This document shows, in pieces, positions 1 through 64,000 of a stretch of 64,000 bases of DNA; position 1 is the stretch's first letter, and each line of letters begins with the position of its first letter. The translations under genes and the position numbers were made by a program. The notes beneath the pieces are model-generated. The model did no database searches. It worked only from the letters and a program-made list of their open reading frames with translations, and was not told the DNA's origin. The stretch comes from a bacterium (GTDB lineage: Bacteria; Zixibacteria; MSB-5A5; GN15; FEB-12). The stretch spans positions 1 through 64,000 of the forward strand of contig JBDRNJ010000044.1 of NCBI GenBank assembly GCA_043811375.1, given 5' to 3'.

Positions 1-1290
1 GGTAGTGCAAGGATTATTGTGTAAATTGAGTTATGTGGTTTTCCCTGAGTCTTTGGTTCAGTTCAATTACCTGAGTGTATACTATCCTTTCACAGCTTTG
101 TTCATCCCGAAAAGAGTCGATTAATCTGACTCTTCGTCGGATCTCTCGTAGTTGACGTTCAATGATGTTGTTGGTGCCGAGTTGTTCCCATTTCTCTTTG
201 GGTTGCGAGAAGAAGGTCAACGACAACTCGATGTCTTTAAGGAAGATATCAATCGCTCTGGGTTCTTTAGGATGCCAACGCCGGTGGAAAACTCGTAGTT
301 TCTTCAACGCCTGAGTTCTGGATTCGGCCTTGAAGATGTTTTTGGCCTGGGCGCAGATGGCCTTGCGGTGAGAGCGTTTCTTGAGATATTTGGTCAGATT
401 TCGCTGACGATGTACCCAGCAGAGTTGGATCGGCACATGACCATAGACAGTTCGGGCGGCATCAATCAACCCAGCCGCACCATCGGCCACGATCATTTGC
501 AGCTGTTTCCCTTCCAGACCACGCCGATAGAGACCTTCCAGAAGAGCCTGCCAGTGAATCGTCTTCTCGGAGGTGGCCACGCGAAAGTCAATGACCTCGC
601 GAGAACCGTCAGCATATTCGGCGACAGCGAACAGGACCACATACTTATTCTTGAAAGCACTGCGGATCGTCAGGTATATACCGTCAAGATATAGATAACG
701 AACATCGTCCCTCACCGGACGAGTTCGATACTGACGCAGATCACTACTAACCCGCTTGAGAATATCCGACACTGTCTGAGAACCAATAGCATACTGACCA
801 AAAAAGTCCGTGAAGAAACGCTCTACCCGACGGGTGGCCAATCCCAGGGCAAACAGCTTCAGAATATAGCTGTCGAAGCCACCTCCAAAACGCCTGTAAC
901 GCTCCAGAATGCCACTCCGGTAGGTTCCTGAACGACTCCGAGGGATCAGAACATCGGACAGTACCCCCAACTTCCAGATCACCTGGCGGGTATAGTAACC
1001 ATTGCGGTAATCACAACGTCTCTCACTACGCTGATAATGAGAAGCACCCACCAAATACTGCTGCTCGATCTTCAGACTCTCTTCTAACAAACGACGGCCA
1101 CAAAGGCGTAGCCGGCTCTCGAATTCATCCCAGAAAATACTCTTGACTTCGCTCCAGCGATAACGTAAATCTTTGTCTGTAAACCACAAGTTTACCACGG
1201 GTTTGACTCCTTTCATTTGGTTCGAAAGACTCAAAGTCAAACCCGTTGTTATTTCAATCTACCAATTTACACAACTTAGTTTACACTACC
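1..1290 (-). mobile_element. IS256-family insertion sequence, apparently complete
   Basis: Imperfect terminal inverted repeats: GGTAGTGCAAGGATTATTGTGTAAATTG at 1-28 and the reverse complement of 1263-1290 (GGTAGTGTAAACTAAGTTGTGTAAATTG). They flank a Mutator-type transposase. The left flank is outside the window, so the target duplication cannot be checked. Confidence 0.9.
14..1198 (-). CDS. IS256 (Mutator) family DDE transposase
   Basis: Motifs RNGYYxR, YLYLDG, IVADG, QLCWVH and TNNIIER. Likely start is GTG at 1198 after RBS AAAGGAG; the ORF extends to 1240. Confidence 0.92.
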   Translation of the reverse strand: MVNLWFTDKDLRYRWSEVKSIFWDEFESRLRLCGRRLLEESLKIEQQYLVGASHYQRSERRCDYRNGYYTRQVIWKLGVLSDVLIPRSRSGTYRSGILERYRRFGGGFDSYILKLFALGLATRRVERFFTDFFGQYAIGSQTVSDILKRVSSDLRQYRTRPVRDDVRYLYLDGIYLTIRSAFKNKYVVLFAVAEYADGSREVIDFRVATSEKTIHWQALLEGLYRRGLEGKQLQMIVADGAAGLIDAARTVYGHVPIQLCWVHRQRNLTKYLKKRSHRKAICAQAKNIFKAESRTQALKKLRVFHRRWHPKEPRAIDIFLKDIELSLTFFSQPKEKWEQLGTNNIIERQLREIRRRVRLIDSFRDEQSCERIVYTQVIELNQRLRENHITQFTQ

Positions 1291-1341
1291 ATGAGAATCT
1301 CAGCAGTATTTCATCACTCACAACGATTGGGAACAGGCTGC

Positions 1342-2274
1342 TCAGTCACGCCCGGAAGAAGCAACAATTACCCGTTTCCTTTTCCAGACAGGCGCCACTA
1401 CCTGACCTCTGCCGATCGCCTTTCTCAGAATAACAATGCCGACCACCAGCACCAGCAGTGTCGCCATGTAGGAGGCCTCGATTCCGTACTCACCGCCGGT
1501 GAGCCATACCGGTCCGTCGATAACCGGCTTTATCCAACCGTCCGCCGGTTTACCGGAGGTCGGGAGACCAAAAACCGTGGACTGGAAATAGTTCCAACTC
1601 ACATGGATGCCAAGCACCAGCCACACCCGACGGGTGTACATGTAGGCGGCAGCCAGCAATACCCCGGCCGATATCAACAATAGTAAGGTCGTCTCAACGG
1701 AAGCGTCGGGGTTCCCCATGTGCGCCAGGGCAAAGTAGACGGCTTGAATCATAATAGCCAACCAACTGCCCAGCAACTCTTCTGATAATTTGAATACAAT
1801 CAAGCGAAACAATAACTCTTCGGCGAAAGCAGCTATCCCCACGGCGGGCAGATTCATAACCAGTATCCAGCTGTCAGGGTTGAAGCTCTCGATTCGATAG
1901 TACCCCGGTACGCTTATGACGCCGACCATGAACGCCATCATACCGGCACCGATCAGAAATCCCACGCCGAGTTCCGGCAGGCTTCCCGGCGACGAAATCT
2001 CGAGTGCCGGTCGCTTCTCGATAACACGGCAGTACAAATGATAAGCCACCAGAAACAGCACAAACGCCACCAGCGGATCCAGAAGTGTCAGTACGGTACT
2101 CAGGGGCGGCTGAGACTCGGGCTGTAAAAATTGTTCCACCAGAACATGCCACAGTGTGGCCGGTGAAAGGAACAGGATAGCAATAATTATCCGCATCAGG
2201 GGGAATTGTGCTGTCCTGCCGATAATACTTTTCGGCTCTGCCCGTGTAAAAAGATGACCGCTTTCAACAATCAA
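1342..2274 (-). CDS. CPBP family intramembrane glutamic endopeptidase (Abi/CAAX protease-like)
   Basis: EELLFR, FALAH and HVSWN motifs with multiple TM helices. Start uncertain. Confidence 0.88.
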   Translation of the reverse strand: MIVESGHLFTRAEPKSIIGRTAQFPLMRIIIAILFLSPATLWHVLVEQFLQPESQPPLSTVLTLLDPLVAFVLFLVAYHLYCRVIEKRPALEISSPGSLPELGVGFLIGAGMMAFMVGVISVPGYYRIESFNPDSWILVMNLPAVGIAAFAEELLFRLIVFKLSEELLGSWLAIMIQAVYFALAHMGNPDASVETTLLLLISAGVLLAAAYMYTRRVWLVLGIHVSWNYFQSTVFGLPTSGKPADGWIKPVIDGPVWLTGGEYGIEASYMATLLVLVVGIVILRKAIGRGQVVAPVWKRKRVIVASSGRD

Positions 2275-2430
2275 GATTCTGTCCTGATTTCATAGCTTGC
2301 CTTTATTCTGTTAATTCATGCTGACTCTTCTAAGTTGACCGGCCAGCCGGACGAATGTTGCAGATTCACCGGTGCAGTCGGGCTACGGGTTTGGTGTACA
2401 AACGCTTCTCTAACCATTATTATGCAACTT

Positions 2431-3588
2431 ATGGCTCTTGGTATAAAGAAAATTTCGGTGGCGACAATCACCTTTTCTTCGATAGTGATCTGGATTGGGT
2501 TCTATGTCTGGCGGATAATGTTCAACAATTATGCTGTGGAAGTCTTCGACGCCTCACCGACCGGTGTCGGCCTGATCCAGTCCGTACGTGAGATTCCCGG
2601 CCTGCTGGCTTTCGGAGTCGGGTTGCTGGCACTCTGGCTGAATGAGTCCCGGATCGCTGCTCTGTCCATTATTGCCATGGGCCTGGGGTTGATAATCTGC
2701 GGGCTGTCACCGACTCTACTGATGCTGGGGCTGGCCACGGTGTTGATGTCTTTCGGGTTTCACTACTTTGAACCGACCAACTCGTCACAGTTGCTGCTCC
2801 TGAGTGATTCCAACGAACTGGGCAGGGCACAGGGCCGACTGTATTCCTTCGAATCAATGGCCGGCCTGGTTGCGGCCGGGCTCGTCCTGGTACTAACACT
2901 GTGGCTGAGTTTCCGCCAGACCTTTTACCTGATCGGTATCGTAATCACCATCATCGGCATATACCTGACAGTGGCGTTGCCGTCCAACCGGGCGGCATCG
3001 GAGCGACGCCGCATAAGAATCAAAAAACAATACTGGCTGTACTACACCCTGTCCTTTCTGCGCGGGTGTCGCAGACACATTTTCACGACCTTTGCTATCT
3101 TTCTATTAATCAGGAACCACGGTCTGGACATAACGGCGGTGGCGGCCGTGATGCTGGTCAACAACCTGATCACCATCTTCACCAACCGTCTGATCGGTTC
3201 CTTCAGTGACCGACTGGGGGAGAGGGTCGTTCTGGTTAGCTGCTCATTCCTGTTGGTGTTTATCTTCTGTGGCTACGCCTACATTAGCTACCTGCCGTTG
3301 CTGATCGGGCTCTACCTGGTCGACAATATCCTGTTCGGTTCGTCGATAGCACTGAAATCGTACCTGAGACGAATCTCGCCGCCTCAGGACCTCACCGGCT
3401 GCTTGTCGTTCGGAATGACGGCCAATCATGTAACAGCTATCTTTGTTCCGGTGATGGGTGGTGTGGCCTGGAGCCTGTTCGGTTATCAGGTAACCTTCAT
3501 CGCCGGTGCCGCAATTGTCCTGGTCGATATGCTGTTCGCACTGAAAGTACCCCGCAGGGGTCATGCCGTACACAGTGAGGTCCCGTGA
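2431..3588 (+). CDS. MFS transporter
   Basis: About 12 hydrophobic segments; REIPG and GSFSDRLGER (motif A-like). Start could be 2422 or 2431. Confidence 0.88.
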   Translation: MALGIKKISVATITFSSIVIWIGFYVWRIMFNNYAVEVFDASPTGVGLIQSVREIPGLLAFGVGLLALWLNESRIAALSIIAMGLGLIICGLSPTLLMLGLATVLMSFGFHYFEPTNSSQLLLLSDSNELGRAQGRLYSFESMAGLVAAGLVLVLTLWLSFRQTFYLIGIVITIIGIYLTVALPSNRAASERRRIRIKKQYWLYYTLSFLRGCRRHIFTTFAIFLLIRNHGLDITAVAAVMLVNNLITIFTNRLIGSFSDRLGERVVLVSCSFLLVFIFCGYAYISYLPLLIGLYLVDNILFGSSIALKSYLRRISPPQDLTGCLSFGMTANHVTAIFVPVMGGVAWSLFGYQVTFIAGAAIVLVDMLFALKVPRRGHAVHSEVP

Positions 3589-3996
3589 CTCATAAGATTT
3601 GGGGAATCCTATCCGGTAACGTAGAGGTTAACGAAACCTATGTTGGCGGCAAGAGGAAAGGCAAGCGTGGTCATGGTGCTGCTGGTAAATATATCGTACT
3701 GGGGATAGTTGAGCGGTTTGTCAATGAATTACGAACACAATGTGGTTCGTCATGCCAGGGAGTTCGTCTCTGGCAAGGATATTCACGTCAACACCGCCGA
3801 ATCATTCTTTGCTTTGCTCAAGTGGGGCATTCATGGTACTTTTCACCACATAGACAAGAAAACGGTGGATATGTATTGTGGAGAGTTCGGGTTTAGATTC
3901 AACACTCGTGCATTGACTGATTTGGAGAGATTCATACAAGCGGTAACGCATTGTGATGGTCGGTTGCGTTGGTATTTCAATGCAGCGAAAGCCTAA
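3585..3996 (+). pseudogene. IS1595-family (ISXO2-like) transposase remnant
   Basis: One frame reads VEVNETYVGGK...GKYIVLGIVER; another reads HVNTAESFFALLK...GTFHH...YCGEFGFRFN. The N-terminus and the middle of the DDE domain are missing, and the frame switches near 3711-3717. Confidence 0.85.
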
Positions 3997-4005
3997 GGGA
4001 GTACT

Positions 4006-4149
4006 ATGGGAAAGAACAATAAGACAGGTAAGTCAAAAAAGAAGGTGGGCAGGAAAGGCAAGCCGGTCAAAATTCCTGTGGATTTTGACAAGGCAATGGA
4101 TGGCTTTGTTTCTATCAATGAGGAGGACAAACATGAAAAGGAAAAGTAA
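4006..4149 (+). CDS. Small basic hypothetical protein (47 aa) downstream of the IS1595 transposase
   Basis: RBS-like AAGGGAG, then MGKNNKTGKSKKKVGRKGKPVKIPVDFDKAMDGFVSINEEDKHEKEK. Below the ORF-track cutoff. Confidence 0.5.
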   Translation: MGKNNKTGKSKKKVGRKGKPVKIPVDFDKAMDGFVSINEEDKHEKEK

Positions 4150-4732
4150 AAACCCTGAGGACTATGATAGTTATAAAAAGACACAAGAATTTGCGAGACA
4201 ATTTACGCCCAAGAAGAACATCAATTACAAGTGGGCGTACGAATATGCGCTGAAAACATTAATGAATGCCAGAGAGGCCACATTGAATCTTGAACACAAG
4301 GCTGAACGTATGATACATTTTCTTGCCCCCGGTACTGGAATTGTGACAGGCATATTAACACTTTGGTCATCAAGCAATGTGGGATTTCAATGGATCGTTC
4401 TCATTCCAGCAATTGTTGCCATTGGATGTCTTATTGCTGCTGTGACATTCGCATTCCGGGTACTGTTCCCAAGTGAATGGACATTGGGGCCACTTGTTAA
4501 AAACGCAGTGTTGGTCGCAGAACAATATCCTGACACTGAAACTATGGCAATGGGTTATCAAAGCACAGTCTTAGCAGCGTCCGTAACATGGATGTGCATT
4601 TTGATGGATTTAAAGGGACAGCAAGTAAAATATAGCTATCGTGCTCTTTTGACCGGGATGTTATTTGCAATAATATCAGTTATAATTAGTTATTTCTTTT
4701 TCTCTTTGTGGGGTCCAGCATCATTGGTATGA
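4133..4732 (+). CDS. Membrane protein, Pycsar-effector/DUF5706-like topology
   Basis: RBS GAGGAGG before ATG 4133. Helix-HKA, TM hairpin ending in LFP, soluble linker, K, then a C-terminal TM. Family call is by eye. Confidence 0.6.
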   Translation: MKRKSKNPEDYDSYKKTQEFARQFTPKKNINYKWAYEYALKTLMNAREATLNLEHKAERMIHFLAPGTGIVTGILTLWSSSNVGFQWIVLIPAIVAIGCLIAAVTFAFRVLFPSEWTLGPLVKNAVLVAEQYPDTETMAMGYQSTVLAASVTWMCILMDLKGQQVKYSYRALLTGMLFAIISVIISYFFFSLWGPASLV

Positions 4733-4836
4733 AGCTGCTGCTCTGTCAAATCAACTTCATTGTCAGGAGGAGGTTGTTTAAATACAATGGTTTGTTCAGT
4801 GCTTTGGCCTTGTTCTTCCTTGTCATTCTCGGTCAT
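4690..4836 (-). CDS. Small acidic hypothetical protein (48 aa)
   Basis: RBS-like AAGGGA, then MTENDKEEQGQSTEQTIVFKQPPPDNEVDLTEQQLHTNDAGPHKEKKK. Converges on and overlaps the 3' end of the membrane gene. Confidence 0.4.
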   Translation of the reverse strand: MTENDKEEQGQSTEQTIVFKQPPPDNEVDLTEQQLHTNDAGPHKEKKK

Positions 4837-5123
4837 AGCCAATCCCTTCGCTTACAGGTTCAGTCTTTGCGCATAAGTTAAGAGGTAATTTTGTGTGTGT
4901 CAAGTATACAATGCCCTAAGATTTTGTAGACAATTTCGCGGTACGATCATATCAATTGATCCTGCTGTGACGACTCTGTTTCGTCGCCGGAAGGGTTACT
5001 CATGACATGGGTTACGTACTCGAAAGTCACGGGTGTGAATTCGAAGTCAGCCAGCAGCAACTGGCCGGTTTTCTTAAACAAAATTAATGACGTCAGCTAG
5101 TCGGCACGACCAGCGATTTCCGT

Positions 5124-7739
5124 TCAAACCGCCGCCGGTACATGTTTTGGCTGTGGATCGACCTCTGCCGCCTTAACCTGGTGTCCGATCCAGCGCATCT
5201 TCTCCAGATCGAAATGATCAGCCATGTCCGCATGGCTGGGCAGAATTCGCACCGAATAGCCGAACAACCCGCTCTCATCGCAGGCGATATAGCCTTCGTA
5301 ACCGCAAGTACCTTCTCCGACAGCACCGCTGCAACTCATACTTTCGATATTGCAATTGGTCAGATTCTGTTCGGTATCGAGCGGGCCGCTGCAAATCTGC
5401 ACTACCACGTCCTCCGGCGACAACGCCCCCAGGTGAACCTCAGCTTCAACTTTCAGCGCCATGCCTACTTCGGCGTCCCGGTTGGATACACGGGCGCTGG
5501 TTATGCTTACGCGTTCCCAGTTGTCACTAATGAACCGCTTCCACTCAGCCAGTTTCCGCGTCCGCTCAAACTGGTTGTCCGACAGTCGTTCCCAATTCTC
5601 ATGGGCTTTCATGTAGAACTTCTCAGAGTACTGCCGCACCATCCGGTTGGTGCTGAAAGCCGGCCCCAGTTTGCGCATGGAACTCTTCATCTTGGCTATC
5701 CAGTGACGCGGCAGGCCGTCGCCGGTGCGATCATAGAACAATGGCACCACCTCATGTTCCAGGGTGTCATACAGCCCGGTACTCTCGACATCGTCCTGGT
5801 AATTCGGATCGTCATAGTCTTCGCCGGCGCCGATTGCCCAGCCGGTGTCGGCGTCATACCCTTCACACCACCAGCCGTCCAGAATGCTCAGGTTCAATCC
5901 GCCGTTGGGTATCACTTTCATGCCGCTGGTGCCGCTGGCCTCCATAGGCCGGCGCGGGGTGTTCATCCAGACGTCGACGCCTTCAACCAGGTAGCGGGCG
6001 ACGTTGATGTCATAGTTCTCCAGGAACACCATATGCCTGCGAACGTCATCCTGTCGCACAAAGTGAATCAATTCTCGGATGAGTTCCTTGCCGTGATTAT
6101 CACGAGGGTGAGCTTTGCCGGCAAAGATAAACTGAACCGGTCTTTGCGAATCCCCCAGCAGTCGTTTGAGCCGATCGATGTCCCTGAGTAGAAGAGTCGC
6201 TCTCTTGTAGGTGGCAAAACGACGGGCAAAGCCGACCGTCAGCGCCTCCGGGTTGAGTACTTCGTAGGCAATGTCGATTTCCCTGGCGCTGGCGCCCCGA
6301 CGTCGGAGTTGCTCGATCAGCCGCCGCCGAGTGAAGGCTACCAGTCTTTCCCGCCTTCGTTCGTGTACACGCCACAGTTCGACATCGGGGATGCGATCGA
6401 CCCGCTCCCATATCGACTGATCGGCTGGCTTCTTCAGCCAGTTCGGTCCCAGGTAGCGCAGCAATAAATCCGACATCTCGCTGGATGTCCAGGAACGGGT
6501 GTGGATGCCGTTGGTAACGTGATCGATAGGTATCTCTTCCGCGGGAACATCGGGCCATACGCCACGCCACATCTCGCGAGATACTTCCCCGTGCAGATGG
6601 CTGACTCCGTTGGCCGAAGCGGTTGTCCTCAGTGCCATCAGCGCCATGTTGAACGGCTCATTGCGAACCACCGGATTTCTTCTGCCCAGCGCCAGGAAGG
6701 AATTCTGGTCAATACCACTGTGCTGAAGAAAATGCCCAATGTACTTCTCTGCCAGTTCGGAATTGAATTCATCTATTCCGGCCGGCACCGGTGTGTGCGT
6801 GGTGAAGAAAGTACCCGCCTTGACCACTTCCAGCGCTTCCTGGGTGGAAAGGTTGTCTTTGGCTTTGCGGTGTCGTATCCGTTCCAGTGCCAGAAAAGCG
6901 GCATGGCCTTCATTCATGTGACAGACACGGACGTGCAGTCCCAGTTGACGCAATGCCCTCATGCCGCCGATGCCCAGGATCAGTTCCTGTTGAATGCGCA
7001 TTTCGCTGTTGCCGCCATAAAGCTGGTAAGTGATTTTGCGATCATTATAGTGATTTTCAGGGATGTTTGTGTCCATCAGGTAGAGAGGAATCCGCCCCAC
7101 CTGTGCCCGCCAGACACGCGCCCGAACCACGCGTTCCGGGAAAGGAACCTCCACCAGCACCGGATTACCGGCATCATCTGTTTCCAGTTGAATCGGTAGA
7201 TTATAGAAATCATTGTTGGGGTATGTCTCCTGTTGCCAGCCATCGGCATTGAGGTATTGCTGAAAATAACCCTGCTGATACAGCAACCCCACGCCTGCCA
7301 GCGGCAAGCCCAGTTCACTGGCCGATTTCAGGTGATCACCCGCCAGAATGCCCAGCCCCCCGGAGTAAATCGGCAGGCACTCGGTAAGACCGAACTCCAT
7401 CGAAAAATAAGCGATTTTAGGCGAGTCGAATTGCCCGTACTGACTCTCAAACCAGGTCCGGCCGGTCAGATGTTCCCGAAGAGCCCGGTGTACTCTCTGC
7501 ATCTGGTCCATGAATCCTTCATCGCGGACTGCCTGGGCCAGCTTGTCCTGCTTGATCACACCTAACATTTTCACCGGATTGTGATTGGTGGAGTTCCACA
7601 GGTCCCGATCCAACCTCCGAAACAGGTTGATTGTCTCGTGATTCCAACTCCAATGGAGGTTAAAAGCCAGTTCCTCGAGGAATTTCAATTCCTCAGGCAG
7701 CGTAGCCTGAACCCGGAAGGTATCAAATGATTTCGGCAT
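5124..7739 (-). CDS. glgP: Alpha-glucan (glycogen/maltodextrin) phosphorylase
   Basis: YSGGLGILAGDHLKSAS, GFARRFATYKR and the PLP-site motif EASGTSGMK. Confidence 0.97.
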   Translation of the reverse strand: MPKSFDTFRVQATLPEELKFLEELAFNLHWSWNHETINLFRRLDRDLWNSTNHNPVKMLGVIKQDKLAQAVRDEGFMDQMQRVHRALREHLTGRTWFESQYGQFDSPKIAYFSMEFGLTECLPIYSGGLGILAGDHLKSASELGLPLAGVGLLYQQGYFQQYLNADGWQQETYPNNDFYNLPIQLETDDAGNPVLVEVPFPERVVRARVWRAQVGRIPLYLMDTNIPENHYNDRKITYQLYGGNSEMRIQQELILGIGGMRALRQLGLHVRVCHMNEGHAAFLALERIRHRKAKDNLSTQEALEVVKAGTFFTTHTPVPAGIDEFNSELAEKYIGHFLQHSGIDQNSFLALGRRNPVVRNEPFNMALMALRTTASANGVSHLHGEVSREMWRGVWPDVPAEEIPIDHVTNGIHTRSWTSSEMSDLLLRYLGPNWLKKPADQSIWERVDRIPDVELWRVHERRRERLVAFTRRRLIEQLRRRGASAREIDIAYEVLNPEALTVGFARRFATYKRATLLLRDIDRLKRLLGDSQRPVQFIFAGKAHPRDNHGKELIRELIHFVRQDDVRRHMVFLENYDINVARYLVEGVDVWMNTPRRPMEASGTSGMKVIPNGGLNLSILDGWWCEGYDADTGWAIGAGEDYDDPNYQDDVESTGLYDTLEHEVVPLFYDRTGDGLPRHWIAKMKSSMRKLGPAFSTNRMVRQYSEKFYMKAHENWERLSDNQFERTRKLAEWKRFISDNWERVSITSARVSNRDAEVGMALKVEAEVHLGALSPEDVVVQICSGPLDTEQNLTNCNIESMSCSGAVGEGTCGYEGYIACDESGLFGYSVRILPSHADMADHFDLEKMRWIGHQVKAAEVDPQPKHVPAAV

Positions 7740-7750
7740 TAGTGGCTCCT

Positions 7751-7791
7751 AAAAAAACCGAGCCCGATCGAACAGTTATGATCGGACTCGG
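7751..7791 (-). terminator. Intrinsic terminator between pckA and glgP
   Basis: Minus strand reads CCGAGTCCGATC-loop-GATCGGGCTCGG followed by T7. Confidence 0.75.
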
Positions 7792-7806
7792 ATAATGGCT
7801 GGTCGT

Positions 7807-9417
7807 TTATACCAGGGCAGTCGGCCTGGGTCCGGCACTCTTCACTTTCTCGGGTGTCTGATCCTCAAACTGCCGGAAGTTCTCCGTGAAAAGGCACGCC
7901 AGATGTTCTGCCTTCTTGTCGTATGCTTCCTTGTCGGACCAGGTGTTGCGCGGATTGAGAATATCCTGCGGAACTCCGGGACACGAGGTCGGTACCTGGA
8001 CGCCGAAGACCGGGTCCTCTTTGAAGTCGACCTTGTTGAGGGAACCGTCTAAGGTGGCATTGAGAAGTGCCCGCGTATGCTTGATGCTGATACGTTCACC
8101 GACTCCGTACGGTCCGCCGCTCCAGCCGGTATTCACCAGCCAGCAGTTGACCTTGTGTTGCCGAATCCGGTCAGCCAGCAGTTCGGCGTAGCGGGAAGGA
8201 TGCAGTACCATGAAAGGCGCCCCAAAGCAGGCTGAGAAAGTCGCTGTCGGCTCGGTCACTCCGGATTCGGTGCCGGCTACTTTGGCCGTGTAACCGGAAA
8301 TGAAGTGATACATCGCCTGTTCCGGCGTCAACCGTGAGATCGGCGGCAGTACGCCAAAAGCATCAGCCGTCAGCATAATCACGTTCTGCGGGTGTCCGGC
8401 CTTGCCTTCTCTTACTACATTGGGGATGTGCCGCAACGGATAGGCAGCGCGGGTGTTCTCAGTCAGAGAATCGTCGTTTAAGTCGAGTCGACGTGTTACC
8501 GGGTCGAAACCGACGTTTTCAAGTAAGGTGCCGAAGCGGCGGGTGGTACTGTATATTTCCGGCTCCGATTCAGGGGAGAGGTTGATGACCTTGGCGTAAC
8601 AGCCACCCTCAAAATTAAACACCCCGTCCGGGCTCCAGCCATGTTCGTCGTCGCCGATCAACTGCCGATGAGGATCCGCTGACAGTGTCGTTTTTCCGGT
8701 GCCCGACAGGCCAAAGAAGAGAGCCACGTCGCCCTTCTGGCCGACGTTGGCGCTACAGTGCATGGAAAGCACGTTTTCCTGGGGCAACAGGTAGTTAAGC
8801 ACGGTAAAGATCGACTTCTTGATTTCGCCGCCATAGGCAGTACCGCCGATCAGGACAATTTTACGGCCCAGGTTGAGCAATATGAAGGCTTCGGAATGAG
8901 TGCCGTCCAGTTCCGGGATGGCCTGGAAATTGGGAACATGCAGAATTGTGAACTCCGGCACATGATTCTCCAGTTCTTCCCAGCGAGTCTGAAGGAACAT
9001 GGTACGCGCGAATAGATTGTGCCAGGCGGTTTCCGTGACGACACGGACGGGCAGACGGTATTTGGGGTCCCAGCCAGCGACACAGTCCTGCACGTAAAGA
9101 TTTCTGCCCTGAAGGTACGCCTGCAGGCGCCGGAACATCATATCGAATTTTTCCTGGGCAAATGGCTTGTTGACCTTACCCCACCAGACATTGTCCTGTG
9201 AATCGGGTTCCTTAACGATGAACTTGTCCTTGGCGGCCCGCCCGGTGTGCAGGCCGGTACGGACAACAATCGGCCCCAGGTGAGCCATCATGCCCTCACC
9301 GTTACGGATGATTTCCTCGTACAACGTGGGTGTGTTGTAGTTCCAGTGGACCGTCCCGGTATTGGTAATACCGTGGTTCTCAAGCCCGTAATTGCTGATC
9401 AGACGTTTTACCGACAT
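7807..9417 (-). CDS. pckA: Phosphoenolpyruvate carboxykinase (ATP)
   Basis: YGGEIKK, MHCSAN, GLSGTGKTTLS, IGDDEHGW, FNFEGGCYAK and ENTRAAYP. Confidence 0.98.
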   Translation of the reverse strand: MSVKRLISNYGLENHGITNTGTVHWNYNTPTLYEEIIRNGEGMMAHLGPIVVRTGLHTGRAAKDKFIVKEPDSQDNVWWGKVNKPFAQEKFDMMFRRLQAYLQGRNLYVQDCVAGWDPKYRLPVRVVTETAWHNLFARTMFLQTRWEELENHVPEFTILHVPNFQAIPELDGTHSEAFILLNLGRKIVLIGGTAYGGEIKKSIFTVLNYLLPQENVLSMHCSANVGQKGDVALFFGLSGTGKTTLSADPHRQLIGDDEHGWSPDGVFNFEGGCYAKVINLSPESEPEIYSTTRRFGTLLENVGFDPVTRRLDLNDDSLTENTRAAYPLRHIPNVVREGKAGHPQNVIMLTADAFGVLPPISRLTPEQAMYHFISGYTAKVAGTESGVTEPTATFSACFGAPFMVLHPSRYAELLADRIRQHKVNCWLVNTGWSGGPYGVGERISIKHTRALLNATLDGSLNKVDFKEDPVFGVQVPTSCPGVPQDILNPRNTWSDKEAYDKKAEHLACLFTENFRQFEDQTPEKVKSAGPRPTALV

Positions 9418-9440
9418 GTTTGTTCTCCTGTTCCGGCAGG

Positions 9441-9490
9441 TTGCCTAAATGAATATAGTTCCTAATTGCCCAAATGAATATAGTTTCTAA
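9441..9490. repeat. Tandem 25-bp direct repeat in the divergent pckA/fba intergenic region
   Basis: TTGCCTAAATGAATATAGTTCCTAA followed by TTGCCCAAATGAATATAGTTTCTAA (2 mismatches). Confidence 0.85.
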
Positions 9491-9710
9491 CTAAGAATAA
9501 TATCGGCACTAACGAAGAACAATTCATAAATCGCCATTTGCCGGAACTGAGTTGGTTTCAGGTTTGGCTCCAGTACAGTCAGCCGGCATACCGCCCCGGG
9601 GCCTTAGGTATCGGCCAACGGTGCCGATAACCTATTATGGTGTTAAATCAAGAGATTGGCAGCAATAGTGTCAACCGAAAACAGTTAGTCCACCAAGCGC
9701 GGGAGTAGTC

Positions 9711-10676
9711 ATGCCCTTAGTCGTGTTGAACGAAGTGTACGCCGATGCCAACAAGAATCGCTACGCGATCGGACAGTTTAATGTCAGCAACCTGGAGTTC
9801 ACACAGGCTGTTCTGAAAGCTGCCGCAGGGATGAAATCACCGCTGATTCTCGGCGTCTCCACCAGCGGCATCAAGTATGCCGGTCTGCACAATATCGTAG
9901 CCCTGATCAAAACTGCTGCTGAGCAAGTCCCGGTCGAGGTGGCACTGCATCTCGATCATGGTCCGACGGTGGATGTAGTCTGTGAGTGTATCGATGCTGG
10001 CTTCACATCGGTTATGATCGACGGCTCCCATTATCCGCTGGGAGAAAATATACGCATCACCCGCGAAGTAGTCGACTATGCCCACCTGCGAGGGGTCACG
10101 GTCGAGGCGGAGTTGGGGCGGCTGGGCGGAATCGAGGATGACGTCAGTGTCGATGCTAAAGACGCTTTTCTGACAGATCCCGACGAGGCCTGCCGTTTCG
10201 TCGAGGAAAGTGGTTGTGACGCGCTGGCGGTTGCCGTCGGGACCAGCCATGGGGCATACAAATTCAAGGACGAGGCTCGACTTGACTTTGACCGTATCAA
10301 GGTCATCAAAGAGCGTCTGGGAATTCCCCTCGTCTTGCACGGAGCCAGTGGCGTTCCTCGGGAACTGACGCAGAAACTGGTACAGTATGGCGGCAGGATC
10401 GCCGACGCCAGGGGGGTTCCGGATGAAGCTTATCAACGGGCAATCGAGTGTGGTATCAACAAGATAAATATCGATACCGACCTGCGATTGGCTTACACGG
10501 CATCTCTGCGACAGGTGCTGGCCACACAACCGGAACTGTTTGATCCCAGGAAAATCAATCAACCCACCAGATTAGCTGTGGAGGAAGTTGTCAGGCAAAA
10601 GATCAAATTGTTCGGCAGCCAGGGCAAAGCCCGACAGCAGCACCGGGGAGAAATAATCCATGCCGGCAGTGCTTGA
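9711..10676 (+). CDS. fba: Class II fructose-1,6-bisphosphate aldolase
   Basis: HLDHG, SVMIDGSH, VEAELG, GTSHGAYK, LVLHGASG and KINIDTD. Confidence 0.97.
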   Translation: MPLVVLNEVYADANKNRYAIGQFNVSNLEFTQAVLKAAAGMKSPLILGVSTSGIKYAGLHNIVALIKTAAEQVPVEVALHLDHGPTVDVVCECIDAGFTSVMIDGSHYPLGENIRITREVVDYAHLRGVTVEAELGRLGGIEDDVSVDAKDAFLTDPDEACRFVEESGCDALAVAVGTSHGAYKFKDEARLDFDRIKVIKERLGIPLVLHGASGVPRELTQKLVQYGGRIADARGVPDEAYQRAIECGINKINIDTDLRLAYTASLRQVLATQPELFDPRKINQPTRLAVEEVVRQKIKLFGSQGKARQQHRGEIIHAGSA

Positions 10677-10832
10677 GTCTATCGACAGCAACGGAGTTCT
10701 TACCGGGACAACGGCCAGCTGAACAAGACTATCATCAAATAACCAGTGGTCGTCTTGCTTTATGAGCGGTCAGGAATCCTTTCCTGATCGCACCACGTGT
10801 AGCCGTCAGCTTATCGATCCCTTATGGGCCGA

Positions 10833-12155
10833 TCAGAAGTAAACCCGAAACGATGTATAGTACATATCCGGGTAGCCGCCGAACTCCGAACGCCACCTGA
10901 CTTGATCCGCCTGACTTCCGTTGGTAGATGATCGCGGCGAGCTACCGACGCCGATATAAGCCCCGATAGCTAAATAAACATCCTGCGCCAGGCTATAGTC
11001 GATACCGGGTACCAGCAGAACGGAGGGGTCCGTCAGGTTTACCAGCGCTTCACCGCCGACCGTCAGCAACGGCGTGGCCGGTATGGATATCCCGGGGACA
11101 AAATAGTGACGGCCCATCAGGAAAGTTCCCCCGTCTGTGTATGCCGCCGTTGACAGGTTATCCAGGTAATCTCTTGTCCGGCGAGCACCCGGCCCGTTGT
11201 AGTGATACTCCGCAAACAGGTAAATACCACCCCAGAGGCTGTAGTCACAACCGACCGATCCGCGGAAGTAATCAGCGCCATCGTCAACTTCATCTTCATT
11301 CAATGCTGCGAGCAGGACCGTGGCGCCTTCCATCCAGAATCCGGCTCCTCCGAAAGGTCGGGTAACATCCCAGCCTAACAACAGGTGTTCCCGGAACGCC
11401 ACGGCCATCAGTGACAGATCGGTACGTCCCACGTAGAACTTCGTGCGGGCATACGCAGCACTGCGCGAGAAACGGCCCTCATCTCCAAACACGTAACCGG
11501 CATCAATCTCCGCCATGAATCCTAACGGCACCCGCACACGTACGGCATCCACTCCGACCCGATCCTCCGTGTCCAGTTCACCATAATTGAAAGGAACGAA
11601 CACATCAGTGGGGTTTATGGCATGACCCGAACCCCAGGCGATAGCCTGTCTGCCGATGTAGACGTCAAAACCGGATGCCTTCACCGTAAGGACCGCCCGG
11701 TCGAGATTGTGCATCACGGCAAAGCTGCCGACCGTATCCGAAAGAGCGGGGTAGAGTCGCCGGTCAAGATCGGTAAGACGGTAGCTGCCCGGTTCCACAT
11801 TTCCCCGGAAGGACGTTTCATCAAACAGGCCGGGGTCCTGTACCCGGGGAGCGAGATCATAGGCCAGGTTAAAATCGATCCGGTTGGACAGTCGCAAACG
11901 TCCCTCCAGCCGCAGCCGGTTGTTGACCGACCCTGTCGTCGGCTGGCTGCTTTCAGCCCCGCATCCCTTGCAGGCGGACTGGTCAAAAGCGACGAAGAAG
12001 CTCTTGTAATAACCTTTCACAGTCACCTTGTTGGACGCCGCCACCGGCACTGCCGTACCGGCAACTATAGCGTAAACTACAGTTGCCATTATAGCTGTGC
12101 GTAATAAGTGTCGGAGCAACACCAGCAGTTCCCGTACTGTTGGTTTCAGCAGCAT
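10833..12155 (-). CDS. Hypothetical outer-membrane beta-barrel protein
   Basis: Signal-like N-terminus, GRQAIAWG..INPTD motif, alternating aromatic strands and C-terminal ...RVYF. Last gene of a LolA-like/ABC operon. Confidence 0.75.
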   Translation of the reverse strand: MLLKPTVRELLVLLRHLLRTAIMATVVYAIVAGTAVPVAASNKVTVKGYYKSFFVAFDQSACKGCGAESSQPTTGSVNNRLRLEGRLRLSNRIDFNLAYDLAPRVQDPGLFDETSFRGNVEPGSYRLTDLDRRLYPALSDTVGSFAVMHNLDRAVLTVKASGFDVYIGRQAIAWGSGHAINPTDVFVPFNYGELDTEDRVGVDAVRVRVPLGFMAEIDAGYVFGDEGRFSRSAAYARTKFYVGRTDLSLMAVAFREHLLLGWDVTRPFGGAGFWMEGATVLLAALNEDEVDDGADYFRGSVGCDYSLWGGIYLFAEYHYNGPGARRTRDYLDNLSTAAYTDGGTFLMGRHYFVPGISIPATPLLTVGGEALVNLTDPSVLLVPGIDYSLAQDVYLAIGAYIGVGSSPRSSTNGSQADQVRWRSEFGGYPDMYYTSFRVYF

Positions 12156-12871
12156 TAGTCGGTTATCTCAGGGCGAGATTCATCGCCGGCTACCCGACCA
12201 TCTTCGAGGGTTACCAGCCGTCGAGCGCGTTCCATGATCTTAGTGTCGTGGGTAGAAAAGAGATAGGTGGTGCCGTGACTCCGATTCAGGTTGCGCATCA
12301 TCTCAATCAGTTCGATACCGGTTTTGGAATCGAGGTTGGCGGTAGGCTCATCGGCCAGCACCAGGGTCGGGCGGGAAACCATCGCCCGCGCCACCGCCAC
12401 CCGCTGCTGCTGCCCGCCGGAGAGTTTCGGGGGCAATCGATGGGCAAATCCTTCCAGCCCCAACTCCGTGAGAATCCCCGCCACCCGGGTGTGTCTCTCT
12501 TTTTTGGACACGCCTTGCAGCAGCATGATGTACTCGATATTTTCCTGCACCGTTAGCACCGGGATCAGGTTGTAAGCCTGAAAAATGAACCCGATGTTGT
12601 CCCGCCGAAAGTCGGAAAGCTCTTTCCCGCTCATCTCTGACAGAAGTTTATTATTGAGCCGGACTTCACCCTCACTGGTTGTGTCGAGACCGGAGATGAT
12701 ATTGAGGAAAGTAGTTTTCCCCGACCCGGAAGGTCCGACTATCGCGGTGAATTCGCCCTTTTGAATCGTCAGGTCGATACCCCGGAGAGCCCTGACCGGT
12801 ACACCGTGGTCGGAGTATTCCTTGGTCACGCTTTTGGCAACGATTATATTTTCACCAGTATTGTTATTCAT
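12155..12871 (-). CDS. ABC transporter ATP-binding protein (LolD/MacB-like)
   Basis: [18 protein letters not shown] and [10 protein letters not shown]. Confidence 0.95.
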
Positions 12872-12881
12872 TTTCGTTTCC

Positions 12882-14108
12882 TCAAAAGCTGCGCCTCATT
12901 GCTTTGACCGGGTTCATCCGGGCTGCATACAGGGCTGGATACAGACCGATCAGGGTGGTTATGACAAAAACCCAGAGGGGGAAATAGATGTATTGTTCAA
13001 ACTGCATGACCGGGTAGAGCAATTCCCGAAAAGTCATACCCGCGTATTCGATGCCGGTATAATCGATACCTATCTGAGTAAAGATGTAGGTTACGATAAA
13101 ACCGAGAACAACGCCCAGTACGATACTGACCACGCTCAGTGAGGCGGCTTCAAAAAGGATCAGGCGGGCAAGAAGCATGGGCCGGGTGCCGACGGCGCGC
13201 ATGACACCGAACTCAAACATCCGTTCGTGCAGCGACATAAAGAGGGTGTTGACAATTCCCACCGCTACGACGACAAAAAGAATCAGTCCGACTATCCAGG
13301 TAGAGAAGCTTGACAGTTCAAAAGCCGCCTCGAGTTCCGGCAGCAACTCTGTCCATCCTGACGCTTCGTTGTCTCCTGTTGAATATGAGTCCCAGAAGGG
13401 GAGACTTTTGGTTCGACCGTATTCCGTGTCAGTGAATATGATCGCGATTTCGTGGGCTGCTCCCTCAAGGTTGAGCATATCGCGTGCTTTGTCCAGCCTG
13501 ACAAAAGCCATCGCTTTGTCCATCTCGCTGACATTGAAGTGATAGATGCCCGAAATACGAAACATCTCCTGCGCCAGATCACCAGTGTGTGCTTCCGCCG
13601 CCGTCAGGACCACGCGATCACCCAACTGAACTTCCAGCAACTCAGCTAATTTGCTGCCTATGAGAATATCACGCTCATCATCGCCGTCAAAATAGGCACC
13701 CTCGATAAGAGCTTCGTCAACCTGTGACAGGTGCCTCTCTGTAGCCGGCTCGATACCAACCATAGATACGGCACTCAAATTTGAAGGAGAGTTGATCATG
13801 GCGAAGTTCAGAGTCCGGAGTGTGAATCGGTTGACGATAGTCTCCTTCTCCAGTCGAGCCGTAATCTCGTCAAGATGCGCTATTGTTTTCTCGACCTCGA
13901 AAGTTTCACTGAACCCTTCACGGTGAATTTGTCCCTCCCCTAAAAACGATGCCGTCGCCGAGCGGATCATATTTCGCTCCATACCGATTATGAGAGCATC
14001 GACGTAGATCAGCGCCGCCAATCCGATACCGATAGCGGTCCCTGCAATGAAAGTTCGCCGCTTGTTGCGGAAGAGGTTTCGCCAGGCAAGTTTCAGGTAG
14101 AGCAGCAT
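12882..14108 (-). CDS. ABC transporter permease (LolC/E, FtsX/MacB family)
   Basis: LAWRNLFRNKRRT, large periplasmic loop, ERMFEFGVMRAVG and C-terminal TMs. Confidence 0.92.
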   Translation of the reverse strand: MLLYLKLAWRNLFRNKRRTFIAGTAIGIGLAALIYVDALIIGMERNMIRSATASFLGEGQIHREGFSETFEVEKTIAHLDEITARLEKETIVNRFTLRTLNFAMINSPSNLSAVSMVGIEPATERHLSQVDEALIEGAYFDGDDERDILIGSKLAELLEVQLGDRVVLTAAEAHTGDLAQEMFRISGIYHFNVSEMDKAMAFVRLDKARDMLNLEGAAHEIAIIFTDTEYGRTKSLPFWDSYSTGDNEASGWTELLPELEAAFELSSFSTWIVGLILFVVVAVGIVNTLFMSLHERMFEFGVMRAVGTRPMLLARLILFEAASLSVVSIVLGVVLGFIVTYIFTQIGIDYTGIEYAGMTFRELLYPVMQFEQYIYFPLWVFVITTLIGLYPALYAARMNPVKAMRRSF

Positions 14109-14120
14109 CGCTTTCGTCTC

Positions 14121-15338
14121 CTAATGCATTCTCATCGCCCGTGCCGGCGCGACCCGCGCCGCTTTGGTTGCCGGGAAAATAGCAACAAACATAGCTGAAA
14201 TAACAACGCACAGGGCCGGGATATAGAAACTGCGAGCATTAATCTCGGTGTACATTTTGCGGAATTCGACACCGCCGTACATAAACGGTTTGGGCATGGC
14301 CACACCTTGAATCGAAAGTCCATAGTTGATGGCGTAACTCAAACCGACAGCAAGGATAATACTGATGATCGCCATAACGAACACTTCCATCAGCACCAGC
14401 CCAAAAATCTGCCCCGGTCCGGTGCCGACGGCCCGCAGAACACCATACTCCCGCGTTCGCTCAAGGACCGTCATCAGGACTGTGTTCAATACGCCCACCG
14501 CAACCACCAGGATGATTATGCCCAGCATTATCCATCCACCCTGCTGATCGGCCTTCATTGCCTGGTAGAACTGTTTGGCGAACTCCTGCCAGGGGGCAAC
14601 AGCCAGATCAGGATCGGCAATAACCATTTTTATATCATCTACGAGGTAAGAGATGATATCCAGGTCTTCGCCGACGATAGAGATTTCGTGTATTCGTCCC
14701 TCTAACACCAAAAGTTCCTGGGCGTCGGCAAGATGCAGGTAAAAAGAGCTTTGATCGGTCATCTTGTTCCCGCTGGAAACAAGACCAACGATGGTATACA
14801 AGTCGTTGGCAATCGAACCGTCCGCACCCTGCGAAACGATAACAGCCTCATCGCCCACATCGGTCTTGAGTATCTTCGCCAGACCTTCGCCTATCAGCGC
14901 TTCATGCGCCGGTTCATCCGAAAACATACGGCCCCGGGCGATCTTTTTATCAAATTGAGTGGCGGTCTGCTCCAGTTGAGGTTCGATTCCGATAATCCTG
15001 GCGCCGGAGCTCTTTTCTCCTACCGAGATCAATCCGGCGGAATAAAGACGCGGCGTCCAGGATTCGACTCCGGCTACGTCTGCGATGAGCTTGCCTGCCG
15101 TCTCGTATTGATCGATTGTCTTGTAAAGCGCCGGATGATCGAGATATCCCCGCTGGTGGATCTGGATATGACCCATTTGATTGCGGGTGAACATGTCGAT
15201 GATGTTGTTGTAGGTGCCGTCTGACCAGGCGATTGATAACGAGGCCAGGGTAAAACCGATTAGCATGGTTAGCACGGTCAACAGGGTCCGCCGTTTCTGA
15301 CGGAAGACGTTGCGAAAGGCTATCTTGACCAGAAGCAT
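14121..15338 (-). CDS. ABC transporter permease (LolC/E, FtsX/MacB family)
   Basis: IAFRNVFRQKRRT and ERTREYGVLRAVG; paralog of the neighbouring permease. Confidence 0.92.
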   Translation of the reverse strand: MLLVKIAFRNVFRQKRRTLLTVLTMLIGFTLASLSIAWSDGTYNNIIDMFTRNQMGHIQIHQRGYLDHPALYKTIDQYETAGKLIADVAGVESWTPRLYSAGLISVGEKSSGARIIGIEPQLEQTATQFDKKIARGRMFSDEPAHEALIGEGLAKILKTDVGDEAVIVSQGADGSIANDLYTIVGLVSSGNKMTDQSSFYLHLADAQELLVLEGRIHEISIVGEDLDIISYLVDDIKMVIADPDLAVAPWQEFAKQFYQAMKADQQGGWIMLGIIILVVAVGVLNTVLMTVLERTREYGVLRAVGTGPGQIFGLVLMEVFVMAIISIILAVGLSYAINYGLSIQGVAMPKPFMYGGVEFRKMYTEINARSFYIPALCVVISAMFVAIFPATKAARVAPARAMRMH

Positions 15339-15350
15339 CGCGGATGCTCC

Positions 15351-16127
15351 TTATTCCGACGAACGGAGATTCCTCAAAGAGAAGATACCATCATCAACTT
15401 TGCGGTCGAAGTCGAGCTGCAAATAGCGGATGACAGTCTTGTGCCCCTCTTTGGCCTGGGGAACCATTTCCATTTCTGCCGGTAAGGTACGTTTGCCGAA
15501 TGATCTTATGTTCTTGTACCGCATGACACGCATCAGCTTGCCTTTTTCATCGTAGTACTTCTGCCAGACAGGAAGGTGATCGCTCCTGCGGGCCGCTATC
15601 ACAATGTTGCCCCAGACAATCGGCAGGTCTTCACGCGGAATGCAGTTGACATAGATCAGGTCATTATCAGCGCTGTCAACAGTAATCAATTCGTAGGAAT
15701 AATCCTCGAAAAGGGAAAACTCCTTGACCAGATCGTCATTGGTGAAATCCGAGCCCATCCACGAGCTCATCATCATCGACGGCGGAATCTTGATCACTTT
15801 GTTGGTCTTGGGCAGGTAGTTCCACATCTCGTTGTCGATACGCAGCGTAGCCACGCCGTTTTCCTTCTGAGGTGCGGTGATGCGAAGGAAGGTCCTGTCC
15901 AGGCCTTCCGTCCAGCATTTCATAGCCAGAGTCCGTTGCCAGCGAGGTGTGACGATTTCCATCTCAATCTCAGAATAACTGGAAGAACTGCGATAGAGCT
16001 GATCAATGTCCCTGATTATCTGTTTGACATCGTTGATTGTCTCGTCAGTCTGAGTACCTGCCGTCGGCAAGATCAGGAATACTGTCAGGAAAACGGTAAT
16101 GCTGCCGATCGATCGTCTCATCAGCAT
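15351..16127 (-). CDS. Outer membrane lipoprotein-sorting protein (LolA-like)
   Basis: Signal peptide; MWNYLP and SWMGSDFTNDD motifs. ATG 16127 follows RBS AGAGGA. Confidence 0.85.
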   Translation of the reverse strand: MLMRRSIGSITVFLTVFLILPTAGTQTDETINDVKQIIRDIDQLYRSSSSYSEIEMEIVTPRWQRTLAMKCWTEGLDRTFLRITAPQKENGVATLRIDNEMWNYLPKTNKVIKIPPSMMMSSWMGSDFTNDDLVKEFSLFEDYSYELITVDSADNDLIYVNCIPREDLPIVWGNIVIAARRSDHLPVWQKYYDEKGKLMRVMRYKNIRSFGKRTLPAEMEMVPQAKEGHKTVIRYLQLDFDRKVDDGIFSLRNLRSSE

Positions 16128-16155
16128 CGTCCTCTTATCTTCACTTACCCCTACT

Positions 16156-16286
16156 GGGCTTGTTGATAAACATAACAAACGTCATAGCGAGGAGCGAAGC
16201 GACGTGGCTATCTCGTTGACATTCAATATCCGAGATTGCCACGCTGTCGCTCGCAATGACGAGAACAGGACTTTTTCAACAAGCCC
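16156..16286. mobile_element. MITE (131 bp) with IS-like terminal repeats and an internal REP-like doublet
   Basis: Ends GGGCTTGTTGATAAA and TTTTTCAACAAGCCC; 4-bp duplication TACT on both sides (16152-16155, 16287-16290). Internal inverted pair GTCATAGCGAG...GTGGCTATCTC / GAGATTGCCAC...CTCGCAATGAC. Confidence 0.85.
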
Positions 16287-16385
16287 TACTCACTGGGCTC
16301 AACGATAATTTATCAACTTAGATTGCACAAGTTTATTTACGACTGAAGGAACGAGTGATTGGAAGAGAATGATTGCAGTCGGCCC

Positions 16386-18113
16386 CTACCGAATCTCAAA
16401 CCTGATACCGGCCGTCTCAAACCGGGAGCGGACACTGATCGTATCCGGGTAGCTGGCCGATGTCTCCGCCAGGTGAAAGGGAGATATTGAGCCAACTCCC
16501 CGGGCGCCGTCCAGGTCGGAGTCGACAAATCCGGACAGCAGATACTTGCCCGACGGGACATCAATTGTAAACGCCCGGTCGGTCACGGACAGATCAAACA
16601 TCTGGCTCGATCCCACTTTCTTGAAAGACAACACCGCCGGACTGTCCTGCTGCCCCTCGATAGCAATCACCACTTCCCCGGAGATCGACCCCAGAGTGGA
16701 ACTGTTCAGGGTGGAGAAAGAGTGCTGTTTGAGACTGTCACCGAGCATATTGCCGGCCGCATCGGCGATCTCAAACTCGGCCACCGTCAGTGTGTATGAC
16801 GTGCCCTCATTCAAATCGGACGGTAGCAGCAGCAGGTGGAAAGGATCGCGCCACATAAGAGTCAGGGGAATGTTTTGTTCTTTGTCGTCCTGAAGCACAA
16901 AAGTTTCGCCGGTTAATCCGGTGGTGTCCAGCGGTTCGGAAAAAACCAGTTGCAGTTCGACATCCTCGACGAATCGGGGCGCCGGGTCGGGGTAAAAGCG
17001 TTCGATAACGGGAGGCTTCTGGTCGTCTGCGACTGCGGATTCAATCCCGGCGTAGGTCATGGCCGACTGGGTCAGATCGAACATCAGTTCCAGGTCGTAA
17101 ACACCCTCAGACAGGCTGTCAAAATGCGCGTGTAGAACCGTTGTTTTCTCGAGGTCACACTCCGGAAACGATCCGGCCACACTAACCTGACCGCTGTCCG
17201 TTTGACTTGACAGCAACAGGTTTGACGGATTCTGACACAGGATATCCAGTTCAATCGACCGCGACATACGGATTTTCAACAGTCCCCCGGCTGTGAAAGC
17301 GGCGGAGATTATTTCGGTAGTGACTGTATCCTGAGTCGTCAGCATCAGTTCCAGGTTGTCTACCGGCACTTTACCACCGGGAACAATCGGACGGTCGGGC
17401 AGGGCAAACGATTCCCGCGATGGATTAAAACGTTCGTCCCGGTTTTTGTCCTCGAATGCTACCAGGCGGTACTCGCGAGACGGAAGATACTGAAACGTGA
17501 AGCCCCCTTCCTGGTTGGACCTGGTCAGGTAGTCGGGGTACAGTGAATCCAGGATGGTTGTCGTGTCGTCAAAGACGGTCGCCCGATATAGTCCCACCAT
17601 CAGCCCGGCTCGCGGTTTGTCGGCCGCGAATACCCGGCCGGAGACAACACCGGAGTCGATAAAAGCTCCGGTCGAAAAGGCGATCATTACCGAACTGTCG
17701 AGTTTGTTGCCGCGCAGATCGACAATGTCGGCGCTCAGCGACACGATGTAGGTCTCATCGGTGCGGAAAGTGTCCGGCAGGACGATCTCCAGCCGATCCG
17801 ATTTCCATTTGAGCCTGGGCTCCTGAAGGGGACGGGGCGATATAAACACAGCCTTGCCGGTGCGTGGACTGACAACCCGCTCGGAAAAAAAGAGCTCGAT
17901 GACTCGATCCGGGGTTACCTCGGTCGCTTTGTCGGCCGGGACCGATCCCATCAGAAGCGGACGCAACTTGTCGGCTTCGCCTCCGGGTGGGGGAGCCACC
18001 TCGGCGCAGGAGATCAAACCGGCGATCAAAGTTGACAAGATTAGAAATAGATATCGGATCGGGTTGCCCCTGTGCAGCCGTTTAAGGACCGAGTTTTTGC
18101 TTGATCTGTTCAT
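16386..18113 (-). CDS. Ig-like (Big_5-type) domain lipoprotein
   Basis: Lipobox LISC followed by AEVAPPPGGEAD; two Ig-like repeats (FSE..., IxDxxGN); EF-hand-like DKNRDERFN. Start uncertain. Confidence 0.8.
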   Translation of the reverse strand: MNRSSKNSVLKRLHRGNPIRYLFLILSTLIAGLISCAEVAPPPGGEADKLRPLLMGSVPADKATEVTPDRVIELFFSERVVSPRTGKAVFISPRPLQEPRLKWKSDRLEIVLPDTFRTDETYIVSLSADIVDLRGNKLDSSVMIAFSTGAFIDSGVVSGRVFAADKPRAGLMVGLYRATVFDDTTTILDSLYPDYLTRSNQEGGFTFQYLPSREYRLVAFEDKNRDERFNPSRESFALPDRPIVPGGKVPVDNLELMLTTQDTVTTEIISAAFTAGGLLKIRMSRSIELDILCQNPSNLLLSSQTDSGQVSVAGSFPECDLEKTTVLHAHFDSLSEGVYDLELMFDLTQSAMTYAGIESAVADDQKPPVIERFYPDPAPRFVEDVELQLVFSEPLDTTGLTGETFVLQDDKEQNIPLTLMWRDPFHLLLLPSDLNEGTSYTLTVAEFEIADAAGNMLGDSLKQHSFSTLNSSTLGSISGEVVIAIEGQQDSPAVLSFKKVGSSQMFDLSVTDRAFTIDVPSGKYLLSGFVDSDLDGARGVGSISPFHLAETSASYPDTISVRSRFETAGIRFEIR

Positions 18114-19719
18114 TATCCGGGTCTAAGTCCAACGCCTTTTGCCACCAGGTGCGAGCCTTATGTGATTCACCCACTGCCTGATATACATCTCCCAGATGAT
18201 CGAAAATTACCGGGTCACTGTCAAGTGTTACCGCTTTTTCAAGGTGGATAAGCGCTTCGGTATAATCACCCAGGCGATAGTGGACCCACCCGTAGCTGTC
18301 AAGATAGGCAGCGTTGTCCGGTTCATGAGACACGGCGCGGGCGATCAACTCGCGAGCATAATTCAGCCGCTCACCCCGATCGGCCAGCATGTATCCCAGG
18401 TAGTTGAGCGCCTCATCGTAGTCCGGGTGACCCGCGACAAGTTCCTCAAATGTCGCTAACGCTTCGTCAATCCGACCGTAGCGCTCGTGGGCGGCGCCCA
18501 GCGCCAACAGCAGTCGCGACCGTCCCGTGTCGTCCCGCATATGACTGAGACCGGTCTGGTAGGTCTCTATCTCTTTATCATGTTGACCCAGTTCCCGGTA
18601 TACATAGCCCAGGTCAAGCCACGATTCGTACAAGGAGTCGGACAACTGGGTCAGCAATGTGAATTGCTGAAGGGCTCGATCGAAATTATCACGCCGAACT
18701 GCAATGCGGCCCAGATAGAAGTGATTGGCCGGGTGAGGCCGGCCGTTTTCAGCCAGTTGACTGAATATCGAGTCGGACTGCTGAAGAGAATCCAGCCAGT
18801 AGTACAGCATACCCAGCCGCCGGGAGGCACCCTCGTCCAGAGGCGTCAATTCCACCTCGCGCCAGGCGTGATAAAGAGCCTTATCCAATGAGTCCAGACT
18901 TGTATATAGTCCCCGTAAGCACCGATGGGCAACCACATTAGATGGCGCAACATCAACCGCAGCATTAAATACTGTCAGTGCCGACTCGGGTTGCTGGTTG
19001 GCTTCGTACAGATTACCCAAACCGATGAAAGCGGCAATATTGTTCTGACCGCTGTTGATATCGATCGACTTTTGATATGACTGCCTGGCCTCTTCGTATC
19101 TGCCAGCCTGGGCCTGCAACATACCCAGTTCTCCACTCAGACGGTACTGGTGAGGCCGCAGCCGGGTCAGGTTTTCGTAGGCCCATATCAGGGAATCGAG
19201 GTTGTTCAGGCGGCGGTAGGTGCCGGCCAGGTAGGCGTACGCCCGCGATTGTGTTGAGTCGAGCGCCACCAACTTCAGGTAACAAATCCGGGCCGAGTCC
19301 TCAGCCCCGGTAGCAGAGTATGTAATGGCCCGCAACTGCCAGACGGCCGTATCCTCGGGTATGATGGGTGCCAGTACCGACAGTCCCCTTTGGTATTCCT
19401 GTAGCTTGTGAAGGTGGCCGGCCAGGGAAAACCGAATCTCGTACGAACCGGGGCAATATCGCAGTGCCCTGGAGTAGTAAGTTGCCGCCTGATAGGGGTT
19501 GCCCATCTGCTCATAGAGTACGGCCTGGACATAGTAGGCAAAAGCTTCCGGGCGTATCTGCTCGTCGGCAGGTTCCGAAGCCCTCTCGGTCGTGGTCTCG
19601 ATGACGGACATCCTGGTCGGGGTCTCGGCTGCTGTCTGTTTGTGCAGGGTGGAGGAGCAACCGGTTACCAGCACCGGCAGCAACATTATACCAACAATTT
19701 TCAGCAACTCTCGGATCAT
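18082..19719 (-). CDS. Tetratricopeptide repeat lipoprotein
   Basis: Lipobox VTGC, many TPRs, and C-terminal ALNYLGYMLAD...YLDSYGWVHY...DHLGDVY. Confidence 0.9.
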   Translation of the reverse strand: MIRELLKIVGIMLLPVLVTGCSSTLHKQTAAETPTRMSVIETTTERASEPADEQIRPEAFAYYVQAVLYEQMGNPYQAATYYSRALRYCPGSYEIRFSLAGHLHKLQEYQRGLSVLAPIIPEDTAVWQLRAITYSATGAEDSARICYLKLVALDSTQSRAYAYLAGTYRRLNNLDSLIWAYENLTRLRPHQYRLSGELGMLQAQAGRYEEARQSYQKSIDINSGQNNIAAFIGLGNLYEANQQPESALTVFNAAVDVAPSNVVAHRCLRGLYTSLDSLDKALYHAWREVELTPLDEGASRRLGMLYYWLDSLQQSDSIFSQLAENGRPHPANHFYLGRIAVRRDNFDRALQQFTLLTQLSDSLYESWLDLGYVYRELGQHDKEIETYQTGLSHMRDDTGRSRLLLALGAAHERYGRIDEALATFEELVAGHPDYDEALNYLGYMLADRGERLNYARELIARAVSHEPDNAAYLDSYGWVHYRLGDYTEALIHLEKAVTLDSDPVIFDHLGDVYQAVGESHKARTWWQKALDLDPDNEQIKQKLGP

Positions 19720-19781
19720 GTTCTTTTGTACAAATTCTGGAGAGTTTCGCATCAACGAAAGTGCCGCCGGCCGGGGAGATT

Positions 19782-21059
19782 TCAACCGCGAATCTTGAGA
19801 AACCGCCTTTTCCCGACCTTCAGAATCTTATCGCGACCCGCTTCCAGAGCGAATTCGTAGTTAGCATCTGTAATCTTCTCACCGTCAAGTAAAACGGCGC
19901 CGGCCTCGATAAGTTTCCGCGCCTCGCTGTTGGAGCGCGATAAACCGGCGCGCGCCATCAGGTGCACCAGGTAAATTCGACCTGAATTCAGGTCCCAATC
20001 CGCAAGCTGATCGCTTCCCGCCTCAGACATGTCGGCGGGCAATTCCTTGTGAGTAAAAACACGTTCAAACTCCACACGTGCCGTTTTTCCGGAACCAGGC
20101 GAATTGTACATCTCCACCAGCCTTTCGCCCAACTCCTTCTTGATAGACATAGGGTTGATATCGGGCTGGGAAAGACGTTTTTTTATCTCCTCCAGTTGCT
20201 CCAGAGTGACGTCGGTGGCCATCTCGAAATACGGAGATATCATATCGTCAGTGATTGACATCACTTTGCCGAAGATTTCCCGGGGGTCCTCATCAATGCC
20301 GATGTAGTTGCCCAGCGACTTGGACATGCGCTTCTCGCCGTCGATTCCCACCAGCACCGGCAGAGTCAGAACCGCCTGTGGTTCGATACCGTAAGCTTCT
20401 TGTATCGTCCTCCCGGCCAGCAGGTTGAACTTCTGTTCGGTGGCGCCGATCTCGACGTTAGCCTTGATAGCTACCGAATCATAGGCCTGCATCAGCGGGT
20501 AGAACAACTCGTGAATGGAGATAGGAATACCGCGACGCATCCGGGTTTCAAAATCGTCTCTCTCCAGTAACCGGGCTACCGTGAATCGGGAGGCTAACTT
20601 CATGATGTCCGTAAAGGGCATCTCCTTAAACCATTCGCCGTTGAAACGCACTTCCGTCTTTGACTTGTCCAGAATCTTGAAAAACTGTTTCTGATAAGTC
20701 TCGGCGTTCTTCATGATTCTATCGTATTCCAACTGGGGGCGTGTGGCCGATTGACCGGAAGGATCACCCACCATCGCCGTATAGTCGCCGACTATGAGAA
20801 CGATCTGGTGTCCCAGGTCCTGAAACTGACGGAGTTTGCGGATACCGATAGTATGGCCCAGGTGGATATCGGGAGCGGTCGGATCGAAGCCCTGTTTGAC
20901 GCGGAGAGGTACATTATCGGCAATTGATTTTCTTACCAACTCCTCGAATTCGCCCTCAGGCAGGAGATCAACAGTTCCCCGGGCAATAATTTGCCACTGA
21001 TGGTCAAACTCGGTCTGGAGTCGACTGTCTTGAGCATCTGGCTTCAACGGCTTCTCCAA
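19782..21059 (-). CDS. tyrS: Tyrosine--tRNA ligase
   Basis: GFDPTAPDIHLGH, YPLMQAYDS, RMSKS and a C-terminal S4 domain. Confidence 0.97.
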   Translation of the reverse strand: MEKPLKPDAQDSRLQTEFDHQWQIIARGTVDLLPEGEFEELVRKSIADNVPLRVKQGFDPTAPDIHLGHTIGIRKLRQFQDLGHQIVLIVGDYTAMVGDPSGQSATRPQLEYDRIMKNAETYQKQFFKILDKSKTEVRFNGEWFKEMPFTDIMKLASRFTVARLLERDDFETRMRRGIPISIHELFYPLMQAYDSVAIKANVEIGATEQKFNLLAGRTIQEAYGIEPQAVLTLPVLVGIDGEKRMSKSLGNYIGIDEDPREIFGKVMSITDDMISPYFEMATDVTLEQLEEIKKRLSQPDINPMSIKKELGERLVEMYNSPGSGKTARVEFERVFTHKELPADMSEAGSDQLADWDLNSGRIYLVHLMARAGLSRSNSEARKLIEAGAVLLDGEKITDANYEFALEAGRDKILKVGKRRFLKIRG

Positions 21060-21220
21060 TCGTGCATCCTTATGGGCATATCGTCATATAACTGATAAAG
21101 GTTGACCGGCCTACCATGACCGGAACTTTTATGGTAGTTATAAAACCGTCGGAAAGCAACCGTGAGGTCCACACCAGGATTTATATATTGACTTGCCGGT
21201 AATGGAGTGACAAAATAGTA

Positions 21221-23380
21221 ATGATGACCATGAAGGTGAACCAGAAACAGTACCGGGCCGGGAAGTTAAGACGGCTTTTGATAGCACTGGCCATACTCAC
21301 CCTCGTCCTGGTGATAGTGGTCGGCTATCGTACTTATGTAGTTTATCAGTCAGAGTTGCCGTCGTTTGAGCAACTGCACAATATCGAACCCAGCCTCAAG
21401 ACAAAGCTGTATGATCGCAACGGTGTTCTGCTCAAAGAGTTCTTCAGCGAGAACCGAGTCCTGACGCCCTATTGCGATCTGCCGCCCCACCTGGTCGAAA
21501 TGCTGCTGGCTTCTGAGGACCGCGAGTTTTTCGATCACTGGGGAATCAACATGCGCCGCGTGTTCATGGTTGCTGTGTCGAACGTTCTCAAATGGGAAAA
21601 GGCGGCCGGAGCCTCCACCATCACGCAGCAACTGGCCCGCATGTTGTTCCTTACCAGAAAGCGCACATTTGAAAGGAAAATCAAAGAGGGACTGACGGCC
21701 ATCAAGCTGGAGAGGACGTACTCCAAGGAAGAAATCATTGAGATGTACCTCAACCAGTACTACTTCGGTCGCGGCGCCTACGGTGTCGCGGCGGTGGCCC
21801 GGGTTTTCTTTTCGAAATCGGTGGCGGAACTCAACATCAGCGATTGCGCCATCCTGATCGGACTGCTCAAGGGCCCCAACGTCAACTCGCCGTTTACAAA
21901 CCCCGAGAAATGTCTCAAGGCGCGCAACCGGGTTCTCTATTCCTATTACTCCGCCGCCGGGCTTACTCGTCGGTTGTACGACTCCCTCAGCCGGGAACCG
22001 GTGCAGATATCTCCCCCCGAGGAGAAAATCGGTATCGCTCCCTTTTATACGGAGTACATAAGGCAGTATATCTATGATCGGTACGGTGAAAGCACCCTGT
22101 ATTCCGGTGGCCTCAAGGTGTTTACATCACTGGATGTCGATCTGCAAAGAGCTGCCGAAGATGCTGTCTACAAGAAAGTCGACTCCTTGCGGGCGCGAAT
22201 TGAACGTACCTACTCTGTCGACAACCCTCACTACAGCGAGATATTGCCGGATACCGTCGACGAAGTCGGCCAGCCGATCCGGGCTCACAAGAAAATACAG
22301 GGTGCCTTTATCGCCATCGATAATGCCAACGGCGACATCCTGGCCATGGTGGGCGGGCGATCATTTGAGGAAACCAAATTCAACCGGTCGGTGCAGGCGC
22401 CACGGCAGCCGGGATCGGCCTTTAAGCCGTTTGTCTACACGGCCTGTATCGACAATGGTTTCCGAACCACCGACATTATCGATGACAACCCGATTGTTTT
22501 GGACATTCCCGGGACCAAACAGTGGCGACCGCACAATTTCGACAACAAGTTCATGGGTCCGATTACGCTGCGCGACGGTCTGAGACTGTCGAGGAACCTG
22601 GTAGCGATCAGGTTGCTTTTGAAAATCCAGCCGCAGCAAGCTATTTTCTATGCGCGCAAGATGGGGATAACCACGCCTTTGCCGGAAGTTGCTTCACTGG
22701 CGATTGGAGTCGGTGAGGTCAAGCTGCTGGAACTGGTCTCGGCTTTTTCCACTTTCCCCAACCAGGGCATTCATATTCCCTACCGTTCGATTCACAAGAT
22801 AATCGATCGCTATGGCCGGGTTCTTGAAGACAACAGCGCCGTGGAAAAAGAGGAGGTGCTGTCGGCTAAAACGGCTTTCATTATGGTCGATATGATGCAG
22901 TCGGTGGTTAAAGCCGGCACCGGTCAGGGATCACAATGGATCGGGGGAGGATTCAAGCGACCGGCCGGGGGCAAGACCGGGACTACTAACAATTTCTGCG
23001 ACAACTGGTTTATCGGTTATTCACCCCAGATTACAGCCGGTACCTGGATTGGATTCGATGACAAGACTTCAATCGGCAGAGGTCACGATGGTGCCAGAAA
23101 CGGCGTACCGATCTGGACCGAGTTCATGATACGCGCTCATGACTCACTGCCGTTGCTTGAGTTTGAGGAACCTGACGGAATAGTACATGCCATCGTTTGC
23201 CTGGAGTCCGGGGAGCTGGCCACCCAGCGCTGTCTGAATATTCGCAACGAGGTCTTCACCGAAGAAAGCCAGCCAACAACGGCCTGCCACCTGCACCCGG
23301 CCAGGGGGTTGCGGCTTTCAAATTCGTCACGAAATAACCAGCCGGCGCCACAGGATACTACCGGCCGCCGCCATTTTTAG
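21221..23380 (+). CDS. mrcA: Penicillin-binding protein 1A family (class A PBP)
   Basis: Glycosyltransferase motifs EDxxFxxHxG, GASTITQQL and RKxxE; transpeptidase motifs SAFK, SRN and KTG. Confidence 0.93.
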   Translation: MMTMKVNQKQYRAGKLRRLLIALAILTLVLVIVVGYRTYVVYQSELPSFEQLHNIEPSLKTKLYDRNGVLLKEFFSENRVLTPYCDLPPHLVEMLLASEDREFFDHWGINMRRVFMVAVSNVLKWEKAAGASTITQQLARMLFLTRKRTFERKIKEGLTAIKLERTYSKEEIIEMYLNQYYFGRGAYGVAAVARVFFSKSVAELNISDCAILIGLLKGPNVNSPFTNPEKCLKARNRVLYSYYSAAGLTRRLYDSLSREPVQISPPEEKIGIAPFYTEYIRQYIYDRYGESTLYSGGLKVFTSLDVDLQRAAEDAVYKKVDSLRARIERTYSVDNPHYSEILPDTVDEVGQPIRAHKKIQGAFIAIDNANGDILAMVGGRSFEETKFNRSVQAPRQPGSAFKPFVYTACIDNGFRTTDIIDDNPIVLDIPGTKQWRPHNFDNKFMGPITLRDGLRLSRNLVAIRLLLKIQPQQAIFYARKMGITTPLPEVASLAIGVGEVKLLELVSAFSTFPNQGIHIPYRSIHKIIDRYGRVLEDNSAVEKEEVLSAKTAFIMVDMMQSVVKAGTGQGSQWIGGGFKRPAGGKTGTTNNFCDNWFIGYSPQITAGTWIGFDDKTSIGRGHDGARNGVPIWTEFMIRAHDSLPLLEFEEPDGIVHAIVCLESGELATQRCLNIRNEVFTEESQPTTACHLHPARGLRLSNSSRNNQPAPQDTTGRRHF

Positions 23381-23386
23381 CTGGGG

Positions 23387-23530
23387 TCCTGTAGGTCGGC
23401 GTTCCGAGTGAGTCCGGCATCAGACGGACGAATGAGAAACCCGACATTTCCCTGGTGGGATGGGATCTTGTCAGGCTATTGTCGGGTTTCACGGTCGCCA
23501 GGGGCTCCCTGGGAACACCGACCTACAGGA
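23387..23530. repeat. REP doublet (REPIN-like, GTAG...CTAC type)
   Basis: TCCTGTAGGTCGGCGTTCC...GAAACCCGACA / TGTCGGGTTTC...GGAACACCGACCTACAGGA as an inverted pair. A related half copy lies near 39530-39576. Confidence 0.8.
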
Positions 23531-23545
23531 ACTGTCGGGCCGGGT

Positions 23546-23721
23546 GAGGCTGTCCCAAAAGGTAATTATTCTAACGCGCGTAGAGCGGGGGCTTGTCTCC
23601 CGCCAATAAAAGTGGCGATGCCACCGGCGGAAATAAAGCCCGCCGCTACGCGGGTTTACCGAGTGACGATTTATTAGATGTAACGTTAAGTGTACCCAAA
23701 GCTGACTTGTGGGACAGCCTC
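23546..23721. mobile_element. MITE (176 bp), copy 1
   Basis: Ends GAGGCTGTCCCAAAAG and CTTGTGGGACAGCCTC; near-identical copy at 39304-39479; internal inverted REP-like pair. Confidence 0.9.
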
Positions 23722-23804
23722 GAGTCACCCGACAGCACACCACCGTCGGTGGTGGCGGTAAGTCGGTTGCAACATTAGAAACTCTGAGGGTTATACAAAT
23801 ACAA

Positions 23805-23830
23805 AGCGACGAGGCCGAAACCTCGCCGCT
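23805..23830 (-). terminator. Probable terminator hairpin downstream of the OmpA gene
   Basis: AGCGACGAGG-CCGAAA-CCTCGCCGCT stem, followed by TTTGTATTTG on the minus strand. Confidence 0.5.
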
Positions 23831-23869
23831 TGGCTATTTGGATTCTCGATGTGAAATCTTAGGGAGTTG

Positions 23870-24460
23870 TTACAACTGCCCCCATACCTTCATTACCACC
23901 CGACGGTTCTGTGATGCCGCCTGGCGCTCGTCGGGCATGGCTACCGGTTTTTCTTCGCCGTGTGAAATAATGAACAACCTGTACAGCGATACCCCAAAAC
24001 GCTCGAAGAGATACCGTTTGGCGGCACCGGCTCGCTTCTCGCCCAACAGCAGGTTGTAGCTGGAATTTCCGGTACGATCGGTGTGACCGGCGATCTCAAT
24101 AACGGAACCGGGATGCTGTTCCATTGTCTGCCCGGCCTCATCGAGGGTGGTTGCCGCTACGTCGGTGATATCATAGCTGTCGAAATCGAATTTGATCTCA
24201 CCCGACCAGATAATCTGGTAGTTCTCATACCCTTTGGCCTCATTGATAGCCAGATCGGTCTTGTCCGACAGTTCACGGGCCAGCGACTGCAGCCTGGCGA
24301 TTTCAGTGGCGTTGCCGTCGGTCTGGTCCTTCAGTGTGGTGAGCTTGGCATCAGTTCGAGTCTCCGACTGATTGATCTGCTCCTCCACGAAGGCTTTGTT
24401 CACGCCGCAGCCGGTGGCAAGCAAAGCCAACCCGACTATTACAACCAGAGTTTTTTTCAT
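23870..24460 (-). CDS. OmpA family peptidoglycan-binding lipoprotein
   Basis: Lipobox LATGC, coiled coil, then FDFDS, GHTDRTG, NLLLGEKRA and NRRV. Confidence 0.92.
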   Translation of the reverse strand: MKKTLVVIVGLALLATGCGVNKAFVEEQINQSETRTDAKLTTLKDQTDGNATEIARLQSLARELSDKTDLAINEAKGYENYQIIWSGEIKFDFDSYDITDVAATTLDEAGQTMEQHPGSVIEIAGHTDRTGNSSYNLLLGEKRAGAAKRYLFERFGVSLYRLFIISHGEEKPVAMPDERQAASQNRRVVMKVWGQL

Positions 24461-24570
24461 GGTCCACATATCCTTTCTAAGGTCACACCTTATTTAATCG
24501 GCTTGCTGATTCAGAGGCCCAATTTATACGACCGACGCCGACAGGCAACAAAAAAATTGATACTCTCCGT

Positions 24571-25392
24571 CTATTGTTTGATTGCTCCGGCTGTGATTCC
24601 TGCAACAATTTGCTTCTGCATCAGGATAAACAGTATCAGCACCGGGATAACGGCTATTGCAGAGCCGGCCATCAGGTGTTGCCAGTCAATCGCCTGGTGA
24701 CCCTGGTACATTGCCAGACCGACCGGCAAAGTGCGCACTTCCTCGCTGGATGTCAGGATATAGGGAAATAGAAAAGAATTCCAATTGGTGAAAAACACCT
24801 GAATAGCCAGCACCGCCAGGGCCGGACGGCATAACGGCATGACGATCCTGAACAGTATTCGCAGTTCCCCGGCGCCATCCAGGCGCGCCGCTTCTTCCAT
24901 CGCCGGGGGGACAGATTCAAGGTACTGTTTGACCAGGAATATCCCTATCGGGTTGACCAGCCAGGGCAGAATAAGAGCCCAATAACTGTCGTACAAACCG
25001 CTTTTAACCATCAGGATGTACAACGGGATAATCAGCACGTGGGCCGGTATCATCAGCACTGCGATAACACTCAGGAAAAGAACCTTGTGGTACAGGTACC
25101 GGTAGCGAGCCAGCGCGTAGGCGACCATAAAGCAGAACAAGATGTTTCCCACCGTAACAACGATTCCGACAAAAAGCGAGTTAAACAGGTAGCGCCCCAT
25201 ACTGTGGAGGGAGAACAGATCGCTGTAGTTAGCCAGGGTAAACTCTGTGCTGACAATCTGTCCCATGCTGATATCGGCGCTGGGATCCATCAGAGACACT
25301 CGAAACATCCATGCCAGCGGGAAAACCATTACCGCCAACAGGCCGACCAACAGGATGAACCTGAGAGACCCCAGGAGGCGATAGCCTACCAC
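24571..25392 (-). CDS. Carbohydrate ABC transporter permease (MalG-like)
   Basis: EEAARLDGA (EAA motif) and WNSFLFP. GTG start chosen; the ORF extends to 25425. Confidence 0.93.
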   Translation of the reverse strand: MVGYRLLGSLRFILLVGLLAVMVFPLAWMFRVSLMDPSADISMGQIVSTEFTLANYSDLFSLHSMGRYLFNSLFVGIVVTVGNILFCFMVAYALARYRYLYHKVLFLSVIAVLMIPAHVLIIPLYILMVKSGLYDSYWALILPWLVNPIGIFLVKQYLESVPPAMEEAARLDGAGELRILFRIVMPLCRPALAVLAIQVFFTNWNSFLFPYILTSSEEVRTLPVGLAMYQGHQAIDWQHLMAGSAIAVIPVLILFILMQKQIVAGITAGAIKQ

Positions 25393-26255
25393 AGCGGCTG
25401 CCTCCTTTTCAAGAGTAAAAACCACAGTATCGAGATTATGGCGATAATGACAAACAGGATGTAGGCTGCCGCCGATGCATAACCGCTTTCAAAACCGGTA
25501 GTCAAACCGGTTTCGTATACAAAATAGACGGCGGTGGCAGTGTCGAACTTGCCTTTGGTCATTACGAAGATCTCTACAAAAACCTGAAAAGACTTGATGG
25601 AATTGATAACCAGTATGAACAAAGCTATCGGCCTTAACATCGGCAGAGTAATGGAAAACAACCGTCGCAGTGCTGAGGCTCCATGTATTTCTGCTGCCTC
25701 GTACAACTCCGGGGGGATCGCTTTCAGCCCGGCCAGGAAAATCAACATGTAGTAGCCGACCGACATCCATACGTCCATGGCCATGATCGAATAAAGAGCG
25801 CTGCCGCTGTCATATAAAAATCCGTTGACCGGCGGGGTCACGCCGACCAGGCGGGCCAGCAGTGCCACGTAGCCGCCTCGCTGGTACAGGTTGGTGAAAA
25901 TCAGGGCAATTACGACCATCGAAGTCAGCGACGGCAGGAAATAGGCGGCGCGGAAAAGCCCCCGTCCCTTAAACCGCCGGTTGACCAGCAGAGCCATGCC
26001 CAGCGCCACGACTGTCGTGACCGGAATCGTCCCCAGTACAAATATGAAGGTGTTCTTAAGAGCACCGATGAAGTCCCGGTCGCTCAACAGAGCCTGGAAA
26101 TTCGACCAGCCCACCCACTGGTAATCCTTGACCAGCAGGCGGAAATCTGTAAATCCCATCAGCAGTGATACGATCAGGGGCAGCAGCCAGAATGCCGCCA
26201 GAGTAGCCAGCCAGGGGATGGTTAAAGCCAGAACCGTTAATCGCGTGGCTCTCAT
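25386..26255 (-). CDS. Carbohydrate ABC transporter permease (MalF-like)
   Basis: LYEAAEIHGA (EAA motif) and 6 TM segments. Confidence 0.93.
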   Translation of the reverse strand: MRATRLTVLALTIPWLATLAAFWLLPLIVSLLMGFTDFRLLVKDYQWVGWSNFQALLSDRDFIGALKNTFIFVLGTIPVTTVVALGMALLVNRRFKGRGLFRAAYFLPSLTSMVVIALIFTNLYQRGGYVALLARLVGVTPPVNGFLYDSGSALYSIMAMDVWMSVGYYMLIFLAGLKAIPPELYEAAEIHGASALRRLFSITLPMLRPIALFILVINSIKSFQVFVEIFVMTKGKFDTATAVYFVYETGLTTGFESGYASAAAYILFVIIAIISILWFLLLKRRQPLW

Positions 26256-27466
26256 TTTTCCATAAGCTCAGTGATTTTCCGGCTCGCCTCCAATAGCGAG
26301 TGGGCTATCGGTCCCGATTCGAACAAAGCCTTTTCGACCGCCTCCTCAATGGCATCCTCCATATAAGCCCAGTTGGGGTCAACCGGCGGATGTTCTGACA
26401 ACGTGATTTGTTTGATGAACGTCTGCAAATGTATATTGGAGGTGAAATAGGAATCCGCCTGCGCTTTGATGCTTGATGGGTTGGCTGAGTGATTGGCGCG
26501 GCAGAAACGAAGCTGGTTCTCCGGCGATGTGATGAAACCGATCAGCTTCAGAGCGGCTTCTTTGTGTTCGGAAGCTTCGTTTATCGCCAGGAATTCGCCT
26601 CCCTGAAACGAACGTCCCGGAAAACCACGTCCCGGGAAAAGTGTCGTGACCAGATTAATCTGACTGTGTTCGGCTTCAATCCGTTTCAAGAGCCAGTCGC
26701 CGGATATGATAAAACCGATGCGGCCCTGAAGGAAGGCATCTTCTATACCGCGCTGATTGGCCACATAGCCACATGAGTCATGTAGTGCTTTATAGAGGGC
26801 CAGCGAGTGGATACCTTTCTGGGATGTAAGGAGACAGAAGCGACCGTCTTCAGAGAACAGATCAGCCCCGTAGGACCAGAAGAAAGGGAGGAACTTCTTG
26901 TACAAACGGTGCTTTTCGGCAGTATTGGAACCCCAGCCGTAGATTTCCGGACCCAGTCGATTGATTTTCATTGCTGCATACTTGAGATCATCCAGCGTTA
27001 TGGGTACCCAGGAAGTGTCCATTCCAGCTTGCGTTAGAAGATCACGGTTGCCAAATAGAACCCTGGTCCCCAGAATCCACGGTCTGGCGTACACTTTCCC
27101 CTGGTAGGCAGCCATACCCCAACCCTGAAATTCGCTGCTGTCGGAGGCAATGTCGGATGATATATCGGCCAGGTGACCGGTGGCCGCAAACTGAGCGATC
27201 CAGTCGGAACCGAGCTCAAGTATGTCCGGGCCGGTGCCGGACGCCAGGGCAATGACTATCTTCTCGTGTCCGTTGGCCCAGGTAAGATCAGTCAGTTTGA
27301 CCTTGATATCGGGATGGGCTTGCTCAAATTCCGTCACCATAGACGCTATCACCGGCTTGATATCGGGATCTGTCCAGAATTGCCACCAGTGAATTGTTGT
27401 TGCCGCTCGGGTTGTCGGCGACAGGATGACAAGTATCGTTGCCGCCAGGATCACTAACGCTCTCAT
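26252..27466 (-). CDS. Extracellular sugar-binding protein (SBP family 1)
   Basis: Signal peptide MRALVILAAT after RBS AGAGGTG; FEQAHPDIKV and GPDILELGSDW. Confidence 0.92.
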   Translation of the reverse strand: MRALVILAATILVILSPTTRAATTIHWWQFWTDPDIKPVIASMVTEFEQAHPDIKVKLTDLTWANGHEKIVIALASGTGPDILELGSDWIAQFAATGHLADISSDIASDSSEFQGWGMAAYQGKVYARPWILGTRVLFGNRDLLTQAGMDTSWVPITLDDLKYAAMKINRLGPEIYGWGSNTAEKHRLYKKFLPFFWSYGADLFSEDGRFCLLTSQKGIHSLALYKALHDSCGYVANQRGIEDAFLQGRIGFIISGDWLLKRIEAEHSQINLVTTLFPGRGFPGRSFQGGEFLAINEASEHKEAALKLIGFITSPENQLRFCRANHSANPSSIKAQADSYFTSNIHLQTFIKQITLSEHPPVDPNWAYMEDAIEEAVEKALFESGPIAHSLLEASRKITELMEK

Positions 27467-27579
27467 AACACCTCTTCTGTCCAAAGTCGTTTCTTTGATT
27501 ATAAGCAGAATTGCTCCGGTTGGGGTCAAGAAAAATCTTTTAGTTGATTGTGACGACATATCGATGTTTTTCGACTGGT

Positions 27580-28404
27580 ATGCTGTGGCATTTGATGGCT
27601 GTGGCCGCTCCCGTTGATCCGGGCTGGCTTGATCTCGACCGGTTACCGACGCTGATAGCGGCCCTGATTTCAATTTTAATCATCCTCTACGTAACTTACT
27701 ACCGGTCACGTCGGGGCGATTTCAAAATGCGAGAGATTCACGGTTTGAAGGCGGTCGAGGAAGCTATCGGTCGGGCTACGGAGATGGCCCGTCCGGTTCT
27801 GTATACTCCCGGATGGGGTGGTGATATTCAGCGCCCAACTACCATTGCCTCCATGAACTTTCTCAGCCACGTGGCCGACCAGACCGCCGGGTATGATTGC
27901 CGCCTGGTTTATCCCACTCACGACCCGGTCATCATGACGGTAGCTCAAGAAGTCGTACGCGAAAGCTATCTGAAAGCCGGTTACCCGGATCGCTTCCGAC
28001 CGGATGACATCGCCTATGTCACATCGTCGCAATTCGGATACGCCGCCGCCGTCGACGGCATGATCACCCGCTTGCAGCCGGCCTCGATTTTCCTGCTGGG
28101 GACATTTGAAGCCGAATCGCTGATTCTGGCTGAAACCGGAAACTCCATTGGTGCCATTCAGATCGCCGGTACCGACTCCACGATTCAATTGGCCTTTTTT
28201 ATTGTTGCCTGCGATTACACGCTCATCGGCGAGGAACTCTTTGCCGCCTCGGGGTACCTGTCGCAGGATCAGTCCATTCTGGCTTCAGTGCGCGCCCAGG
28301 ACATCTTTAAGGTATTTATCGCGTTATATATCTTGCTGGCCGTGGCCTGGTGCACGGTTGAAGTGATCAGTGGCCGGGCTGTCAGTGACTGGTGGAGGTT
28401 CTGA
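27580..28404 (+). CDS. DUF6754-like membrane protein
   Basis: IxGLxAxEEAIGRATEM, ESLILAETG...GAIQIAGT and DYTLIGEELFAASGYLS, recognised from memory as DUF6754. Confidence 0.75.
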   Translation: MLWHLMAVAAPVDPGWLDLDRLPTLIAALISILIILYVTYYRSRRGDFKMREIHGLKAVEEAIGRATEMARPVLYTPGWGGDIQRPTTIASMNFLSHVADQTAGYDCRLVYPTHDPVIMTVAQEVVRESYLKAGYPDRFRPDDIAYVTSSQFGYAAAVDGMITRLQPASIFLLGTFEAESLILAETGNSIGAIQIAGTDSTIQLAFFIVACDYTLIGEELFAASGYLSQDQSILASVRAQDIFKVFIALYILLAVAWCTVEVISGRAVSDWWRF

Positions 28405-29024
28405 TGGACCGCAAGGTTGCTTTGGGTGTCTGCTTTGTATTCGGAGTAATTATGTTTACTCAGTATTTCTCGCAGCACCCGACGACGCGGTTCGTCAATC
28501 AGACGGTCCTTCACTACTGGCAGATTATCTTTGCCTTCGCACTGTTGCTGGGCGTGGTCAGCGTTATCAGGAACAATGTGAAGCAACTGCGCCGGGGACA
28601 GGACCGCCTTAATCGGGTGGTCATACTGGCCGGGTTGACGGCGATGCCGCTGCTGGCTCTGATTTGGGGTATCCGGGCCGATACGCCGTTCATGTGGATG
28701 TTTGAGAATGTCCAGGCGCCGATGCAGTCCACCGTCTTTGCCCTGCTGGCCTTTTTTGTAGCCTCGGCCTCTTTTCGTGGTTTCCGTGCTCGCTCGTTTC
28801 CGGCTACGGTGCTGCTGCTGTCGGCTCTGATCATCTTACTCAGCCGCAGCGCAGTGGGCTCCGCCGTGTACTCAGGCCTGCCTGATCTGGCCGACTGGAT
28901 TCGCAACTATCCCTCAATGTCGGCCCGGCGGGCCATTCTGATCGGTATCGGCCTCGGTTCGGTGACCACCTCGTTACGGGTAATTCTGGGCATTGAACGC
29001 ACCTGGCTGGGAGGGAAAAGATGA
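28404..29024 (+). CDS. Conserved hypothetical membrane protein (DUF6754 operon gene 2)
   Basis: TGATG coupling to the previous gene; about 6 TMs; STVFALLAFFVASASFRGFR and RAILIGIGLG...LRVILGIER. Confidence 0.8.
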   Translation: MDRKVALGVCFVFGVIMFTQYFSQHPTTRFVNQTVLHYWQIIFAFALLLGVVSVIRNNVKQLRRGQDRLNRVVILAGLTAMPLLALIWGIRADTPFMWMFENVQAPMQSTVFALLAFFVASASFRGFRARSFPATVLLLSALIILLSRSAVGSAVYSGLPDLADWIRNYPSMSARRAILIGIGLGSVTTSLRVILGIERTWLGGKR

Positions 29025-29830
29025 AACGACCGGCAACTCGCCACTGGATCTTTTTGGGACTGTTTGTCTGTATTGCCGTCGTGATGATGCTTGATATCCA
29101 ACTGGAGATGCCGGTATCCGACCAGACTCGACGAGTTTACAACTTCATCGACTCCCTGCCGCCCGGTTCGGCCCTGATGATTTCTTTCGATCATGAAGCC
29201 TCATCGTTGCCGGAGATACACCCCATTGGACAGGCGTTGCTGCGCCATGCCTTTGCCCGGGGCCATCGGTTGATCGGCGTAGCGCTGCTGGCCGAAGGTA
29301 CCGTTATCGGCTACCGCTTAATGCAAAACACCGCCGCCGAGTATGATCGCCGGTATGGCCGCGACTTCGTCTACCTGGGCTTCAAGCCACAGTATATTGC
29401 CGCTATTCTGGCTATGGGAGAGTCCATCCCGGAGACCTTCCCTCAGGATTACTGCGGACGACCGTACCACGAATATGAAATTCTCAAAGATATCGCCAAC
29501 TACGATGACCTGGCTGCGGTTATCTCCATCACCGATGGTTCACTCACCACGCACTGGATGGAGTATGGCGGCAGTCGCTATGGAGTGCGCGTCCTGTCTG
29601 GCATGACGGCCGCCATGATGACTACTTTCGACCCCTATGTCGCTTCCGGCCAGATGTACGGCCTGGTTGGCGGCCTGCGCGGCGCGGCTGAATATGAACA
29701 ACTGATTCAACGCAGCGGGGGAGGGGCGCGCGGTATGCTGGCCCAGACCACTGCCCATCTGTACGTGATCGCCCTGGTGCTGGTGGGTAACTTTATTTAT
29801 TTCAGAAACCGGCGCCGGAAGTCAACATGA
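29021..29830 (+). CDS. Conserved hypothetical membrane-anchored protein (DUF6754 operon gene 3)
   Basis: ATGA overlap; N- and C-terminal TMs around a soluble alpha/beta domain; PYVASGQ..GLVGGLRGAAEYE. Confidence 0.8.
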   Translation: MKRPATRHWIFLGLFVCIAVVMMLDIQLEMPVSDQTRRVYNFIDSLPPGSALMISFDHEASSLPEIHPIGQALLRHAFARGHRLIGVALLAEGTVIGYRLMQNTAAEYDRRYGRDFVYLGFKPQYIAAILAMGESIPETFPQDYCGRPYHEYEILKDIANYDDLAAVISITDGSLTTHWMEYGGSRYGVRVLSGMTAAMMTTFDPYVASGQMYGLVGGLRGAAEYEQLIQRSGGGARGMLAQTTAHLYVIALVLVGNFIYFRNRRRKST

Positions 29831-30444
29831 GTGATCCTTCAACTATAGTGGCCGGGCTGTTGACGATTGCCATCCTGTCATTCCTGTATCGGGACAACCC
29901 GGTCTACAAGTTGGCCGAGTCATTGCTGATTGGTGTCTCAATCGGTTACACGCTGGTGGTAGTCTGGACCGGTACCATCATGGACCTGCTGTTGACACCA
30001 CTGGTGCAGGACAGCCGTCCGGCTCTTGTTGTACCGTTGTTGCTGGGCCTGCTGATGTTCAGTCGCTTCCTGCGTCAGACGGCTTTCCTGTCACGGATAC
30101 CGATCGCCGTCATGATCGGTTCCGGCGCCGGGGTGGCGATCCCGGTCATGCTCGAAGCCCGCACACTGAAACAGATGTCGGCCACGGTAGCGCCATTGAT
30201 TTCTGAGTCGGGCCTGCCGGACCTGTCGGCCATAGTCGTCGTGGTGGGTGTGTTAACCACTCTATCGTACTTCTATTTCAGCCGCGAACACCGGGGGGTA
30301 CTGGGCGTATCGGCCGGAATCGGCACTTACTTTCTGATGATATTCTTTGGCGCCACCTTTGGGTACACCGTGATGTCGCGCATGTCCACCTTCATCGGCC
30401 GGATGGAATTCCTGCTGACCGATTTCCTGCGACTGACCGGCTGA
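29827..30444 (+). CDS. Conserved hypothetical membrane protein (DUF6754 operon gene 4)
   Basis: ATGA overlap; SFLYRDNPVYKLAE and FLMIFFGATFGYTVMSR; about 6 TMs. Confidence 0.8.
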   Translation: MSDPSTIVAGLLTIAILSFLYRDNPVYKLAESLLIGVSIGYTLVVVWTGTIMDLLLTPLVQDSRPALVVPLLLGLLMFSRFLRQTAFLSRIPIAVMIGSGAGVAIPVMLEARTLKQMSATVAPLISESGLPDLSAIVVVVGVLTTLSYFYFSREHRGVLGVSAGIGTYFLMIFFGATFGYTVMSRMSTFIGRMEFLLTDFLRLTG

Positions 30445-30471
30445 AGGCATCAGGGAGATATGTAACCGGTG

Positions 30472-30597
30472 ATGTGCCCTCGCTGTAAATCGGCCATGCA
30501 CGAACAGAAACGATCGTTTCACAAACAACGAAAATGGGTTTGTCCCAAATGCGGGCGCGTGCGTTTTCAGGAGGTGAAACCGACACGTAAAAAGTGA
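30472..30597 (+). CDS. Small zinc-ribbon protein (41 aa)
   Basis: MCPRCKSAMHEQKRSFHKQRKWVCPKCGRVRFQEVKPTRKK, with two CxxC motifs and RBS AGGGAG upstream. Not in the ORF track. Confidence 0.7.
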   Translation: MCPRCKSAMHEQKRSFHKQRKWVCPKCGRVRFQEVKPTRKK

Positions 30598-30646
30598 CAT
30601 GCACGCATATTATGGTAGATTGATTACTCCAATCCACGCAGGGGAG

Positions 30647-30881
30647 GGGCTTGTTGAAAAAGCTTTTTTATCATATACGGCGGGTGGCACTCCCAAACTC
30701 GTTTTTTATGTTTCGTCAGGTCTTGACACCGACGAAGTCGGGGGTGTGACCTGACGACCATCCCACAAGTCTGGGTTTTCCCAAAGGAAATAAATAAATG
30801 TGGCGATGTCACCTGTCGGGTCACACCTCGCCAGGAGGCGATCCAAGACCCAACCGAACATACAGATTGCAACACGGCCTC
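30647..30881. mobile_element. Chimeric MITE/REP element
   Basis: Left end GGGCTTGTTGAAAAAG matches the 16156 element. The body and right end (TTGCAACACGGCCTC) are homologous to the 49251-49532 element. Confidence 0.7.
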
Positions 30882-30947
30882 TCCGCTCAGAGTGACGGCT
30901 TTCACAGATCATTATACTAACGATGATGTAGTAACATTATTTGTGAG

Positions 30948-31622
30948 TCAGGACCGGATCAACCGACAGAACAGACTCGACTTGTCAACTTCGCTGATAG
31001 TCACCTGCGCCGGAAGGTCATCCGTCAGCGACTGAAATTGTTGCCCTGACACCGTTGAGGCCGTGAAACCATCTCGGCAGACAATGACGCCTTCACCGGT
31101 GTTCTCCTCGTCAATGATGCCCACCAGCCCGGCTTCTGACTGCAACCGGAACCAGTTCAGTCGCGGCTGCCAGAACCTGGGCGAGTAGCTTGAAAACAGT
31201 ACCATTCCGCCGGGTTTGGTGACACGCAGGCTCTGATGCAACAATTCTTTCTTGCTGACACCGAAAACGGCTATCCCGTTCTGGATACAGACGACACAGT
31301 CGAAAACGGCGTCGGCAAAACCGGGTCGCGTGGCATCCATGGCCAGCAGATGGATATGTGGCATATCCGCCAGTGCCTGCCGGGCCAGTTGCAGGCTGGT
31401 CAGAGAGGTGTCGATACCGACCACCTCCCCGGCTTTTTGGTTTAGTTGCTTCAGGACGCGACCATAGCCGCAGCCCAGTTCCAGTACGGTATCATCGCTG
31501 TCAACATACTGTAGAACGTAATCGATCTCAGCCTGAAGGTACTGCTGAACTCGGGGTGGTGCGATTTCATAACATTGGCGAAGTTTATCGGCAGCCAGCT
31601 TGTCATCGTAGTATCCGTTCAT
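30948..31622 (-). CDS. Class I SAM-dependent methyltransferase
   Basis: VLELGCGYGR, GIDTS, FDCVVC and RVTKPGG. Confidence 0.92.
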   Translation of the reverse strand: MNGYYDDKLAADKLRQCYEIAPPRVQQYLQAEIDYVLQYVDSDDTVLELGCGYGRVLKQLNQKAGEVVGIDTSLTSLQLARQALADMPHIHLLAMDATRPGFADAVFDCVVCIQNGIAVFGVSKKELLHQSLRVTKPGGMVLFSSYSPRFWQPRLNWFRLQSEAGLVGIIDEENTGEGVIVCRDGFTASTVSGQQFQSLTDDLPAQVTISEVDKSSLFCRLIRS

Positions 31623-31713
31623 GTGCGCGACCCGCAATTAAGACTATAATAAGGAAAAGGTGTCGACCACACCGGCCGACACCTTATTTTTCTGTTGAGA
31701 ATGCGTCAAACCG

Positions 31714-33534
31714 TCAGGAACATCCACAAGGCTCAGGGCCGCCCGCAAAGAGGTATTGAACCAGGTAGGAAATATCCCCGACGTTAACATCACCACCGCA
31801 GTCGACATCAGCCGCTTCCAGCGGTGCCGACGGCAGGCCGCCGTTAAACAAATACTCCACCAGGTGAGTTATGTCACCCACCGTGACATCTGAATCACCA
31901 TCACAGTCACCACGAGGAAAACAAATGGTAAGAGCGCTGTTATTTACTCGCGGTTCATAAGTAGCATACATACCGCCAAACTGAGGAGCGTAACTGTCGT
32001 AGCCTTCTACCCGAATATGGGTAGTGTCGTCGTATCCCGCCGTACCGGGAAGAGTGAAAAACAGGTTGGCAACGGCTCCTTCTCCAGCCGGAAGATGCGG
32101 CGACGTCCCGGAATAGGAACTGACCAGCTTAATTGTCTGCTTTTTGCCGGCCGGGTCATAGTGAATGTATGTTTGCACTTCAAAGTAATCCGCTCGACAA
32201 CCCACGGTTGAGAAGGAATCCAGCGTGACATCCAGATCGCCCGAATACTCTATGGGGATTTTGATGGTGCTGATGGGCACGTAGTTATGCACATATACCG
32301 GCATCATAACAGCAGTGCTGCGACTACCTTCGGTGGAGACAGGTCTTAGAGAATCGGCCAGCGCTTTGATGAAATTGGGCTTTTGCCGGGAGCGAATATC
32401 ACCACCGGCGTTGATTTCCAGCGTCACCGGAAACAGTCCGGGGTCCGAGAAAGTATGCATCGGCGATTGCTCGTATGCCGAGTTACCATCCCCGAAATCC
32501 CAGGTCCAGGTGTCTACAACCAGACCCGATATGCCGGTGAAATTGACATCAAACGGCACCCAGCCGATTGTCGTGTCAGCCTCAAAAGCGACACCGCCCT
32601 GGTAGTTGACGTAGCTGGCGGCGTAACCGATCTTCGAGCAACCGTAGGGAATACGCATGTAGCCAGCCTCGCCCCAGCTGGAGCCCCATGAATTGCGCAT
32701 AAACCAGACTCCGCTCGGTCCCTGACTGTCGTCCCAGCCAACGATCACCACACCATGATTGACGCTGCCGAACTCCGAACAACCGTTGAACACACCGCCT
32801 CCATAGGCTTGGAAAGAGCTATTGACATAGACCGCCACCGTAATCGGGCCGTAGTCCAGAACGGCCTGCTTGATCTGCGCCGTGGAGGGAACACCGGATG
32901 AGGAACCGACATAAGCCCAGGACTCTATATGATAAGGATGCTCATAAGGGCAGCCGCAGGAACCGTTTGTAGCCGTATACGGGAATTCAGCCTCCATAAC
33001 GGCTCCGGAACTGTCACAGGGGTCAGTCTCAGCCAGGTGGTAGTCATGCGCCCACCAGCCACCACCACAGTCCCAGCCATGATGGTTGCAGCTAACCAGC
33101 CATTGTTCCGAGAGGTCCTCGGTCAAGCGGTCGCGAATCTTGATATTGCATTCAAGAGCTCCCACTGTGGCAAACGCCCAGCAACTGCCGCAGCCGCCCT
33201 GGTTTCTGACCGGAGGCATATCAGTCGAATCTCGCCAGTCGAAATATGACGGCAAGTCCAGTCTTGGTGCTATGGGATCAAAGCGCGCCGTTGCCTGCCA
33301 GTTCTCCGGCTCCTTCAGACCGCACAGTTCATCCAGGGAATAAGATGTGGCCGGGTTGGCGGAGACCGTGAAGGTCCAGCCATCCTCCTCGGCCTGTTGT
33401 TGCAGAGCGGAGATATCATCGGCGGTTAACTGCGCCATTGACGGGACGGCAATTAACAGCCCGACTATCAGGGTGATTCCCGGCACGAAGCCGAACAGAT
33501 TTCGCCCGGAGTTCGTTGATGTCGTTCTTGCCAT
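31714..33534 (-). CDS. Secreted C1A (papain-family) cysteine peptidase with PKD, cohesin-like and dockerin domains
   Basis: RNQGGCGSCWAF, NHGVVIVGW and RNSWG; PKD motif WDFGDG; C-terminal paired GDxDxDxxVxVGDI dockerin repeats. Confidence 0.93.
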   Translation of the reverse strand: MARTTSTNSGRNLFGFVPGITLIVGLLIAVPSMAQLTADDISALQQQAEEDGWTFTVSANPATSYSLDELCGLKEPENWQATARFDPIAPRLDLPSYFDWRDSTDMPPVRNQGGCGSCWAFATVGALECNIKIRDRLTEDLSEQWLVSCNHHGWDCGGGWWAHDYHLAETDPCDSSGAVMEAEFPYTATNGSCGCPYEHPYHIESWAYVGSSSGVPSTAQIKQAVLDYGPITVAVYVNSSFQAYGGGVFNGCSEFGSVNHGVVIVGWDDSQGPSGVWFMRNSWGSSWGEAGYMRIPYGCSKIGYAASYVNYQGGVAFEADTTIGWVPFDVNFTGISGLVVDTWTWDFGDGNSAYEQSPMHTFSDPGLFPVTLEINAGGDIRSRQKPNFIKALADSLRPVSTEGSRSTAVMMPVYVHNYVPISTIKIPIEYSGDLDVTLDSFSTVGCRADYFEVQTYIHYDPAGKKQTIKLVSSYSGTSPHLPAGEGAVANLFFTLPGTAGYDDTTHIRVEGYDSYAPQFGGMYATYEPRVNNSALTICFPRGDCDGDSDVTVGDITHLVEYLFNGGLPSAPLEAADVDCGGDVNVGDISYLVQYLFAGGPEPCGCS

Positions 33535-33816
33535 GGCAGATTCCTCTCGATAGTACAAGCGGCAGAAGCAAACGGCCGGGAAGCATATCATGCTGATGCA
33601 ATTCCTGCTCCGCGGCCTGCGGGAACACGGATATGTCTTGACGCGGCTTCCGCCTCGTTTATCCTCTCTCTTTTTGAATATACTCTTTTGCCCGGTTTTG
33701 TCCACAAAAAACTTGGCACCGCCGGCGGGAATAACCGGGATGTTATCACAGGCGGGAGTTCTAAGGGAAAGAATCGTTTGTTGCCCGACGACCGGTCATC
33801 ACCGTAGATTCCGACT

Positions 33817-34947
33817 ATGATAGCCGATTACCTGAGTTGGTACAAAGACCTGGAAATGGAATTATGGGGCCAACCGGGCATACACCCGCTGCTTTCCAGC
33901 TCCGTCAGCGAACCGACCTCGATGCTACAGAACGACATCAGGAAGTTCGCCGATGAATGTCACTTGCGCCTGGACCTCTCCAATGCCTGGGGTCATCCGT
34001 TGCTGGTCGAACAGATCGCGAACAGTTATGGTGTCACCTCACGAAACGTCGTGCTTACCTACGGTGTCTCCAATGGCATTTATCTGTTGTACCGAGCGTT
34101 GCTCACGCCGGGAGATCACGTCGTGGTCGAGTCGCCAGTATACGGGCCGCTGGTAACTGTGGCAACGGTCGGCGGAGCTCATATCGATTTTCTGCCGAGG
34201 TCGTCGCCTGACTATCGGCTGGATCTTGACCGCATGGCTCGGGTTGTCAAACCGAAGACCAGGCTGTTGATCATAAGCAATCTCCACAACCCCACCGGTG
34301 CGCTGCTGAGCAATGATGAACTGACCGAACTGGCCGCACGCGCCAGGACAATCAACCCCGCCATCATGATTGTCGTCGATGAGGTATACCATGATTTTAT
34401 TCTTGGTCAACAACCTCCCGCGGCAACACTGGACGATTGCTTTCTTTCTCTCAACAGCCTGACCAAAGTCTACGGCCTGGGCTGTATCCACTACGGTTGG
34501 ATACTGGCGCCGGCGGCGATAGCAGATAGAATCAGACAGATACATATGACTGTACAGGGTTCCGGATCGAAGATGGTTGAGGGTGTGACATCCGTCATTT
34601 TTGAACATCTGGACGCATATCTACACCGATCTCTTCAGCTTGTAGGCACCAACCGGGAACTGGTGCGCCAGTGCCTGGCACCTCTTATGATAGATGGTCT
34701 GTTATCCGGACGGATACCGACCGAAGGTTGCATCTGCTTTCCGAAGGTCCAGAATGTCTCCGACACGACCGTTCTTGCATCTGAGATGGCTGATAAATTC
34801 GGTGTATACGTTGTTCCCGGCAAATTCTTCGGAGAGTCGGACTGCGTGCGTATCGGGTTTGGAGACGAGACAGAACGACTGCGGGTCAGCCTGGAGAGAT
34901 TCACCCGGGCAGTCCGGGAACTCATCCGGCAACACCCCAGAGGTTGA
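33817..34947 (+). CDS. PLP-dependent aminotransferase, class I/II fold
   Basis: SNLHNPTG, VVDEVY and SLTKVYG (PLP lysine). Confidence 0.88.
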   Translation: MIADYLSWYKDLEMELWGQPGIHPLLSSSVSEPTSMLQNDIRKFADECHLRLDLSNAWGHPLLVEQIANSYGVTSRNVVLTYGVSNGIYLLYRALLTPGDHVVVESPVYGPLVTVATVGGAHIDFLPRSSPDYRLDLDRMARVVKPKTRLLIISNLHNPTGALLSNDELTELAARARTINPAIMIVVDEVYHDFILGQQPPAATLDDCFLSLNSLTKVYGLGCIHYGWILAPAAIADRIRQIHMTVQGSGSKMVEGVTSVIFEHLDAYLHRSLQLVGTNRELVRQCLAPLMIDGLLSGRIPTEGCICFPKVQNVSDTTVLASEMADKFGVYVVPGKFFGESDCVRIGFGDETERLRVSLERFTRAVRELIRQHPRG

Positions 34948-34977
34948 TAACAAGATTAATAAAAGGGTCGATGACCC

Positions 34978-36192
34978 TCACATTCGAAACAGTACCGATT
35001 CCTTCTCAAACCATTTCCGAGAAAACAGCAGGCTGAGCCCCGCCAGCACAGTATTCGACACCAGCGCCAGCAGGACAAAGTGCCACTCCACTGTCCCCGA
35101 AACCGCATCCTTAATGATCAGGCTGACGTTGACCACCGGGATTAAAGCCGTCTCGTAGCCCAACTCAACACCGGGCAGGAAAGATGCAAATGCGGGCAGG
35201 ATTATGGCGAAGTTAAGCGCCGTCACATAGCTCTGCGCCTCTTTGAATGATCGGGCAAAAATCGAGACCGACAGCAGGATTCCAGCGAAGATACCCGCCA
35301 ACGGCAGAATGGTCAGAAGAACCAGGAGCACCGTCTGGGGATCGAACTCAATCGCCAGCATCTGGCCCGCCCCCTTGAGAAGATCCTCGACCATATACTT
35401 CATTGAAAAGGTCAGGCTTCCCATCGATAGAAAGGCTGCCACGATCCCGGTTGTAAGCACAACCAGGTACTTGCCGACAACGAACTCCCCCCTGGATGCC
35501 GGTGAGACCAGCAGCGTTTCCAGTGTGCCCCGTTCCTTTTCTCCGGCCGCCAGGTCGATAGCCGGATACATAGCCCCCATGAAACACATGATAATGATCA
35601 GATACGGCAGGATCAGGCCCAGCTCCTTGCCGATCATTTTCTGCATCGGCGCCACGTTCTTATAATCGACAGAAAACGGAGTCAGCACCGCGATAGAGAT
35701 GTCACGCTGTGCCAGTCGATAGTGGACAGTCTGATCCTTAAACTCGATCAGTATTTTTTCAACCCTGTCTTTGGCGAACTCAGACTTGATTTCAGCGCCG
35801 TCGTAGAGCACTTCAATCTCGGCTGGCTTCTCTTGCGCCAGATTGGAATCGAAGTCTGCGGAGGCAATAACCAGGACATCGATATTGCCCTGCCGCAGTT
35901 CCTCGGTCAGGTCCACCGCCTCATAATCGTCTTCTGTCCGTAACGTTAATCCGGATGCCTGAGTGAATTGATCCTGCAACTCTCCGGGCAGGAAAGCCAG
36001 CCCCTCAATCACGACCACCGACATCTCCTCCTTCACCTTGGTGATCTGGCTCACCATCAGTTTGGACATGCCCATCATCAGCAGCGGAACAGCGACCACC
36101 GGGATAAGGAGCATAAAGATCAATGTGCGTCGATCGCGGAGAGTATCGGTCATTTCCTTTTTGAAAATGATAGCTACTTTGGACAGTTGCAT
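34978..36192 (-). CDS. natB: ABC transporter permease, NatB-like (Na+ efflux type)
   Basis: KKEMTDTLRDRRT, AGEKERGTLETLL and ARSFKEAQSY. Confidence 0.85.
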   Translation of the reverse strand: MQLSKVAIIFKKEMTDTLRDRRTLIFMLLIPVVAVPLLMMGMSKLMVSQITKVKEEMSVVVIEGLAFLPGELQDQFTQASGLTLRTEDDYEAVDLTEELRQGNIDVLVIASADFDSNLAQEKPAEIEVLYDGAEIKSEFAKDRVEKILIEFKDQTVHYRLAQRDISIAVLTPFSVDYKNVAPMQKMIGKELGLILPYLIIIMCFMGAMYPAIDLAAGEKERGTLETLLVSPASRGEFVVGKYLVVLTTGIVAAFLSMGSLTFSMKYMVEDLLKGAGQMLAIEFDPQTVLLVLLTILPLAGIFAGILLSVSIFARSFKEAQSYVTALNFAIILPAFASFLPGVELGYETALIPVVNVSLIIKDAVSGTVEWHFVLLALVSNTVLAGLSLLFSRKWFEKESVLFRM

Positions 36193-36194
36193 TG

Positions 36195-36926
36195 TTACTC
36201 TCCCACGATCTTGATAAAGGCGCTTTCCAGGTTGTCGGTATCGGTCTGCTGCAGCATTTGCTGCACCGTGCCTTCGGCATAAAGGCGGCCCTGGTGAATT
36301 ATCCCCACTTTATCGCACAGGCGCATGGCTTCACTCATGATGTGCGTGGAGAATATCACCGTCTTGTCCTCATCGGCACACCGCTGGATAAACTCGACAA
36401 TTGTGCGTGAACTCATAACATCGAGTCCTGTGGTTGGTTCGTCGAAAACCATCACCGGTGGATCGTGTATGACTGATCGCGCAATCGACACTTTCTGTTT
36501 CATACCGGAGGAGAGCTTCTCGTTGCGGGAATCGGCGAAATTTCGCATATCCAGCATCTCAAACAATTTCTCCGTTCTTTCCTTTATTCGGTCGGGTGTC
36601 ATTCCGTACAGTCGGCCAAAATACCGAACCATCTCTCGCGCCGTCAGGCGACCGTAGAGACCGGTGTTGCCGGAAAGAAAACCGATACGGGCGCGCACCT
36701 GCTGTGGCTCATCTGTTACATCGATACCGTCAATGACGGCCGTCCCCGAGGTCGGTTTCAAGGCTGTGGACAACATACGCAACGTGGTTGTCTTGCCGGC
36801 GCCGTTGGGACCGAGCAAACCGTAGATTTCCCCCGGACGACAATTGAATGTCACCCCGTCGACCGCCCGCACTTCACCTCTCTTCTTGTCCTTGAAAATC
36901 TTGGTGAGTTCACTGGCTTGTATCAT
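36195..36926 (-). CDS. natA: ABC transporter ATP-binding protein, NatA-like
   Basis: [21 protein letters not shown] and [10 protein letters not shown]; adjacent to the NatB-like gene. Confidence 0.88.
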
Positions 36927-37010
36927 TTCATAACCTCAACAATTGCGGTCAATTTATGCAGTGGATGCAGTTAACTCAACCATTATTGCAATGGAAATCG
37001 TCGGCTGCTT

Positions 37011-39092
37011 TCACTGATTACGCTTACCATTAAGATGTTGTTTCAACTGCGGGTGGTCTTTCTGCATTCCCATAACATATCCCGGGTCCAGACCCTTCTT
37101 GACGGCGTACTCGTAAGCCCGGGCGGCATGGTAATAGGCCTGTCGTTCAAGGTAAGCGTCCCCGGCCTGTCGGAAGTAGTCATAGGCTACTGCCGAACCG
37201 GTAAATATTCGCGTGACATACTCCAGAGAGCGGTCAAACTCGCCCCGCCGGACACAAATGGAGGCCAGTCCGGCCAGGGCATTGTGTTCGTTACTGTCGA
37301 TTACCAGCGTCTTAAGAAACAGTATTTCGGCGCGCTCGTCCTGTTGCAGGCGCATGTAGATCGTGGCCAGGTTGTTCATAGTGGAAGCGTTATACGGATT
37401 GAGGCCGTCGGCGATTCTTGTCATTACCAGAGCGCTGTCAAGATTCCCCTGCTTCAGATAGCAGACTCCCAGGTTGGTGTGAGCATCGTACGACAGGGGA
37501 TTATGAGCGAGTGTCTGTTGGAAATATGCCATTGCTTCAGTGTACCTGCCTTGACTGACCAACCGGCGACCCTGGCGACTAAGCCGGACTTCCGGAAAAT
37601 CAGCCTCGATACGATCTTCTTCTTTTCGAGCGGCTGCGTGGTTGCCTTGTTGCTCGTGGTAGTTGACCAGCAGTCGGCGGGCATTGCGATTCCGAATCAT
37701 ATCCATAATGAGATAATCCTCGAAATGAGCCAGCCCGATTCGGTCAACCGTCTGTGCGGCAACACGGGGACCGAGCACCAGCAGTCCCAACGCAATCGCC
37801 GGCACCACGACCGAAAGCGCTACTCGCGAATCGCGATTGCTGGTCAGAGCATAATGATAATAGAAAACTGCCAGCGGCACTCCGACGACAGAGAAGAGGT
37901 CCCAGTTGCGGGGCATACCGATTCCGGGATTGAGAACGAACACTGCTCCCATAGTCGACAATGACAACACCAGCAGAAAGCGGTGCTCCGGTCGGGCAAA
38001 CCACTCCCTGGCGGGTGTGAGGACCAGCGCCGTCACCAGTACCGGTAGTCCCGGGAGCAGGATAAGACACAGGTTGGCGATATCAACCAGGTGTTTCCCC
38101 GAGAAGAGCCAGTCGCTTTCGATGGTGAAGCGATCCGGGAACGGTGGCAGCAGGGCAAATGTGAAAAAGAAATAGTGCGTGTACAGGTAGTAATACACGC
38201 CCGCCGACAGCATCAGCAACCCGGCAGCAAGCAGAACCCTGATCCTGACGTTTCGACCAAACAACCACTTGGCAGGGCGGGAATCTCTGAACAAAAGGTA
38301 GATCAGACCGGGCAGCAACGTTACCGCAAACAGATGGAAGAAAAGTGCTGGTAGTACCGGCACCACTGCCCACCAGCGTGACAACCTGCCTTTGACAATA
38401 GCCACCCCGATCAGAGTGAACTGCATCACCGCCACGAGAAACAGGGCATAATTTTCAACATAACCAAAGAACAGCAGCATATACCCACTCGATGCCAAAC
38501 CCAGCAGGAAAAGGAATCGCTGAAGGTAACCATCGAAGAGACGGTACGACCAATATGCCACTCCCATCAGCATCAGAACACCTGACACTATCGAAATAAT
38601 CTGAAAGGTCAGCAACGCATCAGCCTCTCCATCACTTCCTAACAGGTAATACAGTGTTTGGTTGACAAATGAAGTTCCCATGTCCCAGACCTTTACCGAG
38701 GGTGCGCCTTCGGCCAGACGGGCCAGTAACTGGTAGCCGTCGCCGAGAAAATGCGTCGTGGCGCGAAAAATCACGAACATGAGCAGGAAGACAGCAACAG
38801 TAATAACAGCCGGCAGCAGGAAGCGCTGTGACGAATCACTTCCGGCGCGCTTGCGTTTGTCATGTCTGGTTGGTTGCTTTAACAGTCGGGACAGTAGCGG
38901 GGGGAGGATCAGCCCCAGCACCAACAAGCCATACTTGGCTGCAACCGGCAGATAGGCCCACCAGTTGAGTCCCCAGATTCTAACTTCCGGGAAAAATGAA
39001 GCAAAAAGCAGCAGACCAAGCATGAGATAATAGACGGCAAACAAGTACTGTTGACGATGTTTGTCGGCAGAGTATGTGTTACGTACGTTCAC
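37011..39092 (-). CDS. Multi-pass membrane protein with C-terminal TPRs (GT-C/TMTC-like architecture)
   Basis: More than 10 TMs, a HFLGDG motif in an early loop, then TPR repeats (AHTNLGVCY, NNLATIY). Confidence 0.75.
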   Translation of the reverse strand: MNVRNTYSADKHRQQYLFAVYYLMLGLLLFASFFPEVRIWGLNWWAYLPVAAKYGLLVLGLILPPLLSRLLKQPTRHDKRKRAGSDSSQRFLLPAVITVAVFLLMFVIFRATTHFLGDGYQLLARLAEGAPSVKVWDMGTSFVNQTLYYLLGSDGEADALLTFQIISIVSGVLMLMGVAYWSYRLFDGYLQRFLFLLGLASSGYMLLFFGYVENYALFLVAVMQFTLIGVAIVKGRLSRWWAVVPVLPALFFHLFAVTLLPGLIYLLFRDSRPAKWLFGRNVRIRVLLAAGLLMLSAGVYYYLYTHYFFFTFALLPPFPDRFTIESDWLFSGKHLVDIANLCLILLPGLPVLVTALVLTPAREWFARPEHRFLLVLSLSTMGAVFVLNPGIGMPRNWDLFSVVGVPLAVFYYHYALTSNRDSRVALSVVVPAIALGLLVLGPRVAAQTVDRIGLAHFEDYLIMDMIRNRNARRLLVNYHEQQGNHAAARKEEDRIEADFPEVRLSRQGRRLVSQGRYTEAMAYFQQTLAHNPLSYDAHTNLGVCYLKQGNLDSALVMTRIADGLNPYNASTMNNLATIYMRLQQDERAEILFLKTLVIDSNEHNALAGLASICVRRGEFDRSLEYVTRIFTGSAVAYDYFRQAGDAYLERQAYYHAARAYEYAVKKGLDPGYVMGMQKDHPQLKQHLNGKRNQ

Positions 39093-39303
39093 GGCGATTC
39101 AATGTGCCTTCATCCGGGTCGTGTTAGTCACAACTTGTATTTCCATCTTGCCGGGCAGCTTTTCCCGAGACCTGCCGACTGCTGCTTGATATTATGAGAA
39201 AGACTACCGGGTAGCAAGACTAAAACCCGACGATGCGACGTGGCTATCTCATTGAGTGCGCGGCGTATGTCCACATGCGCCGCGTTCTGTCGGCAGATGT
39301 GGA

Positions 39304-39479
39304 GAGGTTGTTCCAAAAGGTAATTATTCTAACGCGCGTAGAGCGGGGGCTTGTCTCCCGCCAATAAAAGTGGCGATGCTACCGGCGGACATAAAGCCCG
39401 CCGCTACGCGGGTTTACCGGGTGACGATTTATTAGATGCAACATTAAATGCACCCAAAGCTGACTTGTGGGACAGCCTC
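39304..39479. mobile_element. MITE (176 bp), copy 2
   Basis: Near-identical to 23546-23721; 4-bp duplication TGGA at 39300-39303 and 39480-39483. Confidence 0.9.
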
Positions 39480-39650
39480 TGGACATCTACCGGCCACAGA
39501 GAAGCATACCGCTCTATTCTGTAGACAGATGCAGGTCGGGTTCCGGCGGCAAACCGCACTTATGAGAAACCCGACACATTCAGCTTTTATGTAGTTGCGG
39601 CAGGTCTTGCTCGCTGGGCGAGTGTGACCTGTCGCATGAGTAAAGAATAC

Positions 39651-40482
39651 CTACTTAAGCAGCATCATCTTTTTGGCGGTGCGGAAGTACTTCGTCTCGA
39701 TTCGGTAGAAGTAGACGCCGGTCGGGGAGGGGTTGCCCTCAGCATCGGTGCCGTCCCACGAAGTGGCGTGATCACCGGCAGATTGGGTCTCGTCGACAAG
39801 CGTAGTTACATGCCGACCGAGCAGATCATAAACGACCACCCGAACGTGTGTCCGGGCACCCAGAGTATACTCGATCTCAGTGGTTGGGTTAAACGGGTTG
39901 GGGGTAGTTAGCGCTCAGCTCATAAGATTCCGGTGCAATCCGGTCACCGTCAGCGGCATCGGCAGGTGAACCGGGATGGTACTGCAAGTCAAAAACCGAA
40001 CGGTACAGAATGAATTCCTTTTCCGGATTGGACAAAGTTATTTCGAGATTGCCGTTTTCGAGAGGAGACCCTACGACGTCCATGTAGTCATTACCATCCG
40101 GATCCAGCACAAAGTGGCGCTTGACCACGTTCTCCAGATTGATGGTGTCAACCGTCAACTCGATATCATCGTGGGAGTAGCTGCGCAGATATAGTTTCAG
40201 CCGGGCTGTTCTCACTGAACCGTCAGGCAGCAGCGGCGGGTAGATATCCAGCACCGAATGGGAGTACGTAATATCGTGGGTGGGGACTCCGAACCCGGGA
40301 TTACCTTCGAGTGTCTCCTGCCACAACACCGAACCGCCATCAGAAACGTCGATAGTGATCCGATAGGTGGCGACATCGGTTATCGCCTCCTGGAAAAACA
40401 CCTCGGCCGACGCCGACATAGCACCGGCGGCTATCAGAACCGGCAACATCAGGACCAACAAATAGAGCTTTGATCGGGACAC
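39651..40482 (-). pseudogene. Secreted protein with C-terminal FlgD-Ig/T9SS-like sorting domain, frameshifted
   Basis: The ORF ends ...ANYPQPV*. Removing one base from the G5 run at 39900-39904 restores NYPNPFNPTTEIEY...YDLLGRHV...WDG...GVYFYRI...KKMMLLK. Confidence 0.85.
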
Positions 40483-40508
40483 ACATCACCTCCGTTTACA
40501 TGCAGTCA

Positions 40509-40524
40509 TGCAAGCCTCGTGCCT
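40509..40524 (-). promoter_or_regulatory. Putative sigma54 (-24/-12) promoter
   Basis: AGGCACGAGGCTTGCA (GG-N10-GC) just upstream of RBS GGAGGTG of the FlgD-domain gene. Confidence 0.6.
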
Positions 40525-40821
40525 GTTCTTGGAATAGATTACTACTATATCTGCCATGGGATTACCGATACCCCACGGTAAGTATTCCACCAACAATCTG
40601 AAATGGTTTGCACTGATAACGTCGAGCTTGCAGAGTCATTATCTATGGTGGGAGTCCATAGATCAGCAGCCTGCCTGTCGGAAGCCGGCACCATAAGGCC
40701 AATTTTCCTGTAACAACACTATTGTTAACGGATTTACACCATGGCGGGATAACCGGTGTGACTCTGTAAACCACAGGGTAACAGCTTGTTGTGAGGCTAC
40801 AAACAACGGTGTAGTTTTCGC

Positions 40822-40850
40822 TTGCTAAATGTTTCACAAGGCAATATATT
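40822..40850 (+). promoter_or_regulatory. Putative sigma70 promoter for hppA
   Basis: TTGCTA-N17-TATATT. Confidence 0.5.
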
Positions 40851-40921
40851 CCCGCCCAATTTCTGGGAACGTGATTGAAATGACAAAACAACATAACTAA
40901 CTCTAACAGGAGAAGCTGTTG

Positions 40922-42904
<1,983 letters not shown>

Positions 42905-42931
42905 TTAAGATAGTCACAGCGACTGATTATA

Positions 42932-42968
42932 GCAGGGACATGGCCTGTAAACATGTCCCTGTTTTTTA
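42932..42968 (+). terminator. Intrinsic terminator after hppA
   Basis: GCAGGGACATG-loop-CATGTCCCTGT followed by a T-tract. Confidence 0.85.
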
Positions 42969-43031
42969 TCGAAAGCGATCGAATACGAAACCGGTCACTG
43001 GGTATAATTGTGTAGAACCAGGTCACAGCAA

Positions 43032-43057
43032 TGAAACATTAGCCTGGTATGTTCGTT
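43032..43057 (+). promoter_or_regulatory. Putative ECF-sigma promoter upstream of the efflux operon
   Basis: TGAAAC-N16-CGTT. Confidence 0.45.
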
Positions 43058-43266
43058 TATTGTGACCATGAAGGAGACATAGATGGAGCCGGAAATAAGT
43101 GTATCTAACGCGCCACACGCGATTGGCAGGAGGTTTTCAATTGTCACGGTCACCTGTGCAACAAAGGATATCTATTCTCGGTCAGATATATTGAGAATGA
43201 TGGCAATATTGTACATCATTGCGATGATAACGATGAGCAGATTGCTTTCTTAGAGGAGTGTATTAT

Positions 43267-44679
43267 ATGAAGTGTTTGGTCAAAGCTGGTCTCACGGCTG
43301 TATTGGTGGTTCTGACTGCTTCCATGGCCTTCAGCGAACCACTGACCCTTGATGATTGCATCGAACTGGCTCTGAAAAACCGAGCATCCATTATAGCCGC
43401 ACGCGGCGAGGAAACATTAGCCAAATGGGGTACGCGAACCGCTCTGGGGGCATTTCTGCCGCGGGTTAACGCTTCTTATTCCCATTCCAAGACTAAAGAT
43501 GCCGACATCAAGTCAGATGACCTGGAGCCTTCAGCGTGGGGTGTGTTCTATGATACAGCGATATTCCTGAACATGGACAGCAGTGTGGCTGACAGCTTTC
43601 TGGTTGAATACCAAAGTCCGGTAGCGTATGAGGTGGTCCAAAAGATGTATGGAGACCAAGACAGGGTGGGCAAGTCTTACGGGGTGGACGCTCGCATGTC
43701 GCTGTTTGATCTGGCCAACTGGTTCAATTATGCGGGTGCCAAGGCTGGTCGGGCCAAGGCTCATCTCGATGTAATAGCCTCTGAGCAGGCTCTGATATAC
43801 TCCGTCAAGGTGTCGTATTATGCCTACCTGGCCACCATAGAGAACGTGGCTGTTCAGGAACAGGCGGTCGAACGGAGCGAGGAACAACTCAAGTTGATCA
43901 ACTCGAAGTTTGAACTCGGATCGGCATCGAAATCCGATGTGCTTAAGCAGAAAGTGCAGTTCGGCAACGATAAACTGACTCTGTTATCCGCTCAGAATGC
44001 GGTTACCTCGACCAGGGCCGGTCTGGCCTATACGATCGGGATTAACCCCGCCAGTGATGTCGAGTTCTCCACAGATTACACTATTCGTGAATTCAGCGGC
44101 ACTCTAGATGAAGCCATTACCTTTGGCATAGAGCATGAGCCCGGTCTGCTGGCTTCCCATAAGAGCCTGGATATGGCCCGGCATTCAGTCCGGTCGCGCT
44201 GGTCGGAGTACATGCCGAAGCTTGCCGGATGGGCTTCTATCGGTTGGTCGGACGGCACCAGGGGTGATACCGTTACTTTCAATTTCTCTTCCAAGTCAAC
44301 CACTATCGGTCTCCAGGTGACCTACAACATATTCGACGGCTTCTGGCGCGAGCGGAACCTGAGCACTGCCAGGGTCCGCCAGAACACCGCCCGGGCCGAA
44401 CTGGCCGATATGCGCAACCGGGTGAGTCGAGATATCAACACCGCCTACCTGGATATCAAGCAACTGCGCGAAAAAAAGAACGTGGCCCGGGAAACGGTCG
44501 AGGCAGCCGGGGAAGACCTCAAAATTACACAGGAAAAATACTCTCTCGGTGCGGCCACTATCCTTGATTTGCTGGACGCTCAAGTGTCCCTGAAAGAAGC
44601 TCAGGTCTCAATGATCAGTACCGATTTCGACCTGAACCTGGCTGTTGCCAAGCTGGAACATGCCATGGGAAAAATGTGA
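43267..44679 (+). CDS. TolC family outer membrane efflux protein
   Basis: Signal peptide, LTLDDCIELALKN, two OEP repeats and GAATILDLLDAQ. Confidence 0.93.
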   Translation: MKCLVKAGLTAVLVVLTASMAFSEPLTLDDCIELALKNRASIIAARGEETLAKWGTRTALGAFLPRVNASYSHSKTKDADIKSDDLEPSAWGVFYDTAIFLNMDSSVADSFLVEYQSPVAYEVVQKMYGDQDRVGKSYGVDARMSLFDLANWFNYAGAKAGRAKAHLDVIASEQALIYSVKVSYYAYLATIENVAVQEQAVERSEEQLKLINSKFELGSASKSDVLKQKVQFGNDKLTLLSAQNAVTSTRAGLAYTIGINPASDVEFSTDYTIREFSGTLDEAITFGIEHEPGLLASHKSLDMARHSVRSRWSEYMPKLAGWASIGWSDGTRGDTVTFNFSSKSTTIGLQVTYNIFDGFWRERNLSTARVRQNTARAELADMRNRVSRDINTAYLDIKQLREKKNVARETVEAAGEDLKITQEKYSLGAATILDLLDAQVSLKEAQVSMISTDFDLNLAVAKLEHAMGKM

Positions 44680-44722
44680 TCGTTTAGGATATAGTAAGCC
44701 TTAAGGTAAGGATACATAGAGA

Positions 44723-46036
44723 ATGACAAAGAAAAAGAAATTACTGCTGATCATCGGTGGCGGTGTCCTGCTGGTTGTCATTGTAGTGCTCAATCTTACA
44801 ATGAGCACTTCCCACAGCACTTCGGTGCAGGCGGAGACGACCCGGATGCGCGACATCGTGGAAACTGTATCGGCCTCGGGCCGCATACAGCCACAGACGA
44901 AAGTTGACATTACCTCGGAGATCAACGGCGAGATAATCGGGCTGTATGCCCGCGAGGGAGACCAGGTGCAAAGCGGCAATTTGCTGGTCGTGCTGGACAC
45001 CGTGCAATTGCGTTCCGACGTTGACCAGGCCCGTTATGCCGTCAATGAGATCAACGCTCGTCTGGAGGGCGCCGAGACTCAACTTGGCCAGGCACGAGAA
45101 GAATTCGAACGTCAGCAGCGCCTCTTCGAGGGGAACCTGACTTCAGAAACTGTCTTCAACAACGCCAACTATAGCTACCTGAACACCAAATCTACTTTCG
45201 AAGCCACCAAAGCACAGGCGCAGCAGTTTCAGGCGCGTTACGAAAAACAACTCGATTACCTCAGTAAGGCCAAGATAGTCGCGCCCATGAGCGGTATTAT
45301 CACTTACGTGGACTGCGAAGTGGGCGAGATTGCCGCCGCGCAAACAGCGTTCACTCAGGGCAAAACGCTTTTGACCATTGCCAACCTTGATGTCTTTGAG
45401 GTCGAGGTTGAGGTCGATGAAACGGAAATCACCAAGATTGAACTGTCGCAGGAAGCCGAAATCGAGGTCGATGCCTTCCCGGACACCACTTTCCCGGGCG
45501 AAGTCGTGGAAATCGGCAACACCGCCATATTGTCCGGTCTTGGCTCCCAGGATCAATCGACCAACTTCCGCGTCAAGGTGATCTTCAAAGACCCCAACGT
45601 CAAGATTCGACCGGGCATGTCGGCCACCGTCGATATCACAACCGCTCATCGCGATAAGGCATTATCGATTCCATACAGCGCCGTTGTCGTGCGTTCTTTC
45701 AACCTTGATTCGCTGGAGCGCGCTCGAACCGCTGAGGAGACAGCCGACAGTTCTCCCGGAGTCAGCGAGGTACATGCGGCCGAACAGTCTGAGGAAGATA
45801 CTGTCACCTTTGACGAAGAAACTGAACGCGAGGAACTCAAGGGCGTCTTTGTGATCAGGGAGGGCAAGGTCAGTTTCGTCGAAATCGAAACCGGCGTGGC
45901 CGACCAGAAGAATATCGAGGTCACCTCCGGTCTGACCGAGGGTGATTCGGTCGTCTCTGGTCCCTACCGGGTGTTGAGAACAATAAAGGATGATGACGAC
46001 GTGACCATCATTAAAAAGCATGGAGGAAATCAATAG
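44723..46036 (+). CDS. Efflux periplasmic adaptor (MacA/HlyD-like)
   Basis: N-terminal TM, lipoyl halves, alpha-hairpin, IVAPMSG and RPGMSA. Confidence 0.93.
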
Positions 46037-46038
46037 CG

Positions 46039-46743
46039 ATGGCTATGATTGAAACCAATGACCTGTGGAAGACCTACGAGATGGGTGCCGAAACGGTACA
46101 CGCTCTTCGAGGAGTAACGATCAGCATTGACAAGGGTGAATATGTAGCCATCATGGGTCCCTCCGGGTCCGGGAAATCGACTCTGATGAATCTGGTGGGT
46201 TGTCTCGACACCCCCAGCAAGGGCGAGTACTACCTCAACAGTAAACGGGTCAGCCACATGGACGACGATGAACTGGCCAATATCCGCAACCGCGAAATTG
46301 GGTTTGTTTTCCAGACCTTCAACCTGTTGCCTCGGGCTACGGCTCTTCACAATGTGGAACTGCCCCTGGTGTACAATGGTTCGGCCGCCGGTACCCGCCG
46401 AACACAGGCCGAATCAGCATTGCAGAAAGTGGGGCTGGGCGATCGTATGCTTCACAAACCCAGTGAATTGTCGGGCGGTCAGCGACAACGCGTAGCCGTG
46501 GCCAGGGCACTGGTCAACAATCCGTCGCTTATACTGGCTGACGAACCGACCGGCAATCTGGACAGCAAAACCTCGGTGGAGATCATGAAGCTCCTGAGTC
46601 AGCTTCATGAAATAGGAAACACTATCATTGTAGTCACTCACGAGGAGAGCATCGCTCGGCGAGCCAATCGTGTACTGTCAATCCTTGATGGCGAGATCGC
46701 CTCTGACGAGCGGACATCTTCCGGGTCAGCGGTTATGGAGTAA
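46039..46743 (+). CDS. ABC transporter ATP-binding protein (MacB/LolD-like)
   Basis: [19 protein letters not shown] and [10 protein letters not shown]. Confidence 0.95.
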
Positions 46744-46751
46744 CCGAAGTT

Positions 46752-47975
46752 ATGGTTTCCCTTGCCTTGGTGAAGATTGCCTTTAGTGCCCTGTTGGCCA
46801 ACAAACTGCGATCAGGGCTGACACTCCTGGGTGTGCTGATCGGCGTTACTTCGGTGATGACGATTATCTCGGCTCTGGAGGGAATGATGCAGGGCATTGA
46901 GGATGATCTGAGCCGACTGGGGCCGTCGACGTTCATTGTGTCCCGTTTTGGTGGTGTCATTACATCCGAAGAGCAGTACCTGGAAATGATCAAACGCAAG
47001 CACCTCAAATTGAGCACCATGAAGTACATCGAGGAGGGTTGCGACTTGTGTGAGAAGGTCTGCCCACGCGCAGGCACCTATCAACGCATAAAATACCGCG
47101 ATCGAGCACTTAGAAGTGTGCCCGTCAGGGCTGCATCGGCGGATTTCATTGACATCATTGATATCAACGTGGCCCAGGGCAGGTTCTACAGCCGCGAGGA
47201 CGACCTCCATCGAAGGCAGGTCGTGTTTATTGGTGACCTGATTCGCGAGGAGTTCTTCGAGGGGGTCGATCCTCTCGGGAAAGAAATAAACATCAGCGGC
47301 CGCAAGTATACCGTTATCGGTGTCGCCAAAAAGAGAGGATCAACCTTCGGCCAAAACGATGATAATTTTGTGATGGTACCGTTTTCCGCCTTTGTCAAGC
47401 AATTCGGTGAACCCCGCCGCAGCCTGCGCTTTATTGTCAAGGCGATCTCGGTCGAAAAACTTGAGGAAGCGATGGATCAGGTGCGGATGGTGATGCGCGC
47501 AAAGCGTCATGTTCCGTTCGACAAACCTGATGATTTCTCTTTGGTTACAGCCGACAATGTCCTGGAAGCGCTCAACACTTTTACGCGTATATTCCGTCTG
47601 GCCCTGGTGGGTATCTCGTCAATCTCACTGGTTGTCGGCGGGATCGTGGTCATGAACATCATGATGGTCTCGGTCACCGAACGGACCCGCGAGATCGGCA
47701 TCAGGAAATCGGTTGGCGCCAGGCGGAGACACATACTGTTGCAGTTTCTCTTTGAGGCGCTGATGACAACGTTAACCGGGGGCATAATAGGCATCGCGCT
47801 TGGTTTTCTGGTTGCCAAGTGGCTGGTAGGTATGATCGATGCCGAAATATCTGTCTCGGTCTTTGCCATTACCGCCGGGCTGAGTATATCCGTAGGTATC
47901 GGAGTCATTTTCGGTATCTATCCCGCCATGAAGGCGGCTCGGTTGGATCCCATCAAAGCGCTTAGTTATGAATAA
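46752..47975 (+). CDS. MacB-like ABC transporter permease
   Basis: NKLRSGLTLLG and MNIMMVSVTERTREIGIRK. Confidence 0.94.
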   Translation: MVSLALVKIAFSALLANKLRSGLTLLGVLIGVTSVMTIISALEGMMQGIEDDLSRLGPSTFIVSRFGGVITSEEQYLEMIKRKHLKLSTMKYIEEGCDLCEKVCPRAGTYQRIKYRDRALRSVPVRAASADFIDIIDINVAQGRFYSREDDLHRRQVVFIGDLIREEFFEGVDPLGKEINISGRKYTVIGVAKKRGSTFGQNDDNFVMVPFSAFVKQFGEPRRSLRFIVKAISVEKLEEAMDQVRMVMRAKRHVPFDKPDDFSLVTADNVLEALNTFTRIFRLALVGISSISLVVGGIVVMNIMMVSVTERTREIGIRKSVGARRRHILLQFLFEALMTTLTGGIIGIALGFLVAKWLVGMIDAEISVSVFAITAGLSISVGIGVIFGIYPAMKAARLDPIKALSYE

Positions 47976-47987
47976 CGGGGTTTCGCT

Positions 47988-49238
47988 ATGTTTCTGACAA
48001 CTGTAGAAATCAGGGATTCCATCCTGATGGCACTGGATTCCCTGCGTTCCAACAAGCTGCGCTCCTTTCTCACCATCCTCGGGGTGACGATCGGTGTGGG
48101 TGCGGTCATCAGCCTGGCATCCGTTATCGGTGGGTTGGACGGCGCCATGAACCAGGAAATTGACAAGCTGGGTTCCAATGCCATTTATATTACCAAGTTT
48201 CCTTTCGATGTCGACTACGACGGACTTACCGATGAGGAACGCAACCGGCGTCCCATAACCTCCGGTGAAGCGGATGCGATCAATGCCGATTGTCCCACCG
48301 TTGACGGAGTGTCGCCACAAAATTACTATTTCCGTCCCGGCGGCAATGAGATCAAGTACAAGAATCGCAAAGCCCCCCGGGCTTACGTGCTGGGTACCTG
48401 GCCTGACTACCTGAGTGTCAATAACAGTTCCATTGAGGTCGGACGCTTCATTACCGACAACGATGAGCGATTCCGGCGCATGGTTTGTGTTCTGGGATCG
48501 GAGGTGGCTCAGGCGTTGTTTGAAGACGAGGACCCGGTCGACAAGGAAATCCGGGTCAACTCAGTCAAGTTCACCGTGATCGGGGTCCTGGAAAAGCGCG
48601 AGTCAAATTTTGACGCCGATGATGAAAACAAATACGTGACCATACCACTGTCGGTATTCCAGAATATCTATCACTGGGAAGAAGAGCTCTTCCTGGTAGC
48701 GCGTGCCCGCAACTATGAGGAGATTGACAAGGCCAAAGAAGAGATCATCAACGCGCTGCGCGTTTATCGCAAAGTGCCGTTCAACAAAGCCAACAACTTC
48801 GCCCTCTCCACGCAGGATACTTTCAAGGATTTCATCGGCAATATCACCAAGTATATCTATATGGCCATGATTACCATCACCTCGGTGGGGCTGATGGTGG
48901 GCGGGATCGGAGTGATGAACATCATGCTGGTATCGGTGACGGAAAGGACAAGGGAAATCGGTGTCCGCAAGGCTATCGGCGCCAAGCGAGCCAACATCCT
49001 GTCGCAATTCCTGACCGAAGCTATGACTCTCTCAGGTACCGGCGGAATTATAGGCATCATCGCCGGGGTGGGCGTTGGGATGCTGGCCAATATGCTCATC
49101 GGCTTTCCGCTCTCGGTCTCCCCGTTCTGGATTACCCTGGGTTTTGTGGTTGCGGTTTCAGTGGGATTGATCTCGGGAATCTATCCGGCCATGAAAGCCG
49201 CTCGGCTGGATCCGATTGAAGCTCTGAGATACGAGTAG
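47988..49238 (+). CDS. MacB-like ABC transporter permease
   Basis: NKLRSFLTILG, MNIMLVSVTERTREIGVRK and LDPIEALRYE. Confidence 0.94.
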   Translation: MFLTTVEIRDSILMALDSLRSNKLRSFLTILGVTIGVGAVISLASVIGGLDGAMNQEIDKLGSNAIYITKFPFDVDYDGLTDEERNRRPITSGEADAINADCPTVDGVSPQNYYFRPGGNEIKYKNRKAPRAYVLGTWPDYLSVNNSSIEVGRFITDNDERFRRMVCVLGSEVAQALFEDEDPVDKEIRVNSVKFTVIGVLEKRESNFDADDENKYVTIPLSVFQNIYHWEEELFLVARARNYEEIDKAKEEIINALRVYRKVPFNKANNFALSTQDTFKDFIGNITKYIYMAMITITSVGLMVGGIGVMNIMLVSVTERTREIGVRKAIGAKRANILSQFLTEAMTLSGTGGIIGIIAGVGVGMLANMLIGFPLSVSPFWITLGFVVAVSVGLISGIYPAMKAARLDPIEALRYE

Positions 49239-49250
49239 ACCCCAAAACAA

Positions 49251-49532
49251 GAGCCTGTGTCATTATAAAGTTTCCTCAGGTCTGCAACCGACGAAATCAG
49301 TAGTGAGCGACTAAGTCGGGAGTGTGATCTGACGACCATCCCACAAGTCCGGGTTTCTTGCGCCGTCACGAATCCTTTCGTAACGGCTACATTTTGTGCG
49401 CTCAGGAGAGGATTCCTGGCCGCACGTAAAATATGGCAATGCCGATAAATGTGGCGATGCCACCGGTCGGGTCACAACTCGCACCGAGGTGAGCCAGATC
49501 CCAACCGAACAAACGGATTGTGACACAGTCTG
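49251..49532. mobile_element. MITE (282 bp) with an internal REP-like pair
   Basis: Ends GAGCCTGTGTCATTA and TTGTGACACAGTCTG; CAA on both sides; segments shared with 30647-30881. Confidence 0.75.
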
Positions 49533-49628
49533 CAAATTGGGGGCAAAATATTTTTGTAATTGCGACAGGGGTAGTGCGTCTGTAGATTGGAAATGCTTGG
49601 TCAGCGGTTGATCAGGAAGTGCTTTACT

Positions 49629-50954
49629 ATGAATAAATCTGCTCTTCACATATCCCGGCTGATGTGGCTTCTGTTCCTGCTGCCATCTCTGTTGCAAGGT
49701 CAGTTGTCCTCCGGAGAGGGTCGCTCGCAATCGGCCGGATTACTGGTCGATTATGCCTCCTTTGCCTCTGACAGCGCCGGGGATATCCGCCTGGAGTTAT
49801 ATTGCCGCCTTCCCAATAAAGCGCTGCAGTTTCAGAAAACAGAAACCGGCTTCGTGGCTCGTTACGAGTTGGCCGTCTCAGTGAAGGGTGACCGGGACCG
49901 GCAACTGGCGGTCGCTTCAAAAGCGGGGGAGATCCACGCCACCAGTGAACAGCAAGCCATGTCGGCTGTTGACTTCCGTATCAGACAGTTCAACTTTGAT
50001 TTGCCGCCCGGCAAATATCGAGCCGTCATCAGACTCACCGACGAAAATTCCTCCCTCACCCGAACCAACGATCTGGATGTGAAATTGCGTGATTTCGACA
50101 GCGAATCACCCGGTCTGTCCGATATAGAACTGGTTCGGTTTTCAGAACCGTCGAACCAGGATACCGGCAGTTTCACCAAGGGAGACTTGACGGTAATTCC
50201 ATCGGTAACCGGCAACTACGGGGGAGATGCCGGTCGACCGCTGCAGTTTTATCTGGAGGTATACCAGGGTCAAGGCAAATCGGAGCGGGCTCGCATCGAG
50301 ACCATCCTGCGACCCGGGAAGGGAAGAATGATCTACCGGGATTCGACCACCGTGGAGTTCGACACACCGCTGATACGGCAGATACGGCAGGTGTCCCTGA
50401 CCGACTTTCCTCCCGGAGACTATGAACTGGTGGTATTGCTGAAGGGACGCCGGGGAAAGAAACTGGCCGTTCGCTACAAGGATTTTCACATTGCCTGGTC
50501 GGTCGAGGCGGCTCTGCGACATGACTTCCAGGCAGCCGTGGATCAACTGAGTTATATCGCCTCCAACGAGGAAATTCAGGAACTGAAACGCCCAAAGACT
50601 TTCGAGGACCGATTACAGGCCTTCCAGGAGTTCTGGCTCAAACACGATCCCACACCGGAAACGCCGGAAAACGAACTGAAATCCTCGTTTTATCACCGGA
50701 TAACGATAGCCAACCAGCGGTTCACTGCCATGGGTCGCTCCGGTTGGCAGACAGATCGCGGACGTATCTATATTCAGTACGGTGAGCCTGATCAAATCGA
50801 AGACAACCCGATCGCTCTCAGCGGACCCCCTTATCAGTACTGGCATTACTACCGTCACGGTTCCTACCGTAAGTTTACTTTTGTGGACGAACATGAAGAT
50901 GGAGACTACCGACTGCTGTTCCCATACGACGGTCTCCATCAACGACCGAATTGA
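49629..50954 (+). CDS. GWxTD domain-containing protein
   Basis: Signal peptide, Ig-like N-terminal part, FW..HDPTPETPENE and GWQTDRGRIYIQYGEP. Confidence 0.92.
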   Translation: MNKSALHISRLMWLLFLLPSLLQGQLSSGEGRSQSAGLLVDYASFASDSAGDIRLELYCRLPNKALQFQKTETGFVARYELAVSVKGDRDRQLAVASKAGEIHATSEQQAMSAVDFRIRQFNFDLPPGKYRAVIRLTDENSSLTRTNDLDVKLRDFDSESPGLSDIELVRFSEPSNQDTGSFTKGDLTVIPSVTGNYGGDAGRPLQFYLEVYQGQGKSERARIETILRPGKGRMIYRDSTTVEFDTPLIRQIRQVSLTDFPPGDYELVVLLKGRRGKKLAVRYKDFHIAWSVEAALRHDFQAAVDQLSYIASNEEIQELKRPKTFEDRLQAFQEFWLKHDPTPETPENELKSSFYHRITIANQRFTAMGRSGWQTDRGRIYIQYGEPDQIEDNPIALSGPPYQYWHYYRHGSYRKFTFVDEHEDGDYRLLFPYDGLHQRPN

Positions 50955-50970
50955 GATAAAAGGAATTACC

Positions 50971-52419
50971 ATGTTATTAGTGCGTATAGCTGCCGTGATC
51001 CTCATTGGGTGCGGTCTGGCAGGTTCGGTATCGACCGAAACAGCTGCCTCCGACATTGATTCTCAACTGACCATCTATGCCGGGGTTATCACCTACCCCA
51101 ATCCTGACTATGATTCGCTGACTTTAGTTGAGATTTCCTTCTCGCTCAATCGCCATCAGTTGACCTTCTACCGGCAGGACTCCAGTCAGTCGGACCTGTA
51201 TGCCTACATCCACGCTCGCTTGGATTTCTATGATACAACCGGAGCAGAGGTTGATTCCGTAAGCACCTTTTTCTCGGTCAGAGTCGACTCGCGGGAAGAA
51301 GCAGCTCAACCGGGTTACCGGGTCTTTAACCGCTTGGTGCGTTTCTTTCGGCCGGGTCGTTACTCAGCGCATCTGACGGTAACCAACGTGGCCGACGACC
51401 GCCGGGGGGAAGTTGCCCTGGATGATTTTGACGTGGAACCGGCCGACACAGAGAGACTCACTTTAGGAGGTGTCAGTCTGGCCTACAACGTTGATTTCGT
51501 CGGTGACGACTACCTGGGAACGAATGCTCGGTTGATCAAGAACGGTTATCTGGTGATTCAGAATCCGGCTGCCTTATACAGTCCCGAAGAAGATACCGTC
51601 GCCTGGGTCTATGGTGAGTTGTACAATCTGGACTACGCCCCGGAGAATCCTTCCAGCTACGAGTTGTCGTATGCCGTTTTGAATTCCGACTCCAGCCTGT
51701 ATCTCAACCTGGGCAGCGTGGCGGTAGTGAAACCGGGGCGCACGGCGGTAATTACCGAATCGATAGATATCGTTGGCTGGCCTGCCGGGCGCTACTACCT
51801 GCGTCTGGCCGCTCGTGATCAGACTACCGGTGAGACGGACACAACCCTGGTTTCGTTTATCATACTGCTGTCGCGGGAAGCTATGCTGGCATCACTCAAA
51901 CCGCACAGCAGTGACCCTTATGACACCCTCAGCCTCGAAGTTAAGATCCAATTGGCTACACACTTCCTGACGCCGGAGGAGAAAATAACCCTGAAGCGTC
52001 TGACCAACCTCGGCAAAGTTAATTTCCTTAAGCAATTCTGGAGAGAACGTGACGAAACTCCCGCCACTGATATCAATGAGTACCGTCTCGAATTGATCGA
52101 ACGCTTCGAATATTGTAATCGGCGTTTCTCCAACTACGAAGACCGATCGGACGGCTGGTCTACCGACCGCGGCCGCATATATATTGTATATGGCCCCTGG
52201 GAAGAGATCGAAGACAAGCAGTCACCACTGGTGGACGACGCCTATCAGATTTGGTACTATCACTCCCTCAGGGAAGGCAAGTACTTCGTCTTTCAGGACA
52301 TCACCGGCAGCTTCGACTACCGCCTGGTACACTCTAACGTATATGGCGAGATCTACTCCCGGGGATGGCAGGACATCATAGACCGGGGACTGGAGTCGGA
52401 TCGGCCGCTGGACTATTGA
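50971..52419 (+). CDS. GWxTD domain-containing protein
   Basis: Signal peptide, FWRERD..P.T..NE and GWSTDRGRIYIVYGP. Confidence 0.92.
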   Translation: MLLVRIAAVILIGCGLAGSVSTETAASDIDSQLTIYAGVITYPNPDYDSLTLVEISFSLNRHQLTFYRQDSSQSDLYAYIHARLDFYDTTGAEVDSVSTFFSVRVDSREEAAQPGYRVFNRLVRFFRPGRYSAHLTVTNVADDRRGEVALDDFDVEPADTERLTLGGVSLAYNVDFVGDDYLGTNARLIKNGYLVIQNPAALYSPEEDTVAWVYGELYNLDYAPENPSSYELSYAVLNSDSSLYLNLGSVAVVKPGRTAVITESIDIVGWPAGRYYLRLAARDQTTGETDTTLVSFIILLSREAMLASLKPHSSDPYDTLSLEVKIQLATHFLTPEEKITLKRLTNLGKVNFLKQFWRERDETPATDINEYRLELIERFEYCNRRFSNYEDRSDGWSTDRGRIYIVYGPWEEIEDKQSPLVDDAYQIWYYHSLREGKYFVFQDITGSFDYRLVHSNVYGEIYSRGWQDIIDRGLESDRPLDY

Positions 52420-52434
52420 GATTGCTGAACCGGA

Positions 52435-52467
52435 TAAAAAAAAGCCGCCCGATGGCGGCCTTTTTAT
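52435..52467. terminator. Bidirectional intrinsic terminator
   Basis: A-tract, GCCGCC-CGAT-GGCGGC stem, then a T-tract, between convergent genes. Confidence 0.85.
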
Positions 52468-52482
52468 TGACGTTATTGGTTA

Positions 52483-53244
52483 CTAAGGAGTACCCTTCTT
52501 AACCTGGCCCGGTTTCGGCGGTGGCGTGGATTTGGCTATATGAAGCGACCGCTTGACCGGTATCGTAAACCGGGACACTTCCTTGTCTTCGGCTCCCACA
52601 ACTTCGATCGTAACCGACTTCTCAAACGAGTCGCCGAATGTCGCTTCTAACAATTTCAGACGCCCTTGTCCGCTCTTGCCCGGTTTGATTGACTTCGGTA
52701 CCTCGATTTCGAACAAACCCTCGGGCATACCAACCACCGACAATTCCAGCTTCTGATCGGATACGTTGGCTATTTCAAATTTCTTGTCCTTAATGATCTT
52801 TTCGCTGAACTGGGACAAGTCCAGTTTGTATGGTTGGATAACGATCGGATAGGTCGAATCCGGTCGCTCTGTTATGTGTGAGATAATCTCGACTCTCTTG
52901 TCGGGCGGTCCTTCGTTTGTTTGAATCTGTGGCCGCTTGGTTATGCGCTTTTTATATTTCTTCGTATGAAAGATTATCTCCAGCCGGGTGCTGTCACCGA
53001 CAGCAAGCACGTTGTTTTCCAACGGTGCTTTGGTGCAGCCTCACCCAGGTTTGATGGTCAGAATCCGGAGGGTGTCGTCGCCTTCCGAGTGCAGCCAGAA
53101 AACATGGCTCACAACCGCGTTCTGGGGCACAAACCCGAAATCAAAGGACGAAATCGGGATCGTCAGCCGGGGTGCAGTGTGCCCTGTGGCCACCAACAGC
53201 AGCAGCAGAACCACCGCAATAATCAGAAGCTTCAGACTATTCAT
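52483..53244 (-). CDS. Secreted DUF1573-domain selenoprotein candidate (253 aa, Sec at codon 68)
   Basis: ORFs 53041..53244 and 52483..53022 are in one frame, joined by an in-frame TGA (53043-53041), reading IKPG-U-GCTKAPLE. The paralog reads VKTG-C-ACAVMPLE. A SECIS-like hairpin follows the TGA. Confidence 0.85.
52990..53040 (-). promoter_or_regulatory. Bacterial SECIS-like stem-loop
   Basis: Ten nt after UGA: AAGCAC-C-GUUG-GAAAA-CAAC-GUGCUU. The apical loop starts with G after 21 nt. A lower stem GCUGCACC/GGUGACAGC is also possible. Confidence 0.75.
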
Positions 53245-53307
53245 AGGAAACGTTATTCCTTTCTCTCAATTCGATCATGTTCTATACTCTATTTTCGCCA
53301 GATCAGG

Positions 53308-54009
53308 TTATTCTTTTACTAGGTAAAATTTCCTCTCAACCGGAATTGTAAAATGAGTCTTGGGCTTGTCCGATACCAGCAGGGTTATCGAAGTCTTAAA
53401 CTCAGTATCAGCATACTCCGGTTTCAGTTTAATCCAGCCGGTATCCTGGGTGTTGGCTCGGATACTGTCAGGTATGGATATCACGCATTGCTCCGGCAGG
53501 TCTGAAATCAAAGTTACCGTCAGATCAAACTTGGAATGATTGGTGAAAACGAAACTGAGACTGTCAATATCCTTACGCTCAGATTTAGCAAACAGAAAAC
53601 GGTAGGGTGTTGATGAAATCGGACGAATCGAATCCGGGTACATAAGGACAACACCCTTCAGGTGCAGTCGCAGAGGATCAGGACCACCGTTGGTAAAGAT
53701 TCTGGCGATACGGTTTATGCCGCCCCGGTGCTTCTCGATATCCCAATGGATGCTCACCTTCATGCTGTCACCGGGTGCGATCTGCTCCCGCTCCAGAGGC
53801 ATTACGGCACAGGCACAACCGGTCTTGACCTCCTTGATCACCACCGTGTCAGTTCCGATTGACTTAAACCAGAAACTGTGTACCAGACGGGCTCGTTGAG
53901 GTGTATAGCCAAAGTCATACATCGGCGTTGAACATGCCAACTGAGGTTGCGAACAAACATCGGCGGCGGCCACCAGAGTTACGGCCAGAATAATCAAAAT
54001 ATTTTTCAT
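53308..54009 (-). CDS. Secreted DUF1573-domain protein (Cys paralog)
   Basis: Signal peptide, YDFG..P, HSFWFKS.G.DT, GCACA and IAPGDS; collinear with the downstream Sec paralog. Confidence 0.85.
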   Translation of the reverse strand: MKNILIILAVTLVAAADVCSQPQLACSTPMYDFGYTPQRARLVHSFWFKSIGTDTVVIKEVKTGCACAVMPLEREQIAPGDSMKVSIHWDIEKHRGGINRIARIFTNGGPDPLRLHLKGVVLMYPDSIRPISSTPYRFLFAKSERKDIDSLSFVFTNHSKFDLTVTLISDLPEQCVISIPDSIRANTQDTGWIKLKPEYADTEFKTSITLLVSDKPKTHFTIPVERKFYLVKE

Positions 54010-54059
54010 GCTACACTTATAGCTAATGGTTTTCTCATTCGTTCCCGAACACTGCTAAA

Positions 54060-54088
54060 TATATATGCAAAACAGACGGTATAGTCAA
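54060..54088 (-). promoter_or_regulatory. Putative sigma70 promoter for the DUF1573 pair
   Basis: TTGACT-N17-TATATA on the minus strand. Confidence 0.5.
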
Positions 54089-54242
54089 GCCACTTGTGAA
54101 CTCTTCCATAGTGACGGAGCCTTCTAAGCTACAGCCTGACCGGCAATTGCTGCATTCGACAGAGCCTGAAATACTTTATGTTTCTGCCGCCCACAGCAAT
54201 GGGAATTGGAGTCGGTGTGCCCGAGCCGGGTCTGAACGGTCC

Positions 54243-54807
54243 TCAGCCAGGACAGCCGGCCGGTGGTGGGCCGCCGGTGAAAAGGTAGTCAACCAGCCGA
54301 GTAATATCGGCAACATCAATGGAGCTACTGTCGTCAGCATCGCCTTCCTCAGGACAGGGAGGAGGAAATCCACCCTGGAAGATATAATCGACAAGGTACG
54401 TCAGGTCCCCCACGTTGATGGCGCCGTCACTATCGGCATCACCGGTCGTGGGCGAAGGGGGAAAAGATCATGTCGGCCAGTGTGCTGACATTTATGTCGT
54501 GGCCCGTCCCTCCCGGGGAATTGACGGCAACGAATTCCCAGCCGGAAATCAGAGTGCCGCTGGTATCGAAGGTCATTTGAAACTCCATGATGTCGGGGCG
54601 GTCAAGTATCAGCCACGGGTTGAATCCGGCGATGGAGTCGGAATAGTTCTTCATGTAAATCGGGATTTCAACTCCCTGTTCTCCCGTCAGGGCGGTGATA
54701 TCCTCAACAATAACTTCAAGAAGCAGACTGTCCTGGGCGTGAGTCACTGATGCAATCATAATGACTGCCATAATTGCCGCCGCAAGTGTCGACAAACGAT
54801 ATTTCAT
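54243..54807 (-). pseudogene. Cohesin-dockerin secreted protein gene with an out-of-frame internal junction
   Basis: Signal peptide plus a partial cohesin-like domain, then in another frame PTTGDADSDGAINVGDLTYLVDYIFQGG...GDADDSSSIDVADITRLVDYLFTGGPPPAGCPG*. Junction near 54450-54460. Confidence 0.8.
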
Positions 54808-54918
54808 CTGCTGTTCCTTCCTGAGTTACCGGAATATTGATATAGCGCCTTTAGTGAGACACAAAGAAATTGTACGTCTGACAGTATTCATATATAATAG
54901 TATAACGATTCAGTCAGA

Positions 54919-56628
54919 TCAGTCAGAGTCTGTCACAATTCGCCGTCGTCGGAACCATACCAGACAGACCAATGTCAGGCTCGAAATCACGATTCCGACA
55001 ACCAGACCGGGCGGGCGATATCGAAGTACCACCTGTTGGTGCCCCTGCTCAAAGGGGAAGGCTATCAGGTTGTTTTCCTCGCGAAGCGGTCGACCGTCAG
55101 TTGCTTGCCAGCCCGGATCATAGCCCATGCTGATAGCCATTTCTCCCGAACTGTGGCCTTCGATTTCGTAGGTGATTTTATTGGGAGTGTAGTCTCGGTG
55201 TTTTATATCGGCCTGACCGGTCAGGACGTTCTCCATCATTACACTATCATCAGGTGTGACCAGCGCCCGGCTGGGGGGGGTGGCTGAAAGCCAGTTGGAA
55301 ATCAGCGAACCGCGATTGGCCAAGTAGTATTCGTAAGTCATACCAACACGATCAATAATATGTCCGAAAACCGGTGATCGTTGAATGTCCTTTGGTTCAT
55401 GTCGGAAGGCTTGGTTCATGATCGGCCATGCCATCACCAGGTTGGTGGTGATTATGACTGTCGCAACTGTTATAAGGATAGCACCCGAAAGCCGGGGCCA
55501 ACGGAATTGACGAACTTTTTGCCAGGTCCAGTCAAGGCCAAACCCACCCAGAATGGACATTGCCAGCAATACGAACTGGAATGATCGTCCGGTACAACGC
55601 GCTGACGAAAAACCAGGTAAGTGTGAAAGCAATCGCCAGGGTGAGTACGCGCCAAAGTCTCCCAGCCCCAGCAGTAAAAAAAACACTGCTATCACCAGCC
55701 AGACCCATCTTCGCCGGAATACAGCCAGAAGAGCGATTATGGCAAAAATTACCAGCAGGGGAGAAATGTAGCTGCCGTATTCATGCCAGCGCCAGAACTG
55801 TTCGGGGAAGTTGCGGATGAACAGTGAATGGTCCAGACCGAAAAATATCGACCACAGCGCCGATATCGGAATCGATTCACCAGCCCTGCCCTTCCATTCG
55901 ATCTGCATCATGTACAAAACCATCGGGACAAATTTCACTGCTGCCAGTCCGATCCCGCCCAGTATCGAGAAAAACAGGCTGCCCAGTTCATTGATTGAAC
56001 GGTTCTGTACGAACCGCAGCCCAAACAGCACGGCTGAAAAAGTGAGTGTATATAATAGTGGAATGGCCGCCCCGTTACCCAGTATCATCAGGGCCAATAC
56101 CAGTGATGCCATGGCTATATCGCCTTTTCGGTCGACTGAAGTTATGATGAAATAAAGAAACCAGGGCAGAAAACAGAAGTGTGTAAATGGAGTATGTCCT
56201 TCAGTGAAATGCATTGCGAAGTGAACTGAGCCAAAATAAGCTACAGTAGTCACCAGAGCCACCCATTTCGATATCCCAAATTTTGTGGCCAGACGGTGAC
56301 TACCCCAGAAACCGAGGAAATAACATACCAGAACCTGCAACTTAAGCCCTACTACAGCTCCGAAGATCAGGTACAGCAACAGAAAAGGCGAAAGAACGGC
56401 GACCTCGGGGTGATGAAACAGGATATTTCCACCTCCAAGGTACGGGTTCCAAAAGGGGAATTGCCCATAATGCAACAGACTGCTAACCGGGACAGCGGCA
56501 ATAGTCGTAAACAGGTCCCAGTCACGTATACCCCAGTAGTCATATTTGAGGAGATAGGGCAGGGTATAATAGACCGACAACAGCAAAAAAATCGACGGAA
56601 ACAGGACTTTTGACTTTATTATCGTCAT
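54919..56628 (-). CDS. YfhO-like multi-pass membrane protein (GT-C-like)
   Basis: GQFPFWNPYLGGG, many TMs and a YfhO-like C-terminus (YDPGWQA...LRYRP). Confidence 0.75.
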   Translation of the reverse strand: MTIIKSKVLFPSIFLLLSVYYTLPYLLKYDYWGIRDWDLFTTIAAVPVSSLLHYGQFPFWNPYLGGGNILFHHPEVAVLSPFLLLYLIFGAVVGLKLQVLVCYFLGFWGSHRLATKFGISKWVALVTTVAYFGSVHFAMHFTEGHTPFTHFCFLPWFLYFIITSVDRKGDIAMASLVLALMILGNGAAIPLLYTLTFSAVLFGLRFVQNRSINELGSLFFSILGGIGLAAVKFVPMVLYMMQIEWKGRAGESIPISALWSIFFGLDHSLFIRNFPEQFWRWHEYGSYISPLLVIFAIIALLAVFRRRWVWLVIAVFFLLLGLGDFGAYSPWRLLSHLPGFSSARCTGRSFQFVLLAMSILGGFGLDWTWQKVRQFRWPRLSGAILITVATVIITTNLVMAWPIMNQAFRHEPKDIQRSPVFGHIIDRVGMTYEYYLANRGSLISNWLSATPPSRALVTPDDSVMMENVLTGQADIKHRDYTPNKITYEIEGHSSGEMAISMGYDPGWQATDGRPLREENNLIAFPFEQGHQQVVLRYRPPGLVVGIVISSLTLVCLVWFRRRRIVTDSD

Positions 56629-56654
56629 TCTCTATGATAGTTTTTCAAACTACA

Positions 56655-57788
56655 ATGCGTTCCATCTACTTAATGAGTCATTCTTACGTTAAAAGCAAAC
56701 GCTTTCTGCTACCCACTTTGTTGTGGCTGTTGTTTGTGGTCGGCAGCGTCACTCTGCTGCAGACGGGGAAATCCAAATACCACACTCTGGCCGGGCAACT
56801 CTTTCAGTGGGACGGTCAGCACTATCTCACTATCGCTCGTGACGGCTATGAGAAATTCCCCTGTCCCTGGAACGACGAAAACATCTGCGGCAATATCGGC
56901 TGGTTTCCATTCTATCCCATCCTCGGGCGCATGGTCCAACAGGTTGTCGGTCTGCTCGGCGGGGACACCCGACTGGCCATGATCGCCGCCGGCTGGCTGG
57001 CCTTATGGCTGGCCCTGCTGGTCATGTACCGGCTGGTCGAAAGGCGTTTCGGCAGTCGATCGGCATTACTGTCGCTGGTGGCGATACTGCTTTTTCCGAC
57101 CTCCTTTTACTTCCTGACCGGCTTTCCGTATTCGGTCTATCTGTTGCTGTCGGTGTTGGTGATGTATTTTCTTGACCGGGAGAAGTTCCTGCCGGTGGCA
57201 ATCCTTACCGGTTTGCTGGCGGTGACGTATCCTTCGGGAGTGGTAATCGGTCTGCCGGTTCTGTATATCCTGGTTACCAGGTGGCGGGAGTTGACTGCCA
57301 ACCATCGACTGACCCTGTTTTTGGCACTGGCCGGCATCGCCCTGGCTCTTTTCCTGTACTGCGGTTATTACTGGTGGCGGTTTGATGATTTCTTTCTTTA
57401 CCAGCGTTTCCAGGCCCAGAGCTACTATGCTCACCACCTGACACTACCCCTGTTGCCGATCGCAAATTCGCTGATCGAACAGCCCTGGCAGGACCCGGAG
57501 TTTGTGATGCTGCTGTTTATAGTAGTAGCTGTTGTTGTTTTCTACACACGCCGAATTCCGGTCGCATGGCAATTGTACCTGTTTGGCGTGCTGCTCTTTA
57601 CGCCCACTTTCGGGACGACTACGTGCTATTACCGCCACATCGTTGTGGCGTGGCCACTCTTTGTTATGATTGGCGTATCGATCGATTCCGGCCGCCGCCG
57701 GTGGCTGTGGGTTCCCTACGCTGTGATTTCGGTGTGTCTGATGGTGATGGTTTTTCTCAGGTACTTCAAGGCCGGGCAACTGATGTAG
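56655..57788 (+). CDS. Mannosyltransferase-like GT-C protein (PIG-V/PimE-like)
   Basis: QWDGQHYLTIARDGY, WFPFYP and LFPTSFY; about 10 TMs. Confidence 0.8.
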   Translation: MRSIYLMSHSYVKSKRFLLPTLLWLLFVVGSVTLLQTGKSKYHTLAGQLFQWDGQHYLTIARDGYEKFPCPWNDENICGNIGWFPFYPILGRMVQQVVGLLGGDTRLAMIAAGWLALWLALLVMYRLVERRFGSRSALLSLVAILLFPTSFYFLTGFPYSVYLLLSVLVMYFLDREKFLPVAILTGLLAVTYPSGVVIGLPVLYILVTRWRELTANHRLTLFLALAGIALALFLYCGYYWWRFDDFFLYQRFQAQSYYAHHLTLPLLPIANSLIEQPWQDPEFVMLLFIVVAVVVFYTRRIPVAWQLYLFGVLLFTPTFGTTTCYYRHIVVAWPLFVMIGVSIDSGRRRWLWVPYAVISVCLMVMVFLRYFKAGQLM

Positions 57789-57841
57789 AAAGTCCAACCC
57801 GCTGTCAGGGCTGCGATATTCGCACTGACCGTCTGGTTCGC

Positions 57842-58324
57842 CTACGTCTTCCTCAGCCGGAAATGGTAGATCCAGTTTTCCTTCGGGGGGTCCAAATAGA
57901 CTGTGTCAGGTCCGAGTAAGAGACTGTCACCAAGAAACACCGCTTTGAGTTTCCCCTGTGGTATCCGAATCGTGTCGCAGTTGCCACTGCTGAAAGAGGT
58001 CGGTGTCAGACTCAGTGAGTTCGTCCCGAAACCGGTCGCTACACCTCCGGAGTTGCACAGGTTGCTCATGTTGATGTCATGGTTAAGGCTGTAACTGCTG
58101 CCCTCGATGGTTAATGTAACCTGATCGGTATCGGGGTAGACGTGCGGTTCTCGTTGCTCGATGTTGGCTAAAGCCAGTTCTCCGGAAAACACCTCAATCT
58201 CCGGCGGGATTATTTCATCGTCCCCGCAACTGAACGTCATCAGTCCGCATAGCAGAATAATGCCGACCGCAGCGACGATTCTAATTCGCTGCTTATGCCG
58301 GTCACTGTCTAATTTGATCGTCAT
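57842..58324 (-). CDS. Hypothetical lipoprotein (paralog B)
   Basis: Lipobox TFSC; homologous to the upstream gene. Confidence 0.75.
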   Translation of the reverse strand: MTIKLDSDRHKQRIRIVAAVGIILLCGLMTFSCGDDEIIPPEIEVFSGELALANIEQREPHVYPDTDQVTLTIEGSSYSLNHDINMSNLCNSGGVATGFGTNSLSLTPTSFSSGNCDTIRIPQGKLKAVFLGDSLLLGPDTVYLDPPKENWIYHFRLRKT

Positions 58325-58749
58325 TTTTTTAGCCTGAAAGTAAAGCCCAGCGAATCGCCCGTAATGTCATAAACAACCGTTTTTGGACCCAGTATCAGAC
58401 TGTCGCCCCTGAAAGCTGCGGAAAACTCGCCTTGAGGCAGACGGACCGAATCGCAGCCGCCACCAGGCGCATAGTAGATCTGCGTCAACCTTATCATGTT
58501 GGTGCCAAAGTTGCCGATTTCACCACCCGACGAGCAGATGCCGCTGTTGTGGGTAGTCAGAGTCAGGTGATACTGAGTTCCCTCGATCGTAAAAACGACC
58601 GTATCGATTACGGCCGGGGTACCACTATAGAATTCATCAATCTCCATTTCGCCGGAGTATTTCTCCAGCGGTGGCGGTTCTTCACGGTCTTCGTCGCATC
58701 CTAAAGCCACCGCCAGGCCCAGCATCAAAAACCAGGGGGCAATTCTCAT
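58321..58749 (-). CDS. Hypothetical lipoprotein (paralog A)
   Basis: Lipobox ALGC; ATGA overlap with paralog B. Confidence 0.78.
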   Translation of the reverse strand: MRIAPWFLMLGLAVALGCDEDREEPPPLEKYSGEMEIDEFYSGTPAVIDTVVFTIEGTQYHLTLTTHNSGICSSGGEIGNFGTNMIRLTQIYYAPGGGCDSVRLPQGEFSAAFRGDSLILGPKTVVYDITGDSLGFTFRLKK

Positions 58750-58835
58750 ACTAACTTCTCCACCTCGACATCCATTCTAACCAACGCTCGCTACCAGAGT
58801 TTCGTTTAACCCTTAGTGGGCCGGCAGCAATGGTT

Positions 58836-60512
58836 TTACCGCGAGGTTCCCATGACATCGGTAGCGTCAGTCACGTTGGTGGACCGTTCACCGGCTTTCT
58901 CCAGGTTATAGCCGACAGCCGCCCTGACGAACTCTCTGAACAGGGGATGCGGTCGGGTCGGTCGGGATTTCAATTCCGGATGGAACTGGGCCGCTACGAA
59001 CCAGCGATGCGACGGCACCTCCACTATTTCCACCAGGCGGCCATCCGGTGACAGGCCCGAAAGCACCAAACCCTTTTCGGTGAGCATGTCCCGGTAGGCA
59101 TTGTTGACTTCATAGCGATGGCGATGTCGTTCCGAAATCTCGCGGCAGCCGTATGCCTCAAATGACTTGGAGCTTTCATCCAGAATACAGGGATAAGCAC
59201 CCAGGCGCATGGTGCCGCCCAGATCGGTTACCGTCTCCTGGTCGGCCATCAGGTGAATCACGGTATGTTTGAGGTCACGATAAAACTCGTAGCTGTGGGC
59301 GTCCGGCAACTGGCAGACGTTGCGCGCGAACTCAATCACGGCGCACTGCATACCCAGACAGATGCCCAGGAAGGGGATGTTGTTTTCCCGCACGTAGCGG
59401 ATGGCGTCTATCTTGCCCTCGACTCCTCGTTCACCGAACCCACCCGGAATAAGCAGCCCGTCTACGTCGTGCAGAAGTTTTTCCGCTCCGCCGTGTTTGA
59501 TCTCCTCGGAACTGACCCAGATCAGGCGAACTTCCGCTTCACTGGAAACCCCTCCGTGTACGAAGGCTTCGATGATCGATTTGTAGGCATCCTTGAGCAT
59601 TACATACTTGCCGCAAATGGCGATATTCACCCGGTGTTTGGGGAAGTTGATTTTTTCAACCATCTGCTCCCAATCCGACAAATCCGGCTGTGGAATCTGC
59701 CAGCCGAAGTGGTCGCAGACGATGTCATCCAGCTTCTGTTCGTGGAACTTCAGCGGGACTTCATAGATTGTGGCTACGTCCTTAGCGGCGATTACCGACG
59801 ATGTGGGCACCGAACAGAACAGGCTGATCTTCTGCCGCAGTTCATTCGATACCGGTTTGGCGGAGCGGCACAGCAGCATATCCGGCTGAATGCCGATTTC
59901 ACGCAGTGCCCGCACCGAATGCTGGGTCGGCTTGGTCTTGAATTCGCCCGCCGTGGGGATAAACGGCACCAGCGTTACATGAACATACATGGCGTTGTTG
60001 CGGCCGTTCTCCAGTCCCATCTGGCGGATAGCCTCCATGAACGGCAGCGACTCGATATCGCCCACGGTTCCCCCGATTTCAGCTACCACCACATCGGGTT
60101 TGAAATCAGAGTTCTGCAATCTCTTGATGCGGTTCTTGATTTCTTCGGTGACATGAGGTATCACCTGCACGGTAGCGCCCAGGTAATCACCACGCCGCTC
60201 CCGGGTTATAATGGTGTGATATATCTGTCCGGTGGTAACGTTATTGTCGGCCGTCAGGGATTGGTCGAGGAAACGCTCGTAATGTCCCAGATCGAGGTCG
60301 GTCTCGGAACCGTCATCCAGAACGAATACCTCCCCATGCTGGAACGGGTTCATGGTGCCGGGGTCGACGTTCAGATACGGGTCCAGTTTGACGTTGCACA
60401 CTTTCAACCCCCGCTTCTGCAGCAATAGACCGATGGAGGCCGAGGCGATACCTTTGCCCAGCGCCGATACCACCCCGCCGGTAACGAATATGTACTTGGT
60501 GCCGTCAGACAT
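58836..60512 (-). CDS. pyrG: CTP synthase
   Basis: GGVVSALGKG, KLDPYLNVDPGTM, KTKPTQHSV, GICLGMQ and QFHPE. Confidence 0.99.
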   Translation of the reverse strand: MSDGTKYIFVTGGVVSALGKGIASASIGLLLQKRGLKVCNVKLDPYLNVDPGTMNPFQHGEVFVLDDGSETDLDLGHYERFLDQSLTADNNVTTGQIYHTIITRERRGDYLGATVQVIPHVTEEIKNRIKRLQNSDFKPDVVVAEIGGTVGDIESLPFMEAIRQMGLENGRNNAMYVHVTLVPFIPTAGEFKTKPTQHSVRALREIGIQPDMLLCRSAKPVSNELRQKISLFCSVPTSSVIAAKDVATIYEVPLKFHEQKLDDIVCDHFGWQIPQPDLSDWEQMVEKINFPKHRVNIAICGKYVMLKDAYKSIIEAFVHGGVSSEAEVRLIWVSSEEIKHGGAEKLLHDVDGLLIPGGFGERGVEGKIDAIRYVRENNIPFLGICLGMQCAVIEFARNVCQLPDAHSYEFYRDLKHTVIHLMADQETVTDLGGTMRLGAYPCILDESSKSFEAYGCREISERHRHRYEVNNAYRDMLTEKGLVLSGLSPDGRLVEIVEVPSHRWFVAAQFHPELKSRPTRPHPLFREFVRAAVGYNLEKAGERSTNVTDATDVMGTSR

Positions 60513-60520
60513 GATTCTCC

Positions 60521-61264
60521 CTACCTGTATAACTTTTCAAGCTTTCTCAAATCCCGGGGCGTGTCCACCGACACGGAGCGTCCGGTCGTGGGAAACACCA
60601 TCATTGTTTCTCCGTATTCCAGTATTCGCAATTGCTCCAGTGACTCGGCTTTCTCCAGCCGTGTCCGGCGCCGCCGAGCGAATCGGGCCAGTCCCCGTCG
60701 ACGGAATAAATAGACTCCGATATGCGCCAGAAACGCAAACTGTTTCACCTGACTGCCTTTTCCGGACCGCTGCAAATGGGGGATAGGCAGGCGCGAGAAC
60801 CACAGCGCCCGGCCGTCATCGGCGGTGACCACCTTGACGACATTAGGGTCCTGAAGTTCACTATCGGAACGAAGTCGCCGGGCCAGCGTGGCGTACTCGA
60901 TATGAGGGTCGGCTTTCATACGGGCCACGGCTCGGTCGACAACGGCCGCCTTCAAACCGAGATTGTCGGCCTGGAAGTTAACGATTATGTCGACCTTAAG
61001 TCTCCTGAGCAACTCAGCTACTCGGTCCGACCCGGTTCGATGCCGAGCAGAGGTCATAGCAGCTTCGCCACCGAAATCCGTAACCGTCCGATATACCAAC
61101 TTACTGTCAGTGGCCACAATCACTCGACTGAGGCATTTTGCCTTTTTTAGTTCCCGGTAGACGTGTGAAATCAGCGGTCTGCCATGGAAGGGGTATAACA
61201 CCTTGCGCGGAAAACGCTGAGAGTTAAGTCGGGCCGGAATGACCGCGATAGCCGCGTCAGTCAT
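60521..61264 (-). CDS. kdsB: 3-deoxy-manno-octulosonate cytidylyltransferase
   Basis: IPARLNSQRFPRK, TGSDR, ALWFSR, HIGVY and LEKAESLEQLR. Confidence 0.93.
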   Translation of the reverse strand: MTDAAIAVIPARLNSQRFPRKVLYPFHGRPLISHVYRELKKAKCLSRVIVATDSKLVYRTVTDFGGEAAMTSARHRTGSDRVAELLRRLKVDIIVNFQADNLGLKAAVVDRAVARMKADPHIEYATLARRLRSDSELQDPNVVKVVTADDGRALWFSRLPIPHLQRSGKGSQVKQFAFLAHIGVYLFRRRGLARFARRRRTRLEKAESLEQLRILEYGETMMVFPTTGRSVSVDTPRDLRKLEKLYR

Positions 61265-61558
61265 CAGCCGGCCACCTCATGGTCTGAACCTGGCCGGAGT
61301 TCTCGACCGGTGTGGCCGATATCTTCCGATACGTGCGGCATAGGAGAAGATAGACGGTTTTGAAACTGGTGTCAACAATATTTGAAACTTTCCCGTAACG
61401 TTGGTCGGACGGACACAAACGACGGCAGGATAGGGCTAAAGATCACCGGTCAGACGCCGATACGACTTACAGATGTGTCATAATGAAACAGTCCCGGTCC
61501 CGGTGACGGACCTGCGATTATTGCTGTCACCGGATGACGGGGCGAGATATCCGGAGAT

Positions 61559-62968
61559 ATGCCGATGAACATTCTCCAGCCGGAAGCCAATCAGACAATG
61601 GCTGTATTGATAATAGACGACGGCAGCAGCAAGCGTTCTCTGTCGCTGGATACCGGCGAGAGGAAATACCGTGCCCGGGTTGCGGATTCGGTCGGGTCGG
61701 CGCTGGTTATTCTGGCACAGGAACAGTTTGAGATTGTGCTCATCGAAAACGTTCCGGATAACATATCCATCAGGGAAAGTATCGTTCGTCTCCGCCTGGT
61801 TTCCCCCTACACCGAAATTATAGTGGTCACCGATTCTGCTGACGAGCAGGCGATGGCCGACTTCATTGAAGTCGGTGCCTGCGACTGTCTGGTCAGACCT
61901 TGTCTGGCGCGGCACCTGTTGGCCAGACTGGGGTGCGCTGCCGAACGCTCCCGTATGCGACGAGAGTTGACGGCCCGTCGTGAGGAAATCGCCATGAGTT
62001 GCGCACTGGACAACCTGGTGGGGACTTCCGAGGCCATGCGCCGATTGCAGGCAACTATTAAGAGAATCGCGTCGACCGATATCCCGATATTCATCAGCGG
62101 ATCGCCGGGCACGGGCAAGAGCCTGTTAGCCAGGATCATTCACTATCACTCATATCTTCGTCGAGGACCGCTGGTAACGGTTGATTGTGCTGCCGATTAC
62201 CCGGAATTGCTGGAAATGACGTTTTTTGGCGACTCCACCATCAGCCGACAGCGACTTCCCAACGGCCAGAAACCAGCGATTGAAAAAGCCGATAACGGTA
62301 CCCTGGTTCTTGAAGCTATAGACCGGATGCCGCCCCAACTGCAGTCCCGGTTTATGGGATTTCTCCAGGACTTCAAAATCCCCGTGAGCAGGGACGGCGC
62401 GACGCGGAAAGTCGACCTTCGCACTATTGCAGTGTCGCGACTCATACCGTCTCAACTGGCCGAGCAGGGATTTAAGGAAAATCTGCTGAATCGTATGAGT
62501 GTCATGGAATTGGTGGTCCCACCCCTGGCCGATCGGACCGAAGATATCGAGCTGCTCACCGATTACTTTATACGCCGTTTCCTCGGTGACAAGCGGCCAC
62601 TGATAGTGAGCCCCGAAGCCCTGCAGAAGCTGTGCCGTTATCAATGGCCGGGGAATGTCACGGAGTTGGAAAGCACTCTCAAGAACGCTCTGGCCAGGTC
62701 CGATCAGGAGAGGCTCGAGGCAGACCATATTCTTATCGCTGGTTCCTCACTTCCTCCGGCGGTGGCGCCGGTTGTTCCTGATCGACTTCTGGAGGAGAAT
62801 CAACAAGCGGTCATAAATAAATCTCTCATCGACAACGATTGGAATTTCACTCGCACAGCTCAAGCTCTGGGAATCGGGAGAACCACTCTCTGGCGCAAAG
62901 TGAAAAAATATCAGCTCAGGCAAACGGCATCTGTAAATCCGGGAGACGATGATGCGGGAACTGGATAG
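61559..62968 (+). CDS. Atypical NtrC-like regulator (pseudo-receiver, degenerate AAA+, Fis HTH)
   Basis: GSPGTGKS, YQWPGNVTEL and ALGIGRTTLWRK are present; GAFTGA is absent and Walker B is degenerate. Confidence 0.85.
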   Translation: MPMNILQPEANQTMAVLIIDDGSSKRSLSLDTGERKYRARVADSVGSALVILAQEQFEIVLIENVPDNISIRESIVRLRLVSPYTEIIVVTDSADEQAMADFIEVGACDCLVRPCLARHLLARLGCAAERSRMRRELTARREEIAMSCALDNLVGTSEAMRRLQATIKRIASTDIPIFISGSPGTGKSLLARIIHYHSYLRRGPLVTVDCAADYPELLEMTFFGDSTISRQRLPNGQKPAIEKADNGTLVLEAIDRMPPQLQSRFMGFLQDFKIPVSRDGATRKVDLRTIAVSRLIPSQLAEQGFKENLLNRMSVMELVVPPLADRTEDIELLTDYFIRRFLGDKRPLIVSPEALQKLCRYQWPGNVTELESTLKNALARSDQERLEADHILIAGSSLPPAVAPVVPDRLLEENQQAVINKSLIDNDWNFTRTAQALGIGRTTLWRKVKKYQLRQTASVNPGDDDAGTG

Positions 62969-63494
62969 CCGGCTGCCGGCCGATGATATGGAATGCAAAT
63001 CGGTTGACAGTCAGAAATTCAACCTAAAGGAACTGGCCCGACGTGGCGAAAGTCTTTCAGTAATCTTTTTTGAACTGACCCGCTATCTTACCGAAACCTA
63101 CGCCATCGACAAAGGTGTGTTGATTCTCAGGCAGGAACAACCATGTCGGCTTTCGGCCGTTTCTACCTGGAAAGACGGGCTGGGTTGCGACGGTCTGGAA
63201 CTCAGACTGCCGTCTGATTCCTCTCTATTTGAGCAAGTGGCACAGCATGGGCAGGTGTACACTGAGCAGTTCTGTGGAGCCTTCAGCGGTAATTTCTATG
63301 AGCATCGACTGCTGCTGAATAAAGATTCCCGGTCATTCGTGGTGCAGCCTTTGAGGTCGGAGGGTTGCGTGGTCGGTCTGCTGGCATACAGTTCGGAGAA
63401 TGTTGCCGCATTCACCATGTTTGAAGAAGGCGCTCTGGACGATTTTGCCGCCGAACTCGGTTTCGTTATAGCCTCTGGCCGGATCCATCTTTGA
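62949..63494 (+). CDS. GAF-domain-like protein
   Basis: SFVVQPL...VVGLL...S...AF pattern; overlaps the regulator's 3' end. Confidence 0.65.
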   Translation: MMRELDSRLPADDMECKSVDSQKFNLKELARRGESLSVIFFELTRYLTETYAIDKGVLILRQEQPCRLSAVSTWKDGLGCDGLELRLPSDSSLFEQVAQHGQVYTEQFCGAFSGNFYEHRLLLNKDSRSFVVQPLRSEGCVVGLLAYSSENVAAFTMFEEGALDDFAAELGFVIASGRIHL

Positions 63495-63619
63495 TTTGCC
63501 CGACAAACAATACGCAGGCGCCACTGCTTTTCGTCACTTTTTCTTACACCGATTCGATAACTCATTGATCCTGACGACATTACCGGATTGGCCCGACTGT
63601 GGTTTTTGAAATTTTGGTC

Positions 63620-63648
63620 TTGCAGACGGTACGTTAGCTGACTATATT
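63620..63648 (+). promoter_or_regulatory. Putative sigma70 promoter for the ferredoxin
   Basis: TTGCAG-N17-TATATT. Confidence 0.5.
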
Positions 63649-63702
63649 GCGCCCCGAAAAAAATTGAAATAACCGACAAACCAAATATTGGAGGAAACTG
63701 TA

Positions 63703-63903
63703 ATGGCGATGTTCATAACCGACGAATGCACTGCCTGCGGTCTGTGTATTCCCGAGTGCCCCACCGAATCCATTGAGGAGGGTGACATTTACATCATCGA
63801 TCCCGAAACCTGCAACGAATGTGAAGACGAAGATGAGGGGCCGCACTGCGTAGAAGTCTGTCCCATTGATGACTGTATCATCAAGGCCGACAAACCAGAT
63901 TGA
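63703..63903 (+). CDS. 2[4Fe-4S] ferredoxin (YfhL-like)
   Basis: CTACGLCIPECP and CNEC-x8-CVEVCP; RBS GGAGG. Confidence 0.95.
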   Translation: MAMFITDECTACGLCIPECPTESIEEGDIYIIDPETCNECEDEDEGPHCVEVCPIDDCIIKADKPD

Positions 63904-63923
63904 CAATTGGGAATTCTGAAAAT

Positions 63924-63948
63924 GCCGCCTTCACCGGCGGCTTTTTTT
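63924..63948 (+). terminator. Intrinsic terminator after the ferredoxin
   Basis: GCCGCC-TTCACC-GGCGGC followed by T7. Confidence 0.85.
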
Positions 63949-64000
63949 ATGCGGTGATTTTTCTCGTGGGTCGGTTCGGTACCGTCAACTACCGGCAAGC

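Follow-up and report, generated by a model that had tools for sequence, protein, structure and literature searches.

Two open reading frames on the reverse strand of the 64,000-nucleotide stretch of DNA analysed here (the window) are parted solely by a TGA codon at 53043-53041. They lie in the same frame, the first at 53244-53041 (67 aa) and the second at 53022-52483, as the sequence-only reading had described. Read through, they yield a product of 253 aa in which U68 sits within KPG-U-GC-TKAP, and the full selenoprotein gene (52483..53244, minus strand) would encode a signal peptide and two Ig-like (PapD/ASH-like) domains. The probable cleavable signal peptide, residues 1-24 (53173..53244), is suggested by the sequence, the structure model and the homolog consensus; it contains a hydrophobic helix at residues 2-19, the cleavage site being placed by inference rather than by a predictor. 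A DUF1573 (PF07610) domain follows at residues 32-120 (52885..53151; 72.6 bits, cut-off 26.1). The in-frame TGA (53041..53043), as Sec68, opens a U-G-C motif located in a loop after the strand at residues 59-65, and the motif closes with Cys70 (53037-53035). The structure model and a fold search place the second Ig-like domain at residues ~131-235 (52540..52854). Gene callers had been expected to split such a gene, and protein databases do list its C-terminal 175-aa piece, downstream of the TGA, as a separate entry, along with many similar fragments.

Immediately upstream lies a tandem Cys paralog of 233 aa with a C-A-C motif (53308..54009, minus strand). The collinearity claimed for the two proteins holds (32% identity over 240 columns), and the first Cys of the paralog aligns to the TGA. 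On the other side, a hairpin resembling an intrinsic terminator, with T-runs on both strands (52444..52459), separates the gene from convergent GWxTD genes; of 29 related loci, 27 have a homolog of the GWxTD-domain gene at 50782..52419 (plus strand) no more than 1.5 kb away. Further DUF1573-related frames occur in this genome: a paralog with a C-D-C motif just past the window (contig C44, 64276-64992, minus strand) and an open frame of 2988 aa containing four repeats that resemble DUF1573 (C64, 27265-34647). Within the window, at 54807-54243 (minus strand), an ORF of 122 aa that opens in a signal-like way ends at the point where a dockerin-like frame starts (54443-54246; Dockerin_1 at 20.9 bits, cut-off 22.9). 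The arrangement has the look of a secreted dockerin protein that is broken or collapsed.

The recoding of this TGA as selenocysteine (Sec), proposed from the sequence alone, is consistent with the gene content of the genome and with the conservation of the site. The genome is 95% complete and holds selA and selB adjacent on contig C68 (SelB of 634 aa), a selD with its own in-frame TGA, and a single TCA-anticodon tRNA scoring 68.5 bits against a tRNA-Sec cut-off of 47. Beside the usual Sec selD, five relatives (L124-L128) carry another selD-like frame, which is longer (553-754 aa) and has no TGA. Homologs of the DUF1573 gene were found in 61 of 61 searched genomes, and the best 20 matches (the gene itself and 19 relatives) each have exactly one TGA; the named records of close homologs are chiefly Zixibacteria, and many are labelled Ignavibacteriales. 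We compared 173 distinct genes. They come from L008-L123, a set made up of the search loci and of 40 regions chosen to cover both states. The same column holds TGA in 83, Cys in 89 and AAC in one, with intact downstream frames in the TGA genes. TGA is also used as an ordinary terminator, by 20 of the 83 Sec genes and 24 of the 90 non-Sec genes. Since TGA recurs in 83/173 genes and also ends genes normally, both a private mutation and a global recoding are excluded, the latter as had been stated before.

The TGA might instead be a true stop, in a broken gene or between two genes, or be decoded as Cys or Trp. Gene callers do begin an ORF downstream of it, and tRNAs that decode UGA as Cys have been described in some bacteria (PMC13582414). 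However, 83 genes share a single TGA at one Cys column and keep their frames intact beyond it, the Sec machinery is full and the sole TCA tRNA is classed as Sec, and TGA has a normal terminator role; such readings are very improbable. Because the machinery is complete and the TGA recurs at a conserved Cys column in related genes, the codon is almost certainly decoded as Sec at residue 68, selenium incorporation itself being deduced from sequence. Among sequencing reads, no run held half of the sampled words; a contig from an RNA run matches 52643-52848, falling short of the TGA, and one DNA contig covers the TGA at ~93% identity.

Downstream of the UGA, the mRNA would form two consecutive hairpins (positions are numbered from the nucleotide after the UGA). 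Hairpin 1, at +11..+36 (53005..53030, minus strand), is the one named by the sequence-only reading and is present as drawn, AAGCAC-C-GUUG[GAAAA]CAAC-GUGCUU. Cut to its own ends, it folds with -10.8 kcal/mol (z -3.95), a value that none of 200 shuffles equals; the wider 64-nt region is unexceptional (fold z -1.35; 22/200 shuffles as good). Its G is first in a 5-nt loop at +22, with a spacing of 21 nt and an energy below -7.5 kcal/mol, in agreement with the formal bSECIS rule (loop of 3-9 nt, a G as its first or second base, spacing of 16-37 nt, energy < -7.5). Covariation, a check that had been suggested for this hairpin, was seen in its stem. Mean stem energy is -9.9 kcal/mol in Sec genes versus -3.95 kcal/mol in Cys genes, and one pair shows 33 double-sided changes; the stem of hairpin 1 is under Sec-specific selection. 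The loop G, on the other hand, is not enriched, being found in 63/83 Sec and 24/37 Cys genes (p 0.27, uncorrected). The loop pattern G[G/U] occurs in 22/83 Sec genes, and the GAAAA loop here departs from it.

Directly behind it, and absent from the earlier description, lies hairpin 2, at +37..+51 (52990..53004, minus strand), which reads GCUGUC-GGU-GACAGC with its loop at 52998-52996 and which we propose as the SelB-binding SECIS core. Its 6-7 bp stem, GGU loop and energy of -8.4 kcal/mol agree with the bSECIS rule (stem of 4-16 bp, small loop with a conserved G[G/U], energy < -7.5), whereas its loop at +43, a spacing of 42 nt, falls outside the 16-37 nt range. Sec genes encode this segment with the codons GCT GTC GGY GAC AGY, and the exact sequence CTGTCGGYGACAG stands at +38..+50 in 79 of the 83 TGA genes and in none of the 90 others. 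The tandem Cys paralog also lacks it, and the motif is gone from Cys copies that share up to 84% identity with a Sec gene. Parsimony on the gene tree counts 27 changes between Sec and non-Sec, 26 of the motif and 29 joint ones, with interleaved states, in a tree that has many weak nodes and for which gene conversion is a possible alternative to independent changes. All these genes are related, were hand-picked from hit lists and are not independent of one another.

The conservation of hairpin 2 extends to synonymous positions. Of the four-fold codons conserved in 80 Sec genes, 31 in all, just two never vary, Ala81 (GCT, 77/77) and Val82 (GTC, 79/79). A GG-loop hairpin is formed by 80 of the 83 Sec genes, against 5.8 expected after synonymous recoding, and by none of 85 Cys genes (four of the 89 were skipped, the Gly being missing). 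Over the 13 pairs of both stems together, pairing amounts to 89.4% in 82 Sec genes, a level matched by 0/500 shuffles, versus 49.8% in 38 close Cys genes, matched by 83/500. Hairpin 2 is nearly invariant and shows almost no covariation within the clade, its 3' arm being partly constrained by a conserved G-D-S peptide; a compensatory change from G-C to A-U was found in two tandem genes of one genome (L502). Of the two hairpins, G-loop conservation is confined to hairpin 2. The identification of hairpin 1 as the SelB-binding SECIS is therefore probably wrong, its loop G not being Sec-specific and the conserved G-loop lying in hairpin 2. Rfam SECIS covariance models gave no match at E <= 1 within 52300-54300. 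An alternative fold that pairs +2..+9 with hairpin 2 is seen in some genes; at decoding, bases +2..+9 are expected to be inside the ribosome.

The selD gene of the same lineage served as a positive control. Its G-loop is canonical: 23 of 30 loci were parsed, and in all 22 Sec genes the loop G falls at +21, whereas the DUF1573 gene studied here shows a G[G/U] loop solely at +43. A genome-wide dicodon scan for read-through ORFs was noisy (578 candidates), and only the motif-plausible ones were retained. Elsewhere in the genome, likely Sec codons lie at C72:221768 (plus strand), in a G-U-G-G ORF that is presumably HesB-like, with a G-loop hairpin at +27, and at C57:13826 (minus strand), in a U-x-x-C ORF that we take to be thioredoxin-like, with a G-loop hairpin at +24; both are at the canonical distance.

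We found comparable layouts in other DUF1573 clades. The phylum of a Pelobacter-labelled genome, presumably Desulfobacterota, matches the NCBIfam model NF041425 in 95 of 251 genomes. From 72 loci of this second phylum an HMM extracted 71 genes, 23 with Cys and 48 with TGA, one of the latter coming from a genome not covered by that search; a regular expression had caught only 26. Hairpin 1 is again Sec-specific there (-9.1 vs -4.1 kcal/mol), and its loop has G in only 3/47, below the 15.4 expected. A GG-loop hairpin with a different stem lies at +40 or +42, in a region where the P-P-G-G peptide itself favours hairpins (31/47 Sec genes vs 21.8 after recoding; 13/22 Cys genes vs 7.4). The +42 form, here with an outer pair that covaries, also occurs in a longer paralog clade of the home phylum, to which the second Sec gene of this genome, on contig C51, belongs. 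In a further clade a longer hairpin 1 is followed by UCCAC-GGUC-GUGG with its loop at +54; this form was found in 17 of the 28 TGA genes retrieved, the other 11 having the +43 form.

Altogether, the distal classes, three of them defined by motif and one by Gly position, cover 175 of 184 distinct Sec genes (+43, 91; +42, 34; +40, 33; +54, 17). With hairpin 1 subtracted, the distance between the UGA and the G is 17-30 nt in 175/175 genes, and 17-27 nt in the class of our gene (91/91). The loop G of hairpin 1, present in 67/91 of that class, falls to 4/34, 2/33 and 5/17 in the others. A motif-free scan of the Sec genes detected a G[G/U] loop only at the distal place in 142, at both places in 33, only at the proximal place in 5 and at neither in 4; the corresponding counts in 143 non-Sec genes were 41, 4, 13 and 85. 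A distal loop is thus present in 175/184 Sec genes vs 45/143 others, and a proximal one in 38/184 vs 17/143. Sec genes outside the distal classes (L470-L472, L474, L123, L408) mostly have a single G[G/U] hairpin at +18 to +31.

We consider it likely, on the basis of these sequence patterns, that the insertion signal is made of two parts, hairpin 1 looping out the spacer and hairpin 2 binding SelB. The usual SelA/SelB/SelD/tRNA-Sec system would carry out insertion at residue 68. As a spacer-shortening helix that begins 10 nt past the UGA, hairpin 1 would shorten the path by 24-26 nt and thereby bring the hairpin-2 G-loop to ~17-19 nt from the UGA, close to the usual 20. With the UGA in the A site, hairpin 1 would stand at the mRNA entry and bring the base of hairpin 2 alongside, where domain 4 of SelB could bind the GGU loop. 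SelB binding and the loop-out geometry, like selenium incorporation, are what we infer here.

Other divisions of labour between the hairpins are possible. Hairpin 1 could be the SECIS, with hairpin 2 as an accessory element such as a ribosome pause, an mRNA stabiliser or an enhancer; the agreement of hairpin 1 with the formal consensus in this gene and its Sec-specific, covarying stem would fit, but the similar loop G frequencies in Sec and Cys genes, the deficit of that G in the second phylum and its scarcity in the other distal classes, when SelD retains its own in every gene, make this improbable. Just as improbable, in our view, is the use of both loops, either as redundant SelB sites or with hairpin 2 pre-loading SelB and then passing it to hairpin 1. 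Such a scheme could accommodate the 33 Sec genes with G[G/U] at both places, and the second Sec paralog of this genome, whose G[G/U] loops are at +21 and +42; the distribution over the remaining genes, nearly all distal only and a handful proximal only, is however an either/or pattern. Finally, hairpin 2 is a perfect inverted repeat with little covariation, and its palindrome is unique in the genome, as might be expected of a protein-bound DNA palindrome or of a mere amino-acid constraint. Its loss in closely similar Cys duplicates, the unrelated palindromes at other offsets in other clades and the fixed third codon positions speak against both, and we give these readings very little credence.

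In comparison with canonical SECIS elements, as characterized in PMC13188914 and PMC4605307, hairpin 2 likewise lies within the coding sequence, 3' of the UGA, and has a loop of the form N1-G[G/U]-N-N2 (C-GGU-G). The bSECISearch consensus (PMC13188914) calls for a G[G/U] loop at a distance of 16-37 nt from the UGA, and the SelB geometry outlined in PMC4605307 involves a 6-8 bp stem and a loop G ~20 nt from the UGA. The distal loop G, in contrast, lies at +43 here and at +40, +42 and +54 in sister clades, and it always stands behind a second, Sec-specific hairpin that has no conserved loop. We lean towards regarding the two-part SECIS as a distinct bacterial class, in which a loop-indifferent helper would fold out 18-30 nt and a SelB-binding G-loop 40-54 nt from the UGA would thereby reach the entry site of the ribosome; it would have arisen in at least three stem sequences in one family and two phyla. 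Our search of the open-access literature found no two-hairpin bacterial SECIS; a prior description may exist outside it, for instance in the 2005 paper on bSECISearch, in Liu et al. 1998 or Inoue et al. 2024, or in supplements. Atypical SECIS classes are said to exist undescribed, according to PMC12013277 and PMC13188914, and related literature includes PMC11431864, PMC7026636 and bioRxiv 10.64898/2026.09.15.751765.

The protein itself does not represent a new family. It had been taken to fall outside the classic selenoprotein families, but DUF1573/OS_HP2 proteins with a UGC motif have been catalogued as selenoproteins since 2007-2008, and NCBIfam has a model for the OS_HP2 (seleno)protein (NF041425). 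OS_HP2 is reported in PMC1976440 and equated with pfam07610 and the motif UxC in PMC2398784, and DUF1573 with UGC/UxC appears in the selenoprotein tables of PMC9312934, PMC13188914 and PMC2398784. The SECIS figure legend in the 2007 paper (PMC1976440) includes no OS_HP2 example. Our gene shares the Pfam domain, the position of the U-G-C and the widespread Cys homologs with the catalogued proteins, and its PF07610 score, TGA/Cys homolog pairs and sel genes are those of a DUF1573 selenoprotein; the catalogued members, as far as these sources present them, are likewise predicted only and without assigned function. Its score against NF041425, 66.1 bits, is below the cut-off of 100, which is reached in none of 121 genomes of this phylum, and by its sequence the gene is therefore a divergent branch of the listed family. 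This Zixibacteria-type branch has two domains and ~250 aa and is split in databases. The DUF1573 family uses both single-hairpin canonical and two-hairpin layouts.

The exported Ig-like fold suggested earlier was recovered in a structure model computed from a 98-row alignment with Cys standing for Sec (pLDDT 94.3, pTM 0.84). The model has an N-terminal helix and two beta-sandwiches, with the U-G-C in a loop. Its best fold match is PDB 2qsv, a Porphyromonas gingivalis protein of unknown function (Z 14.0; rmsd 1.7 Å over 101 residues), and it resembles ASH/PapD-like Ig domains such as HYDIN, VesB and pilus chaperones (Z 11-13); identity to 2qsv and to these domains is only 7-16%, however, and a common fold is no functional proof. 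A PDB sequence search with the protein gave no match. Pilus genes are absent among the scanned neighbours, and the resemblance to PapD-like chaperones is one of fold only.

Hints of function come from paralogs at 30-39% identity and not from the gene itself, whose own neighbourhood offers little beyond the tandem Cys paralog and the convergent GWxTD genes. A Cys DUF1573 paralog (C72:98192-98905, plus strand; L543) lies between signal peptidase I and ccmA-B-C-E-F, and loci of this type have signal peptidase I in 22/22, ccmA in 16/22 and ccmB in 15/22 cases. The second Sec DUF1573 gene (C51:2728-3921, minus strand; L544) encodes 398 aa with U-G-C and two hairpins, and sits in a cluster with ArsR, a MacB-type ABC transporter and Acr3; among loci of this type, ArsR occurs in 6/17, a permease in 9/17 and Acr3 in 3/17, and a search with this paralog returned mostly Bacteroidota-labelled records. 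It is tempting to hypothesize, at somewhat less than even odds, that the U-G-C loop forms a redox-active Se-S bond acting on the thiols of exported proteins. Binding of a soft metal(loid) by the loop seems unlikely, and a structural bond at U-G-C more unlikely still. With low confidence, we favour an envelope thiol-redox helper over either of the other roles.

The protein adds one member to a family already listed, yet a whole Zixibacteria branch of it is split in databases, and the RNA signal matters more. If general, the two-hairpin class would explain part of the selenoprotein genes missed by the standard model. If the proposed arrangement is true, the codons right after Sec would be freed from carrying the SelB loop. 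The layout suggests that SelB gauges spatial distance rather than nucleotide count, and it could broaden gene prediction as well as the ways in which recombinant selenoproteins are designed.
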